A stretch of 60,150 nt of DNA from Clostridia bacterium. GTDB lineage: Bacteria; Bacillota; Clostridia; TANB77; CAG-465. The DNA lies in contig JBJEXW010000011.1 in the NCBI GenBank assembly GCA_051886195.1, forward strand, positions 1 to 60,150, written 5' to 3'. Positions 1 to 60,150 of this stretch are shown piece after piece. How positions within the stretch are numbered: the stretch's first letter is position 1; every line of letters begins with the position of its first letter. The translations under genes were made by a program, and so were the position numbers. The notes beneath the pieces were generated by a model, which was not told the DNA's origin, ran no database searches, and worked only from the letters and a program-made list of their open reading frames with translations.

Positions 1-65
1 TAAGGTATTTCCTTTTTTTATATATTAGTGTGTCATATCTATTGTAAACCTATAATGTTAATAAT

Positions 66-93
66 AAAAGACTTGAAACAAATCAAGTCTTTT
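66..93 (-). terminator. Rho-independent terminator after the 97..1143 gene
   Basis: Inverted repeat AAAAGACTTGA-n6-TCAAGTCTTTT 3 nt past the stop codon. Confidence 0.75.
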
Positions 94-96
94 ATA

Positions 97-1143
97 TTAT
101 ATTTCAGAGTTATCACTTTCTATAATTTTAGAGATAGTCTCCTCTCTATTTTGTTTAGACATAGCGTTTATATTTTCACTTGTATATCCTGAAAGTACAT
201 TTGGTCTTCTATTTATTAATTCATTATATGTATTAGCAAACTCTTCTTGATTATTCTTACCAAAAGCGGAGCAAACTGAAATAACATGTAATTTATTATC
301 CTTAGTTACTACATTTATTTGTTTGGTAGATTTTACTCCATTCACATAATTTTCGTGTGGATAAATCCATATAATATCTGTATATTTCATTACTTCTAAA
401 GAATTGGCATAAGCAATAACATAGTCATCTAAGAATATAGTTTTTGTTATTTTAAATTCTAGTTTTGAAGAATTAGATAATTCTAATGATATTTGAGTAA
501 GATCATATTTTTTGGCTATTTTCTTTATCTTACTCTTAGTAGATATTACTAAAATAACATATACAATTCCAAAAGTAACTCCAAAGAAAACTGCAAAAAT
601 TGCTATTGTATAAAATATTTGAGCCACATCATTTGGAGATTTCTTTGTATTGATAAGATATGGTACAAAATAATCATCAAAATTAATTGTATTTATTTCA
701 TCAGTTTCGTAAATTTCATTCATTGATTCAATAGCATAATTTTTTAAATCATTTGATATATTTTCTGACATTCCATATATAACAATTCCATTAATATTAT
801 TATCTGTATTAACTTTCTCATCTAATGTTATATATTCACTATCAGATAAATTTAATATATATATTTTATTATCTCCAAGTGCAAAATAATATTTTTCTCT
901 AATGCTATTGTCCACATTGTATGTAGCAAAATAGTCTGTAAGAGCATATATACTCGCTTGAGAATATGTATCTTCTTGAATTACTTCTTCAATATTTTCT
1001 GCTTTTGGTAACTTTCTAGCTCCAAGAATAGTGCCAAACGCTAAACAAAATACAGCAATAAGAATTGAAGCTATTGCGATGTAAAAATTACTTTTATTTC
1101 TATAAAATATTTTCATCAATTCTTTTTTATTTTCTTTTTCCAT
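97..1143 (-). CDS. Hypothetical membrane protein (two TM helices flanking an extracellular domain; DUF6709-like)
   Basis: 348-aa ORF with hydrophobic segments near aa 20-41 and 175-200; AGGTG SD. Confidence 0.6.
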   Translation of the reverse strand: MEKENKKELMKIFYRNKSNFYIAIASILIAVFCLAFGTILGARKLPKAENIEEVIQEDTYSQASIYALTDYFATYNVDNSIREKYYFALGDNKIYILNLSDSEYITLDEKVNTDNNINGIVIYGMSENISNDLKNYAIESMNEIYETDEINTINFDDYFVPYLINTKKSPNDVAQIFYTIAIFAVFFGVTFGIVYVILVISTKSKIKKIAKKYDLTQISLELSNSSKLEFKITKTIFLDDYVIAYANSLEVMKYTDIIWIYPHENYVNGVKSTKQINVVTKDNKLHVISVCSAFGKNNQEEFANTYNELINRRPNVLSGYTSENINAMSKQNREETISKIIESDNSEI

Positions 1144-1247
1144 ATATATTCACCTAAAATAATCTTAACGCTTGCTCAATTATTTGTCAATAAAATAAAT
1201 ATTGATTTTATTTCTCTTTTATAGTAATATGTAATTGGTGATGAAAA

Positions 1248-1760
1248 ATGAAAAAAATTGATAGAAAAGAACTACATGAAGAATCTAAAAAGAAAGCAAA
1301 GCTTGCATTTGAAGATTATAAAGCATTTGCTTTAAAGGGAAATGCTTTAGACCTAGCAATTGGTGTTGTTTTAGGTGGCGCTTTTACAACAATAGTTAAT
1401 ACACTAGTATCTGCTCTTATAACTCCAATAATAAGCCTACTTACAAGCAATGTAGACTTATCCACTCTTTTTATAACATTAAAAGGAGGAAAGTTTGATA
1501 CATTAGAAGCTGCAAAAGCTGCTGGAGCAATAACTTTAAACTATGGAGAAATACTTACAGCAATAATAAACTTTATAATTATATCTATTGTATTATTTAT
1601 CATTGTAAAGACATTAACTAAAGCAAATAAAAAGGATACTCAAGCAGTAGAAATTACTACTAAAACATGTCCTTACTGTTTAAGTACAATTCCTATCAAA
1701 GCTACAAGATGTGGCCATTGCACAAGTATTCTTGAAGAAACTTCTTCTAAAGAAGAATAA
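1248..1760 (+). CDS. mscL: Large-conductance mechanosensitive channel with C-terminal Cys zinc-ribbon-like tail
   Basis: FALKGNALDLAIGVVLGGAF and LNYGxxxxAIINFIII motifs; tail CPYC...RCGHC. Confidence 0.95.
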   Translation: MKKIDRKELHEESKKKAKLAFEDYKAFALKGNALDLAIGVVLGGAFTTIVNTLVSALITPIISLLTSNVDLSTLFITLKGGKFDTLEAAKAAGAITLNYGEILTAIINFIIISIVLFIIVKTLTKANKKDTQAVEITTKTCPYCLSTIPIKATRCGHCTSILEETSSKEE

Positions 1761-1762
1761 TA

Positions 1763-1788
1763 AAAAACCACGATAAATCGTGGTTTTT
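1763..1788. terminator. Bidirectional terminator between convergent mscL and hup
   Basis: AAAAACCACGAT-AA-ATCGTGGTTTTT perfect inverted repeat with A/T tails. Confidence 0.85.
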
Positions 1789-1801
1789 ATTTTTTAATTA
1801 A

Positions 1802-2080
1802 TTATTTTTTATTAACTAATTCTTTTAAAGCTTTTCCAGCTTTGAAAACTGGAGCTTTAGAAGCTGGTATTTTAATTTCAGCTTTAGTTTGTGGGTTTCT
1901 ACCTTTTCTAGCAGCTCTTTCTCTTACTTCGAAAGTACCAAAACCAACTAATTGAACTTTTTCTCCGTTTTTAAGTGCTTCTTCAACACTAGTTACGAAT
2001 GCGTCTAGAGCAGTTTCAGCAGCTTTTTTAGTTAGTTTGCTTTCTTCTGCTATTTTAGCGATTAATTCAGCTTTATTCAT
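1802..2080 (-). CDS. hup: HU DNA-binding protein
   Basis: MNKAELI...[24 protein letters not shown] signature; AGGAGG SD. Confidence 0.97.
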
Positions 2081-2182
2081 TATTATCCCTCCTATTATTT
2101 ATTACACTTAGAATATACTACAAAAGATTTGCATTGTCAACACTTTTCATCTTTTTTCTAGCAAAAAAACATCGTTTTTTTG

Positions 2183-3772
2183 CTAGATTTTAAGCATTTT
2201 ACATATTTTGTTACCATAAGGTAATTGTTGTATTTCATCTTTATCTAATGCTCTTAAAAGTATTACTAATATAGCATATACTATTACACCTATTGCTATA
2301 GAACAAAGTGTAGAAATAGTATTTCCCAATTTTAAGAAAATAAACAATTTATATGAAACAAACACAGAAAGTCCCATTAAAGCACTTGCAATAAATGGTT
2401 TAACAAAAACTTCTTTTATAGGCATCTTTTCCTTTAGTGTTCTAAATAATACAAATGCTGATATTAAAAATGCTGTAGAACTATATATTATGCTTGTAAC
2501 AGCTGGTACAACTTCTCCATATATTGGTATAAATATAACATTTAAAACATATTTGATTATTGTTCCTACAAGTAATGCAAAACCTGGCACTGCAAGCTTT
2601 CCAATTCCTTGAAGAGCTCCTGTAAGTGTTTGGCTTAATACAGAGAAGAATAGCAACCAACATTCAATTTGAAGTAAATAAGCTCCTTCTGGTGCATTAG
2701 GAAATATCATATTAAATATTGGCGTAGCTAAAACAAAAAGTCCAAATGTACAAGGTAATGCTATTAAAGAAGATATTTTTAAAGAATATCTAATCTTATT
2801 TGTAGCTTCATCTTTTCTATGTCTTGCAATTGCAGATGATATAAATGGTACAAGTGCTACAGAAAATGCTACATTAATTGAAAGTGGAACAGCAAGTAAT
2901 ATATCTACTTTTCCAGATAAAATTCCATATTTAGCATTTGCTGTAACTATATCATATCCATATTTTTGAAGTCCATCAACAACAGTTACAACATCAATTA
3001 GTCCTGCAAGAGCTGATACTACACTACCAAATGAAATTGGTATAGCATATGATATTAATTTTTTTGCTATTTTCTTTCTAGATTCTGTTGCAAATACTTC
3101 TGACTTATTAATTTCTTCCCATATCTCATCTCTATTTTTTCTATAATATCTTACAAGATATAAAAAGGCAGTTGACGTAGCAACAGTTGTTGCAAGTGTT
3201 GAGCCTGCTGCCATTATTTCAGGTGTCTGACCTATTAACATAAATACAAATATTACTGAAAATACACAGTTAATAATTTGTTCAATAATTTGAGCTTTAC
3301 TATATTCACTCACATTTTCCATTCCAATGAAGTATCCTCTTAGTACTGCAGACATAGATACAAATATAATTGCTGGAGATAATGCCATTAATGTATATTT
3401 AACTCCAGGATTGTGAAGTATATTGTTAGATATAAGCTCTGCTCCAAAAAATAGTGCTAAAGAAAATGCTGTAGCTATACTAACAAACACTAAAAACGCT
3501 GTTTTAAATATTTTGTGTGCACCACGTCTATCTCCTATTGTTCTTTTTTCAGATACAAGCTTTGAAATTGTATTTGGTATTCCCATTGTAGCTATTGCAA
3601 GTATAAAAGTATACACTTGATATCCTGATCCATAATAGCTATTTCCTACATCCGAAAACTGAGGTATATTAGTCTGAATTATTCTATAAATAAATCCCAA
3701 TATTTTGATTAATATTTGAGAGCCCATTATTACAAATACGCCCTTCATAAATGATTGCTTTTTAATTGCCAA
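2183..3772 (-). CDS. Polysaccharide biosynthesis / SpoVB-MurJ (MOP) family flippase
   Basis: 529 aa, about 14 TM; KQSFMKG..KILGFIYR, GIPNTISKLVSE, LRGYF motifs; TTG start with AGGAGG SD. Confidence 0.85.
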   Translation of the reverse strand: MAIKKQSFMKGVFVIMGSQILIKILGFIYRIIQTNIPQFSDVGNSYYGSGYQVYTFILAIATMGIPNTISKLVSEKRTIGDRRGAHKIFKTAFLVFVSIATAFSLALFFGAELISNNILHNPGVKYTLMALSPAIIFVSMSAVLRGYFIGMENVSEYSKAQIIEQIINCVFSVIFVFMLIGQTPEIMAAGSTLATTVATSTAFLYLVRYYRKNRDEIWEEINKSEVFATESRKKIAKKLISYAIPISFGSVVSALAGLIDVVTVVDGLQKYGYDIVTANAKYGILSGKVDILLAVPLSINVAFSVALVPFISSAIARHRKDEATNKIRYSLKISSLIALPCTFGLFVLATPIFNMIFPNAPEGAYLLQIECWLLFFSVLSQTLTGALQGIGKLAVPGFALLVGTIIKYVLNVIFIPIYGEVVPAVTSIIYSSTAFLISAFVLFRTLKEKMPIKEVFVKPFIASALMGLSVFVSYKLFIFLKLGNTISTLCSIAIGVIVYAILVILLRALDKDEIQQLPYGNKICKMLKI

Positions 3773-3790
3773 GGTTATTTCCTCCTTAAT

Positions 3791-5446
3791 TTATCTTAAG
3801 TAGCATCCGCCACCAATAAATTCTCTAAGTATTGATGTACTTGGTATTAAATCTGTTTCTATACCAATAAAATTTCTTAATGTATTTAAAAGTCTTCTTG
3901 CTTCTGAATAATACTTACTTTCATCACTAATTTTTAGTAACAATTTTTCTGCTATAGGCTTTAATGCAGCCCATTCGTATATAAGACTAGTATTTAATAT
4001 GTAATCTGCTCTATCTACATATGGAAAAATATTTTCTTCGTCACCCTTACGTATTTTATTCCATAAATCCATTGTTTTTTCAACACTTACACCACGTGTG
4101 GAATTGTCTCTAACAAATCTTCTCATCATTCTTAAATCATTAGAAGATAGCATAGTATAAGCATCAAATCTAATACTTACCATTGGGGCAACATATAATT
4201 TAAATATTTTTTCTTTTGGAATGAATTCAGAAGCTCTTGGATTTAAAGCATGTATTCCTTCAATAATTAAAATATCATTATCTCCTAATTTTATTGGATT
4301 ATTAATATATTCTTTTCTTTGTAATTTAAAATTAAAAGTTGGAATAACAACCTTTTTTCCTCTAAGTAAGCTTAACATCTGTTCTTTAAATAATTCAATT
4401 TCTAAATTTTCAAAGCATTCGTAATCTTCCTTACCATCTTTTCCAATAGGAATATTGCCAGCATCTTTAAAGTAATTATCCATACTAATTACTATTGCAT
4501 TTTTCTTTTTTACCATTAATGCATCTGCAAGTCTTTGAGCTGATGTTGTCTTTCCAGATGATGATGGTCCTGCAAGCATAACTATTTTTATACTATTTGT
4601 TCTTGTTATTCTTCTTGTAATTTCAAAAAATTCATTTGTATGATATAGTTCTGCTCTCCTAATCACTTGATCTATATTATCTTCAACTATTTTCTTATTT
4701 AAATCATTAACACTTTCAACTGATGTAACTTTGCATACTTCTGAAAATTTATTTGAAAGTTCAAACATTCTATTAGTTTCAATATCATATTTAACTTCAT
4801 TTATATTATCTTTTTCTGGAAGCATTAATATTACACCATTTTTATATTTTCTTAAATCAAAACCTCTTATACATCCTGTATACATAACTACAGCCCCATA
4901 TAAATATGTATAAAAGTCATCTATATAATATACTGTATAATTTTCATTTAAACTCAAATCTACAATATTTTTAACTTGTTCTTTATTATTTAAATAATTA
5001 GCTATTCTTCTACTACTTCCCTTTTCTTTCATAATTCTAAGATTCTCTGAGATAATTTTTTCCATTTCTTCTTTTATCTCTTTAACCATAGTTGTTGTTA
5101 CTTCTTCATCTTGTCTTACAAATGCAAAATAATCTCTACCTGTCTTATTTGAAAATTTAAAGTGTAGTTTTATTTTAAGTCTATGTAATGCATAAAGAAA
5201 TATGAATTTTAAACTTCTACTATATATTCTTTCACCTTCTCTAGTACTATAAGTAATAAAATCACAAGTGCAGTCTTCTATTATATGATACATTATAGAC
5301 CTTTCTTTATTGTTTATTTTTACAGCAAGAATCTCTTCTTCAGTTTTAATTCCTGCCATTTCTATTGCTTCATTTATTCTTGTTTCAGGTTCAACCATTA
5401 TTTCTTGACCATTTTCAAACTTTACTTTAATTAAATTTTTTTTCAT
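3791..5446 (-). CDS. Uridine/nucleoside kinase family protein with N-terminal TGS/ThrRS-like region
   Basis: Walker A AGPSSSGKTT, IEGIHALN, RRFVRD, ENIFPY motifs; 551 aa. Confidence 0.85.
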   Translation of the reverse strand: MKKNLIKVKFENGQEIMVEPETRINEAIEMAGIKTEEEILAVKINNKERSIMYHIIEDCTCDFITYSTREGERIYSRSLKFIFLYALHRLKIKLHFKFSNKTGRDYFAFVRQDEEVTTTMVKEIKEEMEKIISENLRIMKEKGSSRRIANYLNNKEQVKNIVDLSLNENYTVYYIDDFYTYLYGAVVMYTGCIRGFDLRKYKNGVILMLPEKDNINEVKYDIETNRMFELSNKFSEVCKVTSVESVNDLNKKIVEDNIDQVIRRAELYHTNEFFEITRRITRTNSIKIVMLAGPSSSGKTTSAQRLADALMVKKKNAIVISMDNYFKDAGNIPIGKDGKEDYECFENLEIELFKEQMLSLLRGKKVVIPTFNFKLQRKEYINNPIKLGDNDILIIEGIHALNPRASEFIPKEKIFKLYVAPMVSIRFDAYTMLSSNDLRMMRRFVRDNSTRGVSVEKTMDLWNKIRKGDEENIFPYVDRADYILNTSLIYEWAALKPIAEKLLLKISDESKYYSEARRLLNTLRNFIGIETDLIPSTSILREFIGGGCYLR

Positions 5447-5597
5447 AAAACGAAATCCTCCAACTAAAAAATGTTAAACTATATTCTAGCATAATTTTAG
5501 CCAAATTTCAATATTTTTTATAATTATATAGCTTGTACATTCTAACTTATCTTATGATTATATTATATCCTTATCTATCCACTTTTTCCACTTATTA

Positions 5598-5626
5598 TTG
5601 CTTTTTTTTACAAATTGTACTATAAT
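5598..5626 (+). promoter_or_regulatory. SigA-type promoter, probably producing a leaderless mRNA
   Basis: TTGCTT-17 nt-TATAAT, 7 nt before the ATG at 5634; no SD. Confidence 0.6.
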
Positions 5627-5633
5627 TTTCTAT

Positions 5634-6530
5634 ATGAAAGAACTTATAGTATCAAATATAAAAAATGAGAAAAAATTATCATATTATATAAAAGATTGCT
5701 TTCCTAATCTTTCTTCTTCTTTACTCTATAAAGCATTACGTAATAAAGATATTAGAGTAAATGGCAAAAGAATAAACGATGCAAATTATATATTAAATAA
5801 TAACGATATTATTGATATTTATATTGATGATTATTTACTATATGGATTTCCAAAGGATTTAAATATACAATATGAAGATGAAAATATGATAGTAGCCTTT
5901 AAACCTCAAGGAATATTGTCTAATAATGAAGAAAGTAATATTACAGAACCAACATTTGAAGACTTTGTTAAAGCTAAAAGAGGAAATGAATGTAGAATAT
6001 GCCATAGACTCGATAGAAATACTTCTGGTCTTATTATTTTTGCTAAAAATGATGTTGCATACGATACACTACTTGATGCTTTTAAAAATAATTACATTAC
6101 AAAGGAATATGTTGCTTATGTTTTTGGATGTGATTTTAAATCTAAAAATTATCATTATGAAAATTACATTTTTAAAGATGAGAAAACTGGATTTTCCAAA
6201 ATATATAATTCAAATATTCCAGGTTCTCAAAAAATAATAACAGATATTTATATAGAAAAGATATTTAAAGATAAAAAGTATTCAATATTAAGAGTAATAA
6301 TTCATACTGGTAAAACTCATCAAATACGAGCTTTATTATCTAGTATTTCTTCTCCTATTATTGGGGACTCAAAATATGGGAAAAATGAAATAAATAAAAA
6401 GTTTAAAAGATACAAGCAATTATTATTTGCAGTTAAGTATAGTTTTAACTTTCCAAATAATAGTCCGTTACATTACTTAAACAGCATAAATGTATCTTTA
6501 GATGAAGAACTATATACAGATAAACTTTAG
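5634..6530 (+). CDS. RluA/RluC-family pseudouridine synthase with S4 domain
   Basis: KPQG, CHRLDRNTSG, TGKTHQIR, PIIGDSKYG motifs; start moved to ATG 5634 because the ORF-track TTG start is the -35 box. Confidence 0.92.
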   Translation: MKELIVSNIKNEKKLSYYIKDCFPNLSSSLLYKALRNKDIRVNGKRINDANYILNNNDIIDIYIDDYLLYGFPKDLNIQYEDENMIVAFKPQGILSNNEESNITEPTFEDFVKAKRGNECRICHRLDRNTSGLIIFAKNDVAYDTLLDAFKNNYITKEYVAYVFGCDFKSKNYHYENYIFKDEKTGFSKIYNSNIPGSQKIITDIYIEKIFKDKKYSILRVIIHTGKTHQIRALLSSISSPIIGDSKYGKNEINKKFKRYKQLLFAVKYSFNFPNNSPLHYLNSINVSLDEELYTDKL

Positions 6531-6542
6531 AAGGTGAATTTT

Positions 6543-7172
6543 ATGAAAAGCTCATCCCAAGAATATCATCTGGTTGTGCCACAATATAAAGCATCAGTTG
6601 CAGAAATGGTATTAGTATTTACTATAGCTGCTATTGCAGGATATTTTATAGAAACAGGATATGTTTTCTTAAGTGTAGGAAAAATAGTAAAAAGAGGAAT
6701 GTTAATGGGCCCTTATTGTCCAATATATGGCTTTGGAGCTTTAATTCTTTATTCGATTTTTTATAATATAAAACCTACTAAAAAAAATATTCCATTAATA
6801 TTTATTATAGCCTCTTTAATACTTGGCTCTTTTGAACTGCTATGTGGCCTTGGATTTAAATATATATTAAATATTGAAATGTGGAATTATTCAGACAAGC
6901 CACTAAATATTTTAAATTATACTACAATTCCAATTTTAATTGGTTGGGGAATTCTTGGTACAATTTATGTATTTTTTATACATCCTTTAATACTAAGATT
7001 TGTACGATTATTTAAACCTAAAATAATGCGTAAAATTGCATTAATTCTCTCATTAATTTTTATTTGTGACTTAATAATTTCAACAAAAAGAATTGATGTA
7101 AATCCCAATATTCTAAATGATTTAGTTAATCCTGAAAATGCTAAAATTGACATTATTCTTTATACAGAATAA
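6543..7172 (+). CDS. Putative ABC transporter permease (CmpB/DUF1361-like membrane protein)
   Basis: RGMLMGPYCPIYGFG and MWNYS motifs; ATG 6543 follows AAGGTG SD. Confidence 0.75.
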   Translation: MKSSSQEYHLVVPQYKASVAEMVLVFTIAAIAGYFIETGYVFLSVGKIVKRGMLMGPYCPIYGFGALILYSIFYNIKPTKKNIPLIFIIASLILGSFELLCGLGFKYILNIEMWNYSDKPLNILNYTTIPILIGWGILGTIYVFFIHPLILRFVRLFKPKIMRKIALILSLIFICDLIISTKRIDVNPNILNDLVNPENAKIDIILYTE

Positions 7173-7236
7173 TTATAAAACTATATTTTTAATTCCAAAC
7201 TATAAGTAGTTTGGAATTACTAAAAATAAGAAAATA

Positions 7237-8358
7237 CTATTCATCTTTCAAAAGTTCAATTATATTTACTTTTTTGAGTCTAATATTATTAAATTTTATA
7301 GCAATTATAGAAATAGTATAAACACATACAAACATTAAAAATAACACTATTAAATATGATTTAATATCTTTAAAAATACTAATAGATAATTTATACTCAA
7401 TTATACATTCGATTATTTTAATTAAAAATACTGATATTATTGATCCAAGAAAAAATGATATTGCTAATATTGTACTTATTCTATATCTAAAGATAGATGA
7501 TATATCTCTGATTTTATATCCCATAGCTTTAAATATTGCTATATCGATTCTTTCATTATTTAAAAAATTAGCAATTATAATACTAATTGAAATATAGGTA
7601 TATATTATTGTCAAAAATAGTATAATTAATATTAAATTCTTAGCTAAATTATAAATTTTTATGTCTGTTTGTCCGCTCAAATCATTTAAATTTGCACTTA
7701 GTCCATTTGATTTTAAGTTTTCAATAATTTCTTCAACATTACTATAATTATTTGCAACTAAATATACAGAGTTATTATCCTCAATCACATTGTTATACTC
7801 TATTAATTTGTTCTTTAATTTTTCATTTATATACATATTACTTTCATAATTATTAACATCATATACTCCAACAACTAGTGCTTCAATATTTAAATCTTCA
7901 ATTGTTAAAGAAATCCTTTCACCAATAAAGTTATCTAAAAAAATCCATTTATTTGTTCTGTCTAAAATTTTCTTAGGTAATATAATTTCAAAATCTTCAT
8001 TATTCTTAAAATTTTCTCCCTTAATAATTAATGGTATTTCTTCTTTTGAAACATACATAGTATTCATTATAAATAACTCGTTAACATTCATTGAAAATGG
8101 AACTAATCTTCTGTATACATATTCAACATTTTCAATGATTTCAAAATCATTTAAATTATTCTTTTCTTCATTGCAATTAGAATATATAACTCTATTTATA
8201 ATATTATTTTGTATTTTTTCTGAAAAAGTATTGTTAAACGCATATAAACTATATATTATGGAAATAATCATTCCAAAAGTAACTGACATAGATATAATAT
8301 ATATTTTTAATTTTTTATTATTTAAGAAGCCATTAAAAGCTGGTATTAGTAATCCCAT
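7237..8358 (-). CDS. FtsX/MacB-type ABC transporter permease
   Basis: N-terminal TM, periplasmic-like domain, ERIDIAIFKAMGY motif, three C-terminal TMs. Confidence 0.8.
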   Translation of the reverse strand: MGLLIPAFNGFLNNKKLKIYIISMSVTFGMIISIIYSLYAFNNTFSEKIQNNIINRVIYSNCNEEKNNLNDFEIIENVEYVYRRLVPFSMNVNELFIMNTMYVSKEEIPLIIKGENFKNNEDFEIILPKKILDRTNKWIFLDNFIGERISLTIEDLNIEALVVGVYDVNNYESNMYINEKLKNKLIEYNNVIEDNNSVYLVANNYSNVEEIIENLKSNGLSANLNDLSGQTDIKIYNLAKNLILIILFLTIIYTYISISIIIANFLNNERIDIAIFKAMGYKIRDISSIFRYRISTILAISFFLGSIISVFLIKIIECIIEYKLSISIFKDIKSYLIVLFLMFVCVYTISIIAIKFNNIRLKKVNIIELLKDE

Positions 8359-8366
8359 TTTTTCTC

Positions 8367-9623
8367 CTATTTCTCTTTATTTAATGATAAAGGTGTTTTA
8401 TTTAAGATAGCTTTTCCACATAATACGCTTGCAAGTAATGGAACAATTAGTGTTCCAAATAATGCTATAACGCAAATTTCAATATTAATTTTAATATCTA
8501 ACTGATTAAGAGAATAATTTTTTATCAATATGCAATTTGAAACAATTGACAATATTACTATTGATATAAATAATCCTATAATAAACGACCTAATTCCAAC
8601 AATTAGGTTCTCGAATATTAAAATTACTTGAATATCTTTATTTTTATATCCTATTGATTTTAACATTCCAATTTCATATTGTCTATCATTAATACTCTTA
8701 ATACTTGATGAAATAATATTTGCTAATACAATCAATATTAAAATTGATAAAGAAATACTTACTACAATATTAACAATATCTATTAATTTAGTATTTGCAG
8801 TACTTCTTACTAAAGCTCTATAACCAAGCTCTTGAATACTATTTAATGTACTTTCTATATCAACTGGATTATCAACTATTGCCATAATTGTTTTATTATT
8901 TGAATATGTAGTATTAGGATTTAATATAGTATTATCATTTATATTTTGTGTAATTTCATTAACATTGTAAAAGGGAACAAAGAAACTATTTCCATCCATA
9001 ACATTTTCTTCTGCATCATATATTCCTACCACTATATAATTTTCACAAAAAGTTTTATTAATCTTTGGAGTCATATCTCCTAAACTATTATCAAATGAAT
9101 AATACTCAACATTAATTGTTTCACCTAGAAGCTCCTTACCATCTATATATTTTTCTTTATCAAAATTATCATTTGAATAGTCTAAATATATTTTTTGTGG
9201 AATAAGGCATACATTTTTTTCATTATTTTGTATAGCTCTTCCTTTTATTACATAAGGCTGTGAATTTATATCAGCTCCAATCAAAGTAATAGCCTGACTA
9301 CTATATTCCTCTCCAATATCTTTAATCTTCACATGAGCCATATATTCATCTGAATTCATAGCCTTTATAATATTTTTATTTTCTTCAACTTTTTCAATAA
9401 CTTCATCAACAGAATATTTAGGAATACCAGTAATTACTATAGTTCTATACGATAAATTGTTATAAATAGCTCTTTCAATTGTATCTGACAAGCTACTAGT
9501 AAAACTGAATGCAAGAATAAAAATAATAACTGCCATTGAAATTAAAATAGTGTTTGTTATAACCATTCCCTTCCTTCTAGACAAATTTTTATTAGCTAGA
9601 AAAATATAATCTTTTATTTTCAT
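8367..9623 (-). CDS. FtsX/MacB-type ABC transporter permease
   Basis: LANKNLSRRK start, DRQYEIGMLKSIGY motif; ATGA overlap with the upstream ATPase. Confidence 0.85.
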   Translation of the reverse strand: MKIKDYIFLANKNLSRRKGMVITNTILISMAVIIFILAFSFTSSLSDTIERAIYNNLSYRTIVITGIPKYSVDEVIEKVEENKNIIKAMNSDEYMAHVKIKDIGEEYSSQAITLIGADINSQPYVIKGRAIQNNEKNVCLIPQKIYLDYSNDNFDKEKYIDGKELLGETINVEYYSFDNSLGDMTPKINKTFCENYIVVGIYDAEENVMDGNSFFVPFYNVNEITQNINDNTILNPNTTYSNNKTIMAIVDNPVDIESTLNSIQELGYRALVRSTANTKLIDIVNIVVSISLSILILIVLANIISSSIKSINDRQYEIGMLKSIGYKNKDIQVILIFENLIVGIRSFIIGLFISIVILSIVSNCILIKNYSLNQLDIKINIEICVIALFGTLIVPLLASVLCGKAILNKTPLSLNKEK

Positions 9624-10300
9624 ATTTCTTCACTCAACTTTCCTAAATTCATGTAAAATACCTTATCTGCGTATTTCTTTATACTATCATTATGACTTAC
9701 AACTACAACGGCTTTACCATTATTAGTTAAACTTCTTAAAGTATTATATACAATTTCCTCATTTTTAACATCTAAATTTCCTGTAGGTTCATCTGCTAAT
9801 ATAAAACTTGGATTGTTTGCTAATGCTCTAGCTATCGCAATTCTTTGTTGTTCACCACCCGAAAGCTCTTTTGGATAGTGATTTACTCTTTTTTCAAGTC
9901 CAAATTTCGTTAAGAGATTAAGTGCATTTTCTCTTCTATCTTTACATAAAATATCTTTATTTATATACATAGGTAACATTACATTTTCAATTGCTGTTAA
10001 CTTTGGATTTAAATAGAAAGATTGAAATACAAATCCAATTTCTTTCATTCGTAATTCAGCTTTTTCGTTTTCAGAATAATTTGATACTTCTTGTCCATTT
10101 ATATAAAGTTCACCATCACTTAAATTATCTAATAATCCCAAAATTTGAATTAATGTACTTTTTCCAGATCCAGAATGCCCCATAATAACATACATTTTTC
10201 CAGTTTCTATTTTTAAGTTCACATTATCAATTGCAATTATCTTTTCATCTTTTAGGTTAAACTCTTTTGACCCATTTTTTAAAATTATATTTTTTTCCAT
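9620..10300 (-). CDS. ABC transporter ATP-binding protein (LolD/MacB type)
   Basis: GHSGSGKST, IGFVFQ, LSGGEQQR, ILADEPTGNLD, VVSH. Confidence 0.95.
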   Translation of the reverse strand: MEKNIILKNGSKEFNLKDEKIIAIDNVNLKIETGKMYVIMGHSGSGKSTLIQILGLLDNLSDGELYINGQEVSNYSENEKAELRMKEIGFVFQSFYLNPKLTAIENVMLPMYINKDILCKDRRENALNLLTKFGLEKRVNHYPKELSGGEQQRIAIARALANNPSFILADEPTGNLDVKNEEIVYNTLRSLTNNGKAVVVVSHNDSIKKYADKVFYMNLGKLSEEI

Positions 10301-10371
10301 AATACTTTTTCCTCTCTAATATATACTTTACTATAGAAAGCATTAAAAAATGCTTTCTATAGTAATTTCTA

Positions 10372-10773
10372 TTAATTGCTAAACAAATATACTGGATTAG
10401 CACGAAGTCCTCCATGTACAAGTTTAAAATAATAAAAAGCTTTGCATGATTCATGATATCCTCTATAAAATGTATATGTCTGATTAGTAGGTGACATAGC
10501 TTCTTCATCTCCAGCCAAAAAAGTTTTTCCTATTAGGTCTTTTCTATATAAGTCAATATATACATCACAATACGAAAAGCTATCAAAACTATTTGGATAT
10601 ATAGATATTCCATAAGTTCCCTCTGTAAAATCATATTTATTTCCCTCTAAGATAGTATTTGGAGCCATATCAATATATGATGTAAAAGTATTTGCTAATA
10701 CACTAGAAGAAACAGATAAAATTGAACACATTATTAATAACATTGTTAGACTTATTTTTAAAGTTTTTTTCAT
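10372..10773 (-). CDS. Small secreted hypothetical protein
   Basis: Sec signal peptide ending SSVLA; AGGAGG SD; Tyr/Phe-rich mature part with 2 Cys. Confidence 0.75.
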   Translation of the reverse strand: MKKTLKISLTMLLIMCSILSVSSSVLANTFTSYIDMAPNTILEGNKYDFTEGTYGISIYPNSFDSFSYCDVYIDLYRKDLIGKTFLAGDEEAMSPTNQTYTFYRGYHESCKAFYYFKLVHGGLRANPVYLFSN

Positions 10774-10868
10774 ATTAATTCCTCCTATCTTTAATTTTGA
10801 TTTTTCTCGAGAACAAATCTAAAACAATGTTATCAGCTTTTTACTTCAATATCAATAAAAAAAGACAT

Positions 10869-10908
10869 AATTATAAAAAATTATAAAAAAGTAGAAATAA
10901 GTAGAAAT
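10869..10908. repeat. 10-bp-period direct repeats, a candidate operator
   Basis: AATTATAAAA x2 followed by AAGTAGAAAT x2, upstream of the secreted-protein/ABC operon. Confidence 0.55.
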
Positions 10909-10918
10909 TTCTATATTT

Positions 10919-11599
10919 TTATATGCCTTCTAAAATTTTATATATCACATACTTAACAGTAGGCTTGTTAGTTATTTTAATATTAAAATAATTTTCCATA
11001 TCTTTTAAATTATATTTATAAATTTTGTTTAAAGAATAAATTATATTCCATTTAATTTGATTTACAGGTATATTTGTTTTCTTAGAAATATATGGATAAA
11101 CTTCGTTATTTAAATTACTTTTAATTTTTCCATTTATTTTTATATATTTAATTGCTTCAAGTAACAATATATCTCCCTTATTTTTCATTTCAAATCCAAT
11201 ATTTGTCATCTTATTATATATTTTTTTCTCAATTATCTCTTCTTTTTCTTCAATATAATTAATTTCAATTAATTTCTTTAAAAAGAGCATTTGTATATTA
11301 TCATTTTCATTCAAAATGTATAAATTGTCATATTTTTTATAATTGTTATTATTATAATTTATAAGAACAATTATAGTGTACTTATTTGTACTATCTAATA
11401 ATTCTATTATATCATTTACCTCTTTGTTAGTCAATTTAGATTCAATAATCATAATATCTACAATATTACTATATATCTTTCTTTGCATATTCTTATACGA
11501 AGTAATCAAGTTAATTTTACTTAACTCCTCTTCATTAATAAAATCAATAATTTTCTTTACAAAATTTATTTTTTTACTCATAATTAAAAAATTTTTCAT
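10919..11599 (-). CDS. Spo0A C-terminal-domain regulator (divergent paralog with degenerate receiver domain)
   Basis: KGDILLLEAI, EVYPYISKK, KPTVKYVI resemble the Spo0A_C fold; receiver segment reads DIMIIES. Confidence 0.75.
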   Translation of the reverse strand: MKNFLIMSKKINFVKKIIDFINEEELSKINLITSYKNMQRKIYSNIVDIMIIESKLTNKEVNDIIELLDSTNKYTIIVLINYNNNNYKKYDNLYILNENDNIQMLFLKKLIEINYIEEKEEIIEKKIYNKMTNIGFEMKNKGDILLLEAIKYIKINGKIKSNLNNEVYPYISKKTNIPVNQIKWNIIYSLNKIYKYNLKDMENYFNIKITNKPTVKYVIYKILEGI

Positions 11600-11679
11600 A
11601 ATATCACCTTTTATAAATAAAATGCCTTTATTATATAGACGTAAAAATTTATTAAATAGTCACAAAAAAATAAAGGAAT

Positions 11680-12517
11680 TTATAATTCCTTTATTTTTTC
11701 TTCTACTTCTCTTAGATTATTAAAGCCAAGTTTTTTAAATCTTTCAGATATTTTATTTCTATTACACAACAAATATTCTCTAACGATGTGCCATGTATTG
11801 AAATAACAATTTTTTAGATAATATTTAACTTGCTTTAATTGTTTTTCCTGTTCTAAATTAAGCTCAAGCGTAAAAGGCTTTTTTTCTATATTTTCATATA
11901 AAAGTTGTGCAACAATATATGCTAAAATTTCATTTAAAACTGGATACTTTCTTTTATTTGTTAAAAATATCTTTTCGTCTCTTACATATACATCTTTACT
12001 ATTTAATCCATAGTAGAAGCTTACTCTAAATCCTTCCTTCTTTAGATTTATTTTTTTACTCTTATCTCGTGCAATACCTTTAACTAAATTATAATATAAC
12101 TGCATTATATATTCATCTTTAGGTAATCTAGGCAAATTCATATTAGGAAAAATCTCATATACATTATTTGCATAATATATTGGTTCATGAAATTTAAGTT
12201 TTATTTTATTATTTGCACTCACTCTTGTTTTTCCAGCAGTAAAAAAATACGTATCTAAATTATTTTCTATCTCCTTTGTATTTTCATCATAAAAATATAT
12301 ATTTATACTTCTAGCGTTTTGCTCAAGTTTTTCGATTTCTTTATTTTTAAATTCTGCTCCGATATTTCAAATAATTTAGAATATTCTCATATTTTAATTT
12401 AATTTCTCTTTGAGTATATTCAAGTGGTGCATCAAGTAATTGTGTTTTATGGAACAACTTATTCCACATCCTTCTAAAAAAGTTAGGTTTTTCTTTGTTA
12501 TTATAACTATTAGTCAT
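11680..12517 (-). CDS. Hypothetical protein split by a +1 frame break at about 12361 (recoded gene or pseudogene)
   Basis: AGGAGG SD and ATG 12517 open a 56-codon ORF ending at TAA 12347-12349; the +1 frame is open from 12366 to 11680; joined product about 278 aa. Confidence 0.6.
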
Positions 12518-12683
12518 AGTTATACACCTCCTATTAAATTATTATTTTTTTAGTAATATTAATCTTTTAACGTGATATATTATATCACACTTTTATTTTT
12601 ATGTAAAGTTTTCTTGCCAGTATAGTTCTATAATTATGCATATCTTATTTATTATTTTAATATAATCTTATTGAGGTGATTTT

Positions 12684-13667
12684 ATGATAAATGTTGCAAT
12701 TGTTGGTGCAACTGGAGTTGTTGGTGAAATGTTCCTAAAAGTACTTGAAGAAAAAAAATTAAACATAGATAAGTACACCCTATTTGCTTCTAAAAGATCT
12801 GCTGGAAAAAAAGTTAAGTTTATGCAAAAAGATTATATAGTAAAGGAATTGACTCAAGATAGTTTTAAAGAAGAAAAATTTGACTATGCATTATTTTCTG
12901 CAGGAGCTTCAACATCTGAAAAATATGCTAAGATTGCTGCCCAAAGTGGATGTATCGTAATAGATAATAGTTCATATTTTAGAATGGATAAAACTGTTCC
13001 CCTAATTGTTCCTCAAGTCAATATGGAAGATGCATACGATAACTTTAATATAATTGCTAATCCAAATTGCTCTACAATTCAGGCAGTTCTTCCTCTTAAA
13101 GTGCTTGACGATAAATATAAATTAAAAAGAGTTATTTATTCTACATATCAAGCTGTATCTGGTGCAGGAAAAAAAGGTATTGATGATTTATTATATAATA
13201 AAACCGAAAAATTTCCTTATCCAATTGTAAATAACTGCCTTCCTCAAATTGATGTATTTACAGAAAATGGTTATACAAAAGAAGAAATAAAGATGATTGA
13301 AGAAACAAGAAAAATCTTAAAAAAGCCAAAATTACCAATTACAGCTACATGTATTAGAGTACCAACTCTTAATTGCCATTGCGAAAGTATAAATGTAGAA
13401 CTTGAATATAATTTTAAAATTGATGATATAAGAAAAGACTTAAACAATCATGATGGAATAATTGTACTTGATGATCCGGATAGGCAAATATATCCAATTA
13501 ATACTTTTGTTTCAGGAACTGATGAAGTCTATATTGGAAGAATTAGAAAAGATTACTCAGTAGATAATGGTATCAATTTTTGGTGCGTAGCAGATAATAT
13601 TAGAAAAGGTGCAGCATCAAATGCAGTTGAGATCCTTGAAAATTTACTAAAAAAAGACTTGGAATAA
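12684..13667 (+). CDS. asd: Aspartate-semialdehyde dehydrogenase
   Basis: VGATGVVG, IDNSSYFRM, ANPNCSTIQ, STYQAVSGAG, DNIRKGAASNA. Confidence 0.97.
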   Translation: MINVAIVGATGVVGEMFLKVLEEKKLNIDKYTLFASKRSAGKKVKFMQKDYIVKELTQDSFKEEKFDYALFSAGASTSEKYAKIAAQSGCIVIDNSSYFRMDKTVPLIVPQVNMEDAYDNFNIIANPNCSTIQAVLPLKVLDDKYKLKRVIYSTYQAVSGAGKKGIDDLLYNKTEKFPYPIVNNCLPQIDVFTENGYTKEEIKMIEETRKILKKPKLPITATCIRVPTLNCHCESINVELEYNFKIDDIRKDLNNHDGIIVLDDPDRQIYPINTFVSGTDEVYIGRIRKDYSVDNGINFWCVADNIRKGAASNAVEILENLLKKDLE

Positions 13668-13684
13668 AATTTCCAAGTCTTTTT
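13651..13684. terminator. Bidirectional terminator overlapping the asd stop codon
   Basis: AAAAAGACTTGGAA-n6-TTCCAAGTCTTTTT. Confidence 0.8.
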
Positions 13685-13703
13685 CTGCTTTGGTAAGTGG
13701 CTG

Positions 13704-15611
13704 TTATCTTCCGCCACCGCCACCACCTCCGCCGCCTCCTCCGCCTCCGCCAGAGAATCCGCCTCCAGAGCCTGAGCCAGAAGAAGTTGCTGATGATATA
13801 CTTGAACTTATAGCATTAGAAAAACTACTGCTAAAGTTTGTATGTGTAGCAATATACATTGTTGAATATCCATACGTATTGAAATATACATCATCATTTA
13901 ATTCTGGATATACAATCTTTAATTGTTTTATTACTTTATCTGCAATTCCAAATGCTGTTGCAAATACTAAATAATGTTCCCAAAGAATAATTGATGGTAA
14001 ATCTTTTTTATCCATTTGAGAGAAGTCATTCATAAACTTCTTTAACGCTTCCCACTTGTCTATTTCATCTACTCCTTTTTGAGTATGAACATTTAATTTA
14101 GAAACAGCAATAGATGAAGTTATCCATCCAATAACAGAAAGAATAAAATATGTAACTATAACTCCAATTAGTATAGGAGTAAATTTCACTATTTCACTTG
14201 CAAGCATAAATATTAGTGCAAACATCATAAGAACAGGAAATACAGATTCTACAGTTATGATTTTATCTCTTATTCCTATATCTTTTTTATTAATATAATC
14301 ATTATTCTTTAAGAATGTTGTCTCAACTTTTTTTACTTTATCTATCAATGTACTTACAGAAGTAGCATGACTTTGAATAAATGATTGTAATTCTTTAATT
14401 GTAATCGAAGTTGTTTTCTTACTCTCCATTGCTCTTTTAATAAAAGATAAAATTAATTCTTCATCTTCTTTTAAAGATACGTCTGGTTGTTCACTTTTTA
14501 ATATAATGTGAATTATTTCTTTTCCTTTTTCATCTTTTTCTATTTCAAATCCTATAAATTTTTTTAAGTTTAAATCCATTAAAGTAGCTGAAAATACATT
14601 TCCAAAGTTTAAATTGGCAATTGTAGTAGATTTATTTATTAAAGTTTCAGCTTCTGCAGGAGTTGCATCTTCTCTTGGTAACTCTCTAAAATAATCATAA
14701 TCTACAATAGGCAATATTTTCTTATCTGCTTTTTTTATAGCTTTAAATGGTGTTATAATTTGTATTCCGGCTAATGTAACTGCAATCATTCCTAAAGCTA
14801 TAGTAATGATGTTATTTAGCCTTTGAGCTCTTTCACGTCTTTCATTTGCTTCATTTGCCCAAGCAGTTTCTTCTTCTATTATGTCGTTAAGTACATTTTT
14901 CTTATCTATTCTTGAAGCGCTCATAATTACTTCTTTAGGAAAAGCTGCTCTAATTTCAATAAAATTATCTGCTGGTATGTTTTGAAGAGTTAATTCAATT
15001 GTTCCTTTACTTGTTGGATATATTATTCCATTTAGACTCTCAGTATGTCCCCATACTTTTATATCTTCTTTTTTTAAATCTCCAGGAAAATAAATTACTC
15101 CTTCATAGTTTTCAATTGGTATTTCAAAATCATCACCTATAAATTGCCAATATAATTCTGCACAATCATTATGAACAGAAACAGCATCATTTACTGTATA
15201 TCTTATTTCATATTCTCTTGTCCCATATGATGTATCCATTCCAATTCCCCATGCAATTTCATACTTATAACTACTTACATCTAAAGCATAAAAACAATTC
15301 TTAGTAACATGGTACATTTCCTGATTAATTTGAGTAAATGTTCTATTATTTGTTAAATCTTTGACACTTACATTGTCAATAGAAGAATACTTACTTTTAT
15401 CTATATCAAAGCTCTTAAATAAAGTATTAGTGTCTTCTATTTCTATTTTCCACTTTTCTATTACATCCATACTTGCATCTTCATTTACTTGTACTGTCAA
15501 ATTTAAATCTTTTATTTTTAAATTTCCAGCATATACATTATTAGAATATATTAAAGATATCCCAATAAAAAATACAAGTAATAATGTAAAATACTTAACC
15601 TTCTTTTTCAT
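13704..15611 (-). CDS. DUF2207 family membrane protein
   Basis: Signal peptide, AELYWQFIG, LWEHYLVFATAFG, Ser/Gly-rich tail GGGFSGGGGGGGGGGGGGGR. Confidence 0.88.
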   Translation of the reverse strand: MKKKVKYFTLLLVFFIGISLIYSNNVYAGNLKIKDLNLTVQVNEDASMDVIEKWKIEIEDTNTLFKSFDIDKSKYSSIDNVSVKDLTNNRTFTQINQEMYHVTKNCFYALDVSSYKYEIAWGIGMDTSYGTREYEIRYTVNDAVSVHNDCAELYWQFIGDDFEIPIENYEGVIYFPGDLKKEDIKVWGHTESLNGIIYPTSKGTIELTLQNIPADNFIEIRAAFPKEVIMSASRIDKKNVLNDIIEEETAWANEANERRERAQRLNNIITIALGMIAVTLAGIQIITPFKAIKKADKKILPIVDYDYFRELPREDATPAEAETLINKSTTIANLNFGNVFSATLMDLNLKKFIGFEIEKDEKGKEIIHIILKSEQPDVSLKEDEELILSFIKRAMESKKTTSITIKELQSFIQSHATSVSTLIDKVKKVETTFLKNNDYINKKDIGIRDKIITVESVFPVLMMFALIFMLASEIVKFTPILIGVIVTYFILSVIGWITSSIAVSKLNVHTQKGVDEIDKWEALKKFMNDFSQMDKKDLPSIILWEHYLVFATAFGIADKVIKQLKIVYPELNDDVYFNTYGYSTMYIATHTNFSSSFSNAISSSISSATSSGSGSGGGFSGGGGGGGGGGGGGGR

Positions 15612-15659
15612 ATATACCTCCTATAACTATTATAATATATATTTTTAAAAAAATATACA

Positions 15660-18059
15660 TTATATTATAACTTCTCCTGTAGCACCATTAATTATAACAC
15701 TCTCTCCAGTTCTAACTATATTTGTAATATCTTTAATGCCAACAATACATGGTATTCTGTTTTCTCTAGCGTTAATTGCAAAGTGGCATAACATACCACC
15801 AAATTCTGTTACTATTCCTGAAACTTGAGATAAATTTATATTTTTAAATAATTCACTATCAACATATTTGGTAATTATTATATCTGATCTTTTAAAGCTT
15901 TTTAAATCCTCTTTAGAATTGACAACACAAGCTCTTGCACTTACTTTTCCGAAGCTTGCACCAATACCTTTTAAACTTTTTCTATAATCCATTTGTATAT
16001 GCTGTTTCAAACATGGAAATATATCACTTTGTGGAATATAGTTTCTAAATGAATTATAGTATATTTTATTTTTATTTGCTTCATTTTTAATCTTTTGTTT
16101 ATCCATGCTTAAAATATCTGAATATTCTAAATAAAATATATCTTCTTCATTATCTAAAATATATTTTTCTTTATATACTTTTCCTAGTTCAAGTAAGCTC
16201 TTTCTTAATTGTGCTCTACAAATTAGTGTCAAATCTTTTAAAGCATATTCTTTCTTTATTAATTCTCTAACAAATTCAATATGCTTTAGACTTGATTTAT
16301 ACTGATTAGGCTTTAATTTTTCCTCAAGTTTTTTTAACGATAATTCATAATCTTTATTTTCTTCTTTTAACAATTGTAGTGGATCATACTTATCATCTGT
16401 ATCTAATATGTCTCTATACATTCTTATTACTTTTAAAACTTCTTCTTCAAATGTTTTATATATAATGTCTGACTCGTTAAAAGAATGGTATCCAAATAGT
16501 TCTATAAAATCTGTTAGAAAATCTTTTATATTTTCATTATTTCTATCTTTTCTGTAAAAATAGTATATTTCAGCATCTAAGTTATTTTCAAAAAATTTAA
16601 GTCTATTATTGTTTCTTCTTATTTTTCTAGAAGTGTCCCACATATGTAAATATGGTGCATTTTCATATTTATTATCTATTCCTAGTACTAAACTTTCTAT
16701 TTCTGTTCTACTTAAAATTTTATTAAATTGCTGATTTAAATTTATTCTAAATACAGAATTAACAAACTGTTGATATAAGTATTTATAATTTACTTCTATA
16801 TATAAGTCCAAGTATTCTTTTACTTTTACACTTAATTCATCTTTAGAAGAAATGTTTTTTAATTCTTCAAGTTTATCATTTCTATATTCTTCTATATCAA
16901 TTACCTGCTTTTTTAATTTTTCAATTCCATTTTTCTTTGAAAAAATCCATATTTTTTTATCCTTATCTTGTAAGTTTTGTACGCCATTATCTAAATAATC
17001 TATTCTGACTTTTAAATATTCATCTAAATATCTCTCTACGTATCCTGGAACATCTTGTAATATATTCTTTAGAAAAGATAAATTCCAGTAAAATCTTGAA
17101 AATCTTGAAAATACAACAGGTTTTAAAACATCATTATCCGAAATATTTTTCAGATTTTTCGCAAAATCTATCTCTGATCTTGTATAAATATCTTTACCTA
17201 TAGAAAGTATAAATGGAGATAATATATCTAGCTCACTTTTATTAGTGTTGCTATATCTGTAATATATGTCCTTATATTCTACCTTAGTAATAGGTCTAAT
17301 TTGAAATATATATAATTTTGAATCATAAACTCCAAATTCTAAATCTATAGGAAAGCCAAGTTCTTGTTGCAATGTAAGAGATATATTTACAATCCTTCTT
17401 ATTGATGTTTCTCCAAGCAGATTAATTTTTGGCTCTTCTATATACTCTTGACTTTTCCAATCATAAACTATTCTTTCTGGTATTGTTTTCCCACTTACAA
17501 CTTCTCCAGCTCCTCTTGAAAATTCTATTACAACTTGAGTATCTTTTCCATTTGTAGGGTTAACTGTAAATAATATTCCACTTACATTACTTTCTATCAT
17601 TTCTTGAACTATTACGTTCATTTCTACTTTATTTATATCTATTTGATTTTTTTTATAATATATTAAATTTTCTTCACTATATAAAGATAAAAAACAACTT
17701 TTTATTTTATCCTTTAATCCTTCTTTATCATATGCAACATTTAAAAAAGTATTATATCTTCCAGCTAAGCTATAATTCATTTCATCTTCAATGTTTGCAC
17801 TACTTCTTACAGCAAGCATCTTATCTTTAGGTATTACATTGAAAACTTCATCTATTATTCTGTCTGGAACCTGTAATTTTTCTATTGTATCAAAATTCAA
17901 ATTTTGATCTTTAACCATATTCTTAAATTCTTCAAAATCGATTACAATTCCCAAAGGAACATTATACCCTTTGGCCTTTAGCATTGACAAAAACATCGCT
18001 TTATTGCCACAGTTATCTATTAATTTATCTCCAAGCTTATACATATTTATCATCCCCAT
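15660..18059 (-). CDS. PEP/pyruvate-binding plus PEP-utilizer mobile domain protein (rifampin-phosphotransferase-like architecture)
   Basis: GNKA, AVRSSANIED, AGRYNTFLNV, VIVQEM, FQIRPIT; C-terminal TEFGGMLCHFAINARE..IP; true start may be a few codons downstream. Confidence 0.85.
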   Translation of the reverse strand: MGMINMYKLGDKLIDNCGNKAMFLSMLKAKGYNVPLGIVIDFEEFKNMVKDQNLNFDTIEKLQVPDRIIDEVFNVIPKDKMLAVRSSANIEDEMNYSLAGRYNTFLNVAYDKEGLKDKIKSCFLSLYSEENLIYYKKNQIDINKVEMNVIVQEMIESNVSGILFTVNPTNGKDTQVVIEFSRGAGEVVSGKTIPERIVYDWKSQEYIEEPKINLLGETSIRRIVNISLTLQQELGFPIDLEFGVYDSKLYIFQIRPITKVEYKDIYYRYSNTNKSELDILSPFILSIGKDIYTRSEIDFAKNLKNISDNDVLKPVVFSRFSRFYWNLSFLKNILQDVPGYVERYLDEYLKVRIDYLDNGVQNLQDKDKKIWIFSKKNGIEKLKKQVIDIEEYRNDKLEELKNISSKDELSVKVKEYLDLYIEVNYKYLYQQFVNSVFRINLNQQFNKILSRTEIESLVLGIDNKYENAPYLHMWDTSRKIRRNNNRLKFFENNLDAEIYYFYRKDRNNENIKDFLTDFIELFGYHSFNESDIIYKTFEEEVLKVIRMYRDILDTDDKYDPLQLLKEENKDYELSLKKLEEKLKPNQYKSSLKHIEFVRELIKKEYALKDLTLICRAQLRKSLLELGKVYKEKYILDNEEDIFYLEYSDILSMDKQKIKNEANKNKIYYNSFRNYIPQSDIFPCLKQHIQMDYRKSLKGIGASFGKVSARACVVNSKEDLKSFKRSDIIITKYVDSELFKNINLSQVSGIVTEFGGMLCHFAINARENRIPCIVGIKDITNIVRTGESVIINGATGEVII

Positions 18060-18160
18060 TTTCCGCTTACGATTTTTAAAGAATATTTTTTTCTTTATTC
18101 TATCACATTATTGCTTTAATAACAAGAAATACAAAAAAATATAAGGATGAAAAATCATCC

Positions 18161-18766
18161 TTATATTGCATATTGTTCATTTTCTCTAATTTGATGTGGA
18201 ATATGTATTCCTTTTTGCTTATATTTTTCTATACGATTTTCTACAAAGCCTTGTGCACAGTCATTTACTACCCCAAATGGTTGATTAGAACTATATGCGC
18301 TCATTTGATATATTCTTCTATAAGCTACATCAATTCCATCTTGATCTTTCTGACTAATTGCTTTATATAATCTATTTAGTTCTCTATCAATTAAAGTTCT
18401 ATCCACAAAACTTTTTGCATATTTATTTATGTTTCTAGAATTATTATTGCCATTATTTATATATCCAGCCATATTCATAACTTCATTAGAAAGCATTTGA
18501 AGTCTTTGTGTATCATTTTGAGATTTTGCTTCTTCAACTTTCTTGTTATGTTCATCATATGATAACTTATCTAAAAAATCCTTTACATATGGATTATATA
18601 CATTTTCGTCATAGTTGTCTGTATATCCAGCCATTTCTCTTAATGTACTATTTCCTAAACATATTTTTGCAATATCTTCTTTTCCAACTGTGTCTTTAAT
18701 AACTTTAATTACAGCATTATATTCTCTTAATTTTTCTTCATTTATTACTACTTTTTGTTCTTTCAT
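18161..18766 (-). CDS. Hypothetical protein with three about 55-aa internal repeats
   Basis: AGGAGG SD; M(A/S)(G/A)Y...N..(V/A)..F(L/V)(D/E) at aa 45, 99 and 155. Confidence 0.7.
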   Translation of the reverse strand: MKEQKVVINEEKLREYNAVIKVIKDTVGKEDIAKICLGNSTLREMAGYTDNYDENVYNPYVKDFLDKLSYDEHNKKVEEAKSQNDTQRLQMLSNEVMNMAGYINNGNNNSRNINKYAKSFVDRTLIDRELNRLYKAISQKDQDGIDVAYRRIYQMSAYSSNQPFGVVNDCAQGFVENRIEKYKQKGIHIPHQIRENEQYAI

Positions 18767-18844
18767 TAAAACTACATCCTCCTAATATTTATTATAAAAA
18801 TCTAGTTATTTGTTAAAAACAGCACATTTTTAATTATATCACTT

Positions 18845-19969
18845 TTAAGAATCATTTGCAATAATTTTATTATTTTTTTGAACAATTTTGTTGTTTTTTA
18901 CCAATCTAAAAAAAGTTATTAAATTAGGTAACATCATTCCTATTAAAATTACATAAATAATGTATTTATCTAGTATACTAGTAAATGATATTCCATCTTT
19001 AAACCATAAAGAAGTAATAAAAAACAATATAATTGAAATTATAATTGAATAATATTTTTTTATACTTAAATTAGGTAGAAATTTTATCATAAAATTAAAT
19101 AGCAAACTTAATATAGAAAATGAATTGAAATAAAATTGAAGGGATAATACATTTTCTACTCTTTCTAACATATTAAACAAACTAAATTGCTTTAAAGCTG
19201 TATATTCTGGAAATCTAAAAGTACTTATATATTCTTTCCCCAGAATAAGAATAGTAATTAGAATTATTATAACTTGAAGTATATTAGTAAAAACAACCAT
19301 TTTAAATATTGTTGAACTGCATTTATTACTATCTTTTATTCGATTTTTTGATGTAATTAATAACATAGTAAATGGAACAATAGACAAAACAATATATAAT
19401 ATGGTTGATTCTAATAAATTTCTTCTAGTTGAATCAAGTATTGGCTCCAGGTTGCTTATATCAAATTTAGAATATAATCCTAATATATCTATAATAATTA
19501 ATATAATACTAGTAAATGCAAAAATTTGATTTGCTCTAATTATTTCTGGTAGACTTTTTGAACTTATATAGACAAGTGATACAAGTATTAATGCTTTTAA
19601 TAGCTTATCACTTCCTTCTGGTAAGTACTCAATGTTTAAAAAATTAGAAATATTATATAATATAAAACAAGAGATAATAAAAAATGATGTAAAAAGAAGT
19701 AAATTTAAAATCATTCCAATTTTTTTTCCAAATAAACTTTCATTTAGCTTATATATATTTTCCTTGTTATTTTTTGTAAATATATAGTTAAAAATATAAA
19801 ATAATCCAAGAGAAATTATTCCTCCTATAGTAGCCACTATGTAGGTATCATTTCCTGCCTTATCATACATTAAAAAAGATCCCATTCCTAAAAATAAAGA
19901 TAAAAAGGTTGATAAAAATATACAAGCTATACCAATACTATAAATATCCTTTGACTGTTTTTCTACCAT
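18845..19969 (-). CDS. GerAB-family spore germination membrane subunit
   Basis: About 10 TM, FNMLERVE motif, downstream of GerA A and C subunit genes. Confidence 0.85.
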   Translation of the reverse strand: MVEKQSKDIYSIGIACIFLSTFLSLFLGMGSFLMYDKAGNDTYIVATIGGIISLGLFYIFNYIFTKNNKENIYKLNESLFGKKIGMILNLLLFTSFFIISCFILYNISNFLNIEYLPEGSDKLLKALILVSLVYISSKSLPEIIRANQIFAFTSIILIIIDILGLYSKFDISNLEPILDSTRRNLLESTILYIVLSIVPFTMLLITSKNRIKDSNKCSSTIFKMVVFTNILQVIIILITILILGKEYISTFRFPEYTALKQFSLFNMLERVENVLSLQFYFNSFSILSLLFNFMIKFLPNLSIKKYYSIIISIILFFITSLWFKDGISFTSILDKYIIYVILIGMMLPNLITFFRLVKNNKIVQKNNKIIANDS

Positions 19970-21036
19970 ACCTTTTTAACTCCTCCTTGACTTAATATAT
20001 TAAAATCTACATTAACTTTTACTTTAATTTTTTCTAAATAATTTAAATCATTAAATAATTCACTTTTTTTTCTATATAATAGATTTCCTATACTAAGAAT
20101 GTCTGTTTTATATTCTTCTTTTATTTTGTCACAAAAAATTTCAATTTTAGTATTTAATTCTTCATTAAATTGTTTTTCAACTTCTTTTAATATTTCTTTA
20201 TCATTTAATTCAATATTTTTACCAGTTTCAGTGATATTGGCATTAATCTTTACATTTATATTTATACAGCTACTATCATATTTATCTATGGACATATTTG
20301 TTTTAGAATCAAATATTTCTGCAACTATTAAATCATCATCTTTGTTAATTGCTGTTATAAAATTGTCTGTATTATTCATTAACATATTATATAATAGGCT
20401 CTCTTGCGAAGTTAAAAATCCTTTCATTTCCCATTCATTAAAGTAAGCCATTTCACTTATTTTAAGTTTATCTCCTTCTATTTCAAATGAATTTGTACAT
20501 AATTGTGTCCCTTTTTCTATGATATCTTTAAAATTATCGTTTAATGTATTAATATTTGCACTTCCCTTATATTTTTGCGTTGATTTAAGAAATGCTATTA
20601 AATCAATTTCTTCATTATTAATAACACTTACTACTTCTTCTGCACTCTTATCTTTTGCCACAAATAAATAAAATGAATTACTTCCCTCGTTGTCCCTAAT
20701 AAAAAAATCTAATGTATTTTCAAATTTGCTTTTAGCTATTTCTTCAGATATTATCAAAGCCTCTAAATGTCCTAAATATAACTTTTTAGGAGATACTTCA
20801 ACCATATTTCTTGCAGCTTCTTGCACAGAATGACCTGTGGAATTATATATTTTTCCTGAATTCGTACTCTCTTTTTTGGAAGTATCTGCAACAATTGCTG
20901 TTATATATATTTCACCATTTTCTGTTAAATCTATTCCTATTGATTTTACAATAGCAAGATCAGTTAGCTCTCTTACACTACTTAATCCATTAAACATAAT
21001 TACTAATATTAAAAAAATTAAAATATATTTTTTCAT
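19963..21036 (-). CDS. Ger(x)C-family spore germination subunit
   Basis: RELTDLAIVKSIGID, KLYLGHL..LIISEEIAK, LDFFIRD. Confidence 0.88.
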   Translation of the reverse strand: MKKYILIFLILVIMFNGLSSVRELTDLAIVKSIGIDLTENGEIYITAIVADTSKKESTNSGKIYNSTGHSVQEAARNMVEVSPKKLYLGHLEALIISEEIAKSKFENTLDFFIRDNEGSNSFYLFVAKDKSAEEVVSVINNEEIDLIAFLKSTQKYKGSANINTLNDNFKDIIEKGTQLCTNSFEIEGDKLKISEMAYFNEWEMKGFLTSQESLLYNMLMNNTDNFITAINKDDDLIVAEIFDSKTNMSIDKYDSSCININVKINANITETGKNIELNDKEILKEVEKQFNEELNTKIEIFCDKIKEEYKTDILSIGNLLYRKKSELFNDLNYLEKIKVKVNVDFNILSQGGVKKVW

Positions 21037-22526
21037 GTTTGTCTCCTACTTTTTGTTAAATTATTAGTAAGTATTTTCTGTCTTTTATCATCTTCTGAAA
21101 TAGATAATCTAGAAAACAAATTTCTCTTTACTTCAGTAACATTTAGTGGAGCAACTGGATAAGTAAATGTCTTAGTATAGCTATTTGTACTTACTAAACT
21201 TGTAACAAATAACGTTGTAGCGATTCCTATTCCGATAAGTCCACATAAGCTTGCAAGCAACATATATATTATTCTCCACTTTCTTAATCCATTTATTAAA
21301 TTTATATCGTTAAAGGCCAAACTTGAAATCATTGTTATTGCTATAACAATAATCATAATTGGTGATACAATTCCTGCACTTACTGCTGCATCTCCTAAAA
21401 TAAGTGCACCAACAATGGATAAAGTATTTCCAGCCATCTTATTTGATCTTAAATCACTTTCTCTTAATATTTCAAATGCAAATACCATTAAAGCAGCTTC
21501 TACAAATGCAGGAAAAGGAACGCCCTCTCTTTGTGTTGAAAAGGATATTAATAGAGCTGTAGGTATACTTTCTTGGTCAAATGTTATTAATGCTAAATAT
21601 AATGCAGGTACCATAATAGTTAATACCAAACACGCATATCTAATTATCTTTGTTAATGTTATATTTTTTGATCTTTGATACAAATCATCTATATTATTTA
21701 TATAGTCCTCAAAAAAAGATGGCAAAATCAAAGCATAAGGACTATTATCTACTAAAACTGCAATTCTTCCTTGTAGTAAATAATATGATACAATGTCTGG
21801 TCTTTCAGTGTTTATTGATACAGGAAATCCAGATTCATTTCTTTCCTCAATAAATTCTTGAATATAATTTACATCTAATATTCCATCAATTATAATCTTT
21901 CCTATTTTTTCTTCAACAAGTTCAACTAAGTCATTTTTAGCTATACTTGAAACATACATTATTCCAACTTTTGTTTTTGTTTTCGATCCAACTTCTTTTT
22001 CTTTATATACTAAATCTTCTGTTTTTATTCTATTTCTAATTAACCCCACATTCATCATAATATTCTCAACAAAAGAATCTTTGGCTCCCCTTATTGAATT
22101 TTCATTTACTGGTTGGCTAATACTTCTTGAGAGATTTGCTCTTGCATCCATTACATATATTTCATTATCTAAGATAATAACTACAAATCCAGATAATATA
22201 TATTTAAATACATTATCTTTTTCCTTATCCAATTTCTTAACCTTATTAATTGCAATACTATTTTCAAGATAAATTTTTGCTTGATTAATATTGAGCTTTT
22301 CTTCAATTTTTTCTTTTAAAGAATTATTTTCTCTTTCTTCTTTATTATCTGTATTATTTAATACCTCTACTATACTTCTAATAACAAAATTAGATGCTAA
22401 GCTTGAATCTACTAAAGCATCATTAAAAATCACCCAAACTTCATTATTTTTTATGTCCATTTTTCTAAAGAACATATCATCTAAATTTTCGCATTTACTT
22501 TTTATATATTCGACTAAGTTATTCAT
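21033..22526 (-). CDS. GerA-family spore germination A subunit
   Basis: IRGAKDSFVE, TERPD, QREGVPFP, FEILRE, SIVGALILGDAAVSAGIVSP. Confidence 0.95.
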   Translation of the reverse strand: MNNLVEYIKSKCENLDDMFFRKMDIKNNEVWVIFNDALVDSSLASNFVIRSIVEVLNNTDNKEERENNSLKEKIEEKLNINQAKIYLENSIAINKVKKLDKEKDNVFKYILSGFVVIILDNEIYVMDARANLSRSISQPVNENSIRGAKDSFVENIMMNVGLIRNRIKTEDLVYKEKEVGSKTKTKVGIMYVSSIAKNDLVELVEEKIGKIIIDGILDVNYIQEFIEERNESGFPVSINTERPDIVSYYLLQGRIAVLVDNSPYALILPSFFEDYINNIDDLYQRSKNITLTKIIRYACLVLTIMVPALYLALITFDQESIPTALLISFSTQREGVPFPAFVEAALMVFAFEILRESDLRSNKMAGNTLSIVGALILGDAAVSAGIVSPIMIIVIAITMISSLAFNDINLINGLRKWRIIYMLLASLCGLIGIGIATTLFVTSLVSTNSYTKTFTYPVAPLNVTEVKRNLFSRLSISEDDKRQKILTNNLTKSRRQT

Positions 22527-22615
22527 AACTATATTTTCTCCTATTATAGTTATGAATCAAATTATACAAATTTATTCAAAAAAAAGTTATAATAAAAATT
22601 ATAACTTTAAAAAAA

Positions 22616-23371
22616 TTAATAATATCTTTTACCATTTTGACTTATATATAAAACATATTTTGACATTCTTATTGGAATAATTTTATTAAGCACATATATT
22701 ATTTTATTTGTTATTCCAGGAATAATTATCTCTTTTCTTTTCATCGTTTTTTTTACAGCATATTCGGCAACCTTTTCTGAGCTACTTGGTGGAATAAAAA
22801 AACTTATTCCTAGATCACTATTAAAATTAGTATCTACTGAACCAGCACATAATGTTGATATACTTACATTTATTTTTTTCATTTTTAACTCTGTATTAAT
22901 TGCCCTACTCATACTTGTAATATATGCTTTACTTGCATAGTATGAACTCATTAATGGTCCTGGCATAAATCCTAAAATTGAAGATACATTTAAAATTTTT
23001 CCACTATTTCTTTTAACCATATCTTTAAGAAATAGTTTTGTTAGTACATCAGTAGCAATTACGTTTAGATTTAGCATACTTATTTCTTTACTAGTATTTA
23101 TATCATAAAACTCTCCGTAAAGCCCAACACCTGCATTATTTACTAATATATCTATGTTTTCATTCTCTGTCATTTCATGTAGCTTATACATATTTGATAT
23201 AATGCTTAAATCCATGTCTATTATTTTAACATCAGTACTACACTCGTTCATTAAATTATTTAGACAGTCTCTTCTTCTTGCAACTACAATTAAATCATAT
23301 CCGATTCTACTTAAATATCTTGCTATACTATATCCAATTCCAGAAGAAGCCCCAGTAACCAAAGCCTTCAT
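22616..23371 (-). CDS. Short-chain dehydrogenase/reductase (SDR)
   Basis: TGASSGIG, LVNNAG, YYASK; start set at ATG 23371 behind GGAGG. Confidence 0.92.
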   Translation of the reverse strand: MKALVTGASSGIGYSIARYLSRIGYDLIVVARRRDCLNNLMNECSTDVKIIDMDLSIISNMYKLHEMTENENIDILVNNAGVGLYGEFYDINTSKEISMLNLNVIATDVLTKLFLKDMVKRNSGKILNVSSILGFMPGPLMSSYYASKAYITSMSRAINTELKMKKINVSISTLCAGSVDTNFNSDLGISFFIPPSSSEKVAEYAVKKTMKRKEIIIPGITNKIIYVLNKIIPIRMSKYVLYISQNGKRYY

Positions 23372-23512
23372 ATTTTTATCCTCCAATTAACCTCTCATAT
23401 ATCTTTTATCATTATATCTTTCTATTGTCAAGTCATTTATAAATTATTGTAAACTTAAAGGTTGAAAAATATGTCAAAATATAGTATAATAGCCTTATTG
23501 TGAGGTGGTAAT

Positions 23513-24181
23513 ATGAATAGCCAAAGAAGATTTTCTTTTGCTTTCAAAGTAGCGACTATTGTTTGCTGCTTAATTGGAGTTTTGTCTAATCTATTGAAAA
23601 CTACATCAATTATAAGTATTCTTTCATTTTACACAATGCAAAGTAATTTATTTGTATTGACTTTTTATACTGGATACTTTATTGCAAGACTATTTAATCC
23701 AAACGTCGAAAAGACGAAAACATATCACATATTAAAAGGTGCTACCGTAATGGTAATATTTTTAACTTTTATTGTATATAACTTATCCTTACAATCTCTT
23801 GATTTTATGATGGACGTTAGAACATCCTCATCCAATATACTAAGATTTTCGAACATATTTGTTCATTTTTTAACGCCAATCATGGTAATCTTAGATTATG
23901 CTATATTTGACGAAAAAGGATATTTCAAAAAAAGTTATGCACTTATATGGATTGTTTTTCCTGCTCTTTATCCAGTGTATGTGTACACATACGCACATTT
24001 TGGAGGAAGATTTTTTGGTGTAGGCGGATCTAAAAAGTATGCTTATTTTTTCTTAGATATAGACAAAATAGGTTTAGATGGTGTTCTTGGCTATCTGTTA
24101 CTTTTTAGCATCTGTTATTTTTTAGCTAGTTTATTACTCATTAGAATTGATAACTCCCTTGGAAAGCGAAGAAAAAAATAA
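23513..24181 (+). CDS. Pr6Pr / FAR-17a-like membrane protein
   Basis: FYTMQSN, VHFLTP..VILDY, YAYFFLD motifs; about 6 TM. Confidence 0.75.
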   Translation: MNSQRRFSFAFKVATIVCCLIGVLSNLLKTTSIISILSFYTMQSNLFVLTFYTGYFIARLFNPNVEKTKTYHILKGATVMVIFLTFIVYNLSLQSLDFMMDVRTSSSNILRFSNIFVHFLTPIMVILDYAIFDEKGYFKKSYALIWIVFPALYPVYVYTYAHFGGRFFGVGGSKKYAYFFLDIDKIGLDGVLGYLLLFSICYFLASLLLIRIDNSLGKRRKK

Positions 24182-24208
24182 CCCAACTTATTATCCTATG
24201 TAACTCGT

Positions 24209-24240
24209 AAAAAAAAGCAGCTCAAACTTGAGCTGCCCTT
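24209..24240. terminator. Terminator between convergent genes
   Basis: A8-GCAGCTCAA-AC-TTGAGCTGC. Confidence 0.75.
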
Positions 24241-24246
24241 TATTTT

Positions 24247-25035
24247 TTAAAATAACTTATTATCTTGAAGTTCTGCTTCTTTGTGTTCTTTAATATATTT
24301 ACTCCATTTTATATATCCATAAGTTGTATTTGTTAAGTATCCAGCTTTTAGTACTAGTAATACATATTGACCAGATAATATATTTATTGCAGTTTCTAAA
24401 AATGTACTTATATACCAAGCTATCCATTGTTCACGATAACGAAGTAATATAAATACCCCATTTGCTATTCCAACTGCTGATACACAAGCATCTAAGTAAC
24501 ATACTATTACTTCAATAAGTTCATTTCCACCAAATAAATCTGTTCCTATATCTAATGTTGTTAATAAATAGCCTACTCCTATTGTCCATAAAATAATTCC
24601 TGCTATTACAAGTACTTCCATCCAACCACTTAATTTTCTAACTTTTGTTAAATCTTCTTCTTGCTTATCTGGATGTTTATGCCAGTTAATAAAGCTAATT
24701 ATGTCTATTGGTAACCAGAAGAATAAAGTTGATGCCATTGTAGCAAATCTATAAGAAAGTACAATACAAATTAATATTTCTGTTATTTCAACAAATACTG
24801 AAACAATGAAATTCCATTTACTTTGTTTAGAAATTAATAACTCACATAAAATATTTAAAAATATATCTGCAAGATATAGTGCCATTATAATTTTTCCATT
24901 TACGCCATTTACATCCTCTTCAGGAAATAAAAATGCAAATACAATAGCAAGAATTAATATACTAAAAAACCAAATTTTCTCGTATGTTGTAAAATAATTC
25001 CATAGATTTACAAGTCTTTCTTTAATTTTTTTCAT
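24247..25035 (-). CDS. PnuC-like nicotinamide riboside/mononucleotide transporter
   Basis: Polytopic membrane protein; YLDA..SA, RYREQWIAW, NTTYGYIKW. Confidence 0.75.
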   Translation of the reverse strand: MKKIKERLVNLWNYFTTYEKIWFFSILILAIVFAFLFPEEDVNGVNGKIIMALYLADIFLNILCELLISKQSKWNFIVSVFVEITEILICIVLSYRFATMASTLFFWLPIDIISFINWHKHPDKQEEDLTKVRKLSGWMEVLVIAGIILWTIGVGYLLTTLDIGTDLFGGNELIEVIVCYLDACVSAVGIANGVFILLRYREQWIAWYISTFLETAINILSGQYVLLVLKAGYLTNTTYGYIKWSKYIKEHKEAELQDNKLF

Positions 25036-25160
25036 ATTAAAACTATCTCCTTTTCATTTACCGAAATATTATATTATTAAATTAATTCATTGTCAACTAT
25101 AGTCGAAAATAAATTAAAAGAAAAGGAGTACTATTTGTACTCCCTAAATTAATAATATTA

Positions 25161-26312
25161 TTACATTGCCTCTTTAAATAATGCAACAAAATCTTCTTTT
25201 GTAACTTCTCTTGGATTACCTGGTTTACATGCATCATTCATAGCCTTTTCTGCAAGCATATCTAAATCTTCTTCTTTTCCTCCAACATCTTTAACAGTTT
25301 GCGTAATTCCAACTTTTTCAGATAATTCTTTAATAGTCTCAACAAATTTAGAAATAACTTCTTCTTTAGACATATTTTTAGCATCAATATCTAGTGCAAC
25401 CAAAATATCTCTAAATCTTTCATAACATACTTCACCATTAAATTTCATAACTGTTGGTAGTAATATTGCATTTGCAATTCCATGAGGTGTATCATAAACT
25501 GCGCCTAGCTGATGTGCCATAGAATGTACTATTCCAAGTCCAACGTTTGAAAATCCCATTCCAGCAATATATTGAGCTAGTCCCATATTATCTATTGCTT
25601 CCTCATCTTTTTCATTAACTGCAGCTGGTAAATATTTAAATATTAACTTAATTGCTTGCATATGAAACATATCTGACATTGTATTATGTCCTTTAGTAAT
25701 ATATCCCTCAACTGCATGTGTTAAAGCGTCCATACCAGTAGCTGCAGCTAAAGATTTAGGCATAGAAGCCATTAGTTCAGTATCCACAATAGCAATAATT
25801 GGAATATCATGTGGATCAACACATACCATTTTAACTTCTCTATCTTCATCTGTTATAACATAGTTTATTGTTACTTCAGCAGCTGTACCAGCTGTTGTAG
25901 GTAAAGCAATTATTGGTAATCCTTTGTTCTTTGTATTAGATAAACCTTCTAAAGAAACTATATCTTCATTTTGAGGATTTGTCATTATTATTGAAATAGC
26001 TTTAGAGGTATCTATACTTGAGCCGCCTCCAACAGCTACAATTAAATCTGCTCCAAACTCTTTACAAGCTTTTAGACCATCCCATACATTTTTCTTAGTT
26101 GGATTAGGTTTTACATCTGAAAATACCTCAAATTCAATATTTGCTTTTTCTAGTAATTGTGTAACTTTAGTTGTTACTCCAACTTCAAATAAAGATTTAT
26201 CTGTTACTACAAATACCTTTTTATATCCTCTATTTTTTATTTCATCCACAAGAACTTCTCTTGCACCTTTTCCAAAATATGATGTTTCGTTTAATACAAA
26301 TTTTGTTGTCAT
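25161..26312 (-). CDS. fucO: Lactaldehyde reductase-like iron-containing alcohol dehydrogenase
   Basis: LNETSYFG, GGGSSID, PTTAGTAAEVT, GMDALTHA, HSMAHQLG, PHG; start at ATG 26312 behind GGAGG. Confidence 0.88.
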   Translation of the reverse strand: MTTKFVLNETSYFGKGAREVLVDEIKNRGYKKVFVVTDKSLFEVGVTTKVTQLLEKANIEFEVFSDVKPNPTKKNVWDGLKACKEFGADLIVAVGGGSSIDTSKAISIIMTNPQNEDIVSLEGLSNTKNKGLPIIALPTTAGTAAEVTINYVITDEDREVKMVCVDPHDIPIIAIVDTELMASMPKSLAAATGMDALTHAVEGYITKGHNTMSDMFHMQAIKLIFKYLPAAVNEKDEEAIDNMGLAQYIAGMGFSNVGLGIVHSMAHQLGAVYDTPHGIANAILLPTVMKFNGEVCYERFRDILVALDIDAKNMSKEEVISKFVETIKELSEKVGITQTVKDVGGKEEDLDMLAEKAMNDACKPGNPREVTKEDFVALFKEAM

Positions 26313-26325
26313 TTTTCTACCTCCA

Positions 26326-27781
26326 TTATAATACGTTTTTAAGTACAATTGTTTTAATTTTTGAAACTTCTTCTAATGTTGTAGCAATTCCTTCATTTCC
26401 TATACCACTATGCTTCCATCCACCAAATGGCATTTCAGCACTTCTATAGAAACTTGCGCCATTTACTATTGCTCCACCACATTCTAGTTTTGAAGCTATT
26501 TGAATTCCTAGTTTATAATCTTTAGTAATTACGCAACCACATAATCCATAAGAAGATTGATTTGCAATCTCAATTGCTTCTTCAACTGTATCAAATCCAA
26601 TTACTGGAATAACTGGTCCAAATATTTCCATATCTTTTGCAACATCCATATCACGAGTTACATTATCTAAAATAGTTGGTCCATAATATGCAGAATATCT
26701 CTTTCCTCCACATACAACTTTTGCACCTTGTTCTACAGTTTTATTAACATATTCTTCAACTCTTTTTGCAGCTTGAATGTTAATTAATGGTCCCATATCT
26801 GTATCAAAAGATGATGGATCTCCTACTTTAAGTTTAGATATAACTTCTTTCATTCTATCAATAAATTCTTGTTTTCTAGAATTATGAATTAAAAATCTTT
26901 TACTTGCACAACAAACTTGTCCACCATTATATAATCTTCCCCATGTAGCTTCTTTAACAGCTAAATCCATATCTCCATCTTCAAGCATAATAAATGCATC
27001 ATTTCCACCAAGTTCAAGTAAAACATGAGTCAAATTCTGAGAACAAGTAGCCATTGTTTGCATTCCTGCTGCTGTACTTCCTGTAAGTGATACAAGATGT
27101 ACTCCAGGATTTCTTGCTAACGCTTGACCACATACTGGCCCGTCCCCTGTTAATACTTGTATACATCCTGCTGGAACTCCTGCCTCAACCATTAATCTTA
27201 CATATTCTATTAATGTAAGTGGATTATAATTTGATGGCTTAACAATTACAGCATTTCCCATAATTAATGCAGATGGTACTTTTTGTCCAAATAAATCACA
27301 AGGAAAATTAAACGGTATAATAGCTGCAACAACACCTACTGGCTCTCTTACAGTTATTTGCATAGATTTTTCTTGTCCTGGCTCTGCATCTCCTATTAAA
27401 CTTTCACCATATAAATGTTTAGCTTTTTCAACATAACCATTAACAAAAATTCTACAGTTTGCAATTTCTGCCATTGCTTCTTTAATTGGTTTACCAGTTT
27501 CACAAGATAAAAGCCAAGCCAAGTCATCTGCATGATCTTCTACCATATTTGCAAATCTATTTAATATTCTGCCTCTTTTGTGCATCGGCATAGCAGCCCA
27601 TTTCTTTTGTTCAATTTGAGCAACTCTTACAGCTTCTTCAACATCAGCTTCTGAGCAATTTGGAACTCTAGCAATTATTTCTTGAGTAGCAGGGTTATCT
27701 ACCTCAATATATTTTCCATCTTTTGCTTCCTTCCATTCATAACCAATTAAATTTTTAGGATTACCCTGTGGAGCTCTTCAT
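26326..27781 (-). CDS. NAD-dependent aldehyde dehydrogenase whose N-terminus lacks an in-frame start
   Basis: PFNFP, TGST, LELGG, GQVCCA, EIFGP, PFGG; the frame stays open upstream of 27591 to 27777 (KNLIGYEWK..NPAT); the ATG at 27781 is one base out of frame. Confidence 0.85.
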
Positions 27782-28944
27782 TTACCAAGACCAGTAAATG
27801 ATAACATTAATCCTCCGCATGTATTTCTATCATTATTATTTGATCCATATTCACCAAATGTAAATATAGTCATAAATGGTGTATCGCCAGCTTCGTCTTT
27901 TAAACGTTTAGCCACCTCGTCTATTCTATCACCAATTCCTAATTTTCTACCACCACAATGTACTAGTAAATATGCTCCTACTCCATTTGGTAATTTTTCT
28001 TTTACAGATTTCATTGCATCTGTTGTAGAAGTGATTAGTTCATCTACTGAACCTTCCATTTGAATAACAGCTGTACTTTCAGCTAAATTATTTCCTATAT
28101 TCATAGATAAATCATCGTTACCAGCCATTGGATGACGAATAGCAACTAAGTCTCCTAATCTATCTTTTACACCAAGTGGTGCTAAAATAGTTTCAACAAG
28201 AAGATTTCCTCCTTTTAAGTCTTCAACTTTCTTTCCAGTCCATTTAGAATATTGCTCTAATGCTGGGATTCCATTTATTTCTGCTAATTGTCTCTTTCCA
28301 TTTACTTTAGTTATTACTCCTACATTTTTTGTTTCACGATATGCACCAGTATAAACATTAGATAATGGTTTATCTGTGTAGAAAAATGCTACTACACATC
28401 CATCACTAAATATAACATCATCTGCATATAATGACCATAGCCCCTCAACAGTATTATCTGCTGCAGAACCACCAAACATAGGTACTCTTCCTATTACATC
28501 TTCAATTCCTTTTAAGTAATCTTCTTCTTCTTTTGGAGAAGCTGCCATATAGAAATATGAAGGTGCACAAGTTTTTCCTGCTTTTTTCATTGCCTCTTGA
28601 GCTATTTTTCTACCAGTTTCTCTTGCATCCTTATCTAATGCGCTTCCAGCAACTCCTACGCTCATTGCACTATCAGATAAAGCCATAACTCCAACAAAAC
28701 CATTTTCTGAAGTTATATATCCATCAGGTACAATAATTCCTCCACTTGAAGTGCAACCTACTACAGGAACATTTCCTAGGGCCTCTTTTGCTCCTTCTAA
28801 TACTTCTTCAACGTTATTATCTACTGAAGTATAAAGTAGAGCTACTTTTGTTTGTGTTAAATTAAGCATAGCTTTTTGAGCTGCCTCTTTACCAGCTTCT
28901 TTACTTGATTTAGCTGTGCTCCAACCAACATTTGATTTTAACAT
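27778..28944 (-). CDS. Stand-alone FIST (FIST_N + FIST_C) domain protein
   Basis: VGCTSSG, FGGSAAD, EING.PA, HCGGR, FTFGEYG motifs. Confidence 0.85.
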   Translation of the reverse strand: MLKSNVGWSTAKSSKEAGKEAAQKAMLNLTQTKVALLYTSVDNNVEEVLEGAKEALGNVPVVGCTSSGGIIVPDGYITSENGFVGVMALSDSAMSVGVAGSALDKDARETGRKIAQEAMKKAGKTCAPSYFYMAASPKEEEDYLKGIEDVIGRVPMFGGSAADNTVEGLWSLYADDVIFSDGCVVAFFYTDKPLSNVYTGAYRETKNVGVITKVNGKRQLAEINGIPALEQYSKWTGKKVEDLKGGNLLVETILAPLGVKDRLGDLVAIRHPMAGNDDLSMNIGNNLAESTAVIQMEGSVDELITSTTDAMKSVKEKLPNGVGAYLLVHCGGRKLGIGDRIDEVAKRLKDEAGDTPFMTIFTFGEYGSNNNDRNTCGGLMLSFTGLGK

Positions 28945-29179
28945 AATATCTCCCCTTTCGTAAAACTAGTTTACACTTAAATTGTATCAATAATAAAAAG
29001 AATAATCAATTACTTTATGTTATATTTCACACTATTTTCATTCAAAATGTACACTTTAATATGTTTTGTTCACTTTATTAATATATCTTCCATCTTTACT
29101 TTTTATGTAAAGTATGTTATAATATACATGTGCTTGTATATTATATTTTTTTAAAATTTTAAAAGGAGGTCATATTATT

Positions 29180-29839
29180 ATGATTAAAAAAATTATTAAA
29201 AAGGTTTTTGGGATTCTAGTTTTTGTGTTGATTTGTGCAAGTGTCCTTATGGGATATGAATACGTTAAGTACAAAAATAGAGAAGTGGATGAATTAAAAA
29301 GAGAAGTACAAGCTCAAGATGCTGCTGACTTAGAACAGGAGTTATTAAATAAAGAAATAGAAAATGCAAAAAATTATGTTAAAAATATAAATAATGATAT
29401 AGCACTTACTATACTACGTACTAGTGGAAAAATAACACTAACACATGATAAAACTCCAGAAAATAATGCTTGGACAGAATGGCTATTCAATTCAGATATA
29501 AAAGTATATGCAGATTATAACACAGCATTTACAATTGAAATGAATAATATTCAAACAAGTATTTCAGATGATGCAACAGTTAATATAACTTATGATGAAC
29601 ATGATATCACATTATCATCAGTTGATATAACAGATTTTACAACTTCTGAAAATAAAAGTATTTTTGGTAGTTCATATACTCCAGAACAGGTAGCTGCATT
29701 TGAACAAATCGCAAGAAATAATATACTTGAAAAAGTGGATAATGATGCTAACAGAAAACAAGCGCAAAATAATTTAGAATCCTATTTTAAAGTTTTAGCT
29801 AAAAACTTTGATGTCAAAATAAATATAATGCAGAAATAA
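29180..29839 (+). CDS. Membrane-anchored hypothetical protein (DUF4230-like)
   Basis: N-terminal TM, coiled coil, AQNNLESYF near the C-terminus; AGGAGG SD. Confidence 0.6.
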   Translation: MIKKIIKKVFGILVFVLICASVLMGYEYVKYKNREVDELKREVQAQDAADLEQELLNKEIENAKNYVKNINNDIALTILRTSGKITLTHDKTPENNAWTEWLFNSDIKVYADYNTAFTIEMNNIQTSISDDATVNITYDEHDITLSSVDITDFTTSENKSIFGSSYTPEQVAAFEQIARNNILEKVDNDANRKQAQNNLESYFKVLAKNFDVKINIMQK

Positions 29840-29854
29840 TTAAAGCAACCTAAA

Positions 29855-30394
29855 TTAGGTTGCTTTTCTTTTTACAATTCTTCCTGGAACACCAACAATA
29901 GTCACGTTAGACTCAGTATTTTTTAATACTACTGCTCCTGCTCCAATTTTTACATTATCTCCTATAGTAATTGGTCCAAGGACCTTTGCTCCTGCTCCAA
30001 CTAAAACGTTATTTCCAATTGTAGGATGACGTTTATTCTTATCTTTTCCTGTTCCACCTAAAGTTGAGCCATGATATATAGTGCAGTAATCGCCTACTTG
30101 TGCAGTCTCACCAATTACAATTCCCATTCCATGATCTATAAATAATCTTTTACCAATCTGGGCCCCAGGATGAATCTCTATTCCTGTAAAAAATCTTCCT
30201 AACTGTGATATAAGTCTTGCTATAAATTTTAATTTTATATTATAAAATACATGAGCAATTCTATGAAAAACCAATATGTGAAATCCAGGATATAAAAATA
30301 TTACTTCAAAAATATTTTTAGTTGCTGGATCTTTTTGCTGAATATTTTTTGCATCTTTATATAAAGAAACAAAAATATTTTCTTTTTTTGCCAT
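29855..30394 (-). CDS. cysE: Serine O-acetyltransferase
   Basis: [34 protein letters not shown]; start set at ATG 30394. Confidence 0.93.
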
Positions 30395-30467
30395 TTTTAC
30401 CACCTGTTCTAGTTTATGCTATTAATTAATTTTTGTTCTTATGATATAATTTAGTTGGTGGTTTATT

Positions 30468-31193
30468 ATGGAAAATAATGAAAAAATATTAAAATTTAAA
30501 GAAATAATTAGCAATTCAAATTCAATTGTTTTTTTTGGAGGAGCTGGAGTCTCTACAGAAAGTGGTATACCAGATTTTAGAAGCAAAGATGGTCTTTATA
30601 ATATGAAATATAAATATCCACCAGAGCAAATATTAAGCCATACATTTTTTAAAGAAAATACAGAAGAATTTTACAAATTTTACAAAGATAAGCTAAATTC
30701 TTTAAAATATGAACCTAATATAACACATTATGCACTTGCAAATCTTGAAAAAAAAGGAAAATTAACTTCTGTAATTACACAAAATATTGATGGATTACAC
30801 CAAAAAGCTGGATCTACTAGAGTTCATGAACTACACGGGAGTGTTCTTAGAAATTATTGTATAAAATGCCACAACTTTTACGATGCTGAATATGTTTTTA
30901 ATTCTAAAACAATTATCCCAACTTGTAAATGTGGAGGAATAATAAAACCAGATGTTGTTCTTTATGAAGAGCCACTTGATAATAATGTTTATGAAGAAGC
31001 TTTAAAAGATATTTCACATTGTGATGTATTAATAATTGGTGGAACATCGCTTGCTGTTTATCCTGCCTCTTACTTAGTTAGATATTTTAAAGGGAATCAT
31101 ATTATTCTAATAAATAAAGATAAAACACCTTTTGATAGTAACGCCGATTTAGTAATTAATGATTCATTAGGAAATGTTTTTAAAAATATATAA
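30468..31193 (+). CDS. cobB: NAD-dependent protein deacylase (sirtuin)
   Basis: GAGVSTESGIPDFRS, TQNIDGLHQKAG, LHGS, KPDVVLYEE, GTSLAVYPA. Confidence 0.95.
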   Translation: MENNEKILKFKEIISNSNSIVFFGGAGVSTESGIPDFRSKDGLYNMKYKYPPEQILSHTFFKENTEEFYKFYKDKLNSLKYEPNITHYALANLEKKGKLTSVITQNIDGLHQKAGSTRVHELHGSVLRNYCIKCHNFYDAEYVFNSKTIIPTCKCGGIIKPDVVLYEEPLDNNVYEEALKDISHCDVLIIGGTSLAVYPASYLVRYFKGNHIILINKDKTPFDSNADLVINDSLGNVFKNI

Positions 31194-31238
31194 AAAATAA
31201 AGTAATGGCTTAATATACAAACCATTACTTTTCTTTAC

Positions 31239-32303
31239 TTATACTTCGATAGTCCATCCGAAAGAATCTTCAATTTTTCCTGTTTGAATTCCTGTTATTG
31301 TATCATATACTTTCTGGCTAACCTCTCCTATTCTTCCTCCATTTATTTCAAATACCTTTTCTCCAAATTTTAAATTCCCTACAGGAGAAATTACAGCTGC
31401 AGTTCCCGATCCAAATACTTCTTCAAGTCTTCCATTATTCGCAGCATCATATAGCTCATCAACAGATATTTTTCTTTCTTCAACATCATATCCCCATGAC
31501 TTACATAGTTCAATTACTGACGCTCTTGTTACTCCTGGAAGAATACTTCCATTTAACATTGGAGTTACTATTTTTCCATCTATCTTAAAAAATATATTCA
31601 TTGCTCCAACTTCTTCTATGTATTTATGCTCAATTCCATCAAGCCATAAAACTTGAGAATACCCTGCTTCATGAGCTTTTTCTTGAGAAAGCATTGATGC
31701 TGCATAATTTCCACCTGTTTTTGCTTCTCCAATTCCTCCTCTTACTGCTCTGACATATTCATCTTCTATCCATATTTTTACAGGATTTAAGCCTTCCTTA
31801 TAATATGCTCCAACAGGAGAAAGAATAATAATAAACTTATATTCTGAAGAAGGCTTAACATTAAGAGATGGTTCTGTAGCAATTACAAAAGGTCTAATAT
31901 ATAATGATGAACCTTTCTTTTTAGGAATCCATTCTTCATCTAGCCTTACAAGTTCTTCTATAGCCTGTAAAAAATCTTCTTCTGGAATTTCTGGCATACA
32001 TATTCTTCTATTTGAATTATTTGCCCTTTCAATATTTTTCATTGGTCTAAATAGTAATGTTCTATTATCATCAGTTTTATACGCCTTCATTCCTTCAAAC
32101 ATTGATTGTCCATAATGAAACACTAAGGCTGATGGATCTAAGACTATTGGTTGATATTCAATAATTCTTGGGTTATTCCATCCCTTTTTACTATTATAGT
32201 CCATAATAAACATATGATCTGTAAATACACTACCAAATTCTATTTCTTCATTTTCATTTGGTTTATTCTTTGGATTTTTTGTTTTTTCAATTCTAATATT
32301 CAT
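31239..32303 (-). CDS. ilvE: Branched-chain amino acid aminotransferase
   Basis: FTDHM, HYGQ.MFEGMKAY, LYIRPF, AKTGGNYA, EEVGAMN, ILPGVTR, GTAAVISP. Confidence 0.96.
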   Translation of the reverse strand: MNIRIEKTKNPKNKPNENEEIEFGSVFTDHMFIMDYNSKKGWNNPRIIEYQPIVLDPSALVFHYGQSMFEGMKAYKTDDNRTLLFRPMKNIERANNSNRRICMPEIPEEDFLQAIEELVRLDEEWIPKKKGSSLYIRPFVIATEPSLNVKPSSEYKFIIILSPVGAYYKEGLNPVKIWIEDEYVRAVRGGIGEAKTGGNYAASMLSQEKAHEAGYSQVLWLDGIEHKYIEEVGAMNIFFKIDGKIVTPMLNGSILPGVTRASVIELCKSWGYDVEERKISVDELYDAANNGRLEEVFGSGTAAVISPVGNLKFGEKVFEINGGRIGEVSQKVYDTITGIQTGKIEDSFGWTIEV

Positions 32304-32322
32304 AATTTTCTACCTCCTAATA

Positions 32323-33969
32323 TTATATTCTATTTATAGCGCTAATTATTCCTTTAAAACTAGATTTCATAGTATTTTTATCTTTTCCAACAGCCCAAAT
32401 ACTTCTGTTTTCATTAGATAAATTAATATACGTTATTGCTTGAGATTTCTCTTCATTATCATTTAAAGAAGCTTGATAGTAATTATTTAATGTAAATTTA
32501 TATCCCATATTCTTAAATATGTTAATTATCCCATCAATCGGTCCATTACCTTTTCCATTAAACTTTTCTATCTTTCCATCTATATCCAATGTCACAGTTA
32601 TTTTTGTATCTTCTTCATTTGAAATATTATAGTCTATTAGTTTAATATGATTATCCTTATTTTCATATTCTTCTATAAAAGCTTCATATATTTCTATACT
32701 ATTTAGCTCTCTTTTTTTATTATCAGAAATGTTTTTTATATAATATCCAATTTCTTTTCTCATTTCCTTTGGAATATTATACCCATATTCATTTTCAAGT
32801 ATAAATGAAACTCCTCCTTTTCCGGATTGACTATTAATTCTAATTATTGGTTCATATTGTCTATTTACGTCTGCAGGATTTAATGGCAAATATGGAACTT
32901 CCCAATAATCTTTTTCTTCTTCTTCAATTTGTTTTAGCCCTTTAGAAATTGCATCTTGATGAGATCCAGAAAAAGCTGTAAAAACTAGTTCTCCTGCATA
33001 AGGATGTCTTGGTCCAACTTGCATTTTTGTACATTCTTCATAAATCTTTTTTGTATCATTAATATGAGAAAAATCTATTTTAGGATCAACACCTAATACA
33101 TACATATTCATAGCAATATTTAATATATCTGCATTTCCTGTTCTTTCTCCATTTCCAAATAAAGCTCCTTCTATTCTATCTGCTCCTGCAAGTAAAGACA
33201 TTTCTGATGTAGCTACACCTGTTCCTCTATCATTATGTGAATGAATACTAATTATTACATTATCTCTATCACTAATATTTTCTATAACATAAGCTATTTG
33301 ATCTGCAAAAACATTTGGCATTGAGCATTCAACAGTAGCAGGGAAATTTATTATAGGTTTATTATTTGTTTTATCATTCCAAATATTTAATACACTATTT
33401 ACAACTTCAATCGCATAATCCACCTCTGTTGTACTAAAGCTCTCTGGTGAATACTCAAATGTCCAATTTGTTTGTGGATATCTCTCAGCATAATCCACCA
33501 TAAGTTTTGCACCAGATTCTGCTATATTTTTTACTTCTTCTTTTGATTTATTAAAGACAACTTCCCTTTGAATCTTTGAGGTTGAATTATATAAATGTAC
33601 AACTGCATTTTTTGCTCCTTTTAATGCTTCAAAAGTCTTAGAAATAATTTCTTCTCTTGACTGAGTTAAAACTTGAATTTTTACATCATCTGGTATTTTA
33701 TTATTTTCAATTAAATATCTAGTAAATTGATATTCTGTATCTGATGCTGCTGGAAATCCAATTTCTATCTCTTTAAAACCAATTTTGACTAAATGTTCAA
33801 AAAACTTAACTTTCTCTTCTAATGTCATTGGATTTGCAAGTGCTTGATTTCCATCTCTTAAATCTACGCTACACCATATTGGAGCATGACTTATCTCATT
33901 GTCCATCCATATTCTATTCTTAGGCTTTTTCCAATCATATAATTTTTTATATCTATTAAAGTTTTTCAT
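32323..33969 (-). CDS. leuA: 2-isopropylmalate synthase
   Basis: WCSVDLRDGNQAL, EIEIGFP, EYSPESF, HSHNDRG, GERTGN, AFSGSHQDAI, IRINSQSGKGG. Confidence 0.96.
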   Translation of the reverse strand: MKNFNRYKKLYDWKKPKNRIWMDNEISHAPIWCSVDLRDGNQALANPMTLEEKVKFFEHLVKIGFKEIEIGFPAASDTEYQFTRYLIENNKIPDDVKIQVLTQSREEIISKTFEALKGAKNAVVHLYNSTSKIQREVVFNKSKEEVKNIAESGAKLMVDYAERYPQTNWTFEYSPESFSTTEVDYAIEVVNSVLNIWNDKTNNKPIINFPATVECSMPNVFADQIAYVIENISDRDNVIISIHSHNDRGTGVATSEMSLLAGADRIEGALFGNGERTGNADILNIAMNMYVLGVDPKIDFSHINDTKKIYEECTKMQVGPRHPYAGELVFTAFSGSHQDAISKGLKQIEEEEKDYWEVPYLPLNPADVNRQYEPIIRINSQSGKGGVSFILENEYGYNIPKEMRKEIGYYIKNISDNKKRELNSIEIYEAFIEEYENKDNHIKLIDYNISNEEDTKITVTLDIDGKIEKFNGKGNGPIDGIINIFKNMGYKFTLNNYYQASLNDNEEKSQAITYINLSNENRSIWAVGKDKNTMKSSFKGIISAINRI

Positions 33970-34042
33970 AATATTTCTTCCCTTCTTTATTTAATATATC
34001 TTTTTCAATAATATAATTTAAACAGAGTCGTTTAAGATACAT
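33956..34042 (-). CDS. Possible 28-aa uORF overlapping the leuA start
   Basis: AAGGGGG SD then ATG; MYLKRLCLNYIIEKDILNKEGKKYYEKL*. Confidence 0.3.
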   Translation of the reverse strand: MYLKRLCLNYIIEKDILNKEGKKYYEKL

Positions 34043-34064
34043 TTTCAATTCCCCCTTTTTATAT

Positions 34065-34113
34065 AACAAAAGAGCACCTCTATTAATTGTATAAAACAAT
34101 ATAGAGATGCTCT
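34065..34113 (-). terminator. Attenuator terminator (3:4 hairpin) upstream of leuA
   Basis: Minus strand AGAGCATCTCTAT...ATAGAGGTGCTCT followed by TTTGTT. Confidence 0.85.
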
Positions 34114-34190
34114 AATTCGTTCATATTTAGTTATATTTTAATTTTTTTAGAATTTTGGTATAACTTTTATTATTTAAATATATATTTAAT

Positions 34191-34280
34191 TTAAACACGA
34201 AAAACGCTCTCTATATTATTTGATAATAATAAGAGAGTAATCAGTGCTAATATAGAATTAGTTACTGCTACGTTTATCAT
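34191..34280 (-). CDS. leu/ilv attenuator leader peptide (29 aa)
   Basis: AAGGAGG SD; MINVAVTNSILALITLLLLSNNIESVFRV*; four tandem Leu codons. Confidence 0.8.
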   Translation of the reverse strand: MINVAVTNSILALITLLLLSNNIESVFRV

Positions 34281-34443
34281 GTTTAAATCCTCCTTTCAAA
34301 ATTTTATTTTTTTGATTATAACATGAATAATTTTTATTGTCAAATTCTATTTAAGGCTCTTCTTGAATTTATGTAAACATTATGATATAATATATACAAT
34401 TATTATATATTTTTAATACTAATAAAATTTTGGAGGTGATTAT

Positions 34444-34620
34444 ATGTCTAAAAAGAAAAAAACTAAGAATTCAATTTCTATGCTTGATGTTATGAAGAGT
34501 GTACGTTCACCTTTTGCAACATGTAAAATGACAGGTGCAGGTGCACACAAATCTAAAAAAGATTTCAATCGTCAAGCACAAAAGCAACAAGATAAAAAAT
34601 TATTTGAACAGTATAAGTAG
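34444..34620 (+). CDS. Small basic protein (58 aa) absent from the ORF track
   Basis: GGAGGTG SD, upstream TGATATAAT extended -10, terminator hairpin over the stop; MSKKKKTKNS...RSPFATCKMTGAGAHKSKKDFNRQ... Confidence 0.75.
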   Translation: MSKKKKTKNSISMLDVMKSVRSPFATCKMTGAGAHKSKKDFNRQAQKQQDKKLFEQYK

Positions 34621-34681
34621 CTTTATAACTATATAGCTACTTTTTTTATGCAAAAAAATGAAGGAAATTTCATTCCTTCAT

Positions 34682-35362
34682 TTATTCTGCTATCCATAAA
34701 CAATATAATGTCTCACTTATTTCTACGTCTTCAGGAGTAAATATATTTTGTATAACATCACTTGTTGAAGCTCTTTCTTTATGAAGTAAGCCACACATTT
34801 CTTTTTCACCCAATAAGTCTGAATCTGATAAACGACTATTAGATATTACTCTTTCTTCAAATGGTCTAAAATCCACCTTTACACAATCTTTTAATTTTTT
34901 TCCTGCAGCTGCTGCAATAATTTCTGCTTTTTCTTTTGCTTTATTATATGCCTCAGCCATTACTTCTTTTTTAGCATCTTCTTTTTCTTTAACGTTAAAA
35001 GTCATATTATATTTAGGTGGGCTTTTAAGTTCTGATACTTTTTCCATAAACTCAGCTATTAATTCCATTTTATAATCTAGTTTTAATGTTGCATTTTGGT
35101 TATAATCAAAACCATTATCTACATTCTTTTTTGTTTGAAAATCATATCTTATATTATGTGATATTCTAAAATTTCTAGTTTTAAGTTCATCTTTATTAAT
35201 GTTTAATGAATTCAATACTTTTTCAATAAAAATTTCAACGTTTTTACTTCCTTTCTCTAAAGCTTCCTCATAAGTTTTTTCATTATCATAAAAATTAATA
35301 CTTATTATAACTTCAGTTGGTTTGTAAAATTTCTTTCCTTCACCTTGTACAATTATATCCAT
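34682..35362 (-). CDS. SIMPL (DUF541) domain protein
   Basis: IIVQGEG start, AYNKAKEKAEIIAAAAG, FTPEDVEI. Confidence 0.8.
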   Translation of the reverse strand: MDIIVQGEGKKFYKPTEVIISINFYDNEKTYEEALEKGSKNVEIFIEKVLNSLNINKDELKTRNFRISHNIRYDFQTKKNVDNGFDYNQNATLKLDYKMELIAEFMEKVSELKSPPKYNMTFNVKEKEDAKKEVMAEAYNKAKEKAEIIAAAAGKKLKDCVKVDFRPFEERVISNSRLSDSDLLGEKEMCGLLHKERASTSDVIQNIFTPEDVEISETLYCLWIAE

Positions 35363-35466
35363 ATTAACCCCCTCCTATTTATGATTATATCATAGTTACA
35401 TTCTTCATACAACATAAAAAAAATGAAGGTAATTTTCTTACCTTCATTTTTTTATTTAAGCTCCAA

Positions 35467-38400
35467 TTAGTTTTTTCTTAATTTTTTAACAGTAACTGTA
35501 ATTGCAGCTACAGATACCATTGCAATTATAGCATATAGAGCTACTGCAATATCTCCTGTTGGAACATTTGTAAAGTCAACTACATATGTTTTACCATCTT
35601 CAGTAATTGTTACTTCATATACTAAATCAGATTTATCATATCCTTCAGCAGCTTCAATTTCTTCAACATAGTATTTTCCATATCTTAGACCAGCTACTAG
35701 TAATTGACCATTATCATCTGTTCTTGCTTCTGCAACAACTTCACCAGCTTCGTTAGTTATTCTGAATAAACATTCTGGAACAACTTCACCAGTTTCATCA
35801 TCTGTTTTATTAATTAATATTTTTCCTCTTATGAATTTAACTTTAACGATTTCAACAACTTCAATTTCCATTGTATCTTCTACAATTTCTCCGTCTTCAT
35901 CTTCATATTCAATTTCAATTTCATAAGGTAATACTTCTGTATCAGTTTCTAGATAGAATTCCTTTGCTTCAGGAACAACATACATATCTGCTAGACCAGC
36001 AATTTGTCTAATATATCTTCCTGCTCTTATTCCATCAAACATTGCTACTCCGTATTCATCAGTTTCTACTTCGTAAGCAACATCTTTAGTTTCAGGATCA
36101 ACTAATTGAACTTTAACATTTTCAAGTTTATTTCCATCTTCATCAACAACAGCCATTGAAACATAAACAATAGTACGTGCATCTTGTAATACTAGTTCTG
36201 TTTCTTTCTCAGTTGTATCTAATGAGAATCTGTATAATTTAGTATCTAAATCATAATATCTTGGTGCTTTAATTTCTTTTACAGCATAACTTCCAAATGG
36301 AAGACCTTCAATTACAATTTCACCATTTTCATCTGTTGTACGAACAACATTTACAAATTCTTCTCCTACTTTTTCAAGTAATGGATAATATTTTCCATCT
36401 TCATCTAAATAGTATACTTCATATTCAGCATTTGGAAGTCTTGTAACATCTGTTGTTTCTTCAACATCTGCTAAAATTCCTTCAAGAATTCCTTCTGCGA
36501 ATTCGCCTATTTTAGATAGCATGCGTTCTAATCCTGATTCATCATCATCTATTATAACTTCTTCAATTTTTGTAAGAGTAAATTTAGTTTCTTTCTTAGC
36601 TTTGTTTACTATTTCTCCAACATCTACTGTAAATCTTTCAGAAGTATTATCTGTTGGTTTAGTTTCAAATGCATATTTTTCATCTGATAATTCATAGTTT
36701 TCATTTGTTGCAATTTCTTTTGCATAGAATTTGCCCATTGGATATTCAGAAGCAAATATTCCATTTCCATCATCATCAAATATTACAACATCAACTAATG
36801 TATCTTTTGGAATTACAACAGTTCCTTTAACATTTTTAATGTCTTCAGCTGCATATATTCCAACAACTATATCTTCATATGGTTCATCATTTTCATTTTC
36901 TGAAGCTGGTTCAACATGAGATGGTCTATAGAAGTTTAGTCCTTCAAATACTTTAGATACTTCTAAATCATAATCTTGTCTTGTTAGAGTATATCTTTCT
37001 GTTGGAAGGTTAAATTCTTCAACTCTTTGTCCTTGATATTCAACATCTATTGTTCTGTCAGCTTGATCTAATACATATCCTTCTGGTACAGAAACTAACT
37101 TGATAGTATATGAACCAATATATAATTTAGTTGTTAATAATCCTGATGCATCTGTTGTACCAGTATATACTTCTTGTCCCTTTTTAAAGTGAACAACTCC
37201 GTCACCAGTTACAATATCTTCATTTGCAATTACTTGGTATTTTGCTCCTGGTATTGGTTGAGATGCATAAGCTGGACGTTTAACATTATTTTGACCATAA
37301 GCTTCTTGAGTATTTGTTCCTGTTAAAACATTACCTGTTACACTTATAGTTAAGTTTGCTTTTTGAGCTTTGTTTGAAGTTTCAACTACAACCATTTGAT
37401 TTCTATCATAATCTTCTGTTGTGTTTGGTTCAACTGTAAATGTTGCTATTGGTTGACCAGTAACAAGAGATTGGTTGTAATATCCTTCTGGAGCATTTAC
37501 TTCATATACTCTATATGTATCAGCTGGTAATTTTTCTGGTAATACAACATAACCATATATTGCATCTTTATCTGCTGTTACAAATTCGTCTAGAACTTGC
37601 TCTTTTGGATACATAGTTTTTTGAGAAACCACTTCTCCTTTTGAGTTAACTACTTTATATGTAGTTTCAGAACCAGTTACTAATTTTCCTGATTCAACAT
37701 CTGTTTTTAAGATTTTTACATATCTTTGTGCAACTTCAGTATTAACAATTTTAGAATATATATATGTTTCTTCAGAATTTATAAATATTCCCATTGGATC
37801 CATAAGATCTAATTTTTCACTACCTTCAACTTGTGGTCTCTTAGTTTCAGTACATGTATAATGACCATAAGGTATTTTTGTAAATTCTGCATATCCATTT
37901 TCATCTACTATTGTTACATATTTTTGAGCAGGATCACTATCTAATGTTAATGTAATTTCAGAACCAACTGAAGGTACTTTTGTTGTACTTCCACTTAAAT
38001 CTGGGCTATTTGAAACGATCATTCTAAATCCACCATAAATTACATCTTCACCTGAAGTAACTGTTACTACTCTTTGACCATTTGCTTCAACTTGAGCAGA
38101 TGCTGCAGCTGCAGTAACTGTTGCAGTATTTATTTTACATCCTTCAGATGCACTTATTTCTTTTACATAATAATCTTTATATTCAAGTGGATTTGTTATT
38201 GCTTGACCATTAGCATCAGTAGTTAATTCTTCAACTAATTGTGTGCAACCAGCATCTGAATATACGCCATATCTTGCTCCTTTAACACTAGCATCACCAG
38301 TATTAGAATTTTGTGCACTACCATTTAATGTTTTTACAACTTTAACTCTTAAAGCATTTGTATAGAAACTTACATAGTATGCATTATTATTATATGATGC

Positions 38401-39336
38401 TCCTGTCAAATATGTAAAGCTATTAGTTCCATCTTTTAAGCTTGCAATTCCAGCAACATATCTACCACCATTTATTGATTTAGTAACTTTAACTGTTGCA
38501 GGATTGCTTGCAGATCCAACTTGTTCAGTAGAATAGAAAGTAATTTGATTTCCATTTTTACTATAGCTTATTCCTGAACCTGGTTGAACAGCTAAATTAA
38601 CTAGAGCCATTGTATCTAGGCTATTATTGTCATACATTGTTACTTCATATCTCTGATTTGTTTCGCTCCATCCCATTTCTATAGGATTTGCTACTGCTTC
38701 AGCTTCTGTATTATACATATATGAAGGTTTTAATAATGATTGTTCTACAGAATTTCTGATATATGTATATCTATCATATTCTGTTCCACTTAAAGTAGCT
38801 TTTGCAGCATCTTCTTGTGCTGTTCCTAAAGCATTGTTATTTGCTAACCAAATATATACTTGTGTAGCATGTGAATAAGCTTTAGTATAATAATCTAATG
38901 CAGCTTGATTATCTAATTGCATTGGACTTAGATAGTTCAAACCAAATGCAAGACCAAGACCAACTCTTACATTAGAACTTGTTCCAGCATATTCAAATTC
39001 AGCATCTTGTGTTGCAACTGTTCCTGGATTTAAGCTGTAACCTTTCATGCTTAAACCAGCACTTCTAACCTTTAAAGTATAGGCTTGTACTGGATTCATA
39101 GGTACTCCAAGTATAGTTGTATTATATTCAGTATTAAATGATGTTACTGTTTTATCTACAACTACTGTTGAAGGCTCATCTCCATCAACTATTGCAGAAA
39201 GCTGTGATTGAATAATAGTGCTTAATTTTATTTGTCCGTTATTAGGCATTGTAACTGCTTGCACATTAGCGCTTACTACTGATATTGCAACTAAAAGTAC
39301 AAAAGCAAATACATATTTAAGCTTACTTATTTTCAT
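35467..39336 (-). CDS. Large surface protein with SpaA/prealbumin-like repeats, TED-like N-terminus and sortase-like C-terminus
   Basis: Signal peptide; repeated TD.NG...L..G.Y...E..AP.GY units; C-terminal VPTGD + TM + KKLRKN. Confidence 0.85.
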   Translation of the reverse strand: MKISKLKYVFAFVLLVAISVVSANVQAVTMPNNGQIKLSTIIQSQLSAIVDGDEPSTVVVDKTVTSFNTEYNTTILGVPMNPVQAYTLKVRSAGLSMKGYSLNPGTVATQDAEFEYAGTSSNVRVGLGLAFGLNYLSPMQLDNQAALDYYTKAYSHATQVYIWLANNNALGTAQEDAAKATLSGTEYDRYTYIRNSVEQSLLKPSYMYNTEAEAVANPIEMGWSETNQRYEVTMYDNNSLDTMALVNLAVQPGSGISYSKNGNQITFYSTEQVGSASNPATVKVTKSINGGRYVAGIASLKDGTNSFTYLTGASYNNNAYYVSFYTNALRVKVVKTLNGSAQNSNTGDASVKGARYGVYSDAGCTQLVEELTTDANGQAITNPLEYKDYYVKEISASEGCKINTATVTAAAASAQVEANGQRVVTVTSGEDVIYGGFRMIVSNSPDLSGSTTKVPSVGSEITLTLDSDPAQKYVTIVDENGYAEFTKIPYGHYTCTETKRPQVEGSEKLDLMDPMGIFINSEETYIYSKIVNTEVAQRYVKILKTDVESGKLVTGSETTYKVVNSKGEVVSQKTMYPKEQVLDEFVTADKDAIYGYVVLPEKLPADTYRVYEVNAPEGYYNQSLVTGQPIATFTVEPNTTEDYDRNQMVVVETSNKAQKANLTISVTGNVLTGTNTQEAYGQNNVKRPAYASQPIPGAKYQVIANEDIVTGDGVVHFKKGQEVYTGTTDASGLLTTKLYIGSYTIKLVSVPEGYVLDQADRTIDVEYQGQRVEEFNLPTERYTLTRQDYDLEVSKVFEGLNFYRPSHVEPASENENDEPYEDIVVGIYAAEDIKNVKGTVVIPKDTLVDVVIFDDDGNGIFASEYPMGKFYAKEIATNENYELSDEKYAFETKPTDNTSERFTVDVGEIVNKAKKETKFTLTKIEEVIIDDDESGLERMLSKIGEFAEGILEGILADVEETTDVTRLPNAEYEVYYLDEDGKYYPLLEKVGEEFVNVVRTTDENGEIVIEGLPFGSYAVKEIKAPRYYDLDTKLYRFSLDTTEKETELVLQDARTIVYVSMAVVDEDGNKLENVKVQLVDPETKDVAYEVETDEYGVAMFDGIRAGRYIRQIAGLADMYVVPEAKEFYLETDTEVLPYEIEIEYEDEDGEIVEDTMEIEVVEIVKVKFIRGKILINKTDDETGEVVPECLFRITNEAGEVVAEARTDDNGQLLVAGLRYGKYYVEEIEAAEGYDKSDLVYEVTITEDGKTYVVDFTNVPTGDIAVALYAIIAMVSVAAITVTVKKLRKN

Positions 39337-39567
39337 ATATCCTCTCCCTTTCTTTTTTTTATTTTTCTAACAAAAAATAAACTCTATTTATTTCTTGATA
39401 CTAAAATCATATCATTAAGATTTTCTATTTTCAACCACATATTTTTAAAATTTACCTTTTTAAAACAATTTATTACATTTTATTACAAATTAATTTCATC
39501 AATATTTCACGTATAATATAACAAAGAAAATATCCCCATTTCTGGGAATATTTTCAAATTGTTTATT

Positions 39568-42500
39568 TTACTTTTTGTTTGTCATATATTCTCTTATTTT
39601 ATCTTTGTTTTTATATACTATAAAGCATATACCAATAGCACTTATAATTAATACAATGCTAAATAACATTACATTTATATCTGATGTATTCACTATCATT
39701 TCATTTGAAACATTTATTTCAGATGTGTTACCATCTATTTTAACTCTATGAGGAGTTGTATCTATTCTATATTCCTTAGGAGCACTAATTTCTGTATAAG
39801 TATATTCTCCATATGGAACATTTTCAAAATAATATTCTCCATTTTCGTCTGTTGTTCCCTCAATACTATAATCTGTTTCTAGACTTTTTAGTTCAAATTT
39901 ACAATTTGGAATTTTTTGACCTCCTAAGAAATCTGTTTTGGTTAGCTTAACAGTAGTTGTTTTTCTTAAATTTTCTACTTTTGTAATACTTACAGTTTGA
40001 TCATCATTTAGTGTAAATTCATGTAATTCATCATTTAAATCATATATATCTGGAGCACTTGTTTCTTTGTAATAATATATCTTTCCAACTTCAAGTAAGT
40101 CAATAGGCATGTAAAATTCGCCATTTTCATCCGTCTTATCTTTATATATCGCCTCTTTATTTTCATTTAATATTTCAAATTCACAATCTGGAATTATCTG
40201 AGAATTAAATGCATCTGTTTTGGTGAATAATTTAATATCAATTAATTTATTTGACACTTCAACTCTTAAAGGTTCGTTTATATGATTTTTTGTTATTTCA
40301 AATGAATATAATGTATCATCTATCTCATATCCTTTTGGAGCTGATATTTCTTTATAATAATATTTGCCAAAAGGAAGATTTTCTATATTTATTTCGCCAT
40401 TTATATCTGTTGTATATTCAATAGTCCCATCTTTTGTTACTAATTCTTTAGCCTCTCCATTATCGTCATAGTATATCTTAAATTTTGCACCAGCTAAAGC
40501 ATGTGTTCTATCTGTATTACTTCCACTAAAGAAGTCTGCCACTCTTTCTATAATATTTTTATTTTCTCTTGCATATTTATATAATCTAAATTTACCCAGT
40601 TGATCTAAGTCATCTACTATGATATCGTTTATATTAACATCTATTACTGGTGTAATATCATCTGTACTAATAAAATCAAAATTATATTTGATATCATTTA
40701 ATTTATAATTTTCATTTGTAGATTTTTCCTTAATATAGTATTTTCCTTGTGGTAAATCATAGTTTCCTGTTGAGTTTCCATCAACATTAACTTTAATTAT
40801 ATCTACTAGAACATCTTTTCCTATTATTTCTTTTCCTGAGTAATCTGTTAATGGTTCTCTTGTATATACTCCCAATTCCACATCCTTATATGCATCTTTT
40901 AGCAAATTGTCATAAATTGGCTTTTGTAAACTTTTCTTTAGTTTTAAATCAAACTTTTGTCTTACATCAATATAGTCTAAATTTTTATCATAAATATTTA
41001 CTTCTTGGCCTCTATATTCAAGTACAAATGGAACTTCTTCACTTTGAATCAAAAATCCACTTTTTGTTGCACTTTCTCTAATTGTATATTTACCTAAATA
41101 TAAATCCTCAGATTTACCAATTCCACTTGAATCAGTCTTAAATGTTACTTTATCTCCTGCATGCATTCTAATTGTTCCATCTGGAGTAATAATATCTTCC
41201 GCAGCAGTAACTGTATATTCAACTCCTTCAAGCCCTTTTTCTTCATAAGTTGGTCTTGTTATTTCGCCTTCTTTTATGGTACTAGATAGTACTTCACCTT
41301 TTTTAAATACTACTACTCTTGCTTTTTGAGCAGTATCAGGAAAATCTACAGTAATAGTCTTTTGAATTTCTGGGTTTTCAGGAGTTGTAGCATCAATTGT
41401 AAATGAAATTCTTGTAGTGTTTAAAGTATATCCATATGGAGCAGTTACTTCTTCTAACTCATATTCACCTGGAATTAATTCATTTGGAAGTATAAGTGTT
41501 CCATCATTTGAAGTTACAAATTCATCTATTTCAACTTGTGTAGGATAATTATATGTTTGTTTTATATACCTTTTGGCAGAAACATCCCATACCTTAAATG
41601 TTGCACCAGAAAGTGGAATAATATTTCCTGTTTCAGAGTCTTTCTTAACAATCTTTAGCTCTCTTCCTCTTCTTGGATCTTCAACTATATAATGTAATTG
41701 TTGTTTGTCTTTGGCTATATATACATCTTGTGGATCCATTATATCTATATATGGTAAACTTTTTGTTTCTGTAATTGTATACCATCCATAAGGAATATCT
41801 GTAAATTCTGCATATCCTATATCATTTACTATTGAAGTATATTTAGTATCAGGATTTGAATTTAAGCTTAAAGTTAGTTCTACTCCAGTTGCAGGATTTT
41901 TAGTTGTTGAGCCTTCTTCAAAATTTGTATTGTTTTGCTGATATTTAACAATATAAATATTTCCTTTTTCAACCATTTCTGTTGAAGTAATATCATGATA
42001 AGAAAACTCTTCATTTTGATTTACTCCTAGCTGTTCAACCTTATGTACAGTATCGTCTATTAAATATCCCTCTGGTCTTTTTGTTTCTTTTATATAATAT
42101 GTTCCAATCAAATAATTTCCTGTTGTAGCTTTATAGCTTCCATCGTCTTGTTTTCTTATTGTAACAGTCTCAACGGCATCAGTACATGTTTCATCTCTAT
42201 ATATTGTATATTCTGAATTTTCTAGTTTTGCATCACCTTGAGTCATTCTTCCAGTTTCTTTATCTTCTTTATATATTGTTATTTGCATTTTCTTAGCTAC
42301 ATTTTCTTTTGTATATCTATAAGGAGCTCTTTCAGATGAGTCTTGATCAATTGTTACATCAAAATTATCTATTTTTAATGCTTTATCTGGTACTTGAATT
42401 TCTTCAACTTCGTAAGTTCCAAAAGGTAGATCTCTTATTATGCAATATCCATTTTCATCAGTTACATTTGAATAGTACACCTTAGTTCTATCACTTTTTA

Positions 42501-44058
42501 GGGTAGCTGTAAACTTAGCTCCAGCCAAGTTTGTCTGTGGTGTAGAATCTGTTCTTTGTAACTTTTTTATTATTTCAATATCATTTTTCTTAACGTCTTC
42601 TTGAGTAGTAAATGTCTTATCCTCAAATTCAATATTTTGATTTTTAAAATCTACACTGAAACTTACTTCTTCATCATTTAAATTATATCCATTTGATGGA
42701 GTTTCCTCTCTGTAATAGTATTTTCCAATTGGTAAATCAATAGTATTTGTAACTCCATTTTCTCCTGTTGTTAAGGTTGCCACTTCCTGACCATCGTTAT
42801 ATAGCAAAGTCTTCTTATTCTGAGCATAAATATCTCCTTTAGCATAAATCTTATATATAGCTCCTGCAAGTGTAGCGTCACCTTGTGGTACATTTAATGT
42901 TTCACTATCTGTCTTTGTTATTTTTATATGTCCCTTTGACTCTTTATTTGCTTTGTTTGCTGAAATAGTAATTCCAGTTATTACATTTACTGATATATCT
43001 ACTCTATCGTTAAAATATCCATTTGCAGCACTTGTTTCAGTCACTGTATATGTGCCTGCTGGCAAATCCGTAAATCTTGCAATACCATTTGAATCAGTAA
43101 CTTGTGTCTGGATTGTTGTTCCATTTGAAACTTGAAAGGTAGTTTGAGGAATAGGCTCTCCATATTCATCTGTCTTTTTCACTTCTAAATTTCCAACTGC
43201 AATAATAGATCTGGCTAGATAAAATCTATTTGGAGAAGAGTTAGTTGAAGAACTTACATTAGTAGACAATAATGCTTGAGAACGTGGGCCAGTTGAATTA
43301 TATGCAGTTGTAGTATTATATACTGTTCCTACAGCATTAGCATACATATCTATTGAATTAATATCATAAGTTATAACTTCAAGTGGTATTCTTACTTGGA
43401 AAGTACTATCCCAAGAAATTCCACCTGTTTGCATCCAATTTCCATTCATATCTGTAATATATGTTCCATTTGGAAATCCATTTAAAGAAATATCATAATA
43501 CTCATTATTTGCTGCTTTTGTGACTGTAATTGGATTAGAAACATATTGCATTCCTTCTATATTAAAATCTATTGTATTAGTTGAAATATTAGGAGCTTCT
43601 ACGTTTCCACTATATGATGCTGCTGCATAATATAAATTTTTGGCAGCTTGAACACATCCTGGATCTCCAGGTTGTAGATTTTCAATATTTATTTGACCTA
43701 GTAATGCCCAAATAACAGCCTGCCTTATTTGGAAATCTGCAGCATCATTCCATGTATATCCATGATCTGCAATAAGCGCATAAGCTATTCTTGGATCACT
43801 ATATGGATATCCTTCATAATTTGTCTTAATAACTTTTACCGCCATTTCCAAGCAATACGCTTTTGCACCGTCAAGTGTATAATAGTATATTGCAGGTGAA
43901 CCATATACAGCATCATGTTCTGGTATACTAATATATAGTGTATCAAACTTAGCTGCGCCTGAAGTTAATGCTATAACTTTAGCTGGTGCAAAAATTAACA
44001 TACTAAATATAATTATAATAAAAAAATACCTTTTGTATTTCATACCTTTTTCCTCCAT
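39568..44058 (-). CDS. Large thioester-domain adhesin with SpaA repeats and sortase-like C-terminus
   Basis: AYCLE and RQAVIW thioester-domain motifs; many G.Y...E..AP.GY repeats; VNTSD + TM + basic tail. Confidence 0.85.
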   Translation of the reverse strand: MEEKGMKYKRYFFIIIIFSMLIFAPAKVIALTSGAAKFDTLYISIPEHDAVYGSPAIYYYTLDGAKAYCLEMAVKVIKTNYEGYPYSDPRIAYALIADHGYTWNDAADFQIRQAVIWALLGQINIENLQPGDPGCVQAAKNLYYAAASYSGNVEAPNISTNTIDFNIEGMQYVSNPITVTKAANNEYYDISLNGFPNGTYITDMNGNWMQTGGISWDSTFQVRIPLEVITYDINSIDMYANAVGTVYNTTTAYNSTGPRSQALLSTNVSSSTNSSPNRFYLARSIIAVGNLEVKKTDEYGEPIPQTTFQVSNGTTIQTQVTDSNGIARFTDLPAGTYTVTETSAANGYFNDRVDISVNVITGITISANKANKESKGHIKITKTDSETLNVPQGDATLAGAIYKIYAKGDIYAQNKKTLLYNDGQEVATLTTGENGVTNTIDLPIGKYYYREETPSNGYNLNDEEVSFSVDFKNQNIEFEDKTFTTQEDVKKNDIEIIKKLQRTDSTPQTNLAGAKFTATLKSDRTKVYYSNVTDENGYCIIRDLPFGTYEVEEIQVPDKALKIDNFDVTIDQDSSERAPYRYTKENVAKKMQITIYKEDKETGRMTQGDAKLENSEYTIYRDETCTDAVETVTIRKQDDGSYKATTGNYLIGTYYIKETKRPEGYLIDDTVHKVEQLGVNQNEEFSYHDITSTEMVEKGNIYIVKYQQNNTNFEEGSTTKNPATGVELTLSLNSNPDTKYTSIVNDIGYAEFTDIPYGWYTITETKSLPYIDIMDPQDVYIAKDKQQLHYIVEDPRRGRELKIVKKDSETGNIIPLSGATFKVWDVSAKRYIKQTYNYPTQVEIDEFVTSNDGTLILPNELIPGEYELEEVTAPYGYTLNTTRISFTIDATTPENPEIQKTITVDFPDTAQKARVVVFKKGEVLSSTIKEGEITRPTYEEKGLEGVEYTVTAAEDIITPDGTIRMHAGDKVTFKTDSSGIGKSEDLYLGKYTIRESATKSGFLIQSEEVPFVLEYRGQEVNIYDKNLDYIDVRQKFDLKLKKSLQKPIYDNLLKDAYKDVELGVYTREPLTDYSGKEIIGKDVLVDIIKVNVDGNSTGNYDLPQGKYYIKEKSTNENYKLNDIKYNFDFISTDDITPVIDVNINDIIVDDLDQLGKFRLYKYARENKNIIERVADFFSGSNTDRTHALAGAKFKIYYDDNGEAKELVTKDGTIEYTTDINGEINIENLPFGKYYYKEISAPKGYEIDDTLYSFEITKNHINEPLRVEVSNKLIDIKLFTKTDAFNSQIIPDCEFEILNENKEAIYKDKTDENGEFYMPIDLLEVGKIYYYKETSAPDIYDLNDELHEFTLNDDQTVSITKVENLRKTTTVKLTKTDFLGGQKIPNCKFELKSLETDYSIEGTTDENGEYYFENVPYGEYTYTEISAPKEYRIDTTPHRVKIDGNTSEINVSNEMIVNTSDINVMLFSIVLIISAIGICFIVYKNKDKIREYMTNKK

Positions 44059-44176
44059 TTTTTTTGTTTATTATTATTTTTTCTCATAGATATTTTTTTA
44101 TACAATTTTTTAATTTATTTTTTCTTGTTTGACTTTTAGTTATTGATTTTATATAATATATTTCAAGGTGGTAAAA

Positions 44177-45031
44177 ATGTCTGAATTTTTTACTTTTTTT
44201 ATATATTTTTTCATATATAGTGTTTTAGGATGGATTCTTGAAACATTATATTGTAGGATGCTTGATGGTAAATGGACAAATCGAGGTTTTCTATTTGGAC
44301 CATATTGTCCTATATATGGATTTGGTTCGTTACTAATAATAGCTTTTTTAAGCAATTTTATAGATTCACCAATTAAAGTATTCTTTCTAGGAATGATATT
44401 TACATCGCTCTTAGAATATATTACAAGCTTTTTACTTGAAAAAATTTTTAATGCAAAATGGTGGGATTATTCTAATAGGAAATTTAATATAAATGGTAGA
44501 ATTTGTCTTTTAAACTCACTTGAATTTGCTGCGTTAGGAATTATATTAACTTATTTAGTTCATCCAATATTATCTAGCTTTGTATTAAATATTCCGATAG
44601 AATTGCTTCAATTAATTTCTTTAGCACTTATTACTATTATGGGAATTGATACGGGCTCTACTATTGCAACATTATTAAATCTAAAGGAACGCCTAACAGC
44701 ACTTAAGGAATCTGCTGAAATGCTTAAAGCAAAAAAATCGTTACAAAGTAAGCTATCCGAGTTCGATTTAGCCAAGGAATTAAGTGAAATTAGGAAAAAT
44801 ATTGCTAGTAAAAGAAATTATCAAATTGAAAGAATTCTTGAAGCTTTTCCAGACTTGGAATTTAAAGGATTTAAAGCACAAATTAATGAATTTAAGTCTG
44901 AAATCCAAAAAATTAAAGAAGATATAAAGAAACAAAAATTAGCTATAAAAGAACGTCAAAAAGAATTAAAAATAGAAAAAAAGAATAAGAAGAAAAATAA
45001 AATTGATAATAAAGAAAATAAAGCAATGTAG
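44177..45031 (+). CDS. Putative ABC transporter permease (CmpB-like) with coiled-coil C-terminus
   Basis: YSVLGWILE, NRGFLFGPYCPIYGFG, KWWDYS, NINGRICL. Confidence 0.85.
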   Translation: MSEFFTFFIYFFIYSVLGWILETLYCRMLDGKWTNRGFLFGPYCPIYGFGSLLIIAFLSNFIDSPIKVFFLGMIFTSLLEYITSFLLEKIFNAKWWDYSNRKFNINGRICLLNSLEFAALGIILTYLVHPILSSFVLNIPIELLQLISLALITIMGIDTGSTIATLLNLKERLTALKESAEMLKAKKSLQSKLSEFDLAKELSEIRKNIASKRNYQIERILEAFPDLEFKGFKAQINEFKSEIQKIKEDIKKQKLAIKERQKELKIEKKNKKKNKIDNKENKAM

Positions 45032-45053
45032 GTTAATACATTGCTTTATTTTT

Positions 45054-45932
45054 TTATTCTACAATAAATCTCTTTAAATTTCTATCTTCAATATTTCCAA
45101 GTCCTATAAATCTGTTTTTATTGTATACACGTACAATTTGATTTGAAGATTCTACTTCTATTTTTACGCCATTTAAAAATTTATTTAATTCATCATCTGA
45201 TAATGTAATTTTTTTATTTTCTTCATAATAATCTTCTATTGATATAATTCTATCTAGCATATTTAGATAATCTAGTTTTAAAAAATCATATAATGGAATA
45301 CTATCTTCTATTTTAAAGTTGCCTGTTTGTGTTCTTCTTAATTCAGTCATAGTAGCACCACAGCCTATTTTTTTACCAATATCATTTACTAGACTTCTAA
45401 TATATGTACCTTTAGAACACGCAACATCAAATGCAACTTCTTTTGACTCTAAATCTATTTTTATATTATCTATACTATATATTTCTATCTCTCTAGGTTT
45501 AATATCAACATCTTTATCTTCTCTTGCATATTGATAAAGTTTTTTTCCATCAACTTTAATAGCCGAATACTTTGGAGGAAGTTGTTGTTGCTTTCCAATA
45601 AATCGTTTTATTCTTTCTTTTATGTATATTTCATCTTTATTAACAATACTTGCAAATACTATTCTTCCAGTAATATCATAAGTATCTGTTTCAACACCAA
45701 GTAACATTTTTACACTATATTTTTTTGATTCACTAATTAATTTATCACTTAATTTTGTAGCTTCTCCTATGCAAATAGGCAAAACACCTGTAGCTAGTGG
45801 GTCTAAAGTTCCAGTATGTCCAACCTTTTGATCTGGAAATATTTTTCTTATTGCATCTACTACGTCATGTGAAGTAATGCATTGAGGCTTATCTATATTT
45901 AAAATCCCATTTTTTGTTTGTGGTACTATCAT
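45054..45932 (-). CDS. truB: tRNA pseudouridine(55) synthase
   Basis: DKP..ITSHDVV, VGHTGTLDPLATGVL, PPKYSAIK, CSKGTYIRSL. Confidence 0.97.
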   Translation of the reverse strand: MIVPQTKNGILNIDKPQCITSHDVVDAIRKIFPDQKVGHTGTLDPLATGVLPICIGEATKLSDKLISESKKYSVKMLLGVETDTYDITGRIVFASIVNKDEIYIKERIKRFIGKQQQLPPKYSAIKVDGKKLYQYAREDKDVDIKPREIEIYSIDNIKIDLESKEVAFDVACSKGTYIRSLVNDIGKKIGCGATMTELRRTQTGNFKIEDSIPLYDFLKLDYLNMLDRIISIEDYYEENKKITLSDDELNKFLNGVKIEVESSNQIVRVYNKNRFIGLGNIEDRNLKRFIVE

Positions 45933-46879
45933 TATAACATCTCTCCTACTGCTTTTATTAGTTTTTCTTTTTCAACTTCAACATCCTCTTTCATAGTATA
46001 ACCAGCAGCTCTAGGATGTCCACCGCCGCCGAATTCTATAGCAATTTTAGAAATGTCTAATTTTCCGCCTGAACGCATACTAACTTTATTAGTTCCGTCA
46101 CTTCTGCCTCTAACATATACTGCAATTTCTGTTCCTTCCACTGCTCTTAGATAATTTGTCATTCCTTCTGAATCTTCGTCATTTATTCCAAGATTTTTAA
46201 TTTCTTCATAACTAACATAAGAATATCTCATTTTTCCATCATAAAGTACTTCCATATTATCTATAGTCTTGGCAATAAGCTTTAATTTTGCTTCTTTCAT
46301 TGTATCGTTCAATTTTTTACAAACATATACAGAGTCTGCTCCACAGTCTAATAAATCTGCTGTTACTCTAAAAGTATCTGAATTTGCATTTGAATAATTA
46401 AAGCTACCTGTATCTGTCATAATTCCAGTATAAAGTAAAGTAGCCATTTCTTTATCTATTTCTATTCCTAAATATTTAATAAATAAATATGCTATCTCAC
46501 TTGCTGAAGATTTATTATCATTAATATATCTAAAGTCTCCATAAGGTCTAGATACCTGATGATGATCTAGCATTATTACTTTCTTAGCTTTATTGTAATC
46601 ATCAATACTCATGGCAAGTCTTGTATAGTCACTTGAATCCAATGCTATTAATAAATCGTATTCATCATCTTCAACACATTTAACACTTGTATTCACTTCT
46701 GGTAAAAATTCAAATACTGTTGAATACGACGGCATAATTACATGCACTTGTTTTCCTATCTTTTTTAGTGCTAAATAAATAGCAAATGTAGAACCTATTG
46801 CATCACCATCTGGATTAATATGTGCTACTATGTATACAGATTTTGAATTATCTATTATTTCTTTTGCTTCTTTAAACAA
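45932..46879 (-). CDS. nrnA: DHH-family bifunctional oligoribonuclease/PAP phosphatase
   Basis: HINPDGDAIGS, DHH, TDTG, GGGGHPRAAG; TTG start at 46879 behind GGGGGG. Confidence 0.9.
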   Translation of the reverse strand: MFKEAKEIIDNSKSVYIVAHINPDGDAIGSTFAIYLALKKIGKQVHVIMPSYSTVFEFLPEVNTSVKCVEDDEYDLLIALDSSDYTRLAMSIDDYNKAKKVIMLDHHQVSRPYGDFRYINDNKSSASEIAYLFIKYLGIEIDKEMATLLYTGIMTDTGSFNYSNANSDTFRVTADLLDCGADSVYVCKKLNDTMKEAKLKLIAKTIDNMEVLYDGKMRYSYVSYEEIKNLGINDEDSEGMTNYLRAVEGTEIAVYVRGRSDGTNKVSMRSGGKLDISKIAIEFGGGGHPRAAGYTMKEDVEVEKEKLIKAVGEML

Positions 46880-46905
46880 TACAATCCCCCCAAACATATT
46901 AAAAT

Positions 46906-47259
46906 TTATTTATTCATATTATCTTTATCTATTACTTCTTTTATAACTCTATCCATATGTTCACCATATTCCATTGAATTATCTAGTTCAAAAGTAATAT
47001 CTGGCATATTTCTCATTCTGACTCTTCTACCAAGCTCTTTTTTAATAAAGCCTGTTGCTTTTTTCAAAGCATCAATTACTTTATTTTTATTTCCTTTTCC
47101 ATATATGCTTACATAAACTTTAGCATATTTTTGATCAGGAGTTATTTTCACATCTGTTACAGAAATAAGTCCTGTAACAGATGGTTCTTTAACTTCATTC
47201 ATAATTATATCGCTTAATGCGATTTTAACGTCTTGTTCTAATCTTTCGTGTCTTTGCAT
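46906..47259 (-). CDS. rbfA: Ribosome-binding factor A
   Basis: SVTDVKITPD..YAKVYVS, ATGFIK, PDITFELD; follows infB. Confidence 0.95.
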   Translation of the reverse strand: MQRHERLEQDVKIALSDIIMNEVKEPSVTGLISVTDVKITPDQKYAKVYVSIYGKGNKNKVIDALKKATGFIKKELGRRVRMRNMPDITFELDNSMEYGEHMDRVIKEVIDKDNMNK

Positions 47260-47269
47260 ATATTTCCTC

Positions 47270-50257
47270 CTATTTTACTTCTTCCATTGTGAAGCACTCA
47301 AATATGTCTCCTTCTTTAATGTCACTATAATTTTCAAGTTTAATACCACACTCGTAATTTTCATTTACTTCTTTTACATCATCTTTTTCTCTTTTTAAAG
47401 AATCAATTTTTATTTCAAGTAGCACAATATTGTCTCTTACAAGTCTTACCATTGCTCCTCTAACTATCTTACCAGATTTTACATAACATCCTGCAACAAT
47501 ACCAACACCTGTAATTTTGAAAATTTTTCTAACTTCAGCTGTACCATATTTAACTTCTTTGTATTTTTTAGGCATCATTCCTTTAAGGGCAGTTTCAACA
47601 TCATTTATAGCATCGTATATAACGCTATAAAGTCTCATATCTACTTTTTCTTTCTTTGCTTGTTGTTCTGCAGCTGCCTCTGGTCTAACATTAAATCCAA
47701 TGATAATTGCATTAGATACTGATGCAAGTGTTACATCTGATTCTTTTATTCCACCAGTTGAAGCATGTAATATTCTTACTCTTACTTCATCATTAGATAA
47801 TTTTAATAATGAATCTTTCATTGCTTCAACAGATCCTTGAACATCTGCTTTTATTATAATATTTAACTCTTTAATTTTACCTTGTTTTATTTGACCAAAC
47901 AAATCATCTAATGTGATCTTACTTCCTTGTTTTATAAGATCCATTCTTTGTTTTGCAATTCTCTTTTCAATTAACTGTTTTGCAACCTTTTCATTTTCAA
48001 CTTCATAGAAAACATCTCCTGTTTGAGGTACATGAGATAATCCCAATATTTCAACTGGAGTAGATGGCCCTGCTGCTTTAACTGCTCTACCTTTATCGTC
48101 CTTCATAGCACGAACTTTTGCTACCATATCTCCAACCACTATTGTATCACCAACATTTAATTGTCCTCTTTGAACAAGCATTGATACTATTGTTCCCTTT
48201 GTTTTATCTAGTCTAGCCTCAATTACTGTACCTTTAGCTTGTTTATTTGGATTTGCTTTTAAATCTTTCATATCTGCAATTAAAAGTAACATTTCAAGTA
48301 AATTATCTATTCCTTCACCAGTTCTAGCAGAAATAGGAACACATATTGTATCTCCGCCCCATTCTTCAGGAACCAAGTCATGTTCTAATAATTCTTGTTT
48401 TACTCTTTCAACATTAGCACCTGGTTTATCTATTTTGTTTATTGCAACAAGAATGCTTACTCCTGCTGCTTTAGCATGGTCTATAGCCTCAACGGTTTGT
48501 GGCTTAATACCGTCATCTGCAGCAACTATTATTATAGCAATATCTGTTATCTGTGCTCCTCTTGCTCTCATAGCAGTAAATGCTTCATGTCCTGGTGTAT
48601 CTAAAAAGCATACTTCTCTATCCTTAACTTTAACTTTATATGCTCCTATGTGTTGTGTTATACCACCAGCTTCTCCTTCAACTACATTTGTTTTTCTTAA
48701 TCTATCTAAAAGTGATGTTTTACCATGATCTACGTGTCCCATAACAACAACTATAGGTGGTCTAGGTACTAAATCTTCTTCTTTATCTTCGCTGTCATCA
48801 AATAATATATCTTCTTCTGTTACAACAACTTCTTTTTCTGCTGTAATTCCAAATTCGCTTGCAATTAAATATGCAGTATCAAAATCTATATCTTGATTTA
48901 CAGTAGCCATTATTCCCATTGAAAATAATTTTTTAATTACTTCTGATGCTTGTTTCTTTATTGCTTCAGCAAACTCTTTTACAGTCATAGTCTCTGGAAG
49001 TTTAACTTCTGTCATAGGTATTATTTTAGTTTGCTTCATTTCTACTTTTTGAGCTTTATTCTTTTTCTTTCCAGAACCTTTTCTAGATAAATCACTATCT
49101 CTTTCGTATAAATCCATTAGGCCTTCTTGACTTATTTCCATTCCTCTAAGTCTTCCTGTAGAAACTCTAGAATGTTCTTCTCTTAATTTATTTTTATCTA
49201 TTTTCTCTTTTCTATTTTCTAAATTTGCTGAGTTTTTCTCATTATATTTTTTCTTATCTCTATCAATATTAACAGAATTATATTCTCTAGATTCTTTTTG
49301 CTCAACTATAGTTTTTTCAGCTTGTTTAATAAATTTATTTACTTGATATGAAGTATTATCTGAATTTTGTCTTTGATCTCTTCTAAAGTTATTTCTTTGT
49401 GGTCTATCACCATTTTGATCATTACGAGAAAAGTTATTATTTCTTTTGAAGTCTTTTACATTATCTCTGCCATTATTATCTCTACTATTTGAATTTCTAT
49501 TATAATTTGGGTTATTTTGGGAATTATAATTATTATTCTTTTTGTAGTTACCATCTCTATTTTCTTTATTATTTCTATTATTATAGTTATTTGGTCTAGA
49601 ATTTGCATTTCTAGTATTTTTTGCAGTATTATCATTATTTTTTGATATTTGTGTACTATTTTTTTCCATATTATTTTCGCTCACTTTTATTTCATTTTTT
49701 ACTTCTTTTACTTCTTCTTTTTTAATTACAGGTTTTACTTCTTCTATAATCTCTTTCTTTACTTCTGGTTTTTCAACTGCTTCTACTTTTTTCTCTGGTA
49801 CTACAGGCTCTGCTTTTTCGACTGGTTTACCGTTTCTTGTAATAACTATATTATTTCTATTATTTTGAAATCTATTTCTTCTATCATAAGAATTATTTCT
49901 ATTTTTATTTTGTAAATTATTATTATTTTTATTATTACTAGTTGAAGGTTTATTACTTGAACTTTGATGAGACTTCTTAATATCTCCAGACACATTGGTT
50001 GTAATTTCATTTACTTCTTTTCCTTCTTCACTAGTATTAATAACTCTTACATTTCTTCTAATAATATGTACTTGCTCTTGCTTCTTTTCCTCTTTAGCAG
50101 TTTTTTGTGTACTTCCTTTTACTTTTTCAACGTCACTTTCTTCAAGTGTTGACAAATGAGATTTTACTTCTATTCCCATTTTATTTAATTTATCTATCAT
50201 TTCAGTATTAGATAAATTCATCATTTTAGCTAATTCATATACTTTTAATTTTCCCAA
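47270..50257 (-). CDS. infB: Translation initiation factor IF-2
   Basis: [28 protein letters not shown]; long Asn-rich N-terminal region; TTG start. Confidence 0.98.
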
Positions 50258-50514
50258 ATTTCTTCCCCCAATTCTTTTAATACTCCTAATATACTATCTA
50301 AATCCACATTAATTTTTAAATTAACTCTATTCTTTAATATAGCTTTTTGTAGATTATTAATACATTTTTTATCTTTACAAATATATATCCCTCTACTATT
50401 GATATTCTGATTTATATCTATTATAGCATTTTTTTCTTTATCTGCTACAATTCTAATAAAATCTTCTTTATTCTTCCTAGTCTTACATGCAATACAGCAC
50501 CTAATAGGTATCAT
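50245..50514 (-). CDS. ylxR: YlxR family RNA-binding protein
   Basis: [19 protein letters not shown]; lies between nusA and infB. Confidence 0.9.
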
Positions 50515-50528
50515 TAAATCACCTTTTT

Positions 50529-51710
50529 CTATTCTACTACTGTTTCTTTTATTTGTGTTTCTGTCTTAATATCTATTTTCCAACCAGTTAATTTTGCAGC
50601 TAATCTTACATTTTGTCCGCCTGCACCAATTGCAAACACTAAAGCATCATCTGGTACAACAACTGTTGCAATTTTTTCTTCGTCATTAATATCTATTGCA
50701 AGTATTGGTGCTGGTGATATAGCATTTATTATATAACTTGGTACATCTTCACTATATGGTATTACATCTATTTTCTCACCATTTAATTCATCAATTATTG
50801 GTTGTATTCTCATACCTTTTTTACCAACTAAGCTTCCTACAGGGTCAACATTTTCATCATTTGACCATACAGATATTTTAGTTCTACTTCCAGCTTCTCT
50901 AGCAACATCTTTTATTTCTACAATTCCGTCCATAATTTCAGGAACTTCATTTTCAAATAGTTTTCTAACAAAATTTTCACTCTTTCTAGATAATGTTATC
51001 TTTGGTGATGATATTCCTGTTTCATTTACAACATTTGTTACTAAAGCTTTTATTTTTTGATGTGGTTGTAATTTTTCAGTTTTAATTTGCTCTGATGTAG
51101 GAATTAATGCTTCAACTCTTCCAAGATCTACAATTATTCCATATTTTTCAGTTTTTTGAACCGTTCCAACTATTATTTGACCAACTTTATCTGCATATTG
51201 AGTATATACTAAATTTTTCTCTGCTTCATTTATTTTTTGAATTAAAATATTTTTTCCAGTTGATGCTGCAATTCTTCCAAAGTTTTTTGGAGTAACTTCA
51301 ACTTTAACTGAGTCTCCAAGCTTAACCTTTTTAGAAATCATTTTAGCATCTTCTAGTGATATTTTAACTCCTTGTTCTTTTTCTTCAACTTTTTCAACAA
51401 CTTCTTTTACACAATATACTTTTATTGATTGTTCAGTAATTTCAACATCAATATCTTGTGGTATTAAGTATCCATTTTTTGTTTCTTTTCTTTCTTCTGC
51501 ACCTTCTGATTTAACAAGTTCATCTTCTTTAGTCTTTTTTCTTTCTTCTCTTTCATCTAAGCAATGAGTATTAATAAAATCTCTTTTATATGCTACTTTT
51601 AAAGCAGATTTTAAAGAATCAATTAAATATTCTCTTGTTATTCCTTTCTCTTGATAAATTTGATCAATTGCATTAAACAATTCTTTTGAACTAATTTTTT
51701 CACTCTTCAT
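50529..51710 (-). CDS. nusA: Transcription termination factor NusA with a charged N-domain insertion
   Basis: FGRIAA, S1 domain, AREAGSRTK, GEKIDVI, GQNVRLAAKLTGWKIDIK. Confidence 0.97.
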   Translation of the reverse strand: MKSEKISSKELFNAIDQIYQEKGITREYLIDSLKSALKVAYKRDFINTHCLDEREERKKTKEDELVKSEGAEERKETKNGYLIPQDIDVEITEQSIKVYCVKEVVEKVEEKEQGVKISLEDAKMISKKVKLGDSVKVEVTPKNFGRIAASTGKNILIQKINEAEKNLVYTQYADKVGQIIVGTVQKTEKYGIIVDLGRVEALIPTSEQIKTEKLQPHQKIKALVTNVVNETGISSPKITLSRKSENFVRKLFENEVPEIMDGIVEIKDVAREAGSRTKISVWSNDENVDPVGSLVGKKGMRIQPIIDELNGEKIDVIPYSEDVPSYIINAISPAPILAIDINDEEKIATVVVPDDALVFAIGAGGQNVRLAAKLTGWKIDIKTETQIKETVVE

Positions 51711-51727
51711 TTTTTTAACTCCCCCAT

Positions 51728-52255
51728 CTATTTATTTTTATTGAATTTATTTAACTTATTTAAATTAACATTGTCTGTATTTCCCTTTAATGCAGTATTA
51801 AAATCATAAGTAGTATATGCAGTAGCAATATATTTTAAAAGTAATTTAACACCTTTTTTATCTTCTGTTTCTACTAATATGCTTTGCTCATCATCATTTA
51901 CTTCTTTTATAATTGCATTAAATTCCTTTAAGTCATCTTGCTTTTTAAATAATTTTACATGAATTTCTCTTCCTGTGTATTTCTTATATAACTTTAATGT
52001 CTTTAATTGTCTTTCAAGACCTGGTGATGAAACTTCAAGAACATATTCTTGCTTGATATTATTGTCTACAATATCTTCAATTGCCCTACTTACAGTTTCA
52101 CAATCATCTACCCACAGATTTTCTCCATCTTTATCTATGACCACTCTTAAAACATTGTTTGAACCTTCTTTTACAAATTCTACATATTCAAGTTCAAAAC
52201 CTAAATTATTTATTATTGGTTCAACTAATTCCCCTACTTTGATTTCAACTTTCAT
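51728..52255 (-). CDS. rimP: Ribosome maturation factor RimP
   Basis: LRVVIDK, DDCETVSR, YVLEVSSPGLER. Confidence 0.95.
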   Translation of the reverse strand: MKVEIKVGELVEPIINNLGFELEYVEFVKEGSNNVLRVVIDKDGENLWVDDCETVSRAIEDIVDNNIKQEYVLEVSSPGLERQLKTLKLYKKYTGREIHVKLFKKQDDLKEFNAIIKEVNDDEQSILVETEDKKGVKLLLKYIATAYTTYDFNTALKGNTDNVNLNKLNKFNKNK

Positions 52256-52277
52256 TTAATACCTCGTTTCTAAACAT

Positions 52278-52308
52278 AAGTGAGAGGATTTTAGCCACCC
52301 TCTCACTT
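52278..52308 (-). promoter_or_regulatory. rimP leader hairpin (putative attenuator)
   Basis: AAGTGAGAGG-n11-CCTCTCACTT between the promoter and the rimP SD. Confidence 0.65.
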
Positions 52309-52390
52309 CAGTTCACAGTGATTATATTATACTATAATTATTTAAAAAATGCAACATTTTATGTGATTTTTTTACATTAAATCTATATAT

Positions 52391-52828
52391 TTATGTAATA
52401 TTATTAAACGATTCGATAATTTCTATATTGTTCTTTTCAAATTCTTCTAATCTTCCTATTAGATTAAGTACATTTTTACTCCTTATCCTATAGTTTTCTT
52501 TTATTCTTTTTAAATCCATTACATTTACTTTTGCTGCCTCTTTAAAAAAGTCTAAATAATCTTCTACACTTTTTAAAGTATTTCGATTATTTCCTAGAGT
52601 TGCAGCAATACCTAAAACAGCATTTTTTGTTCCTCCAGCTTTCTTAGTTCTAATTTCTAGCATTCTTCTTAATGAAACACTAAATCTAGTATATTCTCTC
52701 ATTTGATATCTTATAAAACTATACATATAATCTTTAACATCTTTTTTCTTATACATATCTCTCAAAATTAATCTATGCATTTCAATGTTTGTCATTAAAT
52801 ATTTTATAGCTTCTATTTCTTCATTCAT
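52391..52828 (-). CDS. Hypothetical helical protein
   Basis: 145-aa ORF with GGTGA SD; no family recognised. Confidence 0.6.
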   Translation of the reverse strand: MNEEIEAIKYLMTNIEMHRLILRDMYKKKDVKDYMYSFIRYQMREYTRFSVSLRRMLEIRTKKAGGTKNAVLGIAATLGNNRNTLKSVEDYLDFFKEAAKVNVMDLKRIKENYRIRSKNVLNLIGRLEEFEKNNIEIIESFNNIT

Positions 52829-52906
52829 AATTTTTTTATCACCATTAAATATTATTTACAAAATAACAAATAAAGATACCCAAAGTTTGAGTATCTTTAT
52901 TGTAAT

Positions 52907-53467
52907 TTATTTCTTTTTTACTGAGAATCCAAATTTACCAAGTTGTTCGCCTAGTGAATAATAATGACCATGAGAATAAGCTATCAACTTACATTTTTGC
53001 ATATCAAATCTACCATTTTCGTCTATATATTTTTCATCTACATCTACAGCAAGTACTCTCGCAATAAACATATCATGAGAACCTAATTCTTTTATTTCTT
53101 CAACTTTACATTCTATTACAACAGGACTTTTCTTTATTATTGGTACATCTATTTGAGATGCTTTTTCTATTTCCAAATTTAACGCCTTAAACTTATTTTC
53201 ATTTTTTCCAGACTTAACTCCACAATAATCTGTTGCATATGCAAGTTCTTCTGTAGTTAAATTAATGCAAAATACACCACTATTTTTAATAATGTCATAT
53301 GAATATCTCTCTTTTCTAACAGAAATATACGTCATTGCTGGATCAGAACATATTGTTCCAGTCCATGCAACTGTAAATACATTTTCTTTTTGACCATCTT
53401 TACATGTAATTAATACTGCAGGTACTGGATATACTAATGTACCTGGCTTCCAAGTTTGTCTTGACAT
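52907..53467 (-). CDS. Flavin reductase-like family protein
   Basis: YPVPAVLIT, TVAWTG, TDYCGVKSG, LGSHDMF. Confidence 0.9.
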   Translation of the reverse strand: MSRQTWKPGTLVYPVPAVLITCKDGQKENVFTVAWTGTICSDPAMTYISVRKERYSYDIIKNSGVFCINLTTEELAYATDYCGVKSGKNENKFKALNLEIEKASQIDVPIIKKSPVVIECKVEEIKELGSHDMFIARVLAVDVDEKYIDENGRFDMQKCKLIAYSHGHYYSLGEQLGKFGFSVKKK

Positions 53468-53478
53468 ATTTTCCTCCT

Positions 53479-54021
53479 TTAAATCCCATATTTATTTGTT
53501 ATTTTATCTTTAAATATTTCAAATCTAGGTGGTATAAAAGTAAATACTATAAAAGTTATTATCATAAAAAGATTTAAATACTTAAATACGTCCTCATTTT
53601 TTGAAGATATTTTAAATTTATTTTGAACAATGTATTCAATTAATTCTGAACAAATTATGCTAATATAAAATATAATTATATCTATTACTACACTCTCTAT
53701 TTTAGTTATTGCTTGATAGCTATAAAAAAACGTAGGTATTAGTATTATTATTGTAATAACTTTAAAAAATAAAGACGACCATAAATTACATTTTCTTTCT
53801 TCAATTATCCACATTTTAACAAGTGCTACAATATATGTTGGTATTACAGCAATTTTTATATGTTCCCATACACTTTCATTTACTGCACTAAATATTGCAA
53901 CTAAAAAATTTTTGCCTGAAAATTCATACAAAAAATGTAACAAAGTGCCAATTATACTAATTGCTACTATATCTATTAAAAATTCTTTACCAAACAATTT
54001 TAACTCTCTACATATTCTCAT
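53479..54021 (-). CDS. DUF6512-like membrane protein
   Basis: GTLLHFLYE, VNESVWEHIK, FTFIPP. Confidence 0.7.
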   Translation of the reverse strand: MRICRELKLFGKEFLIDIVAISIIGTLLHFLYEFSGKNFLVAIFSAVNESVWEHIKIAVIPTYIVALVKMWIIEERKCNLWSSLFFKVITIIILIPTFFYSYQAITKIESVVIDIIIFYISIICSELIEYIVQNKFKISSKNEDVFKYLNLFMIITFIVFTFIPPRFEIFKDKITNKYGI

Positions 54022-54056
54022 ACTATATTAATATGCAAAGAGTTAATTTATATGTA

Positions 54057-55112
54057 TTAATGTGTTTTTAATTTTTTGCGTTTTCTACCTAATTTCCTTT
54101 TAAGTGGCATTCCAACAGTATACATGAAATATACAATTGGATTATATACTTTGTTTATTTCACCTATATATTCTTCTAATCCTTCTTCTCTACAAAATCC
54201 AATTTTGAATTTGTATAATCCATTATTTGGATCTAAATTTAAAACACCACCAAAATTATATGTCTTGCAATTTGTTTCTAATCCCCATCTTATCATTGCC
54301 ATTTGCATAGCATAATTTGGCATTAAATTTCTTTTAACATTAGAGCTAGCACCATATACGTAAAATAATTCTCCACCTATATTGGTAGCAATTGCAGCAG
54401 CTAATGCTTCTCCCTCATGTTCTGCTATATATATTCTTAGTTTTGTTTCATCATACGCATCTAGCATTCTTTCAAAATAGTCATAATCTCTGCAACCAAT
54501 TTTATCTCTAATTGTTGTTATTTTATATATTTCATAAAACTTCTTTAAATCTTCTTTAGTTCTTGAATATCTAACAGTGACACCTTTTCTTCCAGAAAGT
54601 CTAATATTATACCTTGTTTTTTCTGCGAAACTCTTCATAAGTTCTTCTTCTGTTTTTCCATCTATATTTAGAACCATATTATGTCCTGGTTGAATTAAAT
54701 AATCTGGATCAGGCTTGTATCCTGTTGTTTTATATTTTGCTTTTTTATACATTTTATCTAATTTATCATCATAAAGAACTTGTGGATCAAATTTTAGCAT
54801 ACATGCATTATACTTTTTTACTAAAGGATCTGCTTCTTTTATTAACTTATTTACTAAATCAATATCATAAACGTCACAAACAGGACCACGAGGTGAATAT
54901 ATTATTGTTGAATGAAATGGTATTTTTTGTACAAGTAACATCATAGCTGCAATAATTTTTCCATTTTCTTTTAAATATATAGCCTCTTGTTTCCAATTAT
55001 TTTTTACTTTTCCCCAATTTAAATCCTGCATAAAACTTGTTCCTACACGATTTAAAATAAAGTCTTCATATTCTTTTACTTCCTCTTTATTATTAAAATC
55101 TAATATTGGCAT
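54057..55112 (-). CDS. FemAB/FemX/MurM-family peptidoglycan bridge aminoacyltransferase
   Basis: FMQ...WGKVK, YSPRGP, KTRYNIRL, YVYGAS, GLYKFK. Confidence 0.9.
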   Translation of the reverse strand: MPILDFNNKEEVKEYEDFILNRVGTSFMQDLNWGKVKNNWKQEAIYLKENGKIIAAMMLLVQKIPFHSTIIYSPRGPVCDVYDIDLVNKLIKEADPLVKKYNACMLKFDPQVLYDDKLDKMYKKAKYKTTGYKPDPDYLIQPGHNMVLNIDGKTEEELMKSFAEKTRYNIRLSGRKGVTVRYSRTKEDLKKFYEIYKITTIRDKIGCRDYDYFERMLDAYDETKLRIYIAEHEGEALAAAIATNIGGELFYVYGASSNVKRNLMPNYAMQMAMIRWGLETNCKTYNFGGVLNLDPNNGLYKFKIGFCREEGLEEYIGEINKVYNPIVYFMYTVGMPLKRKLGRKRKKLKTH

Positions 55113-55122
55113 TTGTTTCCCC

Positions 55123-56511
55123 CTATATTTTTTCTATCATTTGTCCTTGCCTTGTATCTTTGACATCATAACCTAATTTTTTAATTTCATTTCTAATTTC
55201 ATCTGATAATTTATAATCTTTATTTTCTCTTGCAATTTTTCTTTGGTGTAATAATTCTTCAACTTCTTTTGGATATTCTATTGTATTTTCTTCTTTGTCC
55301 AAATCTAAAGATAATATGCTATCAAACTTCATTAACAATTCATAATAATCTCTAGACTTATTTTTTTCTTTTGCTACATCCCAAACAACAGCAATTGCAA
55401 GAGGCATATTTATATCGTCATTTATTGCTGACTCAAATCTTTGTGTATATTCTTCTATTTTTTGTTCATCTGCTTTTTCAGTTCCACTTTTGTGTTGCTT
55501 AGTAGCTTCTCTAAGTCTATTTAAGGCAACTTGTGCAGATTTTATTGCATCCCATGTAAAATTTAATTTTGTTCTATAATGGGCTGAAAAAGTAAAATAT
55601 CTGTAAGCTAATGGCTCAATTCCTTCTTTTTCTAAATCTGAAATTGTATAAACATTTTTTAAACTTTTTGACATTTTTCCACCATTAATTTGTAGAAACT
55701 CTACGTGCATCCAAGTTTTTGCTGGAATATGTCCTGTCGCACCAATTGACTGAGCTATCTCATTTTCATGATGTATTGGAATATGATCTACTCCACCTGT
55801 ATGTATATCAAAGACATCACCTAAATATTTTCTAGACATAGCTGAACATTCAATATGCCAACCAGGATAACAAAGTCCCATAAAGCTATCCCATTTCATA
55901 ATATGTTCCTTTGGTGCCTTAATCCAGATTGCAAAATCTTGTGGATTTCTTTTTTCTTTATCTACTTCAATTCTTGCTCCAGATTTTAATTCCTCTATTA
56001 CATTATTAGATAATATTCTTCCATATTCTTTAATTTTAGATGTATCAAAATATACTCCTTTAGATGTCTCATACGCATATCCATTTTTTATTATTTCTTT
56101 TACATATTCTTCCATCTCTTTAATATGATCTGTTGCTTTGGCTAACACTTCTGTATCTTCTATATTTAGCTTTTTAAAATCTTTTTGATATGCTTCAGTA
56201 TACATTTTTGCTATTTCGTATACACTTTTATTTTGTTCTCTTGCAGATTTAGCCATTTTATCCTCGCCTTCATCTGCATCTGATACCAAATGTCCAACAT
56301 CTGTTATATTCATTACATGCATTAGTTTATATCCATCATATTTTAAAACTTTTCTTAAAGTATCCATAAATATATAGGTTCTCATATTTCCAATATGTGC
56401 ATAATTATATACAGTTAAACCACATGAGTACATTCTAACAAGATTATTTTCTTTATCTAGAGGTTCAAATTCCTCTTTCTTTTTTGTGAGAGTATTATAT
56501 AGTTTTAGCAT
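55123..56511 (-). CDS. cysS: Cysteine--tRNA ligase
   Basis: CGLTVY..AHIGN, NITDV, PGWHIECSAM, HHENE, KMSKS. Confidence 0.98.
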   Translation of the reverse strand: MLKLYNTLTKKKEEFEPLDKENNLVRMYSCGLTVYNYAHIGNMRTYIFMDTLRKVLKYDGYKLMHVMNITDVGHLVSDADEGEDKMAKSAREQNKSVYEIAKMYTEAYQKDFKKLNIEDTEVLAKATDHIKEMEEYVKEIIKNGYAYETSKGVYFDTSKIKEYGRILSNNVIEELKSGARIEVDKEKRNPQDFAIWIKAPKEHIMKWDSFMGLCYPGWHIECSAMSRKYLGDVFDIHTGGVDHIPIHHENEIAQSIGATGHIPAKTWMHVEFLQINGGKMSKSLKNVYTISDLEKEGIEPLAYRYFTFSAHYRTKLNFTWDAIKSAQVALNRLREATKQHKSGTEKADEQKIEEYTQRFESAINDDINMPLAIAVVWDVAKEKNKSRDYYELLMKFDSILSLDLDKEENTIEYPKEVEELLHQRKIARENKDYKLSDEIRNEIKKLGYDVKDTRQGQMIEKI

Positions 56512-56688
56512 ACTATAGCCACCTTTCTAGTCTAGTATATTATATACTAAATTACCTTTTTTTTCAATTATATGTCAAATATAATTAGCTTTTTACTAAA
56601 ATATATTTATATAGATAAATAATTATATTTGTTTATTGAAAAAAATTTTTTAATAATATATAATTTATTATATATCAAGGAGGATTTT

Positions 56689-57744
56689 ATGGAAAAAGTA
56701 AAGAATATTTTTGGAGCTTTTTTTGATGTAAATTCATTCTCAATTAAAAAATTAATTATAGCTATATTATTTCTTTTTGGCTTTTATGTTTTAAAAGGTT
56801 TATTTTCTACTTTAATTATTAAAATATTTAAAGTAAAAGGAAAAGAAAACATAAAATCTAATAGTTTTTATAAGCCACTAAGAATTTTCTTTGGTAGTCT
56901 AGGACTATATATATCTCTAATGATTTTAGGTCCAACTGAAGGATTTAAAGCAATAATAAATAAAATTCTAAGATTGTTAATTATCATTTTATGTACTTAT
57001 TCTCTTGGCAATATTGTTTCGCCAAAATCTAAATTTGAAAAAAATTTAAGAAAAAAAATTACAAGAGCCAATGATGCAATGATAAGGATGATTTGTAAAT
57101 CACTTAAAGTCCTAATATATGTTTTTGGTGGTGTAATTCTAATTAGCGAACTTGGATATAATATTAGCGGTCTTATCGCTGGACTTGGAATTAGTGGTGT
57201 GGCAATAGCACTTGCTGCTCAAGATACTGCTTCAAATATTTTAGGTGCATTAATGATAATATTAGATAAGCCATTTGAAGTTGGAGATTGGATCTGTGTT
57301 GGCACTACCGAAGGAAGTGTAGAAGAATTTACCTTTAGAAGTACTAGAATTAGAGAAGCCAAAAACTCAGTTGTATCCATTCCTAATTCAACAGTAGTAA
57401 ATTCATCTATTACTAACTGGAGTAGACTTCAAAAAAGAAGAATTAATATAGATTTAGTATTAGAATTTAGCACTACTCTAAAAAAAGTAGCTGACGTTCA
57501 AAATGATATTTTAATTTACTTAGAAAACGAACAAAATATTTTAAATGATGGATTATTTGTTAAATTTAGCGATATAAAAGACGATGGTTATAATTTAAAA
57601 ATAGTATGCTTTACTCCGATAATTAATTATTTAGATTATATGGCATATTTAGATACAGTAAATTATAAAATAATGAGTATATTAAATAAAAATAAAGTTT
57701 CTCTTGCATACAATTCACAAACGATTTATCTTAGGGAAAGTTAA
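56689..57744 (+). CDS. MscS-family mechanosensitive channel
   Basis: GLG..GVAIALAAQD, DKPFEVGDWI, EGSVE..FRSTRIR, IPNS; ATG 56689 behind AAGGAGG. Confidence 0.92.
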   Translation: MEKVKNIFGAFFDVNSFSIKKLIIAILFLFGFYVLKGLFSTLIIKIFKVKGKENIKSNSFYKPLRIFFGSLGLYISLMILGPTEGFKAIINKILRLLIIILCTYSLGNIVSPKSKFEKNLRKKITRANDAMIRMICKSLKVLIYVFGGVILISELGYNISGLIAGLGISGVAIALAAQDTASNILGALMIILDKPFEVGDWICVGTTEGSVEEFTFRSTRIREAKNSVVSIPNSTVVNSSITNWSRLQKRRINIDLVLEFSTTLKKVADVQNDILIYLENEQNILNDGLFVKFSDIKDDGYNLKIVCFTPIINYLDYMAYLDTVNYKIMSILNKNKVSLAYNSQTIYLRES

Positions 57745-57773
57745 AAAAAGTACCGACTATCGGTACTTTTTTT
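57745..57773. terminator. Bidirectional terminator
   Basis: AAAAAGTACCGA-CTA-TCGGTACTTTTTT. Confidence 0.85.
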
Positions 57774-57775
57774 AA

Positions 57776-58333
57776 CTACATTTCTATCATATTGTATACT
57801 AATGTGTTAGAGTCAAACTTATATAATACAGACATATCTATTGACATTGCATATTTAGATATAAAATTTGATTCATTTCCTTTTTCTTCATATACAGCAA
57901 ATACTAAACAATTTTTTTCTGCAATTGTAGTTGTTACTTGATTAAACATAATACTAATATTAGACATATCTACATTTATTCCTAACTTTTCATTTGGTAT
58001 ACTTCTGAATTTATTCTCAATGTCTTGCTTTAAATTTGTTAATGTACTTTGATCAATAATATCTCCAGTTTCATTTATATATTCATTTGTAGTCTGAGTA
58101 TAATCTTGTGGGACATTATATGGATTGCCGTCATATTCTATATCTTGTGAATTTGATATTACTTTTCCTTCATCAATAACATTATTTGTTCCATCTAAAG
58201 TTATCTCTTGTTTATTATCTTTTCTAAGACATTTTACTAAAATTACTATACCTACAATGATTAATATTACAAGTAAAATAACTATTACTAGTCTTAATCT
58301 ATTAACTTTTATTTTATTTTTCATAAATCTCAC
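57776..58333 (-). CDS. Membrane-anchored hypothetical protein
   Basis: Basic N-terminus, single TM, acidic extracellular domain. Confidence 0.65.
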   Translation of the reverse strand: MRFMKNKIKVNRLRLVIVILLVILIIVGIVILVKCLRKDNKQEITLDGTNNVIDEGKVISNSQDIEYDGNPYNVPQDYTQTTNEYINETGDIIDQSTLTNLKQDIENKFRSIPNEKLGINVDMSNISIMFNQVTTTIAEKNCLVFAVYEEKGNESNFISKYAMSIDMSVLYKFDSNTLVYNMIEM

Positions 58334-58367
58334 CTAGAAAAATTATACCAAAATATTCTAAAAAAAT

Positions 58368-59252
58368 CTACTCATTTTTATATAATTCTATTTTTCCTTC
58401 ACTATTGCTTTTTAAAATATCTAACCAGATTGAGTTCTCTATATTTCTTTTCTTTTTTGGATGTACTAAAAATCTTAAATATAATTCAATATGAGAGTCT
58501 ACTACTTCAACATATATTATTGGTTCTAAGTTATTAAAATATATTCTATATTCTGTTGAAGCATCATTTACTTCATTTTCCATTTTATTTGGTATATTTC
58601 TTACTATACTATTCTTTTTTATAATTCTATACAATTCCTTCTTTGTCTTATATACATCTGAATCTAAAGGAATTTTTATCTTTATTTCATCCCATATATA
58701 TTTAAACGCCTTTACATAATTTTTTACCGGATAAGTAAATACAAGCGAATTTGGAACATGAATTATTCTTCCTGTACTTTGCTCTCCATTTACTCTATCT
58801 CCTATTTCTAACAGGTCAAATCCAGTTTTATTTATATTTACTACATCTCCTTTTATACCATTTATCTCAATTCTATCTTCTAAGGAAAATAGCCTACTCG
58901 TTCTAATATATATTCCAGAGAAAAAATTAAAGATTATATCTTTTAAGGATAAAGTAATAGCTGTTGAAATAAACGTAATAAGTGTAAGGAAATTCTTCAA
59001 ATAATCCACCCAAACTAAAGATAATAAAGCAAAAGTTACTATAGTAGAAATAGTACTCCATTTTTTATTATACATATATTTCTCTTTTGAATTTAGGTCT
59101 TTTTTTAAAACAAGCTTTAAAGCTATATAATGTATTAACTTTACTACTAAAATAATTATTATTGAGACAATAATTAAATATATATAATTGCTCTTAATCG
59201 TTGTTATAGATTCGATTTTATTACAAAATTCTTTTAATATTCTCATTAACAT
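58368..59252 (-). CDS. MscS-family mechanosensitive channel (second paralog)
   Basis: FSLEDRIEING..GDV, QSTGRIIHVPNS, YIWDEI. Confidence 0.88.
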   Translation of the reverse strand: MLMRILKEFCNKIESITTIKSNYIYLIIVSIIIILVVKLIHYIALKLVLKKDLNSKEKYMYNKKWSTISTIVTFALLSLVWVDYLKNFLTLITFISTAITLSLKDIIFNFFSGIYIRTSRLFSLEDRIEINGIKGDVVNINKTGFDLLEIGDRVNGEQSTGRIIHVPNSLVFTYPVKNYVKAFKYIWDEIKIKIPLDSDVYKTKKELYRIIKKNSIVRNIPNKMENEVNDASTEYRIYFNNLEPIIYVEVVDSHIELYLRFLVHPKKKRNIENSIWLDILKSNSEGKIELYKNE

Positions 59253-59389
59253 CTTCTCCTTAACTATAATATATATATCACTTTAAAATAAATAATATTA
59301 TAACATTATTATTATGGTTTTACTAGCTTTTTCACAATAATTTCACTTAATATCGTTAACATAAAAATAATGCAGACTAAATGTCTACA

Positions 59390-59770
59390 TTATATGCTTT
59401 TAAAACCTCTACATACTTTTTTTACATAAAAATTTTCACGATATTTTAATAAATTAATTTTTAAATATTTTAATTGTTCATTGGTACAATATATCTTTAC
59501 GCCAACGTCTTCTCCTAGTATATCTAGTTCAAAATCTACATTGCTAATTGGTATATTATTATCTGAACATATATTAATTATAATTTTTGTAATACTAGCA
59601 GGACTTGTGTATGAATAATCTAAAGAATTATTTTTATACTTTCTTATGTTTTCAATAAATAAAGTATACTTTTTATATCCTCTAAATTTAAATAGTAAAT
59701 AATAATGATTAGCCATTATACCAATTATAATTCCTATAAATAATGTTAAAATATAAATAATTATCTTCAT
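59390..59770 (-). CDS. Hypothetical protein with N-terminal TM
   Basis: AAGGAGG SD; 126 aa. Confidence 0.6.
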   Translation of the reverse strand: MKIIIYILTLFIGIIIGIMANHYYLLFKFRGYKKYTLFIENIRKYKNNSLDYSYTSPASITKIIINICSDNNIPISNVDFELDILGEDVGVKIYCTNEQLKYLKINLLKYRENFYVKKVCRGFKSI

Positions 59771-59890
59771 ATTTTCTACCTCCTTAATATTAATTTAGAA
59801 GTATTAACATTTATAGCTAAAAAATTATAACATTATTAGTATTATATGTCAACTAAAAAAGAAAAAAAGCTAGGGAGAACCTAGCTAATG

Positions 59891-59965
59891 TGGCTCCTCA
59901 AGTAGGGCTCGAACCTACGACCCTTCGGTTAACAGCCGAATGCTCTACCGCTGAGCTATTGAGGA
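59891..59965 (-). tRNA. tRNA-Asn(GTT)
   Basis: TCCTCAATAGCTCAGCGGTAGAGCATTCGGCTGTTAACCGAAGGGTCGTAGGTTCGAGCCCTACTTGAGGAGCCA; cloverleaf, encoded CCA, terminator downstream. Confidence 0.97.
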
Positions 59966-60111
59966 ATATTTTTTCTATACCAATATAATATCATTAGAAA
60001 TAAAAAATGTAAATAGTATTTACAAAAAAAAATAATTTTTTTCTTAAATTACTAAGTTTAATACAATTATAATTAAAAACAAAAAAGCTAGGAAATAAAT
60101 CCTAGCTATTC

Positions 60112-60150
60112 TGGCTCCTCAAGTAGGGCTCGAACCTACGACCCTTCGGT
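60112..60150 (-). tRNA. Second tRNA-Asn copy (3' half only; truncated by the window edge)
   Basis: 39 nt identical to 59891-59929; has its own terminator hairpin AGCTAGG..CCTAGCT. Confidence 0.8.

Follow-up and report, generated by a model that had tools for sequence, protein, structure and literature searches.

Probable UGA readthrough joining a FIST-domain protein to an aldehyde dehydrogenase in gut Clostridia

We find a full-length aldehyde dehydrogenase (ALDH) frame lying in phase behind a FIST-domain gene and separated from it by one UGA codon, a layout that is conserved in related genomes and in which the ALDH codons preceding any start are under selection. The ribosome most likely reads through this UGA, and programmed readthrough that makes a FIST-ALDH fusion is the probable explanation for the locus. 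With somewhat less assurance, we also lean towards the broader view that the whole order may encode FIST-UGA-linker-ALDH as a single readthrough gene, competition between an unusual tRNA-Trp and RF2 setting the fraction of ribosomes that pass.

The window analyzed here is a 60,150-nt stretch of a Clostridia bacterium contig (JBJEXW010000011.1), and the whole FIST-UGA-ALDH reading frame occupies positions 26326-28944 of its minus strand, giving 871 aa if its single UGA is decoded. This UGA, codon 389, is the only in-frame stop, and the frame is open thereafter to a TAA at 26328-26326. The FIST part (27781-28944, minus strand, 388 aa) contains both Pfam FIST domains, FIST_N and FIST_C (PF08495, 2.6e-32; PF10442, 7.2e-23); because it scores 83.8 bits against the NosP model, under the cut-off of 450, we treat it as a FIST family member and not a NosP equivalog. 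Its 3′ end on the minus strand is GGT AAA TGA, which places the proposed readthrough site at 27778-27780 (minus strand) in the context AAA UGA A. After the TGA the same frame reads AGA GCT CCA CAG GGT AAT CCT AAA AAT TTA ATT GGT. Its first seven codons, AGA GCT CCA CAG GGT AAT CCT (RAPQGNP; 27757-27777, minus strand), form a linker delimited from the sequence and from an alignment with six relatives.

The ALDH part runs from KNLIGYEW to the TAA (26326-27756, minus strand) and matches the full-length PF00171 domain (3.6e-153, profile positions 1-461). Its top NCBIfam match is lactaldehyde dehydrogenase, with a score under the family cut-off. LELGGND and GQVCCA, which we take to be the catalytic Glu and Cys motifs of ALDH, are visible in its translation, in agreement with the original prediction that these motifs are intact. 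That prediction also described the junction correctly: the FIST gene ends AAA TGA, and an intact ALDH frame follows in phase with no ATG, GTG or TTG for 62 codons. The first in-frame ATG (27589-27591, minus strand) lies 62 codons past the TGA, and gene callers begin a 421-aa product there; the nearest database relatives (94, 88 and 87% identity) are likewise annotated as 421 or 419 aa. The next operon gene is fucO, encoding lactaldehyde reductase (25161-26312, minus strand; NF007911, 577 bits, cut-off 537), which has its own GGAGG and ATG and is followed by a terminator-like site at 25145-25123.

In the mechanism we propose, the majority of ribosomes would halt at the UGA (27780-27778) and yield the 388-aa FIST protein. 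A minority would insert an amino acid at the UGA, with Trp the likeliest through the near-cognate tRNA-Trp(CCA), and would stay in frame through the seven-residue linker and into the ALDH, producing a FIST-ALDH fusion of ~871 aa. We infer the decoding event, Trp as the inserted residue and the efficiency from comparative genomics. How many ribosomes pass the UGA would determine how much sensor is made free and how much as sensor-enzyme fusion. In the clade of nine species to which this window belongs, the linker appears to have been shortened to seven codons and the ALDH to have lost its Shine-Dalgarno (SD) sequence and start codon, which would make readthrough the main or only route to the enzyme. 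Readthrough is usually inefficient, yet the ALDH is under strong purifying selection and would here depend on it wholly, and this counts against the model.

The strongest evidence comes from the order as a whole. When 401 genomes were searched with the FIST C-terminus, 82 had matches; we retrieved 60 junctions of other species, of which 59 could be parsed. All 59 have TGA as the FIST stop with A as the next base, and an open linker that leads in frame into the ALDH; the string AA UGA A does not vary among 60 junctions of the order. The stop appears to be maintained as a stop, with a sense codon never substituted for it. Because the UGA is kept across the order together with an open in-frame linker, readthrough to a fused protein is the most likely interpretation, and these junctions favor the fusion of about 870 aa that was one of three models in the original prediction. 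The linkers themselves are diverse, ranging from 11 to 79 codons with 26 distinct values among the 59 junctions. In 57 distinct linkers, stops are absent from frame 0 (0/2055 codons) and occur at 161/1998 and 241/1998 codons in the other two frames. Linker pN/pS does not clearly separate the frames (0.67 in frame 0, 0.72 in frame 1). An in-frame start codon upstream of the ALDH start is absent in 26 of the 59 linkers.

Most members of the order have an ALDH that also has its own SD and ATG or GTG, placed where a longer linker ends; in relatives the linker starts with R-[AED]-G-[EK]-K-P-Q. When the junction is aligned with six relatives, its AGA GCT matches their linker start and its CCT occupies the position of their ALDH ATG or GTG. 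The window's CCA CAG also resembles a CCA CAA in relatives' linkers, the two copies not being paired in the alignment. Searches for an uninterrupted FIST-ALDH fusion found none in the top 120 of 5.8 billion proteins and none in the top 150 of 1.84 billion representatives.

Within the genus, the junction is identical in nine species except for one G>A change in one of them, and across the 2.6 kb of FIST-ALDH these species show no indels. The 483 ALDH codons contain neither indels nor stops. pN/pS is 0.19 over the 56 start-less ALDH codons and 0.12 over the rest, and the low value on codons before any start indicates that they are translated in this frame. Third positions vary in 70% of 872 codons among the nine species; a block of ten codons around the UGA (27760-27789, minus strand) is invariant and is the second-longest run without a third-position change in these 872 codons. 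A further invariant block of eleven codons lies within the ALDH (27679-27711, minus strand).

The same junction, again without an indel, occurs in two metagenome contigs, in an independent DNA contig with 0 gaps across it, and in an RNA-library contig (X15) that covers 27721-27918 with 0 gaps, such RNA-library contigs showing sequence presence only; two further RNA runs, X16 and X17, gave no contig bridging the junction. Pattern scans returned nine genome-contig loci and three metagenome-contig loci, corresponding to the known species plus one outgroup, and revealed no new junction variants among them. Recurrence in nine species and in independent contigs means that the junction is not an error. 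It refutes the suggestion that an extra A had been introduced, by error or private mutation, into an ancestral ATG AGA GCT start; the form with one A fewer is absent from the nine species, and AAATGAAGAG recurs in relatives from other families. More generally, an assembly error, private mutation or decaying ALDH pseudogene would account for gene callers shortening the ALDH to 421 or 419 aa, but intact codons at pN/pS 0.12-0.19 make such an artefact or dead gene extremely improbable. Transcriptional slippage was also considered and rejected, as a long homopolymer is absent; the gap-free RNA-library contig is weak evidence here because contigs drop rare variants.

Four congeneric species carry TAA or TAG, an SD and an ATG in place of the UGA layout, suggesting that the fusion is dispensable in some lineages.

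The junction also holds an overlapping short ORF, ATG AAG AGC TCC ACA GGG TAA (MKSSTG*; 27761-27781, minus strand), whose ATG (27781-27779) overlaps the TGA and whose GGG (27766-27764) and TAA (27763-27761) form a candidate +1 site, GGG_UAA_U. In the prfB-like model that had been raised for this site, ribosomes would restart at AUG 27781, translate MKSSTG and, while GGG occupies the P site and UAA the A site, slip onto GGU and continue as AAU CCU AAA (NPKNLIG), making a stand-alone ALDH that begins MKSSTGNPKNLIG. The site is indeed present, and neither the ATGA overlap nor GGG_UAA_U changes across the nine species and the two metagenome contigs. The block's lone substitution, an AAG>AAA in one species, leaves the amino acid unchanged when read in the short-ORF frame. 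Re-pairing of GGG on GGU would retain two G-C pairs; the glycine tRNA for GGG in this genome is tRNA-Gly(UCC), and no CCC tRNA was found. By this route the ALDH would stay separate, as it is in all other lineages, and a shift-prone codon followed by a stop is a known +1 design. PMC5009743 describes CUU_UGA_C in prfB and CCC_UGA ending the short pheL ORF, which shifts at 15%, as well as CCC_UGA in Listeria phages; as at those sites, a re-pairable GGG_U precedes the stop here and the main protein is read in the +1 frame.

Several features nevertheless make this +1 shift unlikely. No SD precedes the overlapping AUG, whereas most true ATGA-coupled genes of this genome have GGAGG-like sites. The SD-like stimulator of prfB-type sites, 3 nt upstream of the shift codon, is absent before GGG. 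Termination here would be at UAA-U, which in E. coli is a strong terminator context, instead of the weak UGA-C. Short-ORF codons are very rare in the genome (TCC 0.8, GGG 2.1 and AGC 4.3 per thousand), and those of the zero-frame linker are common ones, as the original prediction had held. AAA-UGA-A, and hence the AUG, is ancestral, being found in 60 of 60 junctions with or without a shift-site short ORF, and the zero frame, open in 59 of 59 relatives, is the one they indicate to be translated past the UGA. Scanning the whole genome for further GGG-stop +1 sites gave nothing comparable. The original prediction, which leaned towards the overlapping ATG being a real start, had also cited two further TGA stops as ATGA overlaps, which we confirm, and a small hairpin AGGG-TAA-TCCT around the TAA, to which we give no weight since it pairs over only 3 bp (AGG-GTAAT-CCT). 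Among its three models, readthrough is favored, the +1 slip disfavored and the extra A refuted.

A weak hairpin, CAUUUACU-GGUCUU-GGUAAAUG (27778-27799, minus strand), holds the AUG and part of the UGA; it has eight pairs in one fold and seven pairs at -3.6 kcal/mol in another, and its sole variable base falls in the loop. The minimum free energy of 27800-27675 is no better than that of shuffled sequences (z = -0.12). The eleven-codon invariant block contains GAUAACCCUG, which is complementary at 9 of 10 positions to CAGGGUAAUC (27768-27759). RNAalifold and single-sequence folds disagree over this region, giving a local hairpin at 27706-27681 versus a long-range CAGGGU/ACCCUG helix. All paired columns are either invariant or break, and the structure has no covariation support. 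Among relatives, 13 of the 57 distinct linkers fold at z below -2, and no universal downstream structure was found across the 57.

Initiation of the ALDH without a normal start codon, either at a non-canonical codon such as AUU/AUA 27747-27745 or by restart after termination, is a further way to make the enzyme separately. AUU is the sole near-cognate start in frame near the N-terminus, and A/U-rich sequence lies upstream of it. In two of the nine species, though, this codon is AUA, and no SD lies at a usable distance. The preceding codons, AAT CCN AAA AAT YTA, vary only synonymously, which suggests that translation begins upstream of the AUU. We consider such initiation improbable, and readthrough of the UGA remains our preferred explanation.

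If the UGA is decoded, selenocysteine (Sec), aided by a downstream hairpin, would be another candidate residue. As in selenoprotein genes, the in-frame UGA is universally kept with no sense codon in its place, and in some relatives strong hairpins begin a few bases past it. Such hairpins are absent from most linkers, however; the window itself has no stable SECIS-like hairpin directly after the UGA, and Rfam gave no matches. Unlike in selenoprotein genes, the site is an inter-domain linker lacking a redox Cys motif. The search for Sec machinery that the original prediction had recommended covered selA, selB and tRNA-Sec and was negative. selA was not found in the genome of the window; selB had no match above cut-off there (the best being EF-Tu-like) or in five relatives, including one single-contig genome. 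No tRNA-Sec exceeded the gathering score in these six genomes, the best match in the window's genome being tRNA-Ser(UGA). Sec insertion is accordingly a very remote prospect.

Reassignment of UGA to Trp throughout the genome (table 4) was also rejected: RF2 with its SPF motif is present, and TGA ends 44 of 916 long ORFs. Reading with table 11 leaves the long ORFs intact, and a search for other start-less in-frame TGA extensions turned up none comparable to this one.

The sole tRNA-Trp found in this genome, a 96%-complete draft from which 34 tRNAs were recovered, has an unpaired A27.C43, leaving a 4-bp anticodon stem, together with A24. The eight other species of the clade carry this tRNA with 100% identity. 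According to PMC13092985 (2026), tRNA-Trp with a 4-bp stem and with A24 promote UGA readthrough and accompany low UGA use. Compared with the tRNA-Trp(CCA) decoders described there (4-bp stem; Hirsh-type A24), this genome combines the unpaired 27:43 with A24, and the rarity of UGA as a stop here (44/916) fits the reported association. Unlike in the reassignment treated in that paper, UGA still ends genes in this genome and RF2 is present. The subject of PMC13092985 is code reassignment and how such tRNAs are distributed in general, and its passages on these topics name no readthrough-dependent gene in Clostridia. The four congeners with the TAA/TAG layout bear the same kind of tRNA-Trp, and one relative (G116) has the UGA layout together with a normal 5-bp tRNA-Trp anticodon stem.

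Viruses and eukaryotes furnish well-documented cases of programmed stop-codon readthrough, among them phage Qbeta A1 (via UGA), retroviral gag-pol (via UAG) and eukaryotic UGA-CUAG genes; to our knowledge, very few cellular bacterial genes depend on it. The FIST-ALDH locus resembles these systems in having an in-frame stop between two coding segments, with conserved stop identity and context, and in the termination and extension products and near-cognate tRNA decoding that we propose. It differs in belonging to a chromosomal bacterial operon instead of a virus and in joining two complete, otherwise separate proteins, one sensor-like (FIST) and the other an enzyme. In further contrast to those systems, the arrangement is order-wide with highly variable linkers and lacks a universal downstream structure, and in one clade the enzyme has no start of its own. 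Full-text searches found no paper linking FIST, ALDH and readthrough.

If correct, the locus would be one of the rare cellular genes of bacteria with programmed, and perhaps regulated, readthrough, and an unusually strong comparative signal points to a conserved gene of this kind in abundant gut bacteria. As the enzyme lacks its own start in the nine-species clade, a core step of lactaldehyde metabolism would there be governed purely by stop-codon decoding. The locus would also supply a physiological role for the 4-bp-stem tRNA-Trp described in 2026, and the 57 distinct linkers, with and without downstream hairpins, offer a natural test bed. Public gene calls shorten the ALDH to 419-421 aa or split the pair, so that pathway reconstructions for these organisms are wrong at this step. 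The order with the in-frame-UGA layout consists of small, AT-rich gut Clostridia.

All genes relevant to this junction lie on the minus strand. A FIST protein of 388 aa (PF08495 and PF10442; 28944-27781) ends GGT AAA TGA, with the in-frame TGA at 27780-27778, after which the same frame reads AGA GCT CCA CAG GGT AAT CCT AAA AAT TTA ATT GGT TAT GAA TGG and stays open until a TAA at 26328-26326. This frame encodes a complete aldehyde dehydrogenase (ALDH; PF00171, profile positions 1-461, E = 3.6e-153), whose earliest ATG, GTG or TTG is an ATG at 27591, 62 codons in. A second ATG, at 27781, shares bases with the TGA and opens a short frame, MKSSTG*, that closes with GGG TAA (27766-27761). Next in line is fucO (lactaldehyde reductase; 577 bits, cut-off 537), whose GGAGG is ordinary and whose ATG lies at 26312, eleven bases past the ALDH stop; a terminator-like site follows fucO, and promoter-like sites precede FIST. 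The original prediction had described the FIST end, open ALDH frame, 62 start-less codons and MKSSTG* correctly in every material detail. Full-text literature searching found no description of a FIST-UGA-ALDH arrangement, a junction of high interest to recoding researchers.

The window's contig belongs to a 1.55-Mb draft genome (about 26% G+C, 96% completeness). Searching the genus's 50 species, we found the whole junction in nine, the window's included, with no indels across 2.6 kb; from CTT GGT AAA TGA to GGT AAT, these species are identical except for AGA>AAA in one. The same junction occurs on two metagenome contigs, and a DNA contig obtained independently in a different study covers it with 0 gaps. 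In a metatranscriptomic library, which may contain DNA, one contig likewise covers 27721-27918 with 0 gaps; such contigs hide rare variants. These observations refute the earlier suggestion of a simple extra A in an ancestral start. Across the nine species, pN/pS is 0.175 for FIST, 0.19 (pS 0.38) for the 56 ALDH codons before the first ATG and 0.12 for the remaining ALDH; the start-less N-terminal codons are therefore translated in the ALDH frame. The shared, indel-free junction, its gapless coverage by the independent DNA contig and the low ALDH pN/pS (0.12-0.19) make an artefact or pseudogene extremely improbable; the junction is no error, nor is the ALDH dead. Gene calls for the closest database ALDH entries give 421 or 419 aa; public annotation therefore misses the N-terminus.

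Aligning the junction across relatives, as had been proposed, placed it in a wider pattern. Queried with the C-terminal 140 residues of FIST, 82 of 401 genomes of the order gave a match; we fetched the 3′ ends of 60 loci from other species and parsed 59. In the exception (L110, genome G157), FIST ends TAA, ALDH is missing and a fucO-like gene comes directly after, so FIST travels with lactaldehyde genes even without fusion. In every parsed junction (59/59), FIST ends at a TGA with A as the next base, and from there to the ALDH start the frame is kept and no stop occurs, even as the linkers take 26 lengths (11 to 79 codons) and encode 55 different peptides; 26 of them have no in-frame ATG, GTG or TTG ahead of the ALDH start. 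Counting stops by frame served as an internal control: among the 57 distinct linkers there are none in 2055 frame-0 codons, compared with 161 and 241 of 1998 in the other two frames. Linker pN/pS is mildly low in frame 0 (0.67, versus 0.72 and 1.06 in the others), which fits a spacer under loose constraint that chiefly has to remain open. All 59 keep their own ALDH start (36 ATG, 23 GTG), each with an SD-like site, and AA UGA A is invariant in 60/60 junctions. In four species of the genus, FIST ends TAA/TAG and a short GGAGG-bearing spacer leads to ATG AAA AAT TTA (MKNLIG), and in two more distant relatives with TGA the linkers are open and in frame. Longer linkers (loci L094-L123, e.g. in genomes G260, G270, G251 and G241) share a two-Cys motif, Y-E-C-T-x-E-x-Y ... 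V-C-K, which is absent from the window and may mark a mini-domain between FIST and ALDH.

Many relatives' linkers start AGA GNN GGG GAA AAA CCA CAA (R-x-G-E-K-P-Q). The AGA GCT of the window's linker (AGA GCT CCA CAG GGT AAT CCT) aligns with this start, and its CCT falls exactly at the relatives' ALDH ATG/GTG; the frame after the UGA is therefore homologous to the one that relatives keep open, which accounts for the linker's ordinary codon usage. By eye, CCA CAG also resembles the relatives' CCA CAA, a pairing that the alignment did not make, suggesting that intervening codons were deleted in the window's clade. In this clade the linker became shorter and ALDH's own start disappeared, and the overlapping AUG is no more than the ancestral AAA-UGA-A. 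Initiation of ALDH at a non-canonical start codon is improbable in our assessment.

Together, the invariant TGA-A and open in-frame linkers in 59/59 relatives best support UGA readthrough to a FIST-ALDH fusion, one of the models originally put forward. We consider it likely that this readthrough is programmed: part of the ribosomes would stop at the UGA, giving FIST alone, and part would decode it, giving a fusion through which this clade would obtain most or all of its ALDH. The stop itself is maintained. A true fusion should out-score every single-domain match in protein searches, and no uninterrupted FIST-ALDH protein was among the best 120 matches in 5.8 billion proteins or the best 150 in 1.84 billion representatives. 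Two two-stretch matches of ~900 aa proved to be ALDH-ALDH tandems. Another database protein, P0168 (908 aa), joins this ALDH type to Fe-ADH (FucO-like) domains in one chain; it could be a genuine fusion or result from merging two gene calls.

The original prediction also offered a +1 shift from the short ORF (27781-27761; ATG AAG AGC TCC ACA GGG TAA) at GGG_UAA_U. This is a plausible shifty stop, and only tRNA-Gly GCC and UCC were found in the window's genome; according to a passage in the Atkins review (PMC5009743), CCC_UGA shifts at 15% in ending the short pheL ORF and occurs in Listeria phages too. However, the short ORF's AUG lacks the GGAGG-like site found upstream of most true ATGA-coupled pairs in this genome, its codons are very rare (TCC 0.8, GGG 2.1 and AGC 4.3 per thousand) whereas those of the zero frame are ordinary, and no similar site occurs elsewhere in the genome. 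We therefore regard the shift as unlikely, though it might coexist with readthrough.

How the UGA would be decoded was addressed through the translation machinery. Selenocysteine insertion is extremely improbable, since the window's genome yielded no selA, no selB reaching the cut-off and no tRNA-Sec at gathering score (the best match was tRNA-Ser(UGA)), and neither selB nor tRNA-Sec was found in five relatives, one a single-contig genome; the search for Sec genes proposed earlier was thus negative for selA, selB and tRNA-Sec. A changed genetic code was rejected, with RF1 and RF2 both present and 44 of 916 long ORFs ending in TGA. The prfB gene (RF2, SPF motif; contig C43, L010 1393-2529, minus strand) forms one uninterrupted frame and lacks the programmed +1 frameshift site that is usual in this gene. 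The sole tRNA-Trp(CCA) found (contig C37, 33322-33395) has A27 opposite C43 unpaired, leaving a four-pair anticodon stem, and U11-A24; the gene is identical in eight other clade species, and among 20 such genes read from the order, 27:43 is unpaired in 19 and A24 present in all 20. Passages of a 2026 study (PMC13092985) state that 4-bp-stem tRNA-Trp promotes UGA readthrough in E. coli, that G24A and A9C do likewise, and that UGA use is lower where a genome's only form is the 4-bp one. Because G116, a genome with the UGA layout, shows a 5-bp stem and the four TAA/TAG species carry the 4-bp form, this tRNA is a plausible enabler of UGA decoding and not a proven cause. We leave the remaining probability to mechanisms beyond readthrough, a +1 shift, a non-canonical start, selenocysteine, and artefact or pseudogene.

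Third positions vary in 70% of 872 codons across the nine species. The longest run without such change spans 11 codons (27711-27679), the second 10 codons at the junction itself (27789-27760), and two of the next four lie within 27843-27793. This constraint is real. Folding yielded no firm structure: the junction region is no more stable than shuffled versions of itself (z = -0.12), with a weak hairpin over the AUG (eight pairs in one fold, seven at -3.6 kcal/mol in another). Starting nine bases past the UGA, CAGGGUAAUC (27768-27759) is complementary at 9/10 positions to GAUAACCCUG of the downstream block, in a helix that competes with a separate local hairpin (27706-27681); no pair in either co-varies among the nine species. 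The block at 27679-27711 (minus strand) reads TAT ATT GAG GTA GAT AAC CCT GCT ACT CAA GAA and contains a rare AAC. Strong downstream hairpins (z below -2) occur in 13 of the 57 distinct linkers and are absent from the commonest linker class. Class-II linkers, including L066, L068 and L071 (genomes G289, G362 and G083), carry a perfect 10-bp hairpin, GACAGUCUAC-AGAA-GUAGACUGUC, beginning about five bases past the UGA (z about -5.8).

Searching the window's genome, we found no other gene with a start-less in-frame extension. At 11683-12366 (minus strand) of the window, an open frame of 228 codons runs for 48 codons before its first ATG, GTG or TTG (GTG at 12222), and its flanking TGA is preceded, three codons further upstream, by another stop. 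Outside the window, a substrate-binding-protein-like gene (contig C28, about 7390-7430, minus strand) shifts frame where five T stand in a row, which probably reflects a homopolymer error or a pseudogene. On contig C17 (about 54470-54560, plus strand), the short ORF MLENIEANEEKKNY* shares bases with a start-less frame that opens with RKKELLKVTNDYVFRKIFG and that we take to resemble Rpn/transposase-like nucleases. The overlap lies at GA A_AAA_AAG, a heptamer of the classic -1 slippery type, and could reflect recoding, A-run slippage or error.
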